Positions 1 to 8,633 of a stretch of DNA of 8,633 nucleotides are shown here, piece by piece. The position numbers and the translations under genes were made by a program. Source of the stretch: a virus (lineage: Duplodnaviria; Heunggongvirae; Uroviricota; Caudoviricetes); IMG/VR virus record IMGVR_UViG_2541047745_000004, positions 1 to 8,633 of that record. The stretch is one strand, 5' to 3'. The notes under the pieces were generated by a model that saw only the letters and a program-made list of their open reading frames with translations, was not told the DNA's origin and did not search any database. Within the stretch, counting starts at the first letter, position 1, and every line of letters begins with the position of its first letter.

Positions 1-462
1 ATGCTGGGTGATTGTTTCCCTCCTGATTTTAAGGCTAATTTTAGTCGTGAAAGAGGTATATCACCCGGTGATGTATTGTATCTTCATTGTGATTTTACGA
101 CCCCACCTAAAGTAAAATATATGGTGGTTGTTTGCTGTGAACCTCTTTTAGTTCTTCTAATAAATTCAGATATAAATGAATTTATTAAGAGAAACAATGA
201 TCTTATGGCTTGTCAGGTCGAAATTAATAGAGAGGACCATGATTTTCTTAAATGGGACTCATTTGTTAATTGCATTGAGGCTCATGCTGCTTTCGATCTT
301 GAAATTATTAAAGAGAAAATAGCCATCCAATATGGCGACGTGCTAAAAGGTCGCATTACAGATCATTGTATGAGACAAGTTCGATGTGCAGTTGAGATAT
401 CTAAAATCATGGTTAAACGGCATAAAAAACTGATACTCGCTGCTCTTCAACATTATGAATAA
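1..462 (+). CDS. hypothetical AT-rich accessory protein (153 aa as seen; start may lie upstream of the window)
   Basis: Open frame from position 1 to TAA at 460-462. Sampled stretches are about 30-38% GC versus about 50% or more in the neighbouring phage genes. Opposite strand to the adjacent early-left operon. Ends inside a perfect 12-bp hairpin. ATG at 1-3 coincides with the window edge, so the 5' end is unverified. No family recognised. Confidence 0.5.
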   Translation: MLGDCFPPDFKANFSRERGISPGDVLYLHCDFTTPPKVKYMVVVCCEPLLVLLINSDINEFIKRNNDLMACQVEINREDHDFLKWDSFVNCIEAHAAFDLEIIKEKIAIQYGDVLKGRITDHCMRQVRCAVEISKIMVKRHKKLILAALQHYE

Positions 463-487
463 ACCCACCTTTGGATGGGTTTATTCA
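456..487. terminator. hairpin between convergent genes, possible shared/bidirectional terminator
   Basis: Perfect inverted repeat TGAATAAACCCA (456-467) / TGGGTTTATTCA (476-487) with an 8-nt loop. It overlaps the TAA of ORF 1..462 and ends 9 nt before the stop (496-498) of the convergent minus-strand gene. Plus-strand 3' flank ATATTCTATTT is moderately U-rich; the minus-strand flank is not. Confidence 0.45.
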
Positions 488-495
488 TATTCTAT

Positions 496-768
496 TTAAA
501 TGAGCCTTTGTTTATGGGTTCTGACCCTTTCCCACTCAGCACGCCCTTCTTCTCGCCTTTTGTCTATGTATTCCGCAAGATCCTGAATATTGATGCAACG
601 TTTTGCTTTTTGTGATGTGCCGATGCGATATGTTGGAACGGGCAACTTACAAGCGTTTGCTTTTGCTTCTGCCGTGGCTGGACTCATGCCAAAGTACTTT
701 TGGCTAACTGCTGAGAGTTCAATGTTAGGGGTATTGAATTCAGCCATCAGTAAAAACAAGGTGTTCAT
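496..768 (-). CDS. small DNA-binding protein, PrtN/excisionase-like (about 90 aa)
   Basis: ORF track gives 496..795. I prefer ATG at 768 (MNTLFLLMAEF...) because GGAG at 774-777 gives a 5-nt spacer; alternative ATGs at 780 and 795. The segment ...KLPVPTYRIGTSQKAKRCINIQDLAEYIDKRREEG... resembles phage PrtN/excisionase-type proteins as I recall them. Family call is tentative. Confidence 0.45.
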   Translation of the reverse strand: MNTLFLLMAEFNTPNIELSAVSQKYFGMSPATAEAKANACKLPVPTYRIGTSQKAKRCINIQDLAEYIDKRREEGRAEWERVRTHKQRLI

Positions 769-804
769 AATTTTCTCCATCAAAACCGGCTGCACCCGGA
801 AAAA

Positions 805-1377
805 TCATAATTCTGTGCTGGTGGCAGGAATTAATTTCTGCCAGATAGCTGAAACATATTTTGCCTGATGACGAGCATCAGCCAGGGCGTTGTGCCGTTC
901 GCCATCGAAAGGCATGTCCATTTTGGGGGCGAATCCGATGGAACGCCCAAGCGTAACGATCGTGCGTACATCGTGATCATTCCAGTACGCCCATGGGCAG
1001 ATTTGTCCTGCTCGTTCATAAGCTCCGCGTAAAATTACGTTGTCGAAGGTGGCCCCGTTACCCCAAACTTTTAAATATTTCGTATTGCCTGCGTGCCGAT
1101 TAATGAAATGGCTCAGTTCAGAGAGTGCATCGCTGATCGACAAAGTATCATCAATACAGATTGCAGCTCGTGCTTCAGGGCTTTGTTTCAACCACCACAG
1201 GATGGTATCGCCGTCAGGTGTGGCCCCTTGCTCCATAGCACTGTCCAGGCTGACAACCGCATAGAATTCTTGTCCGATGTCTCCGGTTTCTGGAGTGAAG
1301 AACACCGCGCCAATGGAAACGATCGGTGCATCCTTATTTTTCCCCATCGTCTCAAGGTCGATCATTAAGTTGTTCAT
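805..1377 (-). CDS. DnaQ-like DEDDh 3'-5' exonuclease
   Basis: ORF track gives 805..1380 (GTG). ATG at 1377-1375 has AGGAGG (1385-1390) 7 nt upstream and overlaps the TGA of the upstream gene (TGATG). Three exonuclease motifs are visible in the translation: Exo I IDLET, Exo II WGNGATFDNV, Exo III HNALADARH. Confidence 0.75.
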   Translation of the reverse strand: MNNLMIDLETMGKNKDAPIVSIGAVFFTPETGDIGQEFYAVVSLDSAMEQGATPDGDTILWWLKQSPEARAAICIDDTLSISDALSELSHFINRHAGNTKYLKVWGNGATFDNVILRGAYERAGQICPWAYWNDHDVRTIVTLGRSIGFAPKMDMPFDGERHNALADARHQAKYVSAIWQKLIPATSTEL

Positions 1378-1913
1378 CACTTCACCTCCTGCGGCGGTTC
1401 CGGTAGCCGCATCCAGTGGGTTACATTGCGGCTCTGTGTTTCGAAGAACTCCTCACCATTGCGGACAACATCAAAAAACTCACTGTCTCGATATTGCGCA
1501 TAAAGAACGAATGCGCCATCACATAAAATAATTACGTGCTGACCATCATCTGGCATTCGCTCACTACAGCTTATCCAGCCAGCCGGAATTACCGGAGAGC
1601 AGGTTGACGTTTCCGAGATTTCCCGAAAGTTTCCGGCCTGAGGCATGGCGGCGCGGTGACACCAGATAATCCAGCCAATCGCCATATCCCATGCCATGTA
1701 TTCGCCATCGCCATTTTTTGCCCTGCGGCGATCTACAGATTCCCCGAAACGCTTCTCCATAAATAATTCATAGGCTGCCCGTTCATCCGATACTGCTTCC
1801 AGTGATGCCAGCGCGATTTCATAAGCCAGGCGCTCAATATTGTCTCGCACGTCCAGGCTGCCGATTCGCTCTCTGATTTCTTTAATCAGTTCTTTGTCGG
1901 TAAAAGTAGTCAT
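1377..1913 (-). CDS. phage protein with C-terminal DUF551-like domain (178 aa)
   Basis: ATG at 1913-1911 preceded by GAGGA at 7-nt spacing, 3 nt after the upstream stop. C-terminal ...GWISCSERMPDDG...THWMRLPEPP matches the DUF551 pattern from memory. Confidence 0.6.
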   Translation of the reverse strand: MTTFTDKELIKEIRERIGSLDVRDNIERLAYEIALASLEAVSDERAAYELFMEKRFGESVDRRRAKNGDGEYMAWDMAIGWIIWCHRAAMPQAGNFREISETSTCSPVIPAGWISCSERMPDDGQHVIILCDGAFVLYAQYRDSEFFDVVRNGEEFFETQSRNVTHWMRLPEPPQEVK

Positions 1914-1916
1914 GTG

Positions 1917-2204
1917 TTAGTCCTCATCCACTTCAACGCCATCTTTCAGCGTGATGCCGTGCCAATCATCAGCCCAACTGGTTAGCCCTGGCGCATCAAT
2001 GCTAGGCATATAGACGCTTGCAGTGTGGTAGCCCTTATCGTTATCAATGCTGGCAACGTGCTCGCCGTTGTATGCGCTCAGCGTGTCCAGGACGCTATAA
2101 AACTTTCCTCCGGCTGCCCTGAAATCCTTTACAGCCTTCACAAGGCGATTCCACGCTTTTTCCTGTTCTGGCGTCAGGTCGATTAATTCCTGCAAAGTTG
2201 CCAT
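1917..2204 (-). CDS. small acidic phage protein (95 aa), function unknown
   Basis: ORF track gives 1917..2246, but the in-frame ATG at 2204-2202 (MATLQELIDL...) has AAGGAGAG at 2210-2217 and sits 1 nt after the TGA (2206-2208) of the upstream gene. About 17 D/E versus 8 K/R, with an acidic C-terminus ...VEVDED. Confidence 0.55.
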   Translation of the reverse strand: MATLQELIDLTPEQEKAWNRLVKAVKDFRAAGGKFYSVLDTLSAYNGEHVASIDNDKGYHTASVYMPSIDAPGLTSWADDWHGITLKDGVEVDED

Positions 2205-2205
2205 A

Positions 2206-2892
2206 TCACTCTCCTTTGATGCGAATGCCAGCGGCGCGGGAATCATTCCATCGCTTTACTTCTTCACGAATTACGTCAATGCATTCTTTCGAATCCATTA
2301 GGTAATCTTCATCAAAAAGCCTTTCCTGTTCGTTTTCTATCGCAACAATGATTGCTTCAACTAACTTTTGTGCCTGAGAACCACTTTCTAACTCTGCAAT
2401 GCGCTTCTCTGCGGCTTCCAGCTTCTCGCGCATATCGTCAACGTACTCGACCAGAGATCCGCCAGCAGGAATTTCGCACTCCTCGACCAGTTGGAAGTAG
2501 ATATCAGCTGCGGCCCGTGTGTTGCTATGCCTAGCGTCGCCCATCTCACCTTCACGAAGAGCATCGCGTTCGGCGGTAAGATTGGCTATTTTGCTGTCTT
2601 TGCCTTCCAGCTCAACGCGCAGCTTCCCAACCGTAAGCGCAATCTCCTCGTTCTCCTGGTCGCGGCGTTTGATGTATTGCTGGTTTCTTTCCCGTTCATC
2701 CAGCAGTGCCAGCACGGTTTCTGGTCCGGTCAGAAATTTGAAGGCGTTGAGCGCATCAATATCCACACCGTAATCTTTAAGTTCCTGTTCACTTAACAAA
2801 TCATCATCAACTGGCAACATTAACAGGCGATCCATTGCCGGAATTGCACGCTCTGCCTCCTCACGCAGTGCCTGATAGTCAATCTTGCTCAC
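2206..2892 (-). CDS. Ea22-like (ead/Ea22 family) coiled-coil protein, 228 aa
   Basis: GTG start at 2892-2890 with AGGAGG (2899-2904) 6 nt upstream, overlapping the TGA of the upstream gene (GTGA). Segments ...LLDERERNQQYIKRRDQENEEIALTVGKLRVELE... and the C-terminus ...AGIRIKGE match lambda Ea22 as I remember it. Confidence 0.7.
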   Translation of the reverse strand: MSKIDYQALREEAERAIPAMDRLLMLPVDDDLLSEQELKDYGVDIDALNAFKFLTGPETVLALLDERERNQQYIKRRDQENEEIALTVGKLRVELEGKDSKIANLTAERDALREGEMGDARHSNTRAAADIYFQLVEECEIPAGGSLVEYVDDMREKLEAAEKRIAELESGSQAQKLVEAIIVAIENEQERLFDEDYLMDSKECIDVIREEVKRWNDSRAAGIRIKGE

Positions 2893-3443
2893 TGGTTGCC
2901 TCCTTTGCGAAGCTGTTCAGCAATACTTACGCATATCTCTGCGCCTCTAATCAGCCCCGGAACGTTCTTGTTTGGCCCAACTTCACCATCAACAAAATCA
3001 ATCATCGCGTTACGAGCCATATTCACCCCCTGCGCCCGCACTTCAGCCAGGCATTTGCGAAACTCGGAAACGTACTGTTCGACGCTCATTCCCCAGCTAA
3101 GTGGACATTCATTGAATGTTTCGCCTTCGTGCTCTTCATCAGGTAGCTCTTTGGTAAAGAACTCACGTTCAATGGCGTGGAGTGTGTCAGCAAAACGACG
3201 TAAGTTACTCAAACCTGTCGTAATGGAGAATTCAGGAGCATCACATCCGACGCCCATCTGCTGATAAACGGCGGTTTTGAAGGCCTTAAGCCCCGCATTC
3301 TCCGCCGCAAGCGCCGAAATCTTAGCCTCCGCTTCAGCAAATTTACGCACCAGATATTCAGCATTTGTTTCGTTAACCTTTAAATCTCGTGGGATGCATT
3401 TCCCGCGAAGAAACCCTTCCATTTCGAAAACATTCATGCGCAT
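2889..3443 (-). CDS. hypothetical early protein (182-184 aa)
   Basis: Start is either ATG 3443 (GGAG about 8 nt upstream) or ATG 3437, which overlaps the TGA of the YfdR-like gene (ATGA). Its stop overlaps the GTG of the Ea22-like gene. No family recognised. Occupies the position of yfdS/yfdT in CPS-53. Confidence 0.55.
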   Translation of the reverse strand: MRMNVFEMEGFLRGKCIPRDLKVNETNAEYLVRKFAEAEAKISALAAENAGLKAFKTAVYQQMGVGCDAPEFSITTGLSNLRRFADTLHAIEREFFTKELPDEEHEGETFNECPLSWGMSVEQYVSEFRKCLAEVRAQGVNMARNAMIDFVDGEVGPNKNVPGLIRGAEICVSIAEQLRKGGNQ

Positions 3444-3970
3444 TTGCGTAACTCCGATAACTCGTTAAAACGTTCCATAAACATCCCGTAGGCATGGCCT
3501 GGCGACAGTGGAATCACTTTGAACATCTCTGTTGCCGGGATACCTTCCAGTACAGGCCAGAAAGAGCCATCATCAAGCCCGAGATCGCGGCGTTCGGTTG
3601 CCAGCATGATGAGATCGGCATATTTCACGGGCGTGCTCATAACCGGGGGTAACCCGTATTTCTCACGGATTACGGCGTCTATTTTTTCTTCCATCCGTTT
3701 ATAGTCAGGAAGAAGGCGTTTCAGTGGCGCGGGGATGTCCTGACAATACGCTTCTGTTGCATCATGCATTAACGCTTCGAAAGCAAACTCCTGCGGTACC
3801 AGTTGGCTGCAAAGCACCGCATGTTGGGCGACGCTGTAGAAGTGTGAAAGATGTCCTGCAAAGCGACAGATATTTGAAAGGGAAACCGCGATATCGTTAA
3901 TCACGATGTCGTCTTTATTTATCCTGTCATAATAAAAATGCTTCCCGGAAAAAGTTTTAATAAATGACAT
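3434..3970 (-). CDS. yfdR: HD-domain phosphohydrolase, YfdR-like (YfbR/YfdR 5'-nucleotidase family)
   Basis: ORF track gives 3434..3997. ATG at 3970-3968 (MSFIKTFSGKHFYYD...) has GGAG 7 nt upstream. HD signature ...FAGHLSHFYSVAQHAV...LMHDATEAY.... N-terminus and length agree with my recollection of E. coli K-12 CPS-53 YfdR. Confidence 0.8.
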   Translation of the reverse strand: MSFIKTFSGKHFYYDRINKDDIVINDIAVSLSNICRFAGHLSHFYSVAQHAVLCSQLVPQEFAFEALMHDATEAYCQDIPAPLKRLLPDYKRMEEKIDAVIREKYGLPPVMSTPVKYADLIMLATERRDLGLDDGSFWPVLEGIPATEMFKVIPLSPGHAYGMFMERFNELSELRKCA

Positions 3971-4063
3971 TTTGTTCTCCACGTATATGCGCTGCACCGC
4001 GCTGAATTCTGGTAAAAGGAAGCCCTCACCATCCGGTGATTATTGAGTTAATTACGTTTCCAT

Positions 4064-4085
4064 AAATGCCCCCGCAGGGGCATTT
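4064..4085 (-). terminator. intra-operon hairpin between yfdQ and yfdR (attenuator- or terminator-like)
   Basis: Perfect 9-bp inverted repeat AAATGCCCC (4064-4072) / GGGGCATTT (4077-4085) with a 4-nt loop, 13 nt downstream of the yfdQ stop. A/T flanks on both sides but no long U-tract. Confidence 0.35.
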
Positions 4086-4097
4086 GCAGTAATGAAA

Positions 4098-4922
4098 TCA
4101 GGCGGTGAAAGTACCAATAAAGGTTTCGACTTTGCTGTCTTTGAATTTCTCAACAAGCAGATCACGAAATTCGTTAGCCATTTCTTCCTGCACCGCTTCC
4201 AGCTGAATAATGCGCAGAACCAGTACAGGACGATCGCCAGTGATAATGCTGAGGCGTAATTTAAATGGACGTTCTTTCAGACCTTCAAACGGAACGCATT
4301 TATATTCAAATGCCACTGGCATAATATCTTTGGTCTTCGCTTCGACAGACTCCATCAGGGAGCGTTTGCCGCTGAAGTCATTATCTTCAAAATCAGCGGT
4401 CTGGTTTGCTTCAATCGTGATTTTACGGACAGCCGCAGCCGCTTTTGTTGCCTGAATAGCGTCACCATTAGCATCAAAGCCCACAAGGTAGTCGGCCCAG
4501 TCTTCAATCCATTCTGCCAGTGACTTCTGGGAGTTACGCTCGCCGTTAACAGACAACAGAGCAGAGAACGGTGCTGTCTTTTTCAGTTTGAGAGTGGCGG
4601 TGTTATCTGCGTGACCTGGTTCATCAATAGTACCCAGGTTAAGCACACTGACGGCTCGCATATTATCGGCATCGATAAAGCAGCGGGTGCCTTCATCTGC
4701 AAGATCTTTAGAATAACGGGTAAAGTCATCGATGCTGGCAGTGGAAAGCGCACCACGGAAACGGAAGCGATTTAAATTAAATTTTTCCAGATCATGAATG
4801 CGGAAATTCTCAGGCAATGCCACAGCATCGGCACCAATCTTACTGATAATTTCATTAACACCCTGAGCAGAAATAAGGGCATGGATTTGATTAATTGCGG
4901 TTGCGTCTAAGTTCTGAGACAT
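4098..4922 (-). CDS. yfdQ: YfdQ-family protein (DUF2303), 274 aa
   Basis: ATG at 4922-4920 with GAGGA 6 nt upstream. Length and position immediately upstream of the yfdR-like gene match CPS-53 YfdQ as I recall. Not verified by search. Confidence 0.7.
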
Positions 4923-4987
4923 AATAAGTCCTCACTATATAAAGATATTCAGTGATGAGATAAATAATCGGTTAATTAAGAACGATA

Positions 4988-5350
4988 TTAATGACCTGCT
5001 GCGCGTAGTTTTCCGTCAGGTTCACCGGCAAGAGTCAGTAATTGTCCCTGGTCTTCCTGCAGAATAGTCAGACGACCACCGCGATTGACATACATCGGCG
5101 TTTCGGTGGTGTCTTCTTCGGAAATTTTCCCGCGGTTAGTCGGTCGAACATATGAGAGTTTGTGTTTGATTTTTACACGGTTCTCATCAAATGGTTCGAT
5201 TTCCAGGTTGAGTGAGACCTTACCTTTGGTTTTCGTGTTCATCACACCGGAAGCGACTTCACTGAGAACTGCGCCGATTTTGGTTTCAAATACGCCGCCG
5301 TCCAGCTCCCCGATAAATGCCTGCACATCAGTACTGCGTTCGCTAGCCAT
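4988..5350 (-). CDS. first early-left gene, hypothetical 120-aa protein (positional equivalent of yfdP)
   Basis: ORF track gives 4988..5668 (226 aa), but the extra N-terminal 106 codons are R/P/G-rich junk-like sequence inside the GC-rich region. ATG at 5350-5348 (MASERSTDVQ...) has GAGGAG 7 nt upstream. Confidence 0.6.
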   Translation of the reverse strand: MASERSTDVQAFIGELDGGVFETKIGAVLSEVASGVMNTKTKGKVSLNLEIEPFDENRVKIKHKLSYVRPTNRGKISEEDTTETPMYVNRGGRLTILQEDQGQLLTLAGEPDGKLRAAGH

Positions 5351-5818
5351 TTTGCTGCTCCTCATCATATCGACCCTGCAAGGTCGGTTGGTTTCTCCAC
5401 AAAACAGAGAAGAACACCTGCGGTGGCAGCCGCCCGGATGGATTGGGTTATGAGCCCGTCGTCCGGTGATGCTCTTCTCTGTTTTGTAAAAAGAGCGGTA
5501 CCAGCCGGAAGCAAGGGTACAAGCTGGTACCGCCAGGACTACACACAGCATAAAGTTGTGGTGCCGGGTGCCTCCCGGTGCCTGGCGAAGGTTGCACACC
5601 AGGCGGGTGGGTATCCACAGAAGGTCGACTGTCAGCCTCAACCTTAACCCGCGTGCGCTGAGCCGCATTCACCACAACGCTAAGGATTCTCTCTGGTTGA
5701 AAATACTTAGCTGTTATGTGCCTGCTTTTAGCCACATCAGGCGAGGTGGGCCTGGTTATTCCCCAACAACAAGGATTCGGCTAATCTGGATGACTCTGTT
5801 CTTAGAGGGGATAATTAA
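5351..5818. other. GC-rich, ORF-free, highly self-complementary intergenic element (candidate structured RNA or regulatory leader)
   Basis: About 58-60% GC in sampled stretches. Only low-complexity junk-like ORFs. Multiple inverted repeats: 5399-5415 vs 5471-5487, 5495-5505 vs 5523-5533, hairpin 5559-5581, 5588-5594 vs 5639-5645. Function not established. Confidence 0.4.
5399..5487. repeat. long inverted repeat (15 contiguous bp of 17-nt arms) with 55-nt spacer
   Basis: ACAAAACAGAGAAGAAC (5399-5415) versus GCTCTTCTCTGTTTTGT (5471-5487). The reverse complement of the right arm is ACAAAACAGAGAAGAGC, giving one mismatch. Confidence 0.8.
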
Positions 5819-6331
5819 ATGGGAGCGATTTATGTTAAACGTTTGATTCTGTCGGTAGCACTGATAATACCGATAGCATCCAATGCTTCTGATGCTTTGA
5901 ACCAGCCGAGCAGTAGTCTAAATGATGGTGTTGAGACTTTTTTTATTTCCTGCTTTGATATGCCTCAGGAAACAACTACTGATATGGACGCTTGTCAGAG
6001 AGTTCAGTTAGCTCAGGTTAGTTGGGTTAAGAATAAGTATTCGGTGGCCGCCCTGAATCGTTTGAAACAAGACAACAAGGATGATCCACAGCGTCTGCAG
6101 GAATTAACTGCTTCTTTTAACGCGGAAAGTGAAGCTTGGACAGAATTAATTGAGAAAGCGTCAAAGTCCGTCCAGGTTGATTATGCAGGAGGAACTATAG
6201 CTGGCACTGCAGTTGCATCACGTCAAATTGGTCTTCTGGAATTACAATCCCACGATATCTGGGAGCACTGGCTACGATTCGAGGACTCAACTCCTCCTCT
6301 TTTGCCAGAACCAAAGTTCAAATCTGAGTAA
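5819..6331 (+). CDS. secreted/periplasmic moron protein (170 aa) with Sec-type signal peptide
   Basis: ATG at 5819 with GAGGGG 8 nt upstream. N-terminus MGAIYVKRLILSVALIIPIASNA/SDA has a basic n-region, a hydrophobic core and an S-N-A cleavage motif, with no lipobox Cys. A sampled stretch is about 43% GC. Own intrinsic terminator downstream; convergent with cI. Possible LprI/DUF1311-like periplasmic protein, but that is a weak unverified recollection. Confidence 0.65.
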   Translation: MGAIYVKRLILSVALIIPIASNASDALNQPSSSLNDGVETFFISCFDMPQETTTDMDACQRVQLAQVSWVKNKYSVAALNRLKQDNKDDPQRLQELTASFNAESEAWTELIEKASKSVQVDYAGGTIAGTAVASRQIGLLELQSHDIWEHWLRFEDSTPPLLPEPKFKSE

Positions 6332-6340
6332 TAAGTCATC

Positions 6341-6357
6341 CAGATTGTTAAAGAGCG
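6341..6357 (-). promoter_or_regulatory. boxA-like antitermination motif on the leftward transcript
   Basis: Minus strand reads CGCTCTTTAACAATCTG. The core GCTCTTTAACAAT (13 nt) is identical to the E. coli rrn boxA core (UGCUCUUUAACAAU...) and fits the lambdoid boxA consensus CGCUCUU(U)A. It directly follows a hairpin (antisense of the moron terminator) and lies about 180 nt downstream of the operator repeats. Confidence 0.45.
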
Positions 6358-6358
6358 A

Positions 6359-6381
6359 AGCGTCCTATAGGGCGCTTTTTT
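6359..6381 (+). terminator. rho-independent terminator of the 5819..6331 gene
   Basis: Stem AGCGTCC (6359-6365) / GGGCGCT (6370-6376) with one G-U pair, loop TATA, followed by a T run at 6376-6381, about 28 nt after the stop codon. Confidence 0.65.
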
Positions 6382-6555
6382 GTTGCTAACGAATCATCCT
6401 GGACTTCATATGCCCCAGGCGGCTACTTCGTGGTCGTCCTGACTGTTCGTTTTTGACATTTACTGACCGCTTACGACACATGCACCATGCACCGTGTTGC
6501 AACCAGATTTTGTTGTAATCCTGTAGTTGGTCTGGAACAAAAGATAAAATTAAAA

Positions 6556-6592
6556 TGCGAGATGTGCAAGCAATATTTTGCGAGATGTGCAA
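6556..6592. promoter_or_regulatory. oL-like operator pair (tandem direct repeats) with candidate pL
   Basis: Perfect 14-bp direct repeat TGCGAGATGTGCAA at 6556-6569 and 6579-6592, sharing 11 of 14 positions with TGCGTGATAAGCAA at 7361-7374 in the cI/cro intergenic region. Candidate leftward promoter on the minus strand: -35 TTGCAC (6564-6569), 17-bp spacer, -10 TATCTT (6541-6546). Promoter assignment is tentative. Confidence 0.5.
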
Positions 6593-6605
6593 AATGATGG
6601 GTGAT

Positions 6606-6626
6606 AAAAAGCCACCTTTCGGTGGC
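6606..6626 (-). terminator. rho-independent terminator downstream of cI
   Basis: Minus-strand RNA forms GCCACC-GAAA-GGUGGC (6-bp GC stem, GNRA-type loop; plus 6611-6626) followed by UUUUU (plus A run 6606-6610), 20 nt after the cI stop. Confidence 0.6.
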
Positions 6627-6646
6627 CGATGGATGGGATATTGAAG

Positions 6647-7339
6647 TTAATTATGTCTCTTAAGGGTTTGCGACTGACTGATTAAGACCTTTCCAAAGAC
6701 CATGAATCGGTGTTCGTTTTCGCTAGTAATTCCCCATTCACGGTAAATCTGGTTATCAGAAATCACCAGCAGTTTGTCAGGAATCATTTGAAGTCTTTTA
6801 ACGTATATTTTGTCATCAAAACCAAAGACATATATACCATCACCATCAAACTGATTGATGCTGACATCAACGAAGATGAGATCTCCTGGCTCAATGGTTG
6901 GACACATACTGTCCCCACGAACGTTGATAACTTTGATGTGATTGGCTGGTCGTCCGCCGAACATTGATACAGCATTATCAGTTCTGTATTCGATGGCATG
7001 AATCACATCAATGACATCACCGCCCTGGATAAGGCCATTTCCCGCACTGGCACTGATATCCAGCATTTCAATACGGAACACATCCTTCACCTGCGCAACA
7101 TCCTCATCATTACTGTTTTTATATACAGTATTACTTTTGAGGGCAGAGGTAAAGAGATCAGCAATATCAACACCTAAGCTCTTGGCAATATTACTCAGTG
7201 TTTGTTCGGTAAATTGTTTCTGCTTACCCGTTTCTAAGCGCGAGATGTTCGCCGCATCTACTCCTATTGCTTCAGCGAGATCGGCGATTTTCATGTTCTT
7301 CGCTTGGCGAAGTTGTCTGACTCGGTTTCCTATGTTCAT
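6647..7339 (-). CDS. cI: CI-type prophage repressor (N-terminal XRE HTH, C-terminal S24 LexA-like autopeptidase)
   Basis: 230 aa. HTH ...IADLAEAIGVDAANISRLETGK.... Ala-Gly at SASAGNG as candidate autocleavage site. Catalytic Ser in RGDSMCP and Lys in YVKRLQ. Divergent from the cro-like gene. Confidence 0.85.
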   Translation of the reverse strand: MNIGNRVRQLRQAKNMKIADLAEAIGVDAANISRLETGKQKQFTEQTLSNIAKSLGVDIADLFTSALKSNTVYKNSNDEDVAQVKDVFRIEMLDISASAGNGLIQGGDVIDVIHAIEYRTDNAVSMFGGRPANHIKVINVRGDSMCPTIEPGDLIFVDVSINQFDGDGIYVFGFDDKIYVKRLQMIPDKLLVISDNQIYREWGITSENEHRFMVFGKVLISQSQTLKRHN

Positions 7340-7436
7340 GCGTTTATTACATTTCTTTATTGCGTGATAAGCAAATCAACTTGCGCAAAACACTTGCGTG
7401 AAATAACATGCATAACGCGCAATATTTGGAGGGTAT
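7340..7436. promoter_or_regulatory. divergent switch region (oR operators, pRM and pR)
   Basis: TTGCG half-sites at 7360, 7381 and 7394, with GCAA/CGCAA at 7371-7374, 7384-7388 and 7418-7422. Candidate pRM on the minus strand: -35 TTGCTT (7369-7374), 17-bp spacer, -10 TGTAAT (7346-7351), placing the start about at the cI ATG with no Shine-Dalgarno sequence (leaderless, as for lambda cI). Candidate pR: -35 TTGCGC (7381-7386), -10 TAACAT (7404-7409), weaker. Cro RBS GGAGGG at 7428-7433. Confidence 0.55.
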
Positions 7437-7697
7437 ATGCAATCACCATTACGAAATGTGCGTAAGGCGCATGGTTTCACTTTGCAGCATGTTGCTGCGG
7501 GTGTTCAAGTCAATCCAGCGACGTTGAGTCGTATTGAGAGGCTGGAACAGATTCCATCTATCGAGCTTGCAGAACGTTTAGCCAATTTTTTTAAGGGTGA
7601 AATCAGCGAAATGCAGATTCTTTATCCGGCACGTTTTCAATCTAGCCAAAACCAGAATGGGTTTAAACCACAGGAACAGGAGGTGAACCGTGGGTAA
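7437..7697 (+). CDS. Cro-like HTH regulator (86 aa)
   Basis: ATG 7437 after GGAGGG. HTH ...FTLQHVAAGVQVNPATLSRIER.... Divergent from cI. Overlaps the next gene by 8 nt. Confidence 0.65.
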   Translation: MQSPLRNVRKAHGFTLQHVAAGVQVNPATLSRIERLEQIPSIELAERLANFFKGEISEMQILYPARFQSSQNQNGFKPQEQEVNRG

Positions 7698-8241
7698 GCA
7701 TCACTGGAAAGTAGACAAACAGCCTGAGTGGTTCGTGAAAGCTGTCAGAAAAACTATCGCAGCGTTGCCTGGGGGTTACGCTGAAGCTGCTGACTGGCTG
7801 GATGTAACAGAGAACGCATTATTTAACCGCCTTCGTGCCGATGGCGATCAGATTTTCCCGCTGGGATGGGCAATGGTTTTACAGCGTGCTGCTGGCACTC
7901 ACTACATTGCGGATGCTGTCGCACAGTCTGCTGGTGGGGTGTTTGTATCGCTTCCTGAAATTGAGGAAGTAGAGAACGCAGATATAAACCAGCGCCTGCT
8001 GGAAGTCATCGAACAGATCGGGAGTTACTCAAAGCAGATTCGTTCGGCAATCGAAGATGGGGTAGTGGAGCCACACGAGCAGACAGCAATTAATGATGAG
8101 TTGTATCTGTCAATTTCGAAGCTCCAGGAGCATGCAGCACTGGTCTACAAAATCTTTTGCGCTCCAGAAAAGAGTGACGCCCGCGAGTGTGCAGCTCCGG
8201 GCGTCGTGGCGTTTTGTGTCTGTGGAGAAACTAACGCATGA
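7690..8241 (+). CDS. CII-like phage regulatory protein (CP76-family-like, tentative), 183 aa
   Basis: GTG 7690 with AGGAGG (7678-7683) 6 nt upstream. Position immediately after cro. Overall resemblance to phage regulatory CII (CP76) family proteins from memory; family assignment unverified. Confidence 0.55.
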   Translation: MGKHHWKVDKQPEWFVKAVRKTIAALPGGYAEAADWLDVTENALFNRLRADGDQIFPLGWAMVLQRAAGTHYIADAVAQSAGGVFVSLPEIEEVENADINQRLLEVIEQIGSYSKQIRSAIEDGVVEPHEQTAINDELYLSISKLQEHAALVYKIFCAPEKSDARECAAPGVVAFCVCGETNA

Positions 8242-8633
8242 ACAGTTTAACGGCAAATAACCGTTTGTCGCAACAGCTGGTGGTCAGCGTCGCTGAACAC
8301 CTGTTGTTACGGCATGAATGCAGATTACCAAATCACCTGGCTGTAAGTAACCACAGAGAACTTTACCTGACTGTGGGGGGCGAGTTGTGCAGGAACTTAA
8401 CCGCTGGTTTCGTGACGGAAGAGGACTTTATGTTCATGTTATTCGTTGGGAGCCAGAAACACAGCGCGTTATCTATCTTCGCAAAGACTACCCGCATGAG
8501 TGCTTTAGTCCTTTGTGGAAATTCAGGCGTGATTTTGTTGAGTGTGAAGGACCACCAGCACATTGATTCTGCCATTCCGGGACGTTACACTGTTCAGGCA
8601 CCTTATAAAGCGGGTGCCGGGATTGGCGTCCTG
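8238..8633 (+). CDS. hypothetical protein, open at window end; possibly frameshifted at a G6 tract (see findings)
   Basis: ATG 8238 overlaps the TGA of the CII-like gene (ATGA). The frame has no stop to position 8633, which is why the ORF track omits it. The first 47 codons look protein-like and the remainder looks less convincing. Product unknown. Confidence 0.45.
   Translation, partial: MNSLTANNRLSQQLVVSVAEHLLLRHECRLPNHLAVSNHRELYLTVGGELCRNLTAGFVTEEDFMFMLFVGSQKHSALSIFAKTTRMSALVLCGNSGVILLSVKDHQHIDSAIPGRYTVQAPYKAGAGIGVL

Follow-up and report, generated by a model that had tools for sequence, protein, structure and literature searches.

The window (the whole 8,633-nt stretch of DNA analysed, positions 1 to 8,633 of the Caudoviricetes record IMGVR_UViG_2541047745_000004 in IMG/VR) opens with a complete protein-coding gene, panT. 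The gene is followed by a terminator hairpin and, on the other strand, by a PrtN-family gene, and its partner panA lies just upstream of the window. The features of the locus are collected in Table 1.

Table 1. Features of the panA-panT locus. Coordinates are window positions unless prefixed L001; L001 8506/8507 equals window 506/507.
Feature	Coordinates	Strand	Remarks
Promoter-like site	L001 7372-7401		Upstream of panA, outside the window
panA	L001 7414/7468-7995	Same as panT	Outside the window; PF13274
Variable cassette, part in the window	1-506		Break-points against the D97-1, KP63 and O157 TR01 prophages
panT	1-462	+	Complete CDS, ATG at base 1, TAA at 460-462, 153 aa; probable toxin with a predicted MazF/PemK-like fold
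Intrinsic-terminator hairpin	454-489	+	Terminator scan; 14-bp stem, 8-nt loop; closes the panA-panT transcript
PrtN-family (excisionase-like) gene	496-795	-	Pfam PF11112, E 3.9e-23; annotated shorter by PGAP (496-768)

The open reading frame (ORF) at window 1-462 is a real gene and not a chance one. None of 2000 shuffles of window 1-520 matches its stop-free run of 153 codons (mean 61, maximum 144), and the chance of so many codons without a stop at this composition is P ~1e-5. The initial annotation had described an AT-rich, Cys-rich plus-strand ORF opposed to the phage operon, and each of these features holds. The GC content is 35.1% (GC3 24%) against 47.4% for the remainder of the window. 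The 153-residue product carries 8 Cys (positions 5, 30, 45, 46, 71, 91, 123 and 129). The gene is convergent with the minus-strand PrtN-family gene, behind which lie a 3'-5' exonuclease gene and then the remaining early-left genes. The flanking PrtN/excisionase-like gene had been recognized correctly as well (Table 1). Two suspicions raised with that description can be set aside. The start was thought to lie possibly outside the window; since an in-frame TAG is found 45 nt 5' of the ATG and homologues share the same start, M-(xx)-LGD, it lies inside. It was also conceivable that the ORF is the 3' end of integrase or of another core phage gene. However, panT is complete, integrase is encoded at the opposite end of the prophage, and the reading frame is conserved in relatives down to 26-42% identity across phyla. 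An RNA gene in this region was rejected too, the window having no Rfam match. It is panA, the partner gene, that falls beyond the window edge, and not the start of panT. A clear Shine-Dalgarno sequence is absent from panT. In strain 730V1 the ORF is WP_001547986.1, annotated 'hypothetical protein', and window 1-799 is 100% identical to several complete Escherichia coli chromosomes.

The convergent panT and PrtN-family genes are separated by 33 nt, and this gap holds the hairpin. The stop codon of panT sits in the 5' arm, and a T-rich tail (490-499) comes next. The folding energy is -19.5 kcal/mol (z -6.5), and 0 of 200 shuffles are as stable. The hairpin noticed earlier at the end of the ORF is thus real, while its stem is longer than the 12 bp first given. 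The PrtN-family gene forms the conserved right border of the slot described below and stands outside the toxin-antitoxin module.

A replaceable cassette at the dusA end of the prophage

On the left of panA there is a spacer of ~140 nt, then a 105-nt remnant of the 5' end of dusA, and then the chromosomal genes yjbM, zur and lexA. This arrangement, at the integrase-distal att end, is found in all six E. coli genomes inspected. Prophages and islands are known to integrate at dusA (Farrugia et al. 2015, PMC4482086). In AVS0790 the tyrosine integrase of a ~38-kb prophage lies ~37 kb away, at the opposite end and adjoining an intact dusA, so the initial placement of the ORF at the int-proximal edge was wrong; upstream there are only PanA and the dusA remnant. 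In 730V1 the far end of the prophage is rearranged by IS5 and IS26.

Homology to other prophages breaks sharply on both sides of the gene pair, at L001 7334/7335 and 8506/8507; against O157 TR01 the right break-point is at window 517/518. The break-points define an AT-rich cassette of ~1.17 kb (L001 7335-8506, beginning 666 nt before window base 1) that holds panA, panT and the terminator hairpin. Since the match to other prophages does not pick up again before window 507 or 518, the hairpin counts as part of this exchangeable unit. Among 5426 complete E. coli genomes the ORF is present in 46 and the neighboring PrtN gene in 741. All 46 carry the entire 1222-nt panA-panT segment, and the remaining 336 genomes that match this segment have only its first 104 nt in common. 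At megablast sensitivity, none of the 5426 genomes has panA or panT alone.

The same slot holds other cassettes. In D97-1 and KP63 it is occupied by the Panacea gene WP_000287252.1 and a gene for a 182-aa membrane protein, and this T3 cassette is found in 79 genomes. WP_000287252.1 is the antitoxin of the validated pair PanA-PanT(Esc. col.) (Table 1 of Kurata et al. 2022, PMC8832971), which comes from STEC O31 (WP_000287252.1/WP_000019185.1) and sits in the identical slot of sibling dusA prophages, bordered by the dusA remnant on one side and the PrtN gene on the other. Both cassettes have a Panacea antitoxin domain and the antitoxin gene first. They differ in the toxin, which in PanA-PanT(Esc. 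col.) is the 182-aa membrane protein and has no similarity to our ORF. Even the two PanA proteins of the slot share just 33% identity over 40 residues only, and the downstream proteins share none. In O157:H7 and many other strains two unrelated hypothetical genes take the same place (358 genomes in full, 562 at least in part). The comparison of presence and absence among prophages therefore reveals a replaceable slot with sharp homology break-points. It supports the earlier reading of the ORF as acquired exclusion, defence or toxin cargo: the accessory character agrees with the 46 genomes against 741 for the PrtN gene, and the toxin type with the position downstream of a PanA antitoxin gene and with the predicted MazF-toxin fold.

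The PanA-PanT pair and its family

Extension of the sequence upstream, which left the start of panT in the window, leads to a Panacea-domain gene and then to the dusA 5' remnant. In 730V1 this gene encodes WP_001547985.1 ('Panacea domain-containing protein') and ends 5 nt before panT on the same strand. The protein matches Pfam SocA_Panacea (PF13274) with E 6.8e-20 and 72.5 bits, against a cut-off of 25.7. The start annotated by PGAP (L001 7414) is probably 18 codons early, as in Rahnella and Serratia the homologous proteins start at the position that corresponds to 7468 (MLNVRFD...). Kurata et al. 2022 look for PanAT pairs as a Panacea gene (PF13274/DUF4065) in the same operon as a candidate toxin and no more than 100 nt from it, with a conserved neighborhood no longer than two or three genes. 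In our case the gap is 5 nt, both genes are on one strand, the flanks differ by locus and the break-points are tight around the pair.

The link between the two genes extends far beyond E. coli. In other genera and phyla, every one of 23 loci (23/23) has a PanA-like ORF directly upstream of the panT homologue; these loci were drawn from contigs of one genome per species and include Photorhabdus, Proteus, Serratia, Pseudomonas, Marinimicrobium, Acidobacteriota, Thiomargarita, WS1 and other candidate phyla. In Idiomarina, too, a Panacea gene is directly 5' of the panT homologue. In a P2-like prophage of Rahnella the pair is flanked by the replication gene gpA on one side and the portal gene on the other, a site that we take to be the old/tin defence hotspot of P2, and adjoins an AbiJ-NTD4 gene. 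In the isolated Serratia phage vB_SspS_OS31 it is located between antiterminator Q and the methylase and lysis genes. The flanking genes vary and include a cueO/hpt chromosome site, a cI-like repressor gene, an endolysin-like gene, umuC and a group II intron. As the flanks differ across loci, the conserved unit is the panA-panT pair itself, and panT almost certainly belongs to a PanA-linked two-gene module.

The family of the ORF is large. A word-indexed search returned 41 homologue clusters (148-157 aa, 42-99% identity) from Enterobacterales and Idiomarina. With clusters formed at 50% identity, an exhaustive profile search gave 1245 cluster representatives at E ≤ 1e-3, of which 622 reach E ≤ 1e-10; among the 150 matches listed, 132 are 135-170 aa long. 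The ORF matches no family model in Pfam, NCBIfam or PADLOC, and neither PanT nor PanA is matched in PADLOC-DB v2 at E ≤ 1. In PHROGs the sole match of the ORF is phrog_29007 (E 0.009), of unknown function.

The product had been described as having no recognizable family, and this has to be corrected. Over its full length it is 52% identical (E 4e-64) to WP_054475897.1 of Photorhabdus heterorhabditis, which is in the cluster of homologue P0033. Dataset S1 of Kurata et al. 2022 (PNAS 119:e2102212119, PMC8832971) has WP_054475897.1 among the predicted toxins of cluster T5, marked 'notest'; its partner there is PanA WP_054475899.1, whose gene comes first and is separated from the toxin gene by 3 nt. 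By its similarity to this listed member the ORF product belongs to PanT cluster T5. According to the same source, T5 extends over Proteobacteria, Bacteroidetes, Cyanobacteria, Fibrobacteres and Chlorobi, and its representative has a 99.5% HHpred score to EndoA/MazF. Our pair resembles the T5 entries there in the antitoxin-first order, the gap of a few nucleotides, the standalone ('noNTD') PanA, the toxin length of ~150 aa and the MazF-like prediction; it differs in that the E. coli prophage member does not appear in the available portions of the datasets. No exact match to WP_001547985 or WP_001547986 is found in the available supplementary text of the Panacea and NetFlax papers. The PanA-PanT family is thus already predicted in print, and the E. 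coli prophage protein is a new predicted member.

Predicted fold and proposed active site

The AlphaFold2 model of PanT, built on a 28-sequence alignment, has a mean pLDDT of 89.7 and a pTM of 0.83. It starts with N-terminal helices, followed by strands 24-30, 37-46 and 49-55, short helices, strands 72-75 and 87-90, and helices from residue 100 to the end. A Foldseek search of the PDB with this model gives MazF-mt3 and MazF-mt1 as top matches, and in a viral structure library the top matches are named 'PemK-like protein' and 'Endoribonuclease'. The structure prediction points to a MazF-toxin fold, and PanT very probably has this MazF-type (MazF/Kid/PemK) architecture, an SH3-like barrel. Beyond this fold the model has one more helix at the N terminus and, at the C terminus, a helical stretch of ~45 residues.

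Sequence comparison gives no such match. The Pfam PemK model (PF02452) does not match the ORF at E ≤ 1, and among 123 members of the family it matches none at E ≤ 0.01. Profiles from two family alignments, searched against the sequences in the PDB, return chance matches only (an AUGMIN subunit and an LRR protein). In hhalign the 123-sequence family profile aligns with B. subtilis MazF, a query confirmed as identical to 4me7_A, with a probability of 5.9%, and local alignments with B. subtilis and E. coli MazF stay below 1%. A search seeded with B. subtilis MazF for a better MazF profile listed only matches that are 94-100% identical. The MazF link rests on the predicted fold and the published HHpred result, not on a sequence match here.

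Conservation was scored over ~130 divergent members (26-54% identity to the ORF) among the matches listed. In this set K39 and S87 are invariant, G23, F32, N55, S56, F82, L83 and C91 are at least 90% conserved, and K37, Q72, D86 and C30 reach 84-89%. Conservation of H80 and H95 is confined to close relatives. A Zn-binding Cys/His protein was considered and rejected, as the wider family keeps only C30 and C91 of the Cys residues and neither of these His residues is conserved.

The catalytic residues of MazF are an arginine (R25 in B. subtilis, R29 in E. coli) and a threonine (T48 and T52, respectively). We propose that G23-D24-V25 of PanT, at the start of strand 1, corresponds to G6-D7-V8 of B. 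subtilis MazF, and Q72 in strand 4 to H59. Lys39, at the start of strand 2, would take the place of the catalytic R25. Asn55-Ser56, at the end of strand 3, would hold the position of the catalytic T48, and Asp86-Ser87, just before strand 5, would correspond to the conserved Asp-Ser motif (D72-S73). The pairs Q72/H59 and D86-S87/D72-S73 also appear in the weak hhalign alignment. Since the searches gave no link to MazF at the sequence level, this mapping is based on the order of secondary structure and a weak partial alignment, not on superposition. The canonical catalytic arginine is not kept as arginine in the PanT family. We infer that the residue pattern fits a MazF-type endoribonuclease with lysine for arginine. 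PanT further differs from MazF/Kid/PemK (PF02452) in a shorter loop between strands 1 and 2 and in its partner, which is PanA and not MazE, PemI or Kis. The conserved Cys91 and the extra C-terminal helices are without a MazF counterpart.

We lean slightly towards RNase chemistry as the way in which PanT acts. PanT could instead have the MazF/CcdB fold and be no nuclease, poisoning a protein in the manner of CcdB and gyrase or binding another partner while still being neutralized by PanA. We consider this improbable. CcdB scores lower against PanT than MazF does, as do ToxN, AbiQ and CptN, and these toxins have other antitoxins. The invariant set of T5 (Lys39, Ser87, Cys91 and Asn55), together with the helical domain, might nevertheless be directed at a new target, RNA or other.

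Probable toxicity, alternatives and possible role

On sequence evidence, window 1-462 is probably the PanT toxin of a bicistronic PanA-PanT type II module. By analogy with published pairs, PanT is likely to be toxic and to be neutralized by PanA, and we hold the complete reading, a functional PanA-neutralized toxin with a MazF-type fold, to be equally likely. Free PanT would stop growth, and its most likely mode of action is a block of translation through sequence-specific endoribonuclease activity. PanA would neutralize it through direct binding, as published for standalone Panacea antitoxins, and the 5-nt gap between the genes would permit translational coupling. Validated precedents are PanT(Pse. 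mor.) of cluster T6 and PanT(Bif. rum.) of cluster T25 (PMC8832971). Both are PanA-partnered, have a predicted EndoA/PemK/MazF fold and are genuine PanA-neutralized toxins; they belong to other sequence clusters than T5. Within T5 itself, the one member tested, WP_076782181.1 of Chryseobacterium bovis, is toxic in E. coli according to the same paper. Its rescue could not be demonstrated because its PanA is itself toxic (PMC8832971).

The sequences also contain disrupted forms of panT. In E. coli O166:H15 the run of A at window 316 is longer by one A, which causes a frameshift and leaves a 112-aa protein beside an intact panA; this short form is recorded on 82 contigs. Five of the 23 species genomes, all of them Photorhabdus, where the pair occupies a fixed chromosomal site, have a split or truncated panT beside a full-length panA. 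Such recurrent loss, restricted to the downstream gene, is expected of a toxin with a harmless antitoxin.

This pattern bears on the alternative that in E. coli the two genes do not function as toxin and antitoxin and that the ORF is a harmless or already attenuated accessory traveling with a Panacea gene. Eight predicted PanTs showed no toxicity in E. coli (Kurata et al. 2022, PMC8832971), no T5 pair has shown rescue, and our ORF has no obvious ribosome-binding site. However, the T5 member tested was toxic, the linkage is strict across phyla (23/23 loci paired) and conservation at the protein level reaches 1245 cluster representatives. The recurrent disruption of panT with panA intact, moreover, is easier to reconcile with selection against a harmful gene than with neutrality. 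We regard a non-functional pair as about as improbable as a toxin that is not a nuclease.

Neutralization by another route is much less probable still. In a SocAB-like type VI system the Panacea protein would be a ClpXP adaptor that keeps the toxin low via proteolysis and not by stoichiometric binding. Panacea is indeed the SocA domain (PF13274), and there is a weak match to NCBIfam SocA_antitoxin. PanA nevertheless has no significant match to the SocA equivalog NF047745 (17.1 bits, cut-off 190), and the toxin is in T5 and unrelated to SocB, which is cluster T10 (PMC8832971). Published PanA-PanT pairs form complexes, and standalone Panacea antitoxins neutralize their toxins directly according to the NetFlax study (PMC10440598). 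A type III toxin (ToxN/AbiQ/CptN-like) with a repetitive RNA antitoxin and an incidental Panacea gene can be dismissed, since L001 7100-8600 contains 0 tandem repeats (minimum score 30) and a conserved protein gene lies upstream in every locus; the structure scores are also well under those for MazF, and no Rfam family is found in the window.

For the PanA-neutralized toxin that we favor, the benefit to the prophage is more speculative. It may lie in abortive infection or exclusion of other phages, or in post-segregational stabilization of the prophage. What suggests a phage-defence role is location: the slot at the prophage end, the P2 hotspot near an Abi-like gene, and the moron site in a phage late region. 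We see an anti-phage role of the cassette as a tentative possibility. A combined interpretation, in which T5 is a branch of the MazF fold with a mechanism of its own and the cassette an abortive-infection system with PanA as phage sensor, is rather unlikely. If the cassette did act in abortive infection, the dusA slot could be a natural swap site at which PanAT cassettes and defence cassettes of other kinds, unrelated to each other, are exchanged.

Panacea antitoxins have been described as showing 'hyperpromiscuity', and this is visible here in one slot of E. coli dusA prophages, where PanA-PanT cassettes with a T3 membrane toxin or the T5 MazF-like protein and a third, unrelated cassette alternate within identical flanks. 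This alternation illustrates the published idea of partner swapping and does not extend it; it is no new kind of biology. T5 is a very large family, with 1245 clusters at 50% identity, no Pfam model and scarcely any experimental data. A native E. coli member sidesteps the problems of a heterologous host that blocked validation of the C. bovis pair. A 'hypothetical protein' in a prophage of food-animal and clinical E. coli thereby becomes a testable toxin gene.

Prophage context of the validated pair

The experimentally validated PanA-PanT(Esc. col.) pair carries the tag 'NotPhage' in its entry in Dataset S1 of Kurata et al. 2022 (PMC8832971). In strains D97-1 and KP63 the identical PanA, WP_000287252.1, is encoded at the att end of a prophage integrated at dusA. 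In strain 730V1 (NZ_CP061764.1 4686000-4731500), the far end of the prophage that matches the window is broken up by IS5 and IS26 and adjoins a CP4-like island with cbtA and yeeU. Since this end adjoins neither an intact integrase nor dusA, the prophage in 730V1 is probably defective.

Coordinates of the features; L001, the E. coli locus with panA upstream of the window; L008, O157:H7 TR01; L009 and L010, the prophage loci of D97-1 and KP63
Feature	Position	Strand	Remark
226-aa ORF	window 4988-5668	-
170-aa ORF	window 5819-6331	+	between early-left genes and cI-like repressor
Sigma-70-like site	L001 7372-7401		TTGACC, 18 nt, TAAGAT; upstream of window
Slot region with PanA WP_000287252.1	L009 2912-3956 and L010 2912-3956		D97-1, KP63
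177-aa and 57-aa hypothetical proteins	L008 3019-3552 and 3749-3922		WP_000956557.1, WP_000654815.1

Start of panA and two further ORFs

The PGAP start of the antitoxin gene panA (L001 7414) is probably 18 codons too early. PanA homologues begin at the equivalent of L001 7468 (MLNVRFD...), and an AAGGG motif lies 7-8 nt upstream of this start. A sigma-70-like site is present further upstream, but shuffled sequence contains sites of this kind at least as often as the scanned region does.

The N-terminal half of the 226-aa ORF is rich in Arg and Cys and lies in a patch of 54-57% GC (window about 5250-5700). The ORF has no match in Pfam or Rfam. The real gene probably comprises only the C-terminal ~120 aa, which look YfdP-like by eye. 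The 170-aa ORF is possibly another cargo gene whose transcription opposes that of the genes around it. Its N-terminus resembles a signal peptide, and it gives a weak, sub-threshold match to the lysozyme inhibitor LprI (PF07007; E 0.006, 17.3 bits, cut-off 22).

Other occupants of the slot and a homologous pair in Rahnella

The commonest cassette in the prophage slot (equivalent to window <1-506) is another gene pair, as in E. coli O157:H7 TR01, and neither of its proteins has a Pfam match. This two-gene cassette is complete in 358 genomes of E. coli and wholly or partly present in 562. Its position suggests that it could be a further toxin-antitoxin or defence pair.

A homologous PanA-PanT pair is also observed in a P2-like prophage of Rahnella aceris (locus L003). 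It is followed by a gene for a 305-aa AbiJ_NTD4-domain protein (L003 4771-5688), and the whole group is flanked by the gpA replication gene on one side and the portal gene on the other. The PanA-PanT pair and the AbiJ_NTD4-domain gene are thus two adjacent candidate defence modules.

Follow-up and report, generated by a model that had tools for sequence, protein, structure and literature searches.

One of the closest described relatives of the locus analysed here is the yfdPQRST cluster of prophage CPS-53 (KplE1) in Escherichia coli K-12. K-12 YfdR binds domain I of DnaA in a Phe46-dependent manner and competes with DiaA and DnaB (PMC4776307). In multicopy, yfdQ and yfdR together with either yfdS or yfdT form the minimal set that inhibits replication initiation (Noguchi and Katayama 2016, PMC4776307). 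Initiation is unaffected when yfdQRST is deleted, and according to the authors the inhibition may be an artefact of overexpression (PMC4776307). The YfdR-DnaA results are restated in PMC12122000. YfdR is also described as a structural homologue of YfbR with nucleotidase activity, its nucleotide affinities being much below those of YfbR (PMC4776307). SirA uses the surface of Bacillus subtilis DnaA (Phe49) that is equivalent to the Phe46 target of YfdR, and lambda P is another phage protein inhibiting host initiation via DnaA (PMC4776307). Lambda P, however, is a helicase loader that binds DnaA domain III, whereas YfdR is an HD-domain protein that needs YfdQ and a third protein in vivo; lambda P, SirA and Dps are comparable to YfdR in working only, with no sequence relationship. 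The early-left operons of lambdoid phages fairly often carry a yfdP/yfdQ/yfbR-like cluster (PMC12315714). In the Ea22 variants of lambda and Stx phages, a short N-terminus is followed by a coiled coil and then by an exchangeable C-terminal domain (CTD) that differs between variants, and their evolution is mosaic (PMC10834534).

Results

Gene string and immunity region

The window, which is the whole stretch of 8,633 nt analysed, is an ordinary, previously annotated part of a lambda-like prophage of E. coli, and it is 100% identical to the E. coli genome scaffold GCA_000457405.1. In our best explanation of the locus, positions 2206-4922 probably belong to the early genes that run leftward in an E. 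coli lambdoid prophage of the SfV/mEp460 type. An identical gene string with equal gene lengths was found in eight independent E. coli or metagenome contigs, with 99.6-100% nucleotide identity. The four minus-strand ORFs described for this part by the sequence-only reading (4098-4922, 3434-3997, 2889-3443, and 2206-2892) were all recovered, with 274, 187 (from GTG), 184, and 228 aa, respectively. Pfam and PHROG matches and recurrence in the contigs identify them as real genes and not chance ORFs, and the PHROG matches are full length for all four. The finding of yfdQ-yfdR is itself already known, as these are RefSeq-annotated genes whose link to DnaA has been in print since 2016. The names used in RefSeq are YfdQ family protein, yfdR 5'-deoxynucleotidase, and eae-like and ead/Ea22-like proteins. 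The features of the window are as follows.

496-795, minus strand, PrtN-family protein in excisionase position (Pfam PF11112, E 4e-23)
805-1380, minus strand, 3'-5' exonuclease (Rv2179c-like / DEDDh; Pfam PF16473, E 5e-75)
1377-1913, minus strand, DUF551 protein of 178 aa, true counterpart of K-12 YfdT in its N-terminal 90 aa (Pfam DUF551, E 9e-21, residues 112-175)
1917-2204, minus strand, 95-aa protein (phrog_2821), true start ATG 2204, 1 nt after the stop of the Ea22-like gene
2206-2892, minus strand, Ead/Ea22-family protein of 228 aa (Pfam PF13935 Ead_Ea22, E 5e-27)
2889-3443, minus strand, 184-aa "eae-like domain" mosaic protein (full-length match to phrog_614)
3434-3970, minus strand, yfdR, 178-aa HD-domain protein annotated as 5'-deoxynucleotidase (174/178 identical to K-12 YfdR, gapless)
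4064-4085, minus strand, 9-bp GC-rich hairpin AAAUGCCCC-UGCG-GGGGCAUUU (read from the sequence)
4098-4922, minus strand, yfdQ, 274 aa, DUF2303 / YfdQ family (271/274 identical to K-12 YfdQ)
4988-5350, minus strand, yfdP homologue of 120 aa, first core gene (119/120 identical to K-12 YfdP; phrog_204)
6556-6592, no strand assigned, OL-like operators, two copies of the 14-nt repeat TGCGAGATGTGCAA 23 nt apart (repeat family D1)

The PrtN-family gene (496-795) forms the end of the leftward gene string, and its mEp460 homologue carries an excisionase annotation. The exonuclease gene (805-1380) is a downstream member of the same string as yfdP-yfdQ-yfdR. To the right of the string lies an immunity region with genes for CI (S24), Cro-like, and CII-like proteins and with operator-like repeats. 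The repeat pair at 6556-6592 is located immediately left of the cI terminator, a third copy of the D1 family is present at 7361-7374 in the cI-cro intergenic region, and the pair may mark a putative early promoter directed leftward. The stretch from these operators to yfdP holds a converging moron, the terminator hairpin of that moron (6357-6378), and, at about 5490-5530, a stem-loop that resembles a terminator and has a T-run. Neither tRNA genes nor a Red/RecT/Erf-type recombination gene were found in the window, and PADLOC defence annotation gave no match to its yfd, Eae, or Ea22 genes.

The yfdP-yfdQ-yfdR core

The first of two units is the conserved yfdP-yfdQ-yfdR core (4988-3434), which hardly differs from that of K-12 CPS-53 or of plaque-forming phages. 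YfdP was called as a 120-aa protein with PF27127 (YfdP) in eight contigs, and the 226-aa ORF 4988-5668 of the mechanical listing was rejected as an over-extension of this gene. YfdQ matches Pfam PF10065 (DUF2303) over positions 2-269 of the 269-position profile (E 2e-91, 306.3 bits, gathering cut-off 26.6) and is a member of the YfdQ family, whose proteins are mostly 273-276 aa long across Enterobacterales. PDB entry 9o7m ("YfdQ Protein", 36 chains) represents a solved YfdQ homologue. No YfdP or YfdR partner chain was detectable in this entry by sequence, and no paper behind it was found in the literature for 9O7M, DUF2303, or recent YfdQ work. The YfdQ fold gave no functional clue, and neither fold nor family searches tied YfdQ to annealing proteins or nucleases.

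The start of yfdR is most likely ATG 3970, with GGAGAA 5 nt upstream, and not GTG 3997; the 178-aa form is annotated alike in K-12, SfV, and mEp460, and the GTG-start ORF 3434-3997 gives 187 aa. In the pairwise alignment that had been proposed as a check, YfdQ and YfdR were 99% and 98% identical to the K-12 proteins, respectively. YfdR differs from its K-12 counterpart by four conservative substitutions (K/R, N/K, A/S, D/E), matches phrog_318 with E 3e-111, and is a full-length orthologue of K-12 YfdR. The HD-domain signature read from its sequence is indeed there: H50, H69-D70, and D129 (178-aa numbering) are intact and identical in K-12 YfdR, with H50 and D129 named metal ligands by inspection. 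PDB 2gz4 ("Hypothetical protein Atu1052") matches YfdR with E 2e-13. HD 68-69 of YfbR, the HD-domain 5'-deoxynucleotidase of E. coli, aligns with YfdR 69-70, but the two proteins are only 21% identical. YfdR scored 24.2 bits with Pfam PF12917 (YfbR-like; cut-off 25.9) and 19.8 bits with the NCBIfam 5'-deoxynucleotidase equivalog PRK03826 (cut-off 122), and on these scores it is a distant HD relative and not a YfbR equivalog. Because the HD motif is intact, YfdR probably keeps a weak 5'-deoxynucleotidase activity.

The translational coupling proposed by the sequence-only reading agrees with the overlaps of yfdR with the 184-aa gene and of the 184-aa gene with the Ea22-like gene, whereas yfdQ and yfdR are not coupled and are separated by a 127-nt spacer. 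In the ATGA overlap (minus strand, 3437-3434), the TGA stop of yfdR lies over the second ATG of the 184-aa ORF, the first ATG of which is at 3443, as in the annotation of K-12 yfdS. The GTGA overlap is at 2892-2889, with GGAGG in front. The hairpin 4064-4085 is situated just past the yfdQ stop within the spacer, is not followed by a strong U-run, and appears in both the MFE and the centroid fold. The spacer was rejected as a structured RNA, as its whole fold is no better than that of shuffles (z -1.4) and no Rfam match was obtained.

When presence was counted at at least 80% coverage of yfdQ-yfdR, the core was found in 2454 of 5426 complete E. coli genomes (45%) and in 46 phage records, with 95-99% identity in both sets.

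The accessory mosaic region

The second unit is a block-mosaic accessory region of the Eae/Ea22/DUF551 type, with genes for the 184-aa, 228-aa Ea22-like, 95-aa, and DUF551 proteins. [quoted passage not shown] Alignment divides the 184-aa protein into a YfdS-type block of the first 45 aa, an invariant core of about 95 aa, a variable segment, and an RKGGNQ tail. It is 87% identical to YfdS over residues 1-45 only and unrelated beyond; phrog_583 matches only its residues 1-46, and in the third gene the DNA similarity to K-12 stops at 3340. In K-12 YfdS, phrog_583 covers every position (120/120), and a DUF551 domain is present. The 184-aa protein had no Pfam match to DUF551 and falls outside the YfdS family, which is built of the N-terminal block and a DUF551-type C-terminus in about 120 aa. 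The exact protein (P0121) is present on 27 contigs and is called "eae-like domain protein" in NCBI sources, and its AlphaFold2 model (pLDDT 50) was too poor for a fold search.

Elsewhere, the DNA of 2893-3323 forms the 3' portion of genes of the ead/Ea22-like and eae-like kinds. The N-terminal block of the third gene occurs also downstream of RecT-Gp157-DUF2737, without yfdR nearby, and in another locus (L017) the same prophage end carries a cIII-kil-RecT-Gp157 module in place of yfdPQR. Since the third gene is a block mosaic, the DNA for its C-terminal part is found elsewhere, and its N-terminal block occurs without yfdR, the supposed module consists of two units. This reading survived its test, as the N-terminal block is not confined to the neighbourhood of yfdR. 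The block was also considered as a YfdR-specific adaptor, a role weakened by its occurrence behind RecT-type modules.

The 228-aa protein is a member of the Ead/Ea22 family, with 95.5 bits for PF13935 (cut-off 27) over profile positions 1-139 of 139. Its similarity to lambda Ea22 is confined to residues 1-102 (54% identity), with one 40-residue stretch nearly identical, and it is composed of a lambda-Ea22-like N-terminus, the start of a coiled coil, and an unrelated C-terminal part. No alignment to a lambda-type Ea22 CTD past residue 102 and no PDB sequence match were found. The protein fits the architecture and mosaic pattern reported for Ea22 (PMC10834534), with a C-terminus unrelated to the solved lambda CTD. 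It has no similarity to YfdT (best BLASTP E-value 1.5). The P22-type Eae/Ead proteins also belong to the comparison class of the 184-aa and 228-aa proteins. The next gene was called as 95 aa in eight contigs; phrog_2821 covers residues 15-109 of the 109-aa ORF, and AAAGGAG is present upstream of ATG 2204.

The N-terminal 90 aa of the 1377-1913 protein are 78% identical to YfdT, both proteins end with QEVK, and yfdT is 83% identical in nucleotide sequence to 1662-1913 of the window. This YfdT homologue sits outside 2206-4922, two genes past the Ea22-like gene. In its sequence, K-12 YfdT looks like the N-terminal domain with the shared QEVK tail, and SfV has the same 101-aa form. The possibility that ypdJ is a frameshifted DUF551 remnant of yfdT was rejected, as tblastn downstream of K-12 yfdT revealed no DUF551-like frame; in that search, the 178-aa protein otherwise matched only the C-terminal end of yfdS, weakly, and the torI frame, where the match was not significant.

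Comparison with CPS-53, SfV, and mEp460

In K-12 CPS-53, yfdP, yfdQ, and yfdR are orthologous and collinear to those of the window, with 98-99% protein identity, and CPS-53 is 96.8% identical in DNA to 3340-5369 of the window. The 10-nt overlap of yfdR with the next gene is also shared. The K-12 third gene has DUF551, whereas the window gene has the eae-like core, the first 45 residues being common to both. The parallel in gene order to yfdQRST drawn earlier thus covers yfdQ and yfdR and, in the third gene, no more than the first 45 codons. The Ea22-like and 95-aa genes are missing from CPS-53, and the YfdT counterpart of the window (1377-1913) has a DUF551 domain, whereas K-12 YfdT does not. 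At the integration/excision end, a PrtN-family protein is present in the window and TorI in K-12. The window keeps an intact CI/Cro/CII immunity region, whereas the similarity to K-12 ends 19 nt upstream of yfdP.

SfV orf32-orf28 correspond to K-12 YfdP/Q/R/S/T with identical lengths (120/274/178/120/101 aa) and 96-99% identity, and gp35-gp32 of mEp460 likewise match K-12 YfdP/Q/R/S. Both phages have the yfdP-yfdQ-yfdR core as in the window, with about 97% DNA identity, and both, unlike the window, carry the 120-aa YfdS allele. After the core, mEp460 (gp35-gp25) keeps the gene order of the window (Ea22-like, DUF551, exonuclease, PrtN-type excisionase), but its Ea22-like allele is another one (184 aa) and two additional small genes are present. 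In SfV, yfdT is followed directly by xis-int.

Discussion

The binding of DnaA by YfdR and the inhibition of initiation by the cluster, which the sequence-only reading put forward, agree with the published work (PMC4776307). Applied to this prophage, derepression would lead to accumulation of YfdR, which would bind DnaA domain I at the Phe46 surface, compete there with DiaA and DnaB, and lower initiation at oriC; YfdQ and a third protein would be needed alongside YfdR in vivo. Because of the near-identity (98-99%) to the K-12 proteins, it is plausible that YfdQ and YfdR of the window dampen host replication on induction. We infer that the window copy acts as the K-12 alleles do and matters in phage development, and the genes may have a role in host takeover. 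The third component differs here: homology to YfdS is limited to 45 residues, with DUF551 replaced, and the YfdT-like part of 90 aa (78% identity) is fused to DUF551. Identity, gene structure, mosaic boundaries, and distribution were observed on the window itself, and the DnaA effects on K-12 alleles, in multicopy only.

According to the sequence-only reading, the locus is an undegraded ancestral yfdQRST module, and K-12 YfdS and YfdT would be shortened remnants of the 184-aa and 228-aa proteins. It was right that the proteins downstream of yfdR are larger (184 and 228 aa against 120 aa for YfdS and 101 aa for YfdT); moreover, YfdS and the 184-aa protein are alike in their first 45 residues, and everything that lay upstream of yfdP is gone from the cryptic prophage CPS-53. 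Yet each K-12 gene equals in length its counterpart in functional phage SfV, with 96-99% identity between the two sets, the 120-aa YfdS and 101-aa YfdT homologues of SfV being 96% identical to K-12 and the 120-aa YfdS homologue of mEp460 97%. YfdS is a full-length phrog_583 protein (120/120) with a DUF551 domain of its own, to which the 184-aa protein is unrelated past residue 45, and the Ea22-like protein is unlike YfdT, whose homologue is ORF 1377-1913. No lengthwise alignment of YfdS or YfdT with inner segments of the 184-aa or 228-aa protein was obtained, and the ancestral origin is thereby refuted and almost certainly wrong. It is rather unlikely that yfdP-yfdQ-yfdR is mainly a DNA/nucleotide metabolism module replacing a Rec module, with YfdR as a dNMP phosphatase, YfdQ as a large oligomer that acts on DNA or nucleotides, and a DnaA effect that merely accompanies overexpression. 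The lack of a Red/RecT/Erf-type gene in the window, the cIII-kil-RecT-Gp157 module standing in place of yfdPQR at the same prophage end in L017, and the presence of the cluster in Rec-less phages such as LLS and ST64B (PMC12315714) are consistent with it, as are the kept HD motif and 5'-deoxynucleotidase annotation of YfdR, the 36 copies of a YfdQ homologue in one PDB entry, and the artefact allowed by the authors of the DnaA study (PMC4776307). However, some Rec-less phages lack the cluster and some phages with a Rec module carry it, among them ArgO145 (PMC12315714), YfdQ could not be tied to annealing proteins or nucleases by fold or family, and purified YfdR binds DnaA specifically via Phe46 and has nucleotide affinities far lower than those of YfbR (PMC4776307).

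A main role of these genes in the lysogen or in the lysis-lysogeny decision, and not in lytic host takeover, is improbable. [quoted passage not shown] Ea22 of those phages has its N-terminal and coiled-coil part in common with the 228-aa protein, but the C-terminal part of the latter differs from lambda Ea22. K-12 deletions of yfdQ and yfdS are more sensitive to H2O2, and that of yfdQ also to MMS (Wang 2010 and Rooney 2009, as cited in PMC4776307). Nearly half of the complete E. coli genomes have retained the core with 95-99% identity, cryptic prophages included; recent horizontal spread of a phage module, however, also yields high conservation. By its position, the string lies left of cI and the operator-like repeats, where early-left genes are normally silent in the lysogen. 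We also regard as improbable that yfdP-yfdQ-yfdR is a self-contained cassette for control of host replication, placed in the Rec-module slot of active lambdoid phages and working with interchangeable third partners. There, an N-terminal block of about 38 residues (EMxGFLxGKCxPRDLKVNETNAEYLVRKF) would cooperate with YfdQ and YfdR, swappable C-terminal domains would tune the outcome, and YfdQ would be a large homo-oligomeric scaffold (36 copies in PDB 9o7m). This is weakened because the same N-terminal block occurs in prophages without yfdR nearby. The preferred explanation is a conserved core followed by an accessory mosaic in the leftward early string of an SfV/mEp460-type prophage.

As a discovery the locus has little weight, and the useful outcome is a correction. 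Because the K-12 yfdPQRST genes match functional phage SfV gene for gene, they are not a decayed remnant. What the 2016 study treated as a "cluster" extends over two units that are shuffled independently, and its "third component" varies from phage to phage. For the natural role of YfdR-DnaA binding, an inducible prophage such as the present one, SfV, or mEp460 would be better suited than multicopy plasmids.

Gene Content and Translational Arrangement

The window is the early region of a lambdoid prophage, and all of its 8633 bases are 100% identical to a scaffold of assembly GCA_000457405.1. The NCBI name of a protein identical to the 184-aa product cites E. coli UMEA 3426-1. In seven further contigs, from E. 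coli and gut metagenomes, the gene string is found again with ORFs of equal length and 99.6-99.9% identity; the genes are therefore intact and circulating. The interval under study (2206-4922) holds yfdQ, yfdR, a 184-aa gene, and an Ea22-like gene.

Annotated genes of the window
496-795, minus strand, PrtN-family protein in the excisionase position
805-1380, minus strand, DEDDh-type 3'-5' exonuclease
1377-1913, minus strand, DUF551 gene
1917-2204, minus strand, 95-aa gene
2206-2892, minus strand, Ead/Ea22-family gene, 228 aa (Pfam E 5e-27)
2889-3443, minus strand, 184-aa gene
3434-3970, minus strand, yfdR, 178 aa
4098-4922, minus strand, yfdQ, 274 aa (Pfam DUF2303 E 2e-91)
4988-5350, minus strand, yfdP homologue, 120 aa
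6647-7339, minus strand, CI-type repressor (S24), right of the yfd string
7437-7697, Cro-like HTH protein, right of the yfd string
7690-8241, CII/CP76-like protein, right of the yfd string

The start codon of yfdR is almost certainly ATG 3970 and not GTG 3997, with GGAGAA upstream and a product of 178 aa likewise in K-12 and in phages SfV and mEp460. The two overlaps on which the sequence-only reading based translational coupling were confirmed. On the minus strand, the stop codon of yfdR and the second ATG of the 184-aa ORF overlap (ATGA, 3437-3434); the first ATG of this ORF, at 3443, gives the 10-nt overlap annotated for yfdR/yfdS in K-12. The 184-aa gene and the Ea22-like gene overlap at GTGA (2892-2889), which is preceded by GGAGG. 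However, yfdQ and yfdR are uncoupled, as 127 nt lie between them, which include a GC-rich hairpin of 9 bp (4064-4085).

PDB entry 9o7m, "YfdQ Protein", consists of 36 chains of one sequence and aligns to residues 16-273 of the window YfdQ (E 3e-44). No paper on this structure was found in the literature.

Putative Regulatory Sites and RNAs, and Window Ends

A 14-nt operator-like sequence is present in three copies. Two copies of TGCGAGATGTGCAA, separated by 23 nt, lie at 6556-6592 to the left of the cI terminator; the related TGCGTGATAAGCAA lies in the cI-cro intergenic region (7361-7374). These probably serve as OL and OR in this type of immunity. Between the OL-like operators and yfdP, on the opposite strand, a 170-aa protein with hydrophobic N-terminus and a weak Pfam match to LprI (lysozyme inhibitor) is encoded (5819-6331, plus strand). 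Its gene is bracketed by a 24-nt inverted repeat (5783-5806, 6323-6346), has a strong terminator at 6357-6378, and resembles a moron; of the contigs fetched, only the source scaffold contains it. Candidate promoters for yfdP-yfdR are the OL-like site near 6556-6592 and a match near 5811-5838, and terminator-like hairpins at 6357-6378 and about 5490-5530 lie between the OL-like site and yfdP.

Upstream of yfdP, a full-length match to the STnc100 prophage sRNA family (Rfam RF02076) was recognized at 5486-5708 on the minus strand, with 45.4 bits (1.6 under the gathering score) and E 2e-7. Its last part is a stem-loop with a T-run that resembles a terminator (about 5490-5530). STnc100 is related to the PasD sRNAs of Stx phages (2026 preprint). 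The mechanical 226-aa ORF at 4988-5668 is an over-extension, which this element explains. The STnc100-like terminator is separated from the start of yfdP by a region with an inverted repeat (5399-5423/5463-5487), whose 25-nt arms are 84% complementary and 39 nt apart. The repeat may form a hairpin for RNA processing or attenuation; similarity to K-12 stops short of it, at 5369.

At the left end, a 153-aa ORF (1-462, plus strand) has a low G+C content of about 35% and no family match in Pfam, NCBIfam, PHROGs, or PADLOC. It adjoins a SocA_Panacea-domain gene just outside the window in all related contigs and may be the toxin gene of a toxin-antitoxin pair of the Panacea type, located at the prophage end close to zur and a fragment of dusA. 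At the right end, positions 1-36 of the 77-position model of isrK, an Hfq-binding sRNA family, were matched at 8598-8633 (plus strand, E 6e-4), where the window cuts the match off.

Comparison with K-12 and Functional Phages

The gene order had been read as parallel to yfdQRST of CPS-53 (KplE1), a cryptic prophage of E. coli K-12. This holds for YfdQ (271/274 residues identical, length equal) and YfdR (174/178), and YfdP is identical in 119 of 120 residues. The assignment of genes to yfdS and yfdT was wrong: the 184-aa protein resembles YfdS in residues 1-45 only (87%), and the Ea22-like protein has no similarity to YfdT (best E 1.5). At the DNA level, CPS-53 is 96.8% identical to window 3340-5369, beginning 19 nt upstream of yfdP and ending about 100 nt inside yfdS, and the sole further K-12 match is yfdT with 1662-1913 (83%). 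The ORF at 1377-1913, two genes past the interval, is 78% identical to YfdT over 90 residues; from this and the DNA match, its N-terminal 90 residues are therefore the YfdT counterpart. YfdT (101 aa) of K-12 (11874-12179 of its locus) and SfV corresponds to these 90 residues followed by QEVK, the C-terminal end of both proteins, as though the DUF551 domain had either been deleted in frame or never been acquired. In K-12 the DUF551 domain is instead placed on YfdS, which matches its PHROG over 120/120 positions.

The larger window proteins had been taken for an undegraded ancestral module, which was not borne out. The functional phage SfV (orf32-orf28) has genes of exactly the K-12 lengths (120, 274, 178, 120, and 101 aa) with 96-99% identity, and mEp460 gp35-gp32 likewise. 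As YfdS is also full length, the larger window proteins are different alleles, not ancestors.

Mosaic Structure of the Third and Fourth Genes

A database entry identical to the 184-aa protein exists, which one source calls "eae-like domain protein"; it occurs in 27 contigs and is listed in 75 index blocks. An alignment of this protein with its relatives resolves an N-terminal block that comes in several types (YfdS, Eae, and Ea22), an optional 28-residue coiled-coil insert, a core of about 95 residues with almost no variation, a segment that varies, and a conserved RKGGNQ tail whose coding sequence supplies the ribosome-binding site of the following gene. The core and tail DNA (2893-3323) also occurs elsewhere, as the 3' portion of ead/Ea22-like and eae-like genes, including plasmid-borne ones. 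Breakpoints against three other alleles of the gene following yfdR lie at 3321-3340. In the 228-aa protein, the N-terminus and the start of the coiled coil match those of lambda Ea22 (54% over 102 residues, with a near-identical stretch of 40), but the C-terminal domain of lambda Ea22 has no counterpart in it; the same mosaic pattern is published for Ea22 variants (PMC10834534). It is concluded that the interval consists of two units, a conserved yfdP-yfdQ-yfdR core and an Eae/Ea22/DUF551 accessory region, the latter equivalent to the lambda exo-xis region.

Distribution

Of 5426 complete E. coli genomes, 2454 carried the yfdQ-yfdR core at a coverage of at least 80% and 95-99% identity, some of them at up to six places. 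The core was also found in 46 phage records, including SfV, SfIV, mEp460, and Stx2a- and Stx2c-converting phages. A 2025 paper (PMC12315714) describes a yfdP/yfdQ/yfbR-like cluster as fairly common in lambdoid early-left operons, with no known function for yfdQ and yfdP. The feature is already known and ordinary.

Possible Role in Host Replication

Replication inhibition by the cluster and binding of YfdR to DnaA, as stated in the sequence-only reading, agree with Noguchi and Katayama 2016 (PMC4776307). In that study, yfdQRST was isolated because it suppressed hda-185 in multicopy, yfdQ and yfdR together with yfdS or yfdT formed the minimal set, and extracts oversupplied with the proteins inhibited oriC replication in vitro. 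Deletion left initiation unchanged, and the effect may be an artefact of overexpression; the authors suggested that an ancestral phage might have used these genes as lambda uses P. With 98-99% identity, the window YfdQ and YfdR should act like the K-12 proteins; the third partner, however, differs from yfdS/yfdT of the K-12 minimal set. After derepression the yfd genes would be expressed, and YfdR bound to DnaA would lower host initiation.

The main rival to this account is a role of the core in DNA or nucleotide metabolism, in the slot given to a Rec module by other phages. Some prophages that lack yfdR have the YfdS-type N-terminal block as well, there downstream of cIII-kil-RecT-Gp157-DUF2737. 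One of them, in E. coli GCA_018995065.1, shares the prophage end of window 1-1380 (exonuclease, PrtN-family protein, 153-aa ORF, Panacea-domain gene, and DUF2713), joined to a cIII-kil-RecT-Gp157 early-left region in place of yfdP-yfdQ-yfdR, and thus the RecT-type and yfdPQR modules are alternatives in one phage lineage. The HD signature claimed for YfdR is present, YfdR scores under the Pfam and NCBIfam cut-offs for YfbR-type enzymes, and its reported nucleotide affinity is much below that of YfbR (PMC4776307). A lesser rival is that the genes serve lysogeny or stress tolerance. Lowering of host initiation through YfdR and DnaA is favoured with modest confidence, and the identity of the genes is held with high confidence. 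The sequence-only reading is partly supported: its observation was confirmed, and its interpretation was right on YfdQ, YfdR, and the literature and wrong on ancestry and the yfdS/yfdT correspondence. What the K-12 CPS-53 has lost, and the window copy has kept, is the regulatory neighbourhood of immunity genes and operator-like repeats.

Follow-up and report, generated by a model that had tools for sequence, protein, structure and literature searches.

The leader of the lambda N gene carries a hairpin sensitive to RNase III, and the thrS operator mimics the anticodon arm of tRNA-Thr, an example of an RNA mimic of tRNA anticodon arms. In E. coli K1 RS218, a mEp460-like prophage encodes sRNA-17, an RNA of 193 nt (RACE and Northern blot) whose deletion raised the reads of yfdP from 0.49 to 47, approximately 95-fold (PMC7719688). 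STnc100 RNAs are multi-copy and mosaic, as is the RNA described here (PMC5331693; bioRxiv 10.64898/2026.05.13.724894); the evidence for their expression comes from other copies, i.e. a Northern blot of one EDL933 copy (PMC5331693) and EcOnc27 (PMC12711010), and the copies described belong to late regions, one of them lying 75 nt downstream of stx2B (PMC12370729, PMC12711010). Initiator tRNA (tRNA-fMet) is a target of enteric VapC toxins, which cleave it between A38 and C39 (PMC4105405), and it has been proposed that phages use their tRNAs to counter anticodon nucleases (PMC10264068).

The 470 bp analysed here serve the early-left operon yfdP-yfdQ-yfdR... as a non-coding leader, read on the minus strand of a lambdoid prophage of the SfV/ST64B/mEp460 type (positions below are those of the window, the whole stretch of 8,633 nt that was analysed). 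As the preliminary description had proposed, this element lies directly upstream of the first early-left gene, yfdP (ORF and RefSeq annotation), and the minus strand is the active one. It is not a single element: the region is a mosaic of separate units, several minus-strand RNA modules (Table 1). The G+C-rich character noted before was evident (GC fraction of 0.575 at 5401-5600 and 0.595 at 5501-5700 vs. 0.37-0.46 in the flanks). Folding of both strands, a check that had been recommended, gave structures more stable than those of shuffled sequences, markedly for the minus strand (-188.6 kcal/mol vs. -150.3 +/- 6.1, z = -6.3) and more weakly for the plus strand (z = -3.95). The four inverted repeats listed previously were all found again, as was the repeated string CAGGCG.GGTGGG; a further perfect 9-bp pair, missing from that list (5555-5563 / 5670-5678), closes the small-RNA core. 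The 571-nt region had at least a partial match in 2860 of 5426 complete E. coli genomes (about half), and 891 of those 2860 matched at least 80% of it. In E. coli K-12 CPS-53 the whole leader was absent, homology beginning only at the yfdP ribosome-binding site.

Table 1. Features of the early-left leader (window positions).
Feature	Position	Strand	Description
Module A motif CCCACCUCGCCUGAUGUGGCUAAAAGCAGGCAC	5718..5750	minus	5' end of leader or sRNA unit
13-bp hairpin	5679..5711	minus	just 5' of core; inverted repeat, fold, Rfam alignment
Multi-hairpin sRNA core	5555..5677	minus	closed by UUGUGGUG / CACCACAA; contains CACCGGGAGGCACCCGG hairpin
Inverted repeat	5588-5594 / 5639-5645		7 bp
Hairpin CCGGG...CCCGG	~5564-5578		
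Linker UUUAUGCUGUGUGUAGUCCUG	5534..5554	minus	single-stranded; between core and terminator
sRNA intrinsic terminator	5488..5533	minus	stem 5533-5523 / 5505-5495; 17-nt loop; tail UCUUUUU 5494-5488
Inverted repeat	5495-5505 / 5523-5533		perfect, 11 bp
Module C, three-way-junction RNA	5397..5489	minus	alignment, covariation, covariance model
Inverted repeat	5399-5423 / 5463-5487		25-nt arms, 84% complementary, 15 contiguous bp included
P1	5489-5468 / 5418-5397	minus	22-bp stem
P2	5466-5434	minus	initiator-tRNA-like arm; tip GGGCUCAUAACCC at 5457-5445
P3	5433-5420	minus	hypervariable hairpin
Conserved GGAGAAAC	5391..5398	minus	directly 3' of P1; nearly all versions
Module D hairpin CGACC-UUGCAG-GGUCG	5371..5386	minus	8 nt upstream of yfdP Shine-Dalgarno
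yfdP ribosome-binding site GAGGAG and start codon	5363-5358; 5350-5348	minus	ORF, RefSeq annotation

The region had been called “ORF-free”. All the ORFs mentioned at that time are present, together with an extra one at 5365-5514 (minus strand, 49 aa). The term is valid in the sense of “without a credible gene”, because a Pfam search of the ORFs of the region gave no match for any of them. The conservation of the region might be explained by a degraded gene, the frameshifted remnant of a small phage protein, and RefSeq (PGAP) indeed labels approximately 5365-5675 of the minus strand as a “frameshifted hypothetical protein”; the plus-strand ORF 5423-5647 resembled phrog_3651 (E 4e-49) and the minus-strand ORF 5365-5514 resembled phrog_33599 (E 2e-17). 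These two PHROG matches, however, lie on opposite strands of the same DNA, and neither family is of known function. The ORFs were broken in 8 of 30, 21 of 32 and 2 of 36 close homologs, vs. 0 of 55 for yfdP; the lengths of the junction module (99-126 nt) and the differences between them were not multiples of 3 in 20 of 65 sequences, with pairing kept by double substitutions; and the same DNA was covered by a full-length RNA-family match. A conserved coding frame, which the preliminary description had set against its own proposal, was rejected on account of the broken ORFs, the lack of Pfam matches and the non-triplet lengths, and a gene remnant is barely conceivable. Databases nevertheless call the region a broken hypothetical gene or PHROG “families”, and an RNA annotation is warranted.

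A small-RNA gene of approximately 190-220 nt and of the STnc100/PasD kind, running from 5708/5677 to 5488 on the minus strand, is well supported by sequence comparison. The Rfam STnc100 model (RF02076) matched 5708..5486 of the minus strand over its full length (model positions 1-206 of 206) with 45.4 bits (E 1.8e-7). Standard annotation misses this RNA because its score falls just under the gathering threshold of the model (47 bits). Sub-threshold matches were obtained at the same position in SfV (39.5 bits), phiES15 (40.6 bits) and ST64B (35.1 bits). The STnc100 architecture was recognized along the full model: the outer/closing stem, internal hairpins including CACCGGGAGGCACCCGG, and a 3' terminator coinciding with the 3' end of the model. 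The 13-bp hairpin preceding the core falls inside the match (model positions ~1-30).

The core behaved as a swappable cassette between phages, with at least 6 body types sharing the same ends, and the linker was kept as (A)UUGCUGUGUGUAGUCUUGGCGG across phages with different cores; this linker may be a seed or an Hfq-binding region. The Module A motif was kept in SfV, phiES15, Kp4866-6 and many IMG/VR contigs, and in some phages it was joined straight to the linker and terminator, without the core cassette. No covariation was seen in Module A, a candidate either for the 5' stem-loop of the small RNA or for part of its promoter. The search for a promoter of the small RNA gave two weak sigma-70-like matches, fewer than expected by chance, neither of them conserved.

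The terminator consists of a G+C-rich, perfect 11-bp stem with a U-tract directly after it, on the transcribed strand; a simple terminator scanner missed it because its loop of 17 nt exceeds the limit of 8 nt used by the scanner. Similarity to mEp460-type phages ends at a mosaic junction at 5535. The terminator lies approximately 140 nt upstream of the first gene and has strong alternative-looking helices on its flanks, and deletion of the sRNA unit de-represses yfdP, as would happen if an attenuator or riboswitch set early-left expression through mutually exclusive structures around the terminator. This explanation is highly improbable: the alternative pairing proposed in the preliminary description (with AAGAGC, 5491-5496) was not conserved in homologs and lies downstream of the terminator needing control, the competing arm is transcribed later than the terminator, no conserved anti-terminator helix overlaps the 5' arm of the terminator, and the upstream core, with its at least 6 unrelated bodies, is swappable, unlike a ligand-sensing domain.

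Judging by sequence and position, the small RNA is a positional homolog of E. coli K1 sRNA-17. The comparison was made via mEp460 and the supplementary alignment of the sRNA-17 paper (PMC7719688). The mEp460 stretch of 193 nt that ends at the common terminator (L008:2638-2830) begins with UUGUGGUGAAUGCG, a motif present in that alignment, and its counterpart in the window is 5677..5488; the 5' end of the core, 5677, thus matches the first nucleotide of this sRNA-17 stretch (PMC7719688). Both RNAs share the locus, between the repressor region and yfdP; the start UUGUGGUGAAUGCG, the closing stem and the terminator GGUACCGCUCUUUUU, and hence the same ends; the linker-terminator module (~98-99% identity over window positions 5351-5535); and the length (193 nt vs. 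190 nt predicted for the window RNA). The 3' end of sRNA-17 would lie at the U-tract of this terminator. By contrast, the body between the two halves of the closing stem was unrelated in sequence, so homology does not extend along the whole length. Since the Rfam STnc100 model gave no match to the mEp460-type sRNA-17 body, the homology rests on position, closing stem and terminator. Neither the control by ArcA nor the virulence phenotypes described for sRNA-17 can be carried over to the window RNA.

Three options had been put forward for the region: a prophage sRNA, a nut- or put-like RNA, and a protein-binding DNA site. The first was borne out for 5488-5708 of the minus strand by the STnc100 match together with the positional and sequence-end homology with the mapped sRNA-17; the other two were not, for the reasons given below. 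From the literature on other copies, the window RNA is a candidate for a discrete, Hfq-associated, trans-acting RNA, and by analogy with the mEp460-type homolog, for which expression and insulation by the terminator are known from the literature, it would be expressed and would insulate the operon in the same way. The published sRNA-17, reported without an Rfam relative, can now be connected with STnc100 and PasD; the small RNA seems to behave as a cassette whose ends are fixed and whose bodies are interchangeable.

What had been described as a large hairpin with a 55-nt loop proved to be a three-way junction with an initiator-tRNA-like anticodon arm. In an alignment of 65 distinct versions of the junction, 95% of the P1 cells were paired (39-50% for slid partners) and 10 pairs had changes on both sides, compensatory changes of the type that the preliminary description had wanted to see in the stems. 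The covariation score was reached by 0 of 500 shuffles, a significance which is overstated because the aligned sequences are related by descent. G.U pairs occurred in the conserved helices on the minus strand only, and the covariance model of the junction (R1) scored 110.5 bits on the minus strand vs. 38.5 on the plus strand. The junction was thereby shown to be a real minus-strand RNA. A protein-binding DNA site is unlikely because of these strand-specific G.U pairs and the ~70-bit difference between strands. The conserved GGAGAAAC resembles a Shine-Dalgarno sequence with no start codon after it, can lengthen P1 via the terminator U-tract (~25 pairs in the 468-nt fold), and is putatively functional. 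The junction was absent from Rfam 15, and the literature searched contained no description of it and nothing relevant on initiator-tRNA mimics in phages or on VapC decoys; it is apparently an undescribed, widely conserved RNA.

In the P2 arm, 16 of 17 bases were identical to nt 25-42 of metZ tRNA-fMet, and the local alignment to metZ scored 29 (13.4 +/- 2.1 for shuffles). The P2 hairpin was predicted in every fold; its loop, CUCAUAA, contains the CAU anticodon and is closed by three G-C pairs, as in initiator tRNA. The tip GGGCUCAUAACCC was present in 147 of 173 viral sequences, though the search pattern left the tip free, and was kept in 15 of 17 sequences over 8 genera plus one mislabelled or contaminant assembly. 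The arms around this near-invariant tip varied freely, and the only common variation in the loop was at positions 37/38 (AA, UA or UC). Only the three G-C pairs of the tRNA anticodon stem were kept, the lower two pairs being mismatched. The element is not a tRNA: it has neither D-arm nor T-arm, and ARAGORN, run on the window and on 11 related loci, predicted no gene in any of them. The Rfam tRNA model found the four real tRNAs of a tRNA array (locus L318) and missed the adjoining junction relative even at E up to 10. No second site complementary to the tRNA-like loop (kissing or target) was found in the window within 3 mismatches, and, by inspection, the potential of the loop to pair with the start region of yfdP was not conserved across homologs.

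The junction was found in at least 180 phage contigs and in 8 enterobacterial genera. With its related forms it makes up three types: type 1, 3' of the sRNA terminator, as in the window; type 2, a Klebsiella element located between Q and holin as unit five of a tRNA array and ending in GCCA; and type 3, after a terminator between Q and holin, in the late-operon leader. R1, trained on type 1 alone, found types 2 and 3 (E ~1e-8 to 1e-2), both of which have short P1 stems. One contig contained both an early-left and a late copy.

These data bear on another role, in which the junction and its 22-bp helix would only be processing “punctuation”, tRNA-like or for RNase III, and the tRNA-like arm a leftover of a tRNA gene; a cut between the sRNA/terminator and the early-left mRNA would then set the 5' end, stability and translation of this mRNA, much like the RNase III hairpin in the leader of lambda N. 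P1 is long, nearly perfect and maintained by compensatory changes, and reaches ~25 pairs with the U-tract; type 2 lies at tRNA spacing in the array and has the GCCA end, as a substrate of RNase P or tRNA processing would. The first downstream gene also varies, being mostly YfdP-like, while others begin with MKLPKFRSAIVYR or MNNPFFKNMLVYR (RdgC-like by eye only), and a role at the level of the operon rather than of a specific gene was therefore argued. A processing helix, however, does not need a near-invariant 13-nt tip, and the tip was the most conserved part while the helices drifted; nor would RNase III cut the short P1 stems of types 2 and 3. Processing as the sole role is rather unlikely, and it is compatible with, not exclusive of, the explanation preferred here.

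The Module D hairpin covaries; it occupied the same position in 55 distinct versions, among which 27 different stems occurred. Its loop was almost always (U/G)GCA closed by U.G, a loop type which recurred in many P3 hairpins. Proteins might bind the hairpins that carry this recurring U(U/G)GCAG loop, and this is one of the features that might be expected of a processive antitermination RNA, whether of the put kind or a nut site that serves an unrecognised protein, promoting read-through of the early-left terminators in cis. The position, flanked by the immunity region and the first early-left gene, equals that of lambda nutL and HK022 putL; the pL transcript has terminators in its path; no N-like protein was found among the window ORFs, as had been remarked before, or in the neighbours tested, and family searches with SfV orf33, phiES15 gp10 and the 68-aa ORF of the window gave nothing informative for an N-like protein; and relatives of the junction occur in late-operon leaders too, in one contig together with an early-left copy. 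A lambda-type nut site (boxA CGCUCUUA, boxB hairpin and cognate N) was nevertheless rejected: the “boxA-like” string CGCTCTTTTTACAA of the preliminary description is the end of the 3' arm plus the U-tract of the sRNA terminator, and no boxB-like pentaloop hairpin follows it. As for a put-like element, the HK022 pL-nun interval, including putL, was read and folded and bore no resemblance to the leader by inspection, and R1 had no match in this HK022 locus (L009). Moreover, the junction lies downstream of the terminator most needing suppression, its late-leader copies are in phages already having Q, and loss of the upstream sRNA unit raised yfdP instead of lowering it. Antitermination was considered improbable.

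The reading that we favour, at somewhat better than an even chance, is that of an sRNA-type leader with a terminator, a tRNA-like junction serving as ligand or decoy, and a small hairpin. In the lysogen, the small RNA would be made and its terminator would keep transcription out of the early-left genes. A polymerase passing the terminator would next transcribe the three-way junction and then the small hairpin before the yfdP ribosome-binding site. The junction would be produced only during lytic read-through, because, in late-operon leaders, its related forms come directly after either a tRNA array or a terminator resembling tR'. Its invariant arm may then act as ligand or decoy for a cellular factor that recognises the anticodon arm of initiator tRNA, as suggested by its sequence identity and context; candidate partners are a VapC-type tRNA-fMet nuclease, the 30S P site with IF3, and MetRS. 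The long P1 helix is probably also an RNase III site parting the sRNA from the mRNA. A more specific version, to which we give a fairly low probability, is that the junction is a phage RNA decoy at the head of both early-left and late read-through transcripts, bound or cut by a host enzyme attacking tRNA-fMet and thereby shielding phage translation initiation. VapC, cutting between A38 and C39, is the obvious candidate for the target of such a decoy.

If this decoy exists, it would be an RNA-only anti-defence element hidden in the operon leaders of lambdoid phages across the Enterobacteriaceae. With a ligand or decoy role in general, an RNA mimic would join the phage tRNAs as counter-measures to anticodon nucleases, and the junction would offer a direct handle on early-left control in lambdoid phages lacking N. 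Should the junction do no more than mark a processing site, it would still make a useful new RNA family. The RNA is widespread, its conservation is strong, it is seemingly undescribed, and its invariant part copies the anticodon arm of initiator tRNA.

Compared with known systems, the window RNA is prophage-encoded like STnc100/PasD, RNAs which are Hfq-associated in Salmonella and pathogenic E. coli, but, unlike the late copies described, it is located in an early-left leader adjoining the immunity region. With HK022 putL/putR and lambda nutL the leader has in common its location and the presence of junction relatives in the leader of another operon of the same phage, but it has no boxB-type hairpin and no N gene, and its junction comes after the terminator, not before it. 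As in the lambda N leader, a long conserved helix lies between the early-left promoter region and the ribosome-binding site of the first gene; here, however, the helix closes a three-way junction, one arm of which is invariant in sequence, and cleavage of the helix is putative. With initiator tRNA-fMet (E. coli metZ/W/V) the arm shares the 7-nt CUCAUAA loop and the three G-C pairs that are the hallmark of initiators, but in the window it is built into an mRNA leader, where it sits behind a helix of 22 bp.

The leader upstream of yfdP, the first early-left gene, was GC-rich as previously described (0.575-0.595 vs. 0.37-0.46 in the flanks), and all the inverted repeats of the preliminary description were located, together with a further perfect 9-bp pair (5555-5563 / 5670-5678). 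Folding of the 468 nt on both strands gave -188.6 kcal/mol for the minus strand vs. -150.3 ± 6.1 for shuffled sequences (z = -6.3), and z = -3.95 for the plus strand. The leader comprised a small-RNA gene, a three-way junction and a small hairpin preceding the yfdP ribosome-binding site.

Features of the leader, its neighbourhood and its late-operon relatives
Feature	Position	Strand	Remarks
Module A	5718-5750		conserved 5' motif
Small-RNA gene	5708/5677 to 5488	minus	STnc100 match and sRNA-17 homology
Three-way junction	5489 to 5397	minus	fold and covariation
P1			22 bp; outer helix, the 15-bp repeat of the preliminary description
P2			CCGGA-CGAC-GGGCUCAUAACCC-AAUCCA-UCCGG
P3			GCGGCUGCCACCGC
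Conserved GGAGAAAC	5398-5391	minus	directly 3' of P1
Module D, small hairpin	5386-5371	minus	55 distinct versions, 27 different stems
yfdP Shine-Dalgarno; ATG	5363-5358; 5350	minus	
yfdP	4988-5350	minus	yfdQ and yfdR further left, minus
170-aa ORF	5819-6331	plus	own terminator 6357-6378
S24 repressor	6647-7339	minus	
Cro-like gene	7437-7697		
CII-like YmfL	7690-8241		
Late-leader junction relatives (three related loci)	L318 2542-2608; L012 14615-14681; L319 7014-7068		

STnc100 (RF02076) was the sole match in the region among all Rfam 15 families (5708..5486, minus strand, 45.4 bits with a gathering threshold of 47, E = 1.8e-7, 206/206 model positions aligned) and, together with homology to sRNA-17, bears out the prophage small RNA that had been one of the options considered. 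Its closing stem was the additional 9-bp pair, and the GC hairpin at 5559-5581 was the conserved CACCGGGAGGCACCCGG hairpin of the family. The perfect 11-bp repeat, with UCUUUUU directly after it, formed the intrinsic terminator, so that the boxA-like CGCTCTTTTTACAA is the terminator tail. Neither resemblance to nut or put nor the proposed attenuator was supported. Sub-threshold STnc100 matches were found at the same position in SfV, phiES15 and ST64B (39.5, 40.6 and 35.1 bits respectively).

The small RNA sRNA-17 of E. coli K1 RS218, 193 nt long by 5'/3' RACE and Northern blot, is encoded in an mEp460-like prophage and has no Rfam relative according to its authors (PMC7719688). In mEp460, the 193 nt ending at the GGTACCGCTCTTTTT terminator begin with TTGTGGTGAATGCG, a motif common to mEp460, window position 5677 and the supplementary alignment of the sRNA-17 paper (PMC7719688). 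The shared start and terminator place the RNA of the window, by homology, at 5677..5488 (190 nt), while the Rfam model puts the 5' end further out, at 5708. On deletion of sRNA-17, reads increased from 0.49 to 47 for yfdP and from 0 to 8.5 for yfdR, and the de-repression of yfdP was taken as trans regulation by its authors (PMC7719688); we read it as loss of the terminator, i.e. of early-left insulation in the lysogen.

The leader was mosaic. By BLAST against phage genomes, 5351-5535 was 98-99% identical to mEp460, cdtI and Stx2c phages, 5351-5749/5791 was 95-98% identical to SfV, SfII and SfIV, and 5387-5694 was 78% identical to ST64B; the remaining phages matched only short pieces. Comparison of 188 related loci defined a cassette lying between the conserved 5' motif and a conserved linker, (A)UUGCUGUGUGUAGUCUUGGCGG, plus terminator. 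It was closed by UUGUGGUG...CACCACAAC and was absent altogether from some phages; its body, about 50-250 nt long, was of at least six unrelated kinds. The core cassettes of Kp4866-6 and phiNP (loci L005 ~2700-3000 and L006 ~2620-2800, minus) carried the T-arm-like strings GGTTCGATTCCAGAC and GTCCGTTCGATTCGGAC, with no tRNA found in them by ARAGORN; small-RNA cassettes may hold further tRNA-derived pieces.

Downstream of the terminator, the 15-bp repeat was real, but its supposed 55-nt loop proved to be the interior of a three-way junction. A pattern from the interior matched at least 120 IMG/VR contigs, and a second pattern, in which the 13-nt tip of P2 was set to N, matched another, overlapping set. 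This second pattern also matched 17 loci across eight named genera (Pseudescherichia, Pseudocitrobacter, Citrobacter, Enterobacter, Kosakonia, Klebsiella, Atlantibacter and Mixta) and one assembly labelled Chryseobacterium, probably a contaminant. Among 65 distinct junction sequences, standard pairs occupied 95% of cells vs. 39-50% when partners were slid by 1-3 columns, and both sides had changed in 120 cells at 10 pairs (shuffle mean 39); the observed score was reached in 0/500 shuffles. Pair 6-113 was CG in 41 sequences and AU in 20, pair 11-108 was GC in 43 and CG in 21, and pair 28-52 was GC in 40 and AU in 18. G.U pairs were common (pair 18-101 in 18 sequences, pair 5-114 in 16 and pair 21-98 in 60) and, since they would be A.C mismatches on the opposite strand, argue for the minus strand; with a covariance model built from the alignment (R1), the minus strand scored 110.5 bits and the plus strand 38.5. 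P3 was 14 to about 40 nt long, and the whole junction 99 to 126 nt. The junction matched no Rfam 15 family, and no published description of it was found in the literature.

The ORFs noted earlier do exist, yet without a Pfam match; phrog_3651 matched ORF 5423-5647 (+), phrog_33599 matched ORF 5365-5514 (-), and PGAP/RefSeq annotates a “frameshifted hypothetical protein” at about 5365-5675 (-). A coding frame was rejected: the ORFs were disrupted in 8/30, 21/32 and 2/36 close homologs vs. 0/55 for yfdP, module length was not a multiple of three in 20 of the 65 sequences, and substitutions kept the base pairs. Both PHROGs and the RefSeq protein appear to be ORFs called, on both strands, over a conserved structured RNA.

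The P2 tip was the most conserved part of the junction, being GGGCUCAUAACCC in 147 of 173 sequences retrieved with the tip left free; the others ended in UUACCC (13) or UUCCCC (5) or were singletons with one change each (eight). Judged by its sequence, this tip is an initiator tRNA-fMet anticodon stem-loop: at 16/17 positions the window (CGACGGGCTCATAACCC) was identical to nt 25-42 of E. coli metZ (CGTCGGGCTCATAACCC), with a local alignment score of 29 (shuffles 13.4 ± 2.1, 1/5000 reaching 29; best score elsewhere in the window 21). The junction itself was rejected as a tRNA, not being called by tRNA finders. A putative decoy for a host factor attacking tRNA-fMet, e.g. VapC, is attractive because enteric VapC toxins cleave tRNA-fMet between A38 and C39 (PMC4105405), countering anticodon nucleases is a role proposed for phage tRNAs (PMC10264068) and the only common variation of the mimic was at positions 37/38; we consider it quite unlikely.

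R1, built from the early-left form (type 1) only, detected two further forms in late-operon leaders, both keeping the three-way core and its initiator-tRNA-like arm. Type 2 (39-40 bits, E about 1e-8) lay in the interval from the Q antiterminator to the holin, where an Asn-Phe-Thr-Arg tRNA array ended 6 nt before it. Its P3 covaried, and its P1 was short (GGCCUG/CAGGCC) and preceded a GCCA; it was not called as a tRNA by ARAGORN or by the Rfam tRNA model. A loop-variant pattern for types 2 and 3 matched at least 120 more viral contigs; of the 54 distinct type-2 sequences in these, two were unrelated chance matches. The blastn matches of type 2 in annotated phage genomes were almost all in Klebsiella phages, where it stands as the fifth unit of the array. 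Type 3 (17-25 bits) likewise lay between Q and the holin, after a terminator; it was found in several phages, among them vB_EcoM-689R2 of E. coli, in which the terminator is tR'-like. One locus, L012, carried both type 1, in its early-left leader, and type 2, which lay 230 nt past the Q gene. What all types share is a position immediately past a terminator or a tRNA array, heading an operon expressed by read-through.

The loop of module D was nearly always (U/G)GCA closed by U.G in the 55 versions, and the same loop occurred in many P3 hairpins. At three related loci (L182, L188 and L197), a conserved structured CGCUUCAUUAAGUGCC...UAUUAAAGCGAAAC... stretch about 20-110 nt past module D replaced the immediate ribosome-binding site.

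Many E. coli chromosomes, Combat2C1 among them, carry a prophage identical to the window (100%), with the gene order of an SfV/ST64B/mEp460-type lambdoid phage. The leader was bounded by yfdP and the plus-strand 170-aa ORF, whose product has a signal-peptide-like N-terminus and matched phrog_7681 and, weakly and below threshold, the LprI lysozyme inhibitor; SfV has a different gene there, orf33, on the minus strand. TGCGAGATGTGCAA occurred twice beside the 3' end of the repressor gene (6556-6569 and 6580-6593) and resembles the TTGCGTGATAAGCAA motif between repressor and cro (7362-7376); these sites are probably the oL and oR operators, which would place a leftward pL near 6540-6570, about 850 bp upstream of the small RNA. 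The 170-aa ORF is an insertion separating the putative pL from the leader, and it runs antisense to transcription from pL. At 8598-8633 (+), the 5' half of isrK (RF01394, 31.9 bits) was interrupted by the window end; at the equivalent position SfV and ST64B carry a complete isrK and, after it, a C4 antisense RNA, which suggests a P1-type antisense-controlled antirepressor module. In the cryptic prophage CPS-53 of E. coli K-12 (L181 3248-3604, the yfdO-yfdP spacer) the entire leader has been lost, similarity starting only at the yfdP ribosome-binding site, so K-12 data sets are uninformative on the element.

The modules, their minus-strand reading and conservation, the terminator, the identity to tRNA-fMet and the placement after terminators are observed. 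At the corresponding locus of the homolog, the small RNA is produced in the lysogen and its removal lets transcription enter yfdP (PMC7719688). The junction would be transcribed on read-through only, its invariant arm might be recognised by a factor that recognises the initiator anticodon arm, and P1 may be an RNase III site. Lytic transcription would have to pass the terminators with no recognisable N protein.

Among known systems, STnc100 is a multi-copy prophage small-RNA family; EDL933 has 11 copies, of which one is Northern-confirmed (PMC5331693). A copy downstream of stx2B overlaps the Hfq-bound EcOnc27 (PMC12711010, PMC12370729), and PasD is related to STnc100 (bioRxiv 10.64898/2026.05.13.724894). 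The small RNA of the window is a near-threshold member of this known kind, in a new context.

Follow-up and report, generated by a model that had tools for sequence, protein, structure and literature searches.

A boxA joined to a candidate one-way terminator at the cargo slot of an N-less lambdoid prophage

The locus described here raises the question of how RNA polymerase starting at pL in a prophage without an N protein could reach the early-left genes across about 1 kb of non-coding leader. The window, by which we mean the whole 8,633-nucleotide stretch that was analysed, belongs to an E. coli prophage of the CPS-53/SfII/SfIV type, and the identical locus is present in E. coli UTI89, ATCC 11775 and F11. 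An initial annotation of the window had pointed to an rrn-type boxA on the leftward transcript. We compared this site with known boxA elements, with related phages and with complete E. coli genomes, and all that the annotation stated as fact proved correct; the comparative evidence largely supports the antitermination interpretation, with the corrections given below.

The pL leader and its boxA

The leftward side of the locus carries integrase, DUF551, Ead/Ea22, yfdR, yfdQ (DUF2303) and yfdP, and the rightward side cro and a CII-like ymfL; further to the right, in L001 (a 16.5-kb stretch of the identical prophage), comes a Q-family antiterminator. The gene for the cI-like repressor (6647–7339, minus strand) encodes an HTH and a Peptidase_S24 domain. 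Its terminator at 6610–6627 on the same strand was found by a terminator scan and is annotated as a terminator in SfII. Two operator-like repeats, TTGCACATCTCGCA, lie at 6592–6579 and 6569–6556, and the second is overlapped by the putative pL (6541–6569, minus strand; TTGCAC-17-TATCTT). In the window this promoter matches the consensus at 7 of 12 positions and was not flagged by a promoter scan. Relatives with other immunity types (SfIV, ZF40, L058 and L068) have consensus-grade leftward promoters in the same place, 10–25 nt before the Y-leader RNA described below; that of SfIV is TTGACA-16/17-CATAAT. From these promoters we infer that pL transcription starts near 6534, about 178 nt before the boxA. 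The boxA sits in the nutL position; the initial annotation placed it about 180 nt downstream of the operator repeats.

The leader that follows is about 1.18 kb long, since yfdP starts at 5350. The 226-aa ORF at 4988–5668 is over-extended: RefSeq places the yfdP start at 5350, phrog_204 covers only residues 101–225 of the 226-aa ORF, and a GAGGAG ribosome-binding site precedes the ATG at 5350. On the pL transcript the parts of the leader follow one another as the Y-leader (6453–6387), the hairpin and boxA (6385–6344), the antisense of a cargo gene (6331–5819) and a structured stretch (5800–5366). The first convincingly translated leftward gene is thus yfdP (4988–5350, minus strand), about 1 kb after the boxA. 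A small-ORF listing showed no co-directional ORF of note between pL and 5350, and the roughly 994 nt from the boxA to the yfdP start are long untranslated and antisense RNA with no co-directional ORF. The antisense-cargo RNA (6331–5819) has more C than G, with a C/G ratio of 1.2–2.1. The stretch at 5366–5800, which RefSeq annotates as a frameshifted pseudogene, has ORFs in several frames on both strands and appears to be non-coding; its minus-strand RNA folds at –181 kcal/mol (z = –5.95). Rho acts chiefly on long RNAs that are untranslated or antisense, and the leader would presumably need protection from it, with the qualification that structured RNA like that of 5366–5800 is a poor Rho substrate.

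The minus strand at 6356–6344 reads GCTCTTTAACAAT, 13 nt identical to the E. coli rrn boxA (CGCTCTTTAACAA when position 6357 is counted), and is followed by a conserved TCTGG. A 19-mer on this strand that contains the boxA, GCUUCGCUCUUUAACAAUC, is the candidate target of NusB–NusE. The window holds one exact copy of GCTCTTTAACAAT, and 200 dinucleotide shuffles held none; the analytic chance expectation for the exact 13-mer is 0.00026, in line with the value of about 0.0003 proposed earlier. Compared with the gamma-proteobacterial boxA consensus GYTCTTTAANA (PMC5725501), the site has no mismatches and is the sole consensus site in the window; in L001 there is likewise one site, on the pL-sense strand only. 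The direct comparison was made with the rrnG leader, CACTGCTCTTTAACAATTTATC..., whose string CACTGCTCTTTAACAATTTATCAGACAATCTGTGTGGGCACTCGAAG, located after the rrn promoter region and before 16S rRNA, is present with 100% identity in each of the 5,426 complete E. coli genomes, at a median of seven copies. As RNA, the prophage site matches both the rrn boxA, GCUCUUUAACAA, and the consensus, and by sequence it is a true boxA of the consensus type, in the pL sense, as initially annotated. The pL-sense orientation is kept in every relative. An IHF site was also considered here and rejected, as the plus strand around 6340–6353 does not fit WATCAANNNNTTR by eye.

A conserved terminator–boxA unit at the cargo slot

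Read rightward, the DNA next to the boxA has the features of an intrinsic terminator (6357–6385, plus strand), with a stem GAAGCGTCC/GGGCGCTTT containing a U·G wobble, a TATA loop and a T-tract. A terminator scan gave a 9-pair stem at 6357–6378 followed by TTTGTT. The hairpin begins 26 nt past the stop codon of a plus-strand cargo gene (5819–6331; phrog_7681), which encodes 170 aa with a signal-peptide-like N-terminus, so that a GC-rich hairpin, a U-tract and the 3′ end of a gene coincide. Read leftward, on the pL transcript, the hairpin (6358–6385) is preceded by A6, contains a C·A mismatch, has no U-tract and ends 1 nt before the boxA, in the position of the rrn boxB hairpin. The predicted folding energy is –12.4 kcal/mol rightward vs –7.2 kcal/mol leftward; the leftward fold is weaker because the rightward U·G pair turns into a C·A mismatch. 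The mismatch and the missing U-tract had been noted in the initial annotation. Rightward, the hairpin would end the cargo gene and shield OL, pL and cI from cargo transcription. Leftward, with the mismatch and without a U-tract, it would not terminate the pL transcript. If functional, this suggests a design rule in which one G·U wobble, read as C·A on the other strand, makes a terminator one-way.

The hairpin had been assigned to the terminator of the cargo gene, then called a moron, and it does not belong to this gene in particular. When window positions 5780–6395 were used as a query against 5,426 E. coli genomes, 1,037 genomes matched, and the cargo gene was present in only 142 of them. The remaining 900 or so genomes match 6338–6395 alone (query positions 559–616), which sets the limits of a conserved unit of about 56 nt made up of the A-tract, the hairpin and the boxA. 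About 19% of the complete E. coli genomes carry it. The unit is also found in phages SfIV, Kati, PhiR29, PhiR49, 569R4 and 689R6, and in Klebsiella phages with otherwise unrelated flanks; SfII and SfV share the repressor/leader region and lack the unit. When one genome per species was scanned, the unit turned up in prophages from 15 or more genera of Enterobacterales, among them Escherichia, Shigella, Scandinavium, Enterobacter, Buttiauxella, Symbiopectobacterium, Atlantibacter, Sodalis, Kosakonia, Citrobacter, Mangrovibacter, Pseudescherichia, Cedecea and Raoultella.

Variation within the unit was followed by searches anchored separately on the boxA, on the hairpin and on the junction GGACGCTTNGCTCTTTAA, and the results agree. 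The hairpin loop takes at least 15 forms across copies, and the hairpin is separated from the boxA by a single A, C or T, or by no base at all. In the searches anchored on the hairpin or the junction, boxA variation is confined to the N position of the consensus, GCTCTTTAA[C/A/G]AA, with one exception, a copy in about 60 that reads GATCTTTAACA. The AAT after that position is constant, although the junction pattern did not force AAT. The stem GCGCCC/GGACGC is nearly invariant, including the position that is C·A leftward and U·G rightward (in L067 the mismatch is repaired to G-C). Conserved as well is the A-tract, seen rightward as the T-tract of the terminator. We read this pattern as selection to keep termination working rightward, the hairpin weak leftward and the boxA intact. 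As the stem is conserved but does not covary, its constancy could instead reflect recent spread, or recombination where modules join. The identical hairpin is also found without the 13-mer in numerous unrelated settings, and the terminator thus does not need it.

What varies at this position is the cargo. Across 33 unique viral contigs with the unit, the next gene is almost always encoded on the other strand, with its end at the hairpin, and the slot is filled by at least four unrelated families (phrog_7681, 1244, 6315 and 5286). Together with the genomes that have the unit and not this gene, these other fillers show that the hairpin is not the moron's own. Overlapping co-directional ORFs at the slot had no family match. 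NCBI PGAP annotation of three further E. coli genomes gives the same layout, and PADLOC returned nothing significant for the cargo genes as defence genes. The association of the boxA with opposite-strand cargo was assessed in 105 unique loci sharing the Y-leader, by the orientation of the first ORF of at least 100 aa after the leader. This ORF was on the opposite strand in 19 of the 22 loci with a boxA; the 83 loci without a boxA yielded such an ORF in 76 cases, 19 of them (about a quarter) on the opposite strand. The difference (Fisher p = 3e-7) is supportive and not decisive, given the relatedness of the loci and the crude way in which ORFs were called. Where a boxA is present it stands 86–87 nt downstream of the Y-leader core (76 nt in one locus). 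A second type of hairpin that is not a terminator (GCCGGA..UCCGGC-AU-boxA, family B) also precedes opposite-strand cargo, which argues that the boxA is not just travelling with the terminator.

The Y-leader RNA

Between pL and the hairpin that adjoins the boxA lies an RNA element of 67 nt, the Y-leader (6387–6453, minus strand), which is absent from the initial annotation. It is built from a closing helix, one hairpin of 3 bp, another that covaries and the invariant core CAGGACGNCCACGAAGUAGCC, and the window copy matches the covariance model with 90 bits. Helices of the window copy pair 6450–6446 with 6392–6388 and 6418–6414 with 6401–6397. Among 32 distinct Y-leader sequences, 96.2% of cells pair, compared with 74% in shuffled sequences and 24–46% with slid partners, and compensatory changes are seen at 10 of 13 pairs. 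One helix changes from ACGAA/UUCGU to CCACC/GGUGG and GUCAUC/GAUGAC, another from CCUGG/CCAGG to CUACC/GGUAG and CCCCA/UGGGG. The folding of the whole leader at 6325–6534 is of ordinary stability (z = 0.03), and the Y-leader is revealed by covariation only. Rfam at gathering thresholds returned nothing for the whole window, and a permissive scan of 5700–6700 gave chance-level matches only, among which the Phe_leader match is the terminator described above. Pairing of the boxA with GAAGUAGC, proposed by RNAalifold, was rejected as a means of sequestering the boxA because the GAAGUAGC core shows the same invariance in the 83 loci that lack a boxA.

The Y-leader directly follows pL, with or without a boxA, in SfII, SfV, SfIV, ST64B, ZF40, mEp237, phiNP, YeP1-3, AH07 and many viral contigs, and the covariance model finds one copy per phage. 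It is the feature common to all these N-less phages and may be their main processive antiterminator. The HK022/HK639 put sites are cis-acting RNAs just after pL that bring about antitermination in N-less lambdoid phages via the zinc-binding domain of the RNA polymerase β′ subunit. The Y-leader is like put in position, size and N-less lambdoid hosts, and unrelated in sequence to those of HK022 and HK639. Identity with these put RNAs was rejected, as blastn, comparison with the putL of both phages and the covariance model, which has no match in HK022 or HK639, show no similarity. A put-like role for the Y-leader may nevertheless be considered from its placement; the boxA unit, for its part, is not put-like.

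A proposed mechanism and its alternatives

The E. coli rrn antiterminator has the order boxB-boxA-boxC, and its complex consists of NusA, NusB, NusE, NusG, SuhB and S4; boxB and boxC are dispensable. Complexes of this type counter mainly Rho-dependent termination. The prophage leader shares with rrn the identical boxA 13-mer, a hairpin immediately 5′ of it, the independence from a phage protein and the long untranslated RNA that follows. The hairpin-then-boxA order was recognized in the initial annotation as rrn-like, and the rrnG leader, ..AGCGGC-ACU-GCUCUUUAACAA, has the hairpin 3 nt before the boxA, compared with ..GGACGCUU-C-GCUCUUUAACAA in the prophage. Unlike rrn, the prophage unit has no GU-rich boxC 3′ of the boxA, where only TCTGG is conserved, its hairpin also serves as terminator on the opposite strand, and it belongs to a repressor-controlled phage operon. 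The T7 boxA offers a second parallel. It has been reported as an antitermination element that acts without N (Savalia et al. 2010, as cited in PMC3709561), and the identical 17-mer, GCTCTTTAACAATCTGG, stands before ocr in T7-like early leaders. T7 too is a phage without N, and its element lies downstream of early promoters used by host RNA polymerase; it differs in being virulent, in having translated co-directional genes after the boxA and in lacking a back-to-back terminator and antisense cargo. BoxA elements upstream of CRISPR arrays protect an untranslated transcript from Rho (Stringer et al. 2020, PMC7665894). They resemble the prophage element as stand-alone boxA sites before a long untranslated transcript, with the same proposed logic, and differ in genetic context and in having no fused terminator.

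The likeness to the nutL of lambda, P22 and phi21 is limited to the position downstream of pL and the presence of a boxA. The prophage differs in having the hairpin before the boxA, in reversed order, and in lacking a boxB with a conserved loop, an N gene and a nutR. No conserved hairpin or boxB was found 3′ of the boxA, where the alignments diverge right after TCTGG. The large ORFs gave no Pfam or PHROG match to an N-like protein and the small-ORF listing no candidate between pL and yfdP, which bears out the earlier remark that no N-like ORF follows the site. From cro to Q in L001 there is no second consensus boxA that could be a nutR equivalent in the pR operon. On these three features, namely the missing boxB or conserved loop, N and nutR, the sequence excludes a lambda-type nut site.

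We think it probable, if by no means assured, that the unit is a two-faced insulator at the cargo slot of an N-less prophage of the CPS-53/SfIV type, in which a one-way terminator is fused to an N-independent antiterminator of the rrn/T7 type that shields the pL transcript from Rho. After induction, RNA polymerase coming from pL would pass leftward through the weakened hairpin, and 1 nt later its RNA would present the boxA. The boxA RNA would bind NusB–NusE(S10), NusA, NusG and SuhB would join, and RNA polymerase would become part of an rrn/T7-like, Rho-resistant complex formed independently of N. The modified polymerase would then cross about 1 kb, comprising the antisense cargo (6331–5819) and the structured stretch (5800–5366), and reach yfdP, with its start at 5350, and the other early-left genes. 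The initial annotation had the transcript modified for antitermination before it meets the downstream RNA. That part is favoured by comparison, the boxA lying just before the antisense cargo and N being dispensable to the proposal; read-through of the hairpin at 4064–4085, which was also envisaged, is not implied, since rrn-type boxA complexes counter mainly Rho.

Other explanations have to be set against this one. It is unlikely, in our estimate, that the upstream Y-leader is the real, put-like processive antiterminator and the boxA accessory or redundant, contributing to RNA folding or a minor anti-Rho effect. The Y-leader stands right after pL in all these phages, including the 83 of 105 unique loci that lack a boxA, is strongly covarying and present once per phage, and resembles the HK022/HK639 put in its place at the start of the pL transcript of N-less lambdoid phages. 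It has, however, no sequence or covariance-model similarity to those put RNAs, it leaves unexplained both the perfect boxA and its presence specifically before opposite-strand cargo, and the two roles are not mutually exclusive. We give still less credence to the idea that the 13-mer is kept for a reason unconnected with Nus factors (as part of the terminator or cargo 3′ end, as a DNA-binding site or as a recombination junction) and that the boxA match is fortuitous or vestigial. The unit does lie exactly at the junction where cargo varies, and a stem conserved without covariation is what would be expected of a recombination linker or of recent spread; but the hairpin is common elsewhere without the 13-mer, the 13-mer varies only where the NusB/E consensus tolerates change, in family B and in T7-like leaders another hairpin precedes the boxA, and the chance expectation is far below one.

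A role like that of the suhB 5′ UTR, in which the Nus complex would repress translation of a nearby co-directional small ORF, promote Rho termination and so act as an early-left attenuator, seems to us very unlikely. SfIV-like phages, the commonest type of relative, do have a co-directional 68-aa ORF (phrog_1744) that starts 56 nt downstream of the first base of the boxA, or about 43–45 nt past its end, within the range scanned by Baniulyte et al. (PMC5725501). The window and many relatives, however, have no co-directional ORF after the boxA, and the element is conserved regardless. Hardly credible at all is a nutL of the classical kind, dependent on an as yet unrecognised N-like protein from another part of the phage or from a different prophage. 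The nutL position and a boxA consensus common to P22 and phi21 would suit it, and against it stand the divergence right after TCTGG with no conserved hairpin 3′ of the boxA, the unconserved loop of the preceding hairpin, which is thus not a specific protein-binding loop, and the lack of an N-like ORF, a family match or a second site in the pR operon.

The insulator reading, if functional, would give the Nus complex a further natural target, and a very common one, given the frequency of the unit in complete E. coli genomes. It would explain early-left expression across the non-coding leader of about 1 kb, and suggests how prophages accept opposite-strand cargo without polar effects on their own operon. 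N-independent protection from Rho by boxA is already known for rRNA and CRISPR arrays, and early boxA antitermination has been reported for T7; in the searchable papers we found none that links a boxA to SfII, SfIV, CPS-53, ST64B or temperate N-less lambdoid prophages in general. The SfIV genome paper limits its discussion of antitermination to Q, and calls ORFs 35 and 36, which occupy the cargo slot, unique and of unknown function.

More tentatively, and as a possibility that we would not expect to hold in full, N-less lambdoid prophages may run early-left antitermination wholly via cis-acting RNA, with the Y-leader as a previously undescribed, Y-shaped, put-like RNA and a boxA–terminator "cargo dock" where opposite-strand cargo has been inserted. 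Such a dock, if real, would be portable, insulating the cargo gene and licensing pL transcription across it. The large group that this would concern comprises SfII/SfIV/SfV, ST64B, ZF40, mEp237 and CPS-53-like prophages, and the boxA-bearing part is found in about one-fifth of E. coli genomes.

A Y-shaped RNA in the early-left leader

Directly 3' of the inferred early-left promoter pL, between pL and the terminator hairpin that precedes boxA, the leftward transcript contains a Y-shaped RNA of 67 nt (6387-6453, minus strand), which we call the Y-leader. Its core, CAGGACGNCCACGAAGUAGCC, is invariant, and compensatory changes are abundant in two helices. Many lambdoid phages that lack the antiterminator protein N, including SfII, SfV, SfIV, ST64B, ZF40 and mEp237, carry one copy each. 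The Y-leader has no Rfam entry and no similarity to put, the cis-acting antiterminator RNA of HK022 and HK639. It is a candidate for a new antiterminator or regulatory RNA.

Other leader modules and put-like strings

In Klebsiella and other prophages, a conserved module consisting of AACGUUCCGC and a small hairpin is placed between pL and the hairpin-boxA unit (L004 ~3760-3800, minus strand; L023, L049 and L050; L130 1581-1615). The stem of this hairpin covaries (GCCC/GGGC, GUCC/GGAC, ACCC/GGGU), and the loop is of the GGCGAUAA type. Another leader module, containing GCCGUUUAACCCACGGCGUCGG, is found in ST64B (1635-1720) and in the compared loci L078 and L119, the latter two with the order Y-leader, GCCGUUUAACCCACGGCGUCGG module, hairpin-boxA unit. 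This module resembles stem I of put (UUUAAACCAUGCGUCGG). Stem I is also resembled by AGUCGUACGGCGCGACUUAACCC in the viral contigs L092 and L101, where a perfect boxA follows after ~12 nt; this is an unrelated element, located upstream of a Rha-like gene. In HK639 itself, CAGCTCTTTGCGAGG at ~34225-34235 (minus strand) lies directly past both put stems, inside the annotated "putL-like antiterminator RNA" (34187-34312), and resembles a degenerate boxA (GCTCTTT followed by GCGA).

The 17-mer GCTCTTTAACAATCTGG (boxA + TCTGG) is common to the prophage hairpin-boxA unit and to the early leaders of the T7-like contigs L118 and L124, in which it lies ~110 nt upstream of ocr. The shared string suggests a phage form of boxA that reaches past the rrn core.

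Downstream features of the pL transcript

Within the pL transcript, a segment of 435 nt (5366-5800, minus strand) folds with -181 kcal/mol (z = -5.95), including stems of 13 bp and 25 bp. This segment has ORFs on both strands in several frames and is labeled a frameshifted pseudogene in RefSeq; SfII and SfIV, as well as many contigs, have it in conserved form. It probably represents a large structured element, either a non-coding RNA or a DNA element. The 226-aa ORF at 4988-5668 (minus strand) is probably over-extended: its PHROG 204 match is limited to residues 101-225, and the RefSeq start of yfdP is at 5350, after a GAGGAG ribosome-binding site. Further downstream, between yfdQ and yfdR, the hairpin AAAUGCCCC-UGCG-GGGGCAUUU, followed by AUGG (4064-4085, minus strand), is terminator-like in appearance, yet the terminator scan did not flag it. 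Complexes of the rrn boxA type would not be expected to carry RNA polymerase through a true intrinsic terminator.

The cargo slot beside the hairpin

At least four unrelated genes of unknown function, all on the opposite strand and belonging to families phrog_7681, 1244, 6315 and 5286, occupy the slot adjoining the hairpin (5819-6331, plus strand; equivalents in L003, L004, L019, L023 and L029). PADLOC assigned no defence family to the slot genes. In the protein encoded in the window, the N-terminus resembles a signal peptide, and there is a weak match to LprI, a lysozyme inhibitor (E = 0.006). In one relative, E. coli PK8261 (L361), a ParA-family gene (2863-3939), on the same strand as the repressor, separates the repressor from the hairpin-boxA unit.

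Follow-up and report, generated by a model that had tools for sequence, protein, structure and literature searches.

Two exact copies of the 14-bp sequence TGCGAGATGTGCAA, located at positions 6556-6569 and 6579-6592 with a period of 23 bp, very probably mark the left operator (OL) of a lambda-type immunity switch, at which CI and Cro would act on the early promoter pL. They lie in an 8,633-nt stretch of phage DNA (the window) that is an Escherichia coli lambdoid prophage of the SfII/ST64B type. The chromosome of E. coli Combat2C1 matches the window at 100% over 6440-7440, DNA of the Shigella phage SfII is 97% identical to it across most of 6340-7440, and coliphage mEp460 and several Stx2a-converting phages are ∼89 to 90% identical. 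The immunity region was found in 1040 of 5426 complete E. coli genomes. Its cI repressor gene (6647-7339, minus strand) encodes a protein of 230 aa with an N-terminal helix-turn-helix (HTH) and a C-terminal LexA-like S24 self-cleavage domain (Pfam HTH_3, E=1.2e-11; Peptidase_S24, E=6.1e-19). To the right lie a cro-like gene of 86 aa on the plus strand (7437-7697; Pfam HTH_3, E=3.2e-10) and a CP76-type CII-like gene (7690-8241). The cI transcript runs into an intrinsic terminator at 6610-6627 (minus strand), for which the terminator scan returned 7 pairs, 5 of them G-C, a loop of 4, and the tail TTTTTATC. In relatives, the equivalent place also holds a hairpin that follows an A-run (a T-run when read on the minus strand), with differing stem sequences, and a putative terminator for cI is annotated in the SfII record.

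The first-pass annotation had placed the repeats immediately downstream of the cI terminator, and the gene map bears this out: the cI stop codon occupies 6647-6649 on the minus strand and the terminator ends at 6610, so that the nearer repeat is 18 bp from the terminator stem. The sites directly adjoin this terminator, which agrees with the proposal that oL/pL stands beside cI rather than beyond a rex-like insert. The two 14-bp copies proved exact at both places, the reported 11-of-14 match at 7361-7374 holds for TGCGTGATAAGCAA, and the motif is indeed common to the repeats and the cI/cro intergenic region. A search of the window for the repressor site as first formulated, TGCG-N6-GCAA, yielded three occurrences versus 0.56 expected. 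This formulation was essentially right but too strict at position 5, and it consequently misses the best right-hand site, ATGCATAACGCGCAA at 7408-7422. As judged from the aligned sites, the true unit is a 15-bp imperfect palindrome with twofold symmetry, WTGCR-N5-YGCAA, and not a direct-repeat motif, since its outer TTGC/GCAA bases are almost invariant and its five central bases vary freely. Exact matches to this consensus occur in the window at 6555-6569, 6578-6592, and 7408-7422, and the sequence at 7360-7374 matches with one mismatch. We designate the promoter-proximal site OL1 (ATGCGAGATGTGCAA, 6555-6569; 16.6 bits) and the terminator-proximal site OL2 (TTGCGAGATGTGCAA, 6578-6592; 18.7 bits); they would extend from about -21 to -35 and from about -44 to -58, respectively, relative to the predicted pL start. 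Overall, the earlier reading of the repeats as repressor operators at pL is supported by these comparisons, with the refinements given here. A 68-aa minus-strand open reading frame (ORF) that runs over the repeats (6386-6592) was rejected as a gene: it had no Pfam hit, it starts before the position at which pL transcription is predicted to begin, and in SfII it is frameshifted by a 7-nt indel. An Rfam scan of the window placed no RNA family at the repeats.

Conservation was assessed in 95 prophage loci with repressor identities of 66 to 100%, which included SfII (99%), mEp460 and Stx2a_1447 (both 96%), ST64B (83%), Klebsiella Kp4873-4 (71%), Citrobacter phiNP (69%), eight genomes of other species (66 to 99%), and 80 IMG/VR contigs (97 to 100%). 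Two sites just past the cI terminator were found in 91 of the 95 loci, so prophages carrying this type of repressor for the most part neither lack the repeats nor leave them unconserved. The start-to-start distance is 21 to 24 bp, mostly 22 to 23, a spacing of about two helical turns that, taken by itself, fits pairwise cooperative binding; cooperating lambda operators are about 20 to 24 bp apart, center to center. That the two copies agree perfectly over 14 bp is specific to the allele of the window, which combines GATGT centers with a 23-bp spacing and belongs to a minority (5 of 95 loci). Identity over 14 bp could indicate a recent tandem duplication or gene conversion, or else a chance match, with no function attached to the repeat. 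We give this explanation hardly any credence. Of 1000 dinucleotide-preserving shuffles of the window, only 1 produced an exact 14-nt direct repeat within 60 nt, and the presence of both copies in nearly all loci, down to 66% repressor identity, effectively refutes it; conserved half-sites around diverged centers point to selection on the half-sites and not to recent copying.

The positional specificity of the motif was examined with a weight matrix built from 52 sites, in which most of the information resides at positions 1 to 4 and 12 to 15. A scan of 70.4 kb taken from 14 diverse loci put every site of at least 14 bits, with one exception, at five places, namely, OL1, OL2, a left and a right site of the right operator (OR-left and OR-right), and the 5′ end of cro, with the last three at fixed offsets of +21, +69, and +119 from the cI ATG. 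The exceptional site, which scores 21.5 bits, was found in locus L011, 913 bp rightward of cI, and all other hits outside the five fixed places reached 12.2 bits at most. One half-site consensus therefore recurs on both sides of the repressor gene in several imperfect palindromes. A site at the OL2 position, -70 to -76 from the cI end, was scored in 13 of the 14 diverse loci, including a weak one (10.5 bits) in L010, and was absent in L011. No third OL site of at least 9 bits was detected near OL in any of these 14 loci, and OL would comprise two sites, not three. L011 derives from a Pseudescherichia metagenome-assembled genome, in which, around 540-1510, the cI-OR module has neither cro nor an OL beside cI; the module is followed by a 236-aa cysteine-rich ORF with a perfect operator, TTGCGCGTTACGCAA, just past its stop codon.

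On the other side of cI, the motif overlaps predicted core elements of the promoters PRM and PR. The OR3-like site OR-left (TTGCGTGATAAGCAA, 7360-7374; 19.6 bits) was present at +21/+22 from the cI ATG in 14 of 14 diverse loci scored, and its right half supplies TTGCTT as the predicted -35 of PRM on the minus strand, with a 17-nt spacing to the -10 TGTAAT (7351..7346). This -10 is invariant across the diverse loci and ends 6 to 7 nt before the cI ATG, and the cI start has no Shine-Dalgarno sequence; together, these features suggest that the cI mRNA is probably leaderless. The records of mEp460, Stx2a_1447, and phiNP annotate cI about 15 codons shorter, with a start that would cut into the first helix of the HTH domain. 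PR is predicted on the plus strand at 7381-7409, with its -35 TTGCGC (7381-7386) within AACTTGCGCAA and its -10 TAACAT at 7404-7409. No change occurs in AACTTGCGCAA across the four-phage alignment or in most of the diverse loci; in L010, L011, and L012, GAC or TAC replaces AAC. The OR1-like site OR-right, the exact consensus match ATGCATAACGCGCAA (17.9 bits), would cover about -8 to +7 of PR; it was scored at +69/+70 in 14 of 14 diverse loci and had been missed in the first reading. Between the two strong sites, a middle position (OR-mid, 7381-7395) scores below 9 bits in the window and 9 to 13.7 bits in five divergent loci (L005, L006, L010, L011, and L014). With the strong OR sites 48 bp apart and the middle one weak in this clade, lambda-style cooperativity between adjacent sites is not evident at OR. 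Finally, a fifth operator may exist inside the 5′ end of cro, at GTGCGTAAGGCGCAT (7458-7472), ∼50 bp past OR-right. The site is weak in the window (10.1 bits), scores 12.4 to 18.5 bits, up to near-perfect, at offset +119/+120 in eight divergent relatives, and persists as noncoding sequence in L011, which lacks cro.

The proteins encoded on either side of OR are consistent with shared use of these sites. CI of the window is 99% identical to SfII CI, and its recognition-helix segment, AN(I/V)SR(L/V)ETGKQK, is conserved in 15 of 15 diverse loci, matching the conserved half-site. The recognition helix of Cro (ATLSRIERLEQ) resembles that of CI (ANISRLETGKQ), which suggests that Cro probably uses the same sites. 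The search against solved structures returned only distant HTH and UmuD matches, so no structure-based argument on specificity can be made. Ala99-Gly100, Ser144, and Lys181 of CI, the self-cleavage residues, are invariant in 11 relatives, which implies SOS-inducible derepression. Binding of the repeats by a protein other than CI, be it Cro alone, the CII-like activator encoded at 7690-8241, or a host factor, is an improbable reading. The resemblance of the Cro helix to that of CI speaks for it to the extent that Cro binding is expected anyway. Lambda CII binds TTGC-N6-TTGC; the half-site TTGC recalls this repeat, and a CII-like gene is present. However, the half-sites are here inverted (TTGCR...YGCAA) and do not form a direct repeat with a 6-nt gap, the overlap of the motif with the PR -10/+1 and PRM -35 elements is what one expects of a repressor, and the sites track cI across genomes with differing neighbors, including L011, which has neither cro nor cII. 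The pattern of a lambda CII-type activator site, specifically, does not fit, with 7 nt between the inverted TTGC and GCAA and a location downstream of cI.

CI thus remains the favored ligand at OL, and the operators are predicted to overlap a sigma-70-type promoter that would drive early transcription away from cI. The pair proposed in the first-pass annotation, -35 TTGCAC (6569..6564) and -10 TATCTT (6546..6541) on the minus strand, is present with a 17-nt spacer, which would place the start near 6534. The predicted -35 is formed by the outer half of OL1. In 88 of 95 loci, a distance of exactly 17 bp separates TATCTT from the operator half-site; TAATTT, TATGGT, and TAACTT occur as variants, and L010 has TATCAT. 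The 17-bp spacing is fixed down to 66% repressor identity, where the sequence to the left is unrelated; in the distant relatives, homology stops just left of the -10 hexamer. The consensus promoter scan called none of pL, PR, and PRM, with pL matching at 7 of 12 positions for a threshold of 9, and the promoter assignments consequently rest on conservation. Two rightward candidates noted by eye at OL, TTGCGA followed by GTGATA 17 nt on and one using TAAAAT at 6545-6550, were discarded for want of a proper partner hexamer; both would also point into the cI terminator.

The poor consensus score of pL is one of the reasons to consider that the repeats may be true operators acting only as auxiliary anchors, which loop to OR over ∼0.8 kb, and that the early-left promoter lies elsewhere. 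Furthermore, no operator covers the predicted pL -10 or +1, the next downstream element is a plus-strand gene with its own terminator, and each of the two widely spaced strong OR sites could pair with one OL site. We nonetheless consider this arrangement unlikely, if marginally less so than binding by another protein. The -10 hexamer is near-invariant at its 17-bp distance even where the flanking sequence is unrelated, PRM and PR share the geometry in which an operator half-site serves as the -35, a boxA-like element and an STnc100-like RNA follow downstream on the same strand, and no alternative leftward promoter candidate was found between 6340 and 6540.

The leftward transcript expected from pL over OL would carry several recognizable elements. 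The boxA-like sequence CGCTCTTTAACAA (6345-6357, minus strand) is on the same strand as pL, ∼180 nt past its predicted start, and is the only exact match in the window to YGCTCTTTAACAA; matches with up to two mismatches total three in the window versus 0.42 expected, and boxA occurs downstream of cI on the same strand in 39 of 94 loci. A small predicted hairpin follows boxA in the fold of the pL leader (6300-6535, minus strand), whose overall stability does not exceed that of shuffled sequence (z = -0.44). An N-like gene was not found in this phage group, and the SfIV genome paper describes SfII, SfV, and SfIV as devoid of N, CII, and CIII (PMC3851460). To the left of boxA, a 170-aa ORF occupies the plus strand at 5819-6331. 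Since plus-strand genes at this position differ or are absent in related phages, it looks like a moron insertion. Its own terminator is a stem-loop at 6357-6378 that ends the plus-strand moron, and boxA abuts this stem-loop. Because the moron and its terminator intervene before the first leftward gene, polymerases starting at pL would have to transcribe against both. The moron ORF has a hydrophobic N terminus and a weak match to LprI, a lysozyme inhibitor, that misses the cutoff (E=0.006); it is antisense to the pL transcript, with a conserved leader block (6391-6450) on one side and the STnc100-like element on the other. The leftward operon beyond it has a DUF2303 gene, an HD-domain gene, and an exonuclease gene among its members.

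The STnc100-like RNA (RF02076) matches the family over its full length at 5486-5708 on the minus strand, with 45.4 bits versus a gathering score of 47. It sits further downstream in the leader of the early-left operon, on the same strand as pL, and SfII and ST64B have weaker STnc100 matches at the equivalent position. The only other element found in the Rfam scan of the window was a partial isrK, whose first 36 nt lie at the right edge (8598-8633, plus strand). mEp460 (L002, 5138-5326) and ST64B (L004, 1057-1245) have a complete isrK followed directly by a C4 antisense RNA, and these RNAs lie within ORFs for regulatory proteins, Rha in mEp460 and the transcriptional regulator Sb41 in ST64B. 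The association of isrK with a C4 antisense RNA resembles the immI system of P1/P7.

The sites, their conservation and positional specificity, the motif shared with OR, and the fixed spacing to the pL -10 were all computed directly. A coherent model of the switch can be proposed around them. A CI dimer, and probably also Cro, would bind each 15-bp site, with the HTH reading the outer TTGC/GCAA bases and not the five central ones. OL1 would overlap the -35 and spacer of pL, and OL2 would lie one site further upstream, so that CI bound to both in the lysogen would deny RNA polymerase access to pL. Once CI underwent RecA-stimulated self-cleavage, the promoter would be released, and the resulting transcript would proceed through the conserved leader and boxA, then antisense through the inserted moron, and on into the early-left genes.

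This layout is reminiscent of lambda, as well as of 434 and P22, in that a repressor gene of the HTH plus S24 type is flanked by clusters of imperfect-palindrome operators with a common half-site. Further likenesses to lambda are operators predicted to overlap divergent early promoters, OL neighbors with the spacing of cooperating sites, a cI mRNA from PRM that is probably leaderless, a terminator between cI and OL, and a boxA downstream of the predicted pL. Unlike in lambda, the sites span 15 bp instead of 17, and the half-site TTGCR is unrelated. OL appears to have two sites where lambda, 434, and P22 have three, and none of them lies over the pL -10, unlike lambda OL1. Other differences from lambda are the lack of a rex-like insert, the weakness of the middle OR site in the clade, a possible extra site inside cro, the apparent use of operator half-sites as -35 hexamers in all three predicted promoters, and the failure to identify an N gene in the phage group of the window. 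The closest specific precedent is 933W, whose sites are 15 bp long and rotationally symmetric, with conserved outer positions and poorly conserved centers; it has five natural sites and no OL3, and its repressor is reportedly noncooperative at adjacent sites (PMC3317979). Three sites per operator region are therefore not a strict requirement. The repressor and operator sequences of 933W are nonetheless unrelated to those of the window, and a rex-like insert (stk and others) together with tM separates cI from OL in that phage, whereas OL here abuts the cI terminator. SfII and ST64B have the same immunity module as the window; in ST64B, where the repressor is 83% identical and the operator layout is shared, this module corresponds to immC (sb38-sb40), which has been referred to as such (PMC3901673). 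The public records of SfII, mEp460, Stx2a_1447, ST64B, and phiNP annotate neither operators nor promoters; those of SfII and ST64B annotate cI and cro, with the terminator given in SfII. The literature that we searched on SfV, SfII, mEp460, ST64B, and STnc100 yielded no published definition of these operators, and the one paper found to mention mEp460 concerns DicA/Rem and is unrelated to them.

Comparison of closely related loci also unveiled an unusual concentration of variation at OL. Among loci with cI at least 98.5% identical to that of the window, corresponding to 59 haplotypes of 6458-7439, 41 of the 55 positions of a patch at 6555-6609 are variable versus 63 of 927 outside it. The patch takes in both OL sites, the spacer between them, and the DNA as far as the terminator. 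As many as seven different OL alleles occur on one and the same 927-nt background. Among 63 haplotypes, the patch shows 43 distinct alleles, compared with a median of 3 for other 55-nt windows; the second-highest 55-nt window, with 19 alleles, is at the PR/OR-right region. Nucleotide diversity is highest at the OL2 center (0.26), followed by the spacer between the OL sites (0.215) and the OL1 center (0.114); it falls to 0.03 to 0.06 at the OL half-sites and is 0.006 at cI third codon positions, at the cI terminator, and at the pL -10 hexamer, even though the latter borders the patch. With near-identical cI, the OL centers, spacer, and flank that are not expected to be contacted have diversified tens of times beyond cI synonymous sites, and the half-sites, the -10, and the terminator only a few bp away have remained fixed. 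The variants are mostly single substitutions, with plus-strand A to G the commonest. The pattern was replicated in the mEp460-type clade, where 21 of 56 patch sites are variable versus 59 of 926 outside, and a small 933W-type control (14 haplotypes) also had its allele maximum at pL/OL.

Several trivial origins of this variability were considered. Sequence errors in IMG/VR were rejected, as complete RefSeq genomes vary likewise: identity to the window reaches 99% or more in 374 records for an 87-nt cI piece and in only 25 for an 87-nt OL piece, and ten complete genomes carry nine OL alleles, with three different ones in the three genomes that have identical cI nucleotides. Since the variant alleles are not those of the sister clade, neither chimeric assemblies nor simple recombination explains them. 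A mosaic recombination boundary is unlikely, with both flanks of the patch conserved. Parsimony counts were inflated by the poorly resolved background tree, and tree-free counts were used instead; a 2.2-kb sliding-window version retained only 7 sequences because of mosaic right arms and was uninformative. We tentatively propose that the repressor-occupied OL is a localized hotspot of change, driven by local mutation or by recurrent selection, although we regard this as a possibility with the odds against it. The mutation rate might be raised locally because bound repressor shields the DNA from repair, or because it forms a roadblock to polymerases reading through the cI terminator. Alternatively, selection could recurrently retune pL repression or the induction set point in each host lineage. 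The same tendency in the small 933W-type sample suggests that such a hotspot could be general to lambdoid prophages.

Collectively, these comparisons outline an immunity type that is also found in the Shigella serotype-converting phage SfII, in some Stx2a-converting phages, and in Salmonella ST64B. A defined 15-bp site and promoter layout would be useful for predicting homoimmune prophages, for annotating pL, PR, and PRM, and for reporter and induction studies of Stx- and serotype-converting phages. The proposed switch mechanism is textbook, of the ordinary lambda type. Only the variability of OL, extreme and local as it is, could offer a new lesson, namely, on how mutation or selection acts at protein-bound regulatory DNA.

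Follow-up and report, generated by a model that had tools for sequence, protein, structure and literature searches.

The run of six guanines at positions 8375–8380 of the window, the 8,633-nucleotide stretch of viral DNA analysed here, lies at the junction of what are very probably two genes, overlapping but each with its own initiation site, in a lambdoid prophage of the SfV/e14 type, a reading drawn from comparison of the sequence with its relatives. The long frame opening at ATG 8238 (frame 0) would be translationally coupled to the upstream ymfL gene through ATGA and would encode an N-terminal domain of about 50 codons, and a DUF4222 gene would be made independently from GTG 8387 off its own ribosome-binding site. 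The G6 run would serve twice, contributing to the Val-Gly-Gly codons that close the N-domain and acting as the Shine-Dalgarno sequence of DUF4222. As expected of a nested pair, both ORFs are conserved, each has its own start, and stops are avoided beyond chance. Two overlapping genes, both real, were absent from the candidates in the first-pass annotation of this stretch, whose observation is confirmed and whose interpretation is only partly supported.

Inspection of the sequence bore out the layout originally described. ATG 8238 overlaps the upstream TGA (8239–8241) as ATGA; frame 0, which reads MNSLTANNRLSQQLVVSVAEHLLLRHECRLPNHLAVSNHRELYLTVGGELCRN..., is stop-free through 8633, the window end; the −1 frame contains a protein-like ORF, ...GGRVVQELNRWFRDGRGLYVHVIRWEPETQRVIYLRKDYPHECFSPLWKFRRDFVECEGPPAH, that terminates at TGA 8564–8566; and the G run spans precisely six positions, such that one further G fuses the halves into a 109-aa ORF. 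The homopolymer per se is statistically ordinary (shuffling predicts 1.78 occurrences of GGGGGG, and the window has one), and it is the two-frame arrangement that exceeds chance. The upstream gene, initially termed CII-like, is annotated as ymfL in near-identical E. coli genomes. Features of the locus are collected in Table 1.

Table 1. Features at the ymfL–DUF4222–isrK junction of the window.
Feature	Position	Strand	Basis
ymfL ("CII-like" gene of the first-pass annotation)	7690..8241	+	Pfam Phage_CP76 55 bits; NCBIfam YmfL equivalog 170 bits
GGAGA Shine-Dalgarno of the frame-0 ORF, within the ymfL 3′ end	8224..8228	+	Motif kept among loci
Frame-0 N-terminal domain (YmfM-family N-domain, ~49 aa)	8238..8386	+	HMM, codon positions, stand-alone relatives
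G6 run: probable DUF4222 Shine-Dalgarno and part of frame-0 Val-Gly-Gly (GTG GGG GGC)	8375..8380	+	
DUF4222 / RgdR-family gene of 59 aa, starting at GTG, nested in the −1 frame of the long ORF	8387..8566	+	Pfam PF13973
Frame-0 tail overlapping DUF4222	8388..8566	+	Stop-free, protein sequence not conserved
Putative isrK-like sRNA promoter: −35 TTGATT 8563–8568, 17-nt spacer, −10 TACACT 8586–8591	8563..8591	+	By eye
IsrK-type sRNA gene, first 36 nt (5′), cut by the window end	8598..8633	+	Rfam isrK 31.9 bits

The suggestion that the second frame might be coincidental is rejected outright by the conserved DUF4222 domain that it encodes. A Pfam profile search matched PF13973 (DUF4222) to the alternative-frame protein at 51.1 bits against a cut-off of 27, with profile positions 4–51 of 53 aligned to residues 3–52 of the 59-aa product, that is, the whole domain. 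Homologues of about 59 aa with an identical start form 33 clusters. A start codon and a strong Shine-Dalgarno sequence are kept in all 34 loci (median duplex energy −9.4 kcal/mol versus a background median of −2.4), which, with the domain match, upholds the earlier impression of a genuine protein. Furthermore, pairwise differences at codon positions 1, 2 and 3 (0.19, 0.13 and 0.48) indicate that the DUF4222 frame is under strong purifying selection. The AlphaFold model is a confident small beta-barrel (pLDDT 85); searched with Foldseek, it returned only generic small beta-barrels (KOW, Tudor, SH3; E ≥ 0.07), from which no functional inference was drawn, and the NCBIfam search gave no model matching either the DUF4222 ORF or the frame-0 ORF. 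Together, these comparisons point to a complete DUF4222 domain gene, a homologue of RgdR, of predicted regulator type.

The first 47 or so codons of the long frame, previously judged plausible as protein, likewise appear to be coding. An HMM constructed from 21 type-A N-domains, with the window left out, scored the window N-domain at 27.9 bits and controls at no more than 0.3. The N-domain also exists as a stand-alone gene in Yersinia phage YeP2 (53 aa), where its stop forms ATGA with the DUF4222 start, and in a Morganella phage; in both it ends where DUF4222 begins. In all three N-domain subtypes the third positions of frame 0 are the most variable, and the constraint is only moderate (ratio of position 3 to position 2, ~1.5). 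Initiation signals are similarly preserved: GGAGA (−6.4 kcal/mol with the 16S anti-Shine-Dalgarno sequence; background median −2.4) is found ahead of the frame-0 ATG in 31 of 34 loci, one further locus has GGGAGA instead (−8.2 kcal/mol), and the ATG lies at the ymfL stop or within 8 nt of it in 28/34. In databases the frame-0 ORF family comprises 435 clusters, nearly all of 108–114 aa, and structure prediction renders its product unstructured, with a model too poor to use (pLDDT 38). Profile and codon-position evidence places the first ~50 codons of frame 0 in a conserved family to which the N-terminal half of YmfM from K-12 also belongs.

The present layout probably arose by loss of a stop codon. 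In distant relatives the N-domain ORF terminates where DUF4222 starts (ATGA); the enterobacterial clade has probably lost this stop (TGA to TGC), and in the window Cys51 (TGC, 8388–8390) occupies the position of the YeP2 TGA. Frame 0 thereafter continues through DUF4222 in the +1 phase and, in most relatives, ends 9 nt short of the ATG that opens the next (replication) gene. In the window lineage, an IsrK/C4 sRNA and antirepressor module has probably been inserted directly after the DUF4222 stop, and frame 0 enters it rather than stopping. The case would accordingly exemplify a stop-loss route to gene nesting.

The G6 run has the properties of a ribosome-binding site. Its duplex with the 16S anti-Shine-Dalgarno sequence reaches −9.3 kcal/mol, a strength matched at only 1.5% of background positions, it ends about 5–6 nt before GTG 8387, and its aligned counterparts are GGGAG (L010) and GTGGGG (YeP2). 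Counting the Gs in relatives, a check that the first-pass annotation had proposed, revealed a nearly uniform tract: exactly G6 in no fewer than 840 of the 991 E. coli records, G5 in none, and G7 in about six (one exact match and a clade of five). G6 is also identical in the isolated phages SfV, cdtI and mEp460 and in Stx phages. G7 arose at least twice, in strain 720632 and in a clade carrying a Q2R SNP (2014C-3011, three SMN cattle strains and OkiPb01679), and these natural alleles encode exactly the 109-aa fusion predicted for one extra G (cluster P0068, with 19 members on 44 contigs). All 38 loci, moreover, share the frame offset, and most of them have no G run beside the DUF4222 start; type A loci have a G5 run ~25 nt upstream of that start. 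On this comparative evidence, G6 appears to be the normal state and the Shine-Dalgarno sequence of DUF4222, not an error or a frameshift switch.

These observations bear directly on the explanations originally put forward for the tract. That one added G yields a single ORF had suggested an indel introduced in sequencing or assembly, or else a pseudogene left by a frameshift in an ancestral 109-aa gene. Population and comparative data have already refuted this reading, to which we assign a negligible probability, as G6 is shared by no fewer than 840 complete genomes and by isolated phages, the offset is common to 38 loci across genera, and distant relatives carry two genes and no fusion. Programmed −1 frameshifting on G GGG GGC (8375–8381), by which the 109-aa N-domain–DUF4222 fusion would be made regularly, is very unlikely. 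The heptamer fits X XXY YYZ in frame 0, as a formal match only, a −1 slip on the run would enter the DUF4222 frame, and other genes, herpesvirus thymidine kinase among them, are documented to show low-level slippage on runs of G (Atkins et al. 2016, PMC5009743); our search of the literature on G-rich frameshift heptamers found only a general remark on such low-level slippage. However, the heptamer is limited to the SfV-type lineage, e14-type, type A and type C loci lack it at the junction yet keep the frame offset, and folding of 8382–8460 and 8340–8420 gave no stimulatory structure (z = −1.1 and +0.9 versus shuffles). DUF4222 has its own start and Shine-Dalgarno sequence in every locus, YeP2 and the Morganella phage encode the two domains in separate genes, and in-frame fusions in databases are rare indel variants whose junctions fall at differing positions. 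A frameshift fusion would carry the junction peptide ...LTVGGRVVQELNR..., and under the nested-gene model no junction peptide ...TVGGRVVQELNR... would be expected. Slipped-strand phase variation, with G6 (long ORF plus separate DUF4222) alternating with G7 (109-aa fusion, downstream ORF disconnected), derives some support from the existence and repeated origin of G7 alleles, including the 19 members of P0068; nevertheless, there are two independent G7 events only and no G5, six Gs are short for a contingency locus, and in most relatives the DUF4222 start has no G run beside it. The allele of the G7 clade is, in addition, stable across isolates of different laboratories, the opposite of frequent switching, and we consider phase variation highly improbable.

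With two nested genes as the preferred reading, we turn to the part of frame 0 that overlaps DUF4222. It is stop-free in 38 enterobacterial loci from many genera. Under synonymous resampling of DUF4222, the probability that frame 0 would be open was 0.041 for the window (median 0.039), yet 34 of 34 unique sequences, each with P ~0.04, are open. All seven synonymously saturated lineages (4-fold-site identity ≤0.5) are open as well, with a joint probability near 1e-10 if independent, an order-of-magnitude figure only because the lineages are related by descent. Control DUF4222 genes that are not nested have 2–7 stops in the corresponding frame. Codon choice within DUF4222 follows the same pattern: at-risk Val and Leu codons before A are exclusively NTY, and Arg following CTG is never AGR. 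The rare codons ATA and TTA create a conserved frame-0 stop 9 nt 5′ of the next ATG, and the Ile at that position is ATA in 23/23 sequences; a stop at this distance is present in ~30 of the 34 loci, whatever the position of the DUF4222 stop. Frame 0 of the window has no such stop, and the near-identical SfV ORF extends to 278 codons.

Openness is maintained without conservation of the encoded protein, in agreement with the first-pass description of this part of the long frame as un-protein-like. DUF4222 third positions, which are frame-0 second positions, differ at 0.48, versus 0.57 in ymfL, and within the overlap purifying selection on amino acids is detected in the DUF4222 frame only. The same lack of amino-acid constraint, together with the low predicted structure of the frame-0 product and the premature tail stops in a few database variants (P0148, P0237 and P0245), is what a functionless read-through would produce, namely tolerated junk after loss of the N-domain stop, open by descent. 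We regard this as unlikely: synonymous sites are saturated between lineages and still no stop occurs in the 34 unique sequences, codon bias falls precisely at the at-risk codons, and rare codons make the conserved stop. The sequence pattern is instead that of a tail kept stop-free by selection and not conserved as protein. From the geometry of the locus, its role may lie in translational coupling, with ribosomes passing along it from ymfL to the following gene, a logic that is not directly transferable to the window lineage because frame 0 has no nearby stop there.

Beyond the DUF4222 stop, the window enters what appears to be an sRNA module. The Rfam isrK match inside the window (31.9 bits, E = 4e-5; gathering threshold 50) includes the 36 of 77 model positions that are present; in the near-identical loci L001 and L002, isrK is full-length (63.7–64.2 bits) and C4 scores 79.8–82.3 bits, both above gathering. 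Full-length isrK (62–67 bits) and C4 (75–84 bits) were found in L001, L002, L045 and L011, and the near-identical loci place the C4 antisense RNA directly past the window end. A terminator hairpin with a T-run is located at 3966–3989 of L002, and a Rha/antirepressor-type ORF comes after isrK/C4 in relatives; frame 0 of the window lineage crosses sRNA genes and an intrinsic terminator. A promoter scan of 8100–8633 returned no site at the threshold of the tool. By eye, we noted a candidate isrK promoter weaker than that threshold, with 8 of 12 consensus positions and a −35 element overlapping the DUF4222 stop; its location at 8563–8591 suits the Rfam isrK start at 8598 and suggests that it may drive the sRNA.

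The same region accounts for the "Ash" annotation. Phage_ASH (PF10554) matches aa 117–210 of SfV orf37 at 67 bits, a segment that coincides with isrK, C4 and the terminator, and codon-position differences across it are flat (0.276/0.266/0.317), with no protein-coding signature. The possibility that the long ORF is a single genuine "Ash" protein of 278 aa was considered; for the part beyond 8566, the Rfam matches, the internal terminator and the flat codon-position profile led us to reject it. Frame 0 after 8566 is stop-free in all four of its diverged variants, which have two or three indels in multiples of 3. The "Ash family protein" that Pfam and PGAP report here looks like a translation of sRNA genes.

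Annotation of the locus is divided. The curated K-12 reference annotates ymfM, and the NCBI pipeline annotates DUF4222 in other MG1655 assemblies and in thousands of E. coli genomes; for the SfV type, NCBI records list either DUF4222 with a truncated "ash" or "Rha" protein or one long ORF. The e14-type locus occurs in 2009 of 5426 complete E. coli genomes and the SfV-type junction in 988, and the module is also present in Stx-converting, Shigella serotype-converting and Klebsiella phages. YmfM carries the annotation "cell division inhibitor YmfM" and has been identified as SfiC, a division inhibitor induced by the SOS response and long sought after (Ansari et al., bioRxiv 10.1101/2020.11.19.390815). 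The cloned ymfM ORF also contains DUF4222 codons 1–53 with their own AAGGAG-TTG start, so the ymfM clone and deletion in the literature each involve both genes, and filamentation might belong to DUF4222 or need it. The words "frameshift" and "stop codon" are absent from the preprint, which does not assign filamentation to one frame; the 2018 screen paper gives no fragment boundaries separating the two frames; and our literature search found no description of the ymfM/DUF4222 overlap. Since both frames are maintained, the "ymfM" clone and deletion experiments are not yet assignable to one product. A tentative reading, which we hold as possible rather than probable, is that YmfM/SfiC is half a real domain and half unconstrained out-of-frame read-through, that the nested, unannotated and strongly conserved RgdR-family gene causes filamentation or is required for it, and that the tail only couples ymfL to the replication gene.

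Among known systems, the characterised DUF4222 member is RgdR (ECs1581) of the EHEC O157:H7 cryptic prophage CP-933C/Sp7, which was purified and mutationally tested (PMC3378721). RgdR shares PF13973 with the window protein (82 and 51 bits, respectively), and the two are 41% identical over 34 aa (BLASTP, E = 2e-9). In both RgdR and relatives of the window locus, the small prophage gene lies immediately 5′ of, and overlaps, a replication gene, which is the primase in Sp7 and an O-like or HTH_36 gene in the relatives. RgdR differs in its length, 99 aa with N- and C-terminal extensions compared with 59 aa, and in its setting, a P4-like element in which it is not nested (7 stops in the +1 frame). 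Where RgdR has the RGD motif important for T3S activation, the window protein has ELN in a by-eye alignment; this ELN directly precedes the conserved (W/I)(F/Y)RD.

YmfM (b1148) of the K-12 prophage e14 is positioned like frame 0, its ATG overlapping the ymfL stop as ATGA, and is offset from DUF4222 by the same frame. The two N-domains are homologous, that of YmfM scoring 18 bits with the type-A HMM, although the subtypes differ and identity to the window is 27%. At 112 codons, the e14 ORF ends 9 nt short of the replication gene, whereas that of the window runs into IsrK/C4.

The order of isrK/C4 and antirepressor is comparable to that of isrK-orf45-anrP in Salmonella Gifsy-1 and of c4-icd-ant in the immI regions of P1 and P7 (PMC4825925). 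Unlike in those modules, the upstream ORF here reads through in frame, the window contains the first 36 nt, and the module is annotated as protein ("Ash family", "Rha family").

As for nesting itself, a comparable case is Rz1 of phage lambda, which is nested in the +1 frame of Rz, both being conserved as proteins over the overlap. The present pair resembles Rz/Rz1 in that a small gene with its own start lies within the other frame of a longer ORF and the arrangement is conserved across related phages. It departs from Rz/Rz1 in two respects: DUF4222 alone appears to be conserved as protein, the outer ORF being merely open, and in most relatives the nested gene extends past the stop of the outer ORF.

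The DNA comes from an SfV/e14-type lambdoid prophage of E. coli, of which the window is the immunity and early region; positions 7690-8633 share 99.3% identity with many E. coli chromosomes and 98.7% with Shigella phage SfV. On sequence checking, the layout described in the first-pass annotation proved correct: the ATG at 8238 and the ymfL stop share an ATGA, the frame opened there (frame 0) is stop-free up to the window end, the G run lies at 8375-8380, and the -1 frame reads ...GGRVVQELNRWF...PPAH before a stop at 8564-8566. Its interpretation of the G6 junction as a frameshift or an error was not supported; the tract is an unexceptional sequence element that supplies both a Shine-Dalgarno site and Gly codons where the genes of a conserved nested pair meet.

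Features of the immunity and early region, in window coordinates
Feature	Position	Strand	Basis or remark
cI-like repressor	6647-7339	minus	
cro-like gene	7437-7697		
ymfL ("CII-like" in the first-pass annotation)	7690-8241		Pfam Phage_CP76, 55 bits; NCBIfam YmfL equivalog, 170 bits
DUF4222 gene, 59 aa	8387-8566		GTG start; Pfam DUF4222, 51.1 bits (cut-off 27), essentially the whole profile
sRNA module	8563-8633		continues past the window; L002 (near-identical locus) 3909-4097
Putative promoter TTGATT-17-TACACT	within 8563-8633		read by eye; overlaps the DUF4222 stop
IsrK-type sRNA, first 36 nt	8598-8633		Rfam; truncated by the window end

Gene models elsewhere in the region differ between sources. 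The cro-like gene is 86 aa long in PGAP, where it overlaps ymfL by 8 nt, and 66 aa in phage SfV, where it starts ~9 nt downstream of the PGAP start and ends ~50 nt earlier. On the minus strand, PGAP calls a frameshifted hypothetical pseudogene at 5365-5675 in a near-identical genome (L001 676-986), and a 226-aa ORF of the window (4988-5668) covers that region plus yfdP.

The -1 frame is a real gene. The first pass had found it protein-like, and both the DUF4222 profile match and the constraint across codon positions bear this out. Pairwise differences among 34 unique DUF4222 sequences were 0.19, 0.13 and 0.48 at codon positions 1, 2 and 3, respectively, a pattern that we read as the signature of strong purifying selection. 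Homologues from Escherichia, Salmonella, Citrobacter, Kosakonia and others nearly all measure 57-70 aa and begin at the same residue, and in near-identical genomes NCBI lists the ORF as a gene of its own. Furthermore, AlphaFold modelled the protein confidently as a small beta-barrel (pLDDT 85), for which the fold matches were generic KOW, Tudor or SH3-like only.

Frame 0 is real too. The ORF occurs in 38 loci spanning at least a dozen enterobacterial genera, where it begins at the ymfL stop or shortly past it with a conserved GGAGA upstream; the K-12 e14 copy, 112 aa long, carries the annotation ymfM ("cell division inhibitor YmfM"). Its first ~50-60 codons fall into three related subtypes with common motifs, in each of which third positions are the most variable (0.21/0.20/0.29, 0.23/0.26/0.40 and 0.18/0.23/0.34). 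The ~47 opening codons judged plausible in the first pass belong to this conserved N-domain, scoring 27.9 bits against an HMM of 21 type-A N-domains from which the window was left out; other-frame and reversed controls reached 0.3 bits or less. A profile search returned 435 protein clusters, nearly all of 108-114 aa, unnamed and with no Pfam domain, and the product is predicted to be unstructured. In Yersinia phage YeP2 (MK733260.1; L047 1010-1171), an unannotated 53-aa N-domain ORF (60.8 bits) lies between a ymfL-like gene and DUF4222, its TGA overlapping the DUF4222 ATG as ATGA, and in Morganella phage IME1369_02 the N-domain has its own annotated gene of 66 aa, which extends 8 nt into DUF4222. 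The halves proposed for fusion are therefore two separate, coupled genes in distant relatives. The window's Cys51 codon, TGC (8388-8390), sits at the exact position of the YeP2 TGA. In clusters P0114 (78 aa, 22 members) and P0119, deletions have taken out most of Rha along with DUF4222 and the sRNA module, so that the N-domain continues in frame into the final ~30 residues of the long Rha-type ORF.

Beyond the N-domain, the overlap is kept by selection, as an open frame only. Frame 0 is open across DUF4222 in all 34 unique sequences; when synonymous DUF4222 codons were resampled using the codon usage of neighbouring ymfL genes, the median probability of an open frame was 0.039 (0.041 for the window). 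Seven lineages with 4-fold-site identity of 50% or less, near saturation, are all open, for which the joint probability is ~1e-10 assuming independence. Codon choice reveals how the frame is held open. Val and Leu codons preceding an A-starting codon (columns 4, 18 and 28) are exclusively NTY, with 0 purines in 101 codons; other 4-fold sites use all four bases, and Arg after CTG or ATG is never AGR. In non-nested DUF4222 genes (YeP2, Morganella, EKP1, phiNP and RgdR), stops in the frame-0 phase number 2-7. Frame-0 second positions fall on DUF4222 third positions, whose variability comes close to that in ymfL (0.48 versus 0.57), and the frame-0 tail is S/T/A-rich and unalignable. Its stop arises where ATA, TTA or CTA precedes a codon beginning with G or A; in that column, Ile is ATA in 23 of 23 sequences. 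Moreover, this stop falls exactly 9 nt before the next gene's ATG in ~30 of 34 loci, whether DUF4222 overlaps that gene by 11, 17, 26, 44 or 92 nt; exceptions include the Salmonella locus L010 (2 nt) and the Rha-type locus L011 (ATGA overlap). The tail might thus serve to hand ribosomes on from ymfL to the gene that follows. In the Phytobacter sp. V91 locus (L023 1501-1521), a stop interrupts DUF4222 at codon 7 and the frame-0 ORF (113 aa) is intact, the sole locus of 38 in which the inner rather than the outer gene is broken; this stop could be a sequencing error.

The G run itself is the Shine-Dalgarno site of DUF4222. The 18 nt preceding the start pair with the 16S anti-Shine-Dalgarno at -9.3 kcal/mol in the window, a strength reached at only 1.5% of background positions, through a duplex formed by the G run and ending 5 nt before the GTG. 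Across 34 loci the median was -9.4 kcal/mol, against -2.4 for background. The run aligns with GGGAG in the Salmonella locus and GTGGGG in YeP2; read in frame 0, it codes for a conserved Val-Gly at the N-domain end.

A G6 run is unremarkable in frequency (1 in the window versus 1.78 from shuffles), and a sequencing error or pseudogene is contradicted by the 76-nt junction, of which at least 840 of 991 E. coli records hold an exact G6 copy and none a G5 copy. The prediction that one extra G would yield a 109-aa fusion holds in natural G7 alleles: the junction is exact with G7 in one of those records, strain 720632, five more G7 records share a common Q2R SNP (2014C-3011, three SMN cattle strains and OkiPb01679), two loci read directly encode the fusion, and database cluster P0068 contains it with 19 members. 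These alleles represent two independent, stably inherited events and not a phase-variation switch. Programmed frameshifting gains a formal match of G GGG GGC to X XXY YYZ, but folding around the G run revealed no stimulatory structure, the site is not conserved and DUF4222 initiates by itself; database entries with other in-frame fusions reflect sporadic indels whose positions differ. Adventitious slippage could still occur at a very low level, as in a comparison case for G runs (PMC5009743). In 720632, the expected start ATG of the Rha/antirepressor domain (KEAAI-M-ATIP) is replaced by ATA (L043 ~2205), and this start loss together with the G7 frameshift suggests a decaying module.

The nested pair, a dual-coding arrangement previously undescribed, also exposes an annotation conflict around a published gene. 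NC_000913.3 lists ymfM and omits DUF4222 at the e14 locus (L003 3823-4181; 1203822-1204180 of that record), and PGAP, in other MG1655 assemblies such as NZ_CP032667.1 and ~2000 genomes, lists DUF4222 and omits ymfM, the DNA being identical in MG1655. Among 5426 complete E. coli genomes, 2009 carry the e14-type locus. For SfV-type loci, PGAP gives either DUF4222 plus an "ash"/"Rha" protein from an internal ATG (window 8496) or a single long ORF from the ATGA, and phage records mostly annotate the long frame alone. The study that identified ymfM as SfiC expressed the annotated ORF from pBAD24 and used recombineering to delete it (bioRxiv 10.1101/2020.11.19.390815). That clone takes in codons 1-53 of DUF4222 together with an AAGGAG-TTG start of their own; since it carries both frames, the SfiC activity may belong to either product.

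In two near-identical loci (L001 and L002) and in the Rha-type loci L045 and L011, full-length isrK (62-67 bits) and a C4 antisense RNA (75-84 bits) come straight after DUF4222, which places C4 immediately beyond the end of the window. A terminator-like hairpin with a T6 run marks the end of isrK. The Pfam Phage_ASH match (PF10554) in SfV orf37, aa 117-210, coincides exactly with these RNA genes, codon-position differences there are flat (0.276/0.266/0.317), and an intrinsic terminator lies within it. The "Ash family protein" of PGAP and SfV orf37 beyond 8566 are therefore probably not ordinary coding sequence, and the Phage_ASH family may be RNA genes read as protein. Frame 0 is stop-free through this stretch, with indels in multiples of three in four diverged variants.

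The module is of the isrK-orf45-antirepressor or P1 c4-icd-ant kind (PMC4825925). The DUF4222 family has a characterised member in RgdR (ECs1581) of EHEC, a prophage regulator of LEE and motility that has been purified and probed by point mutations (PMC3378721; review PMC10877973). Unlike the window protein, RgdR carries an RGD motif; it scores 82 bits against the Pfam model that the window protein also matches, and the two align with E = 2e-9.
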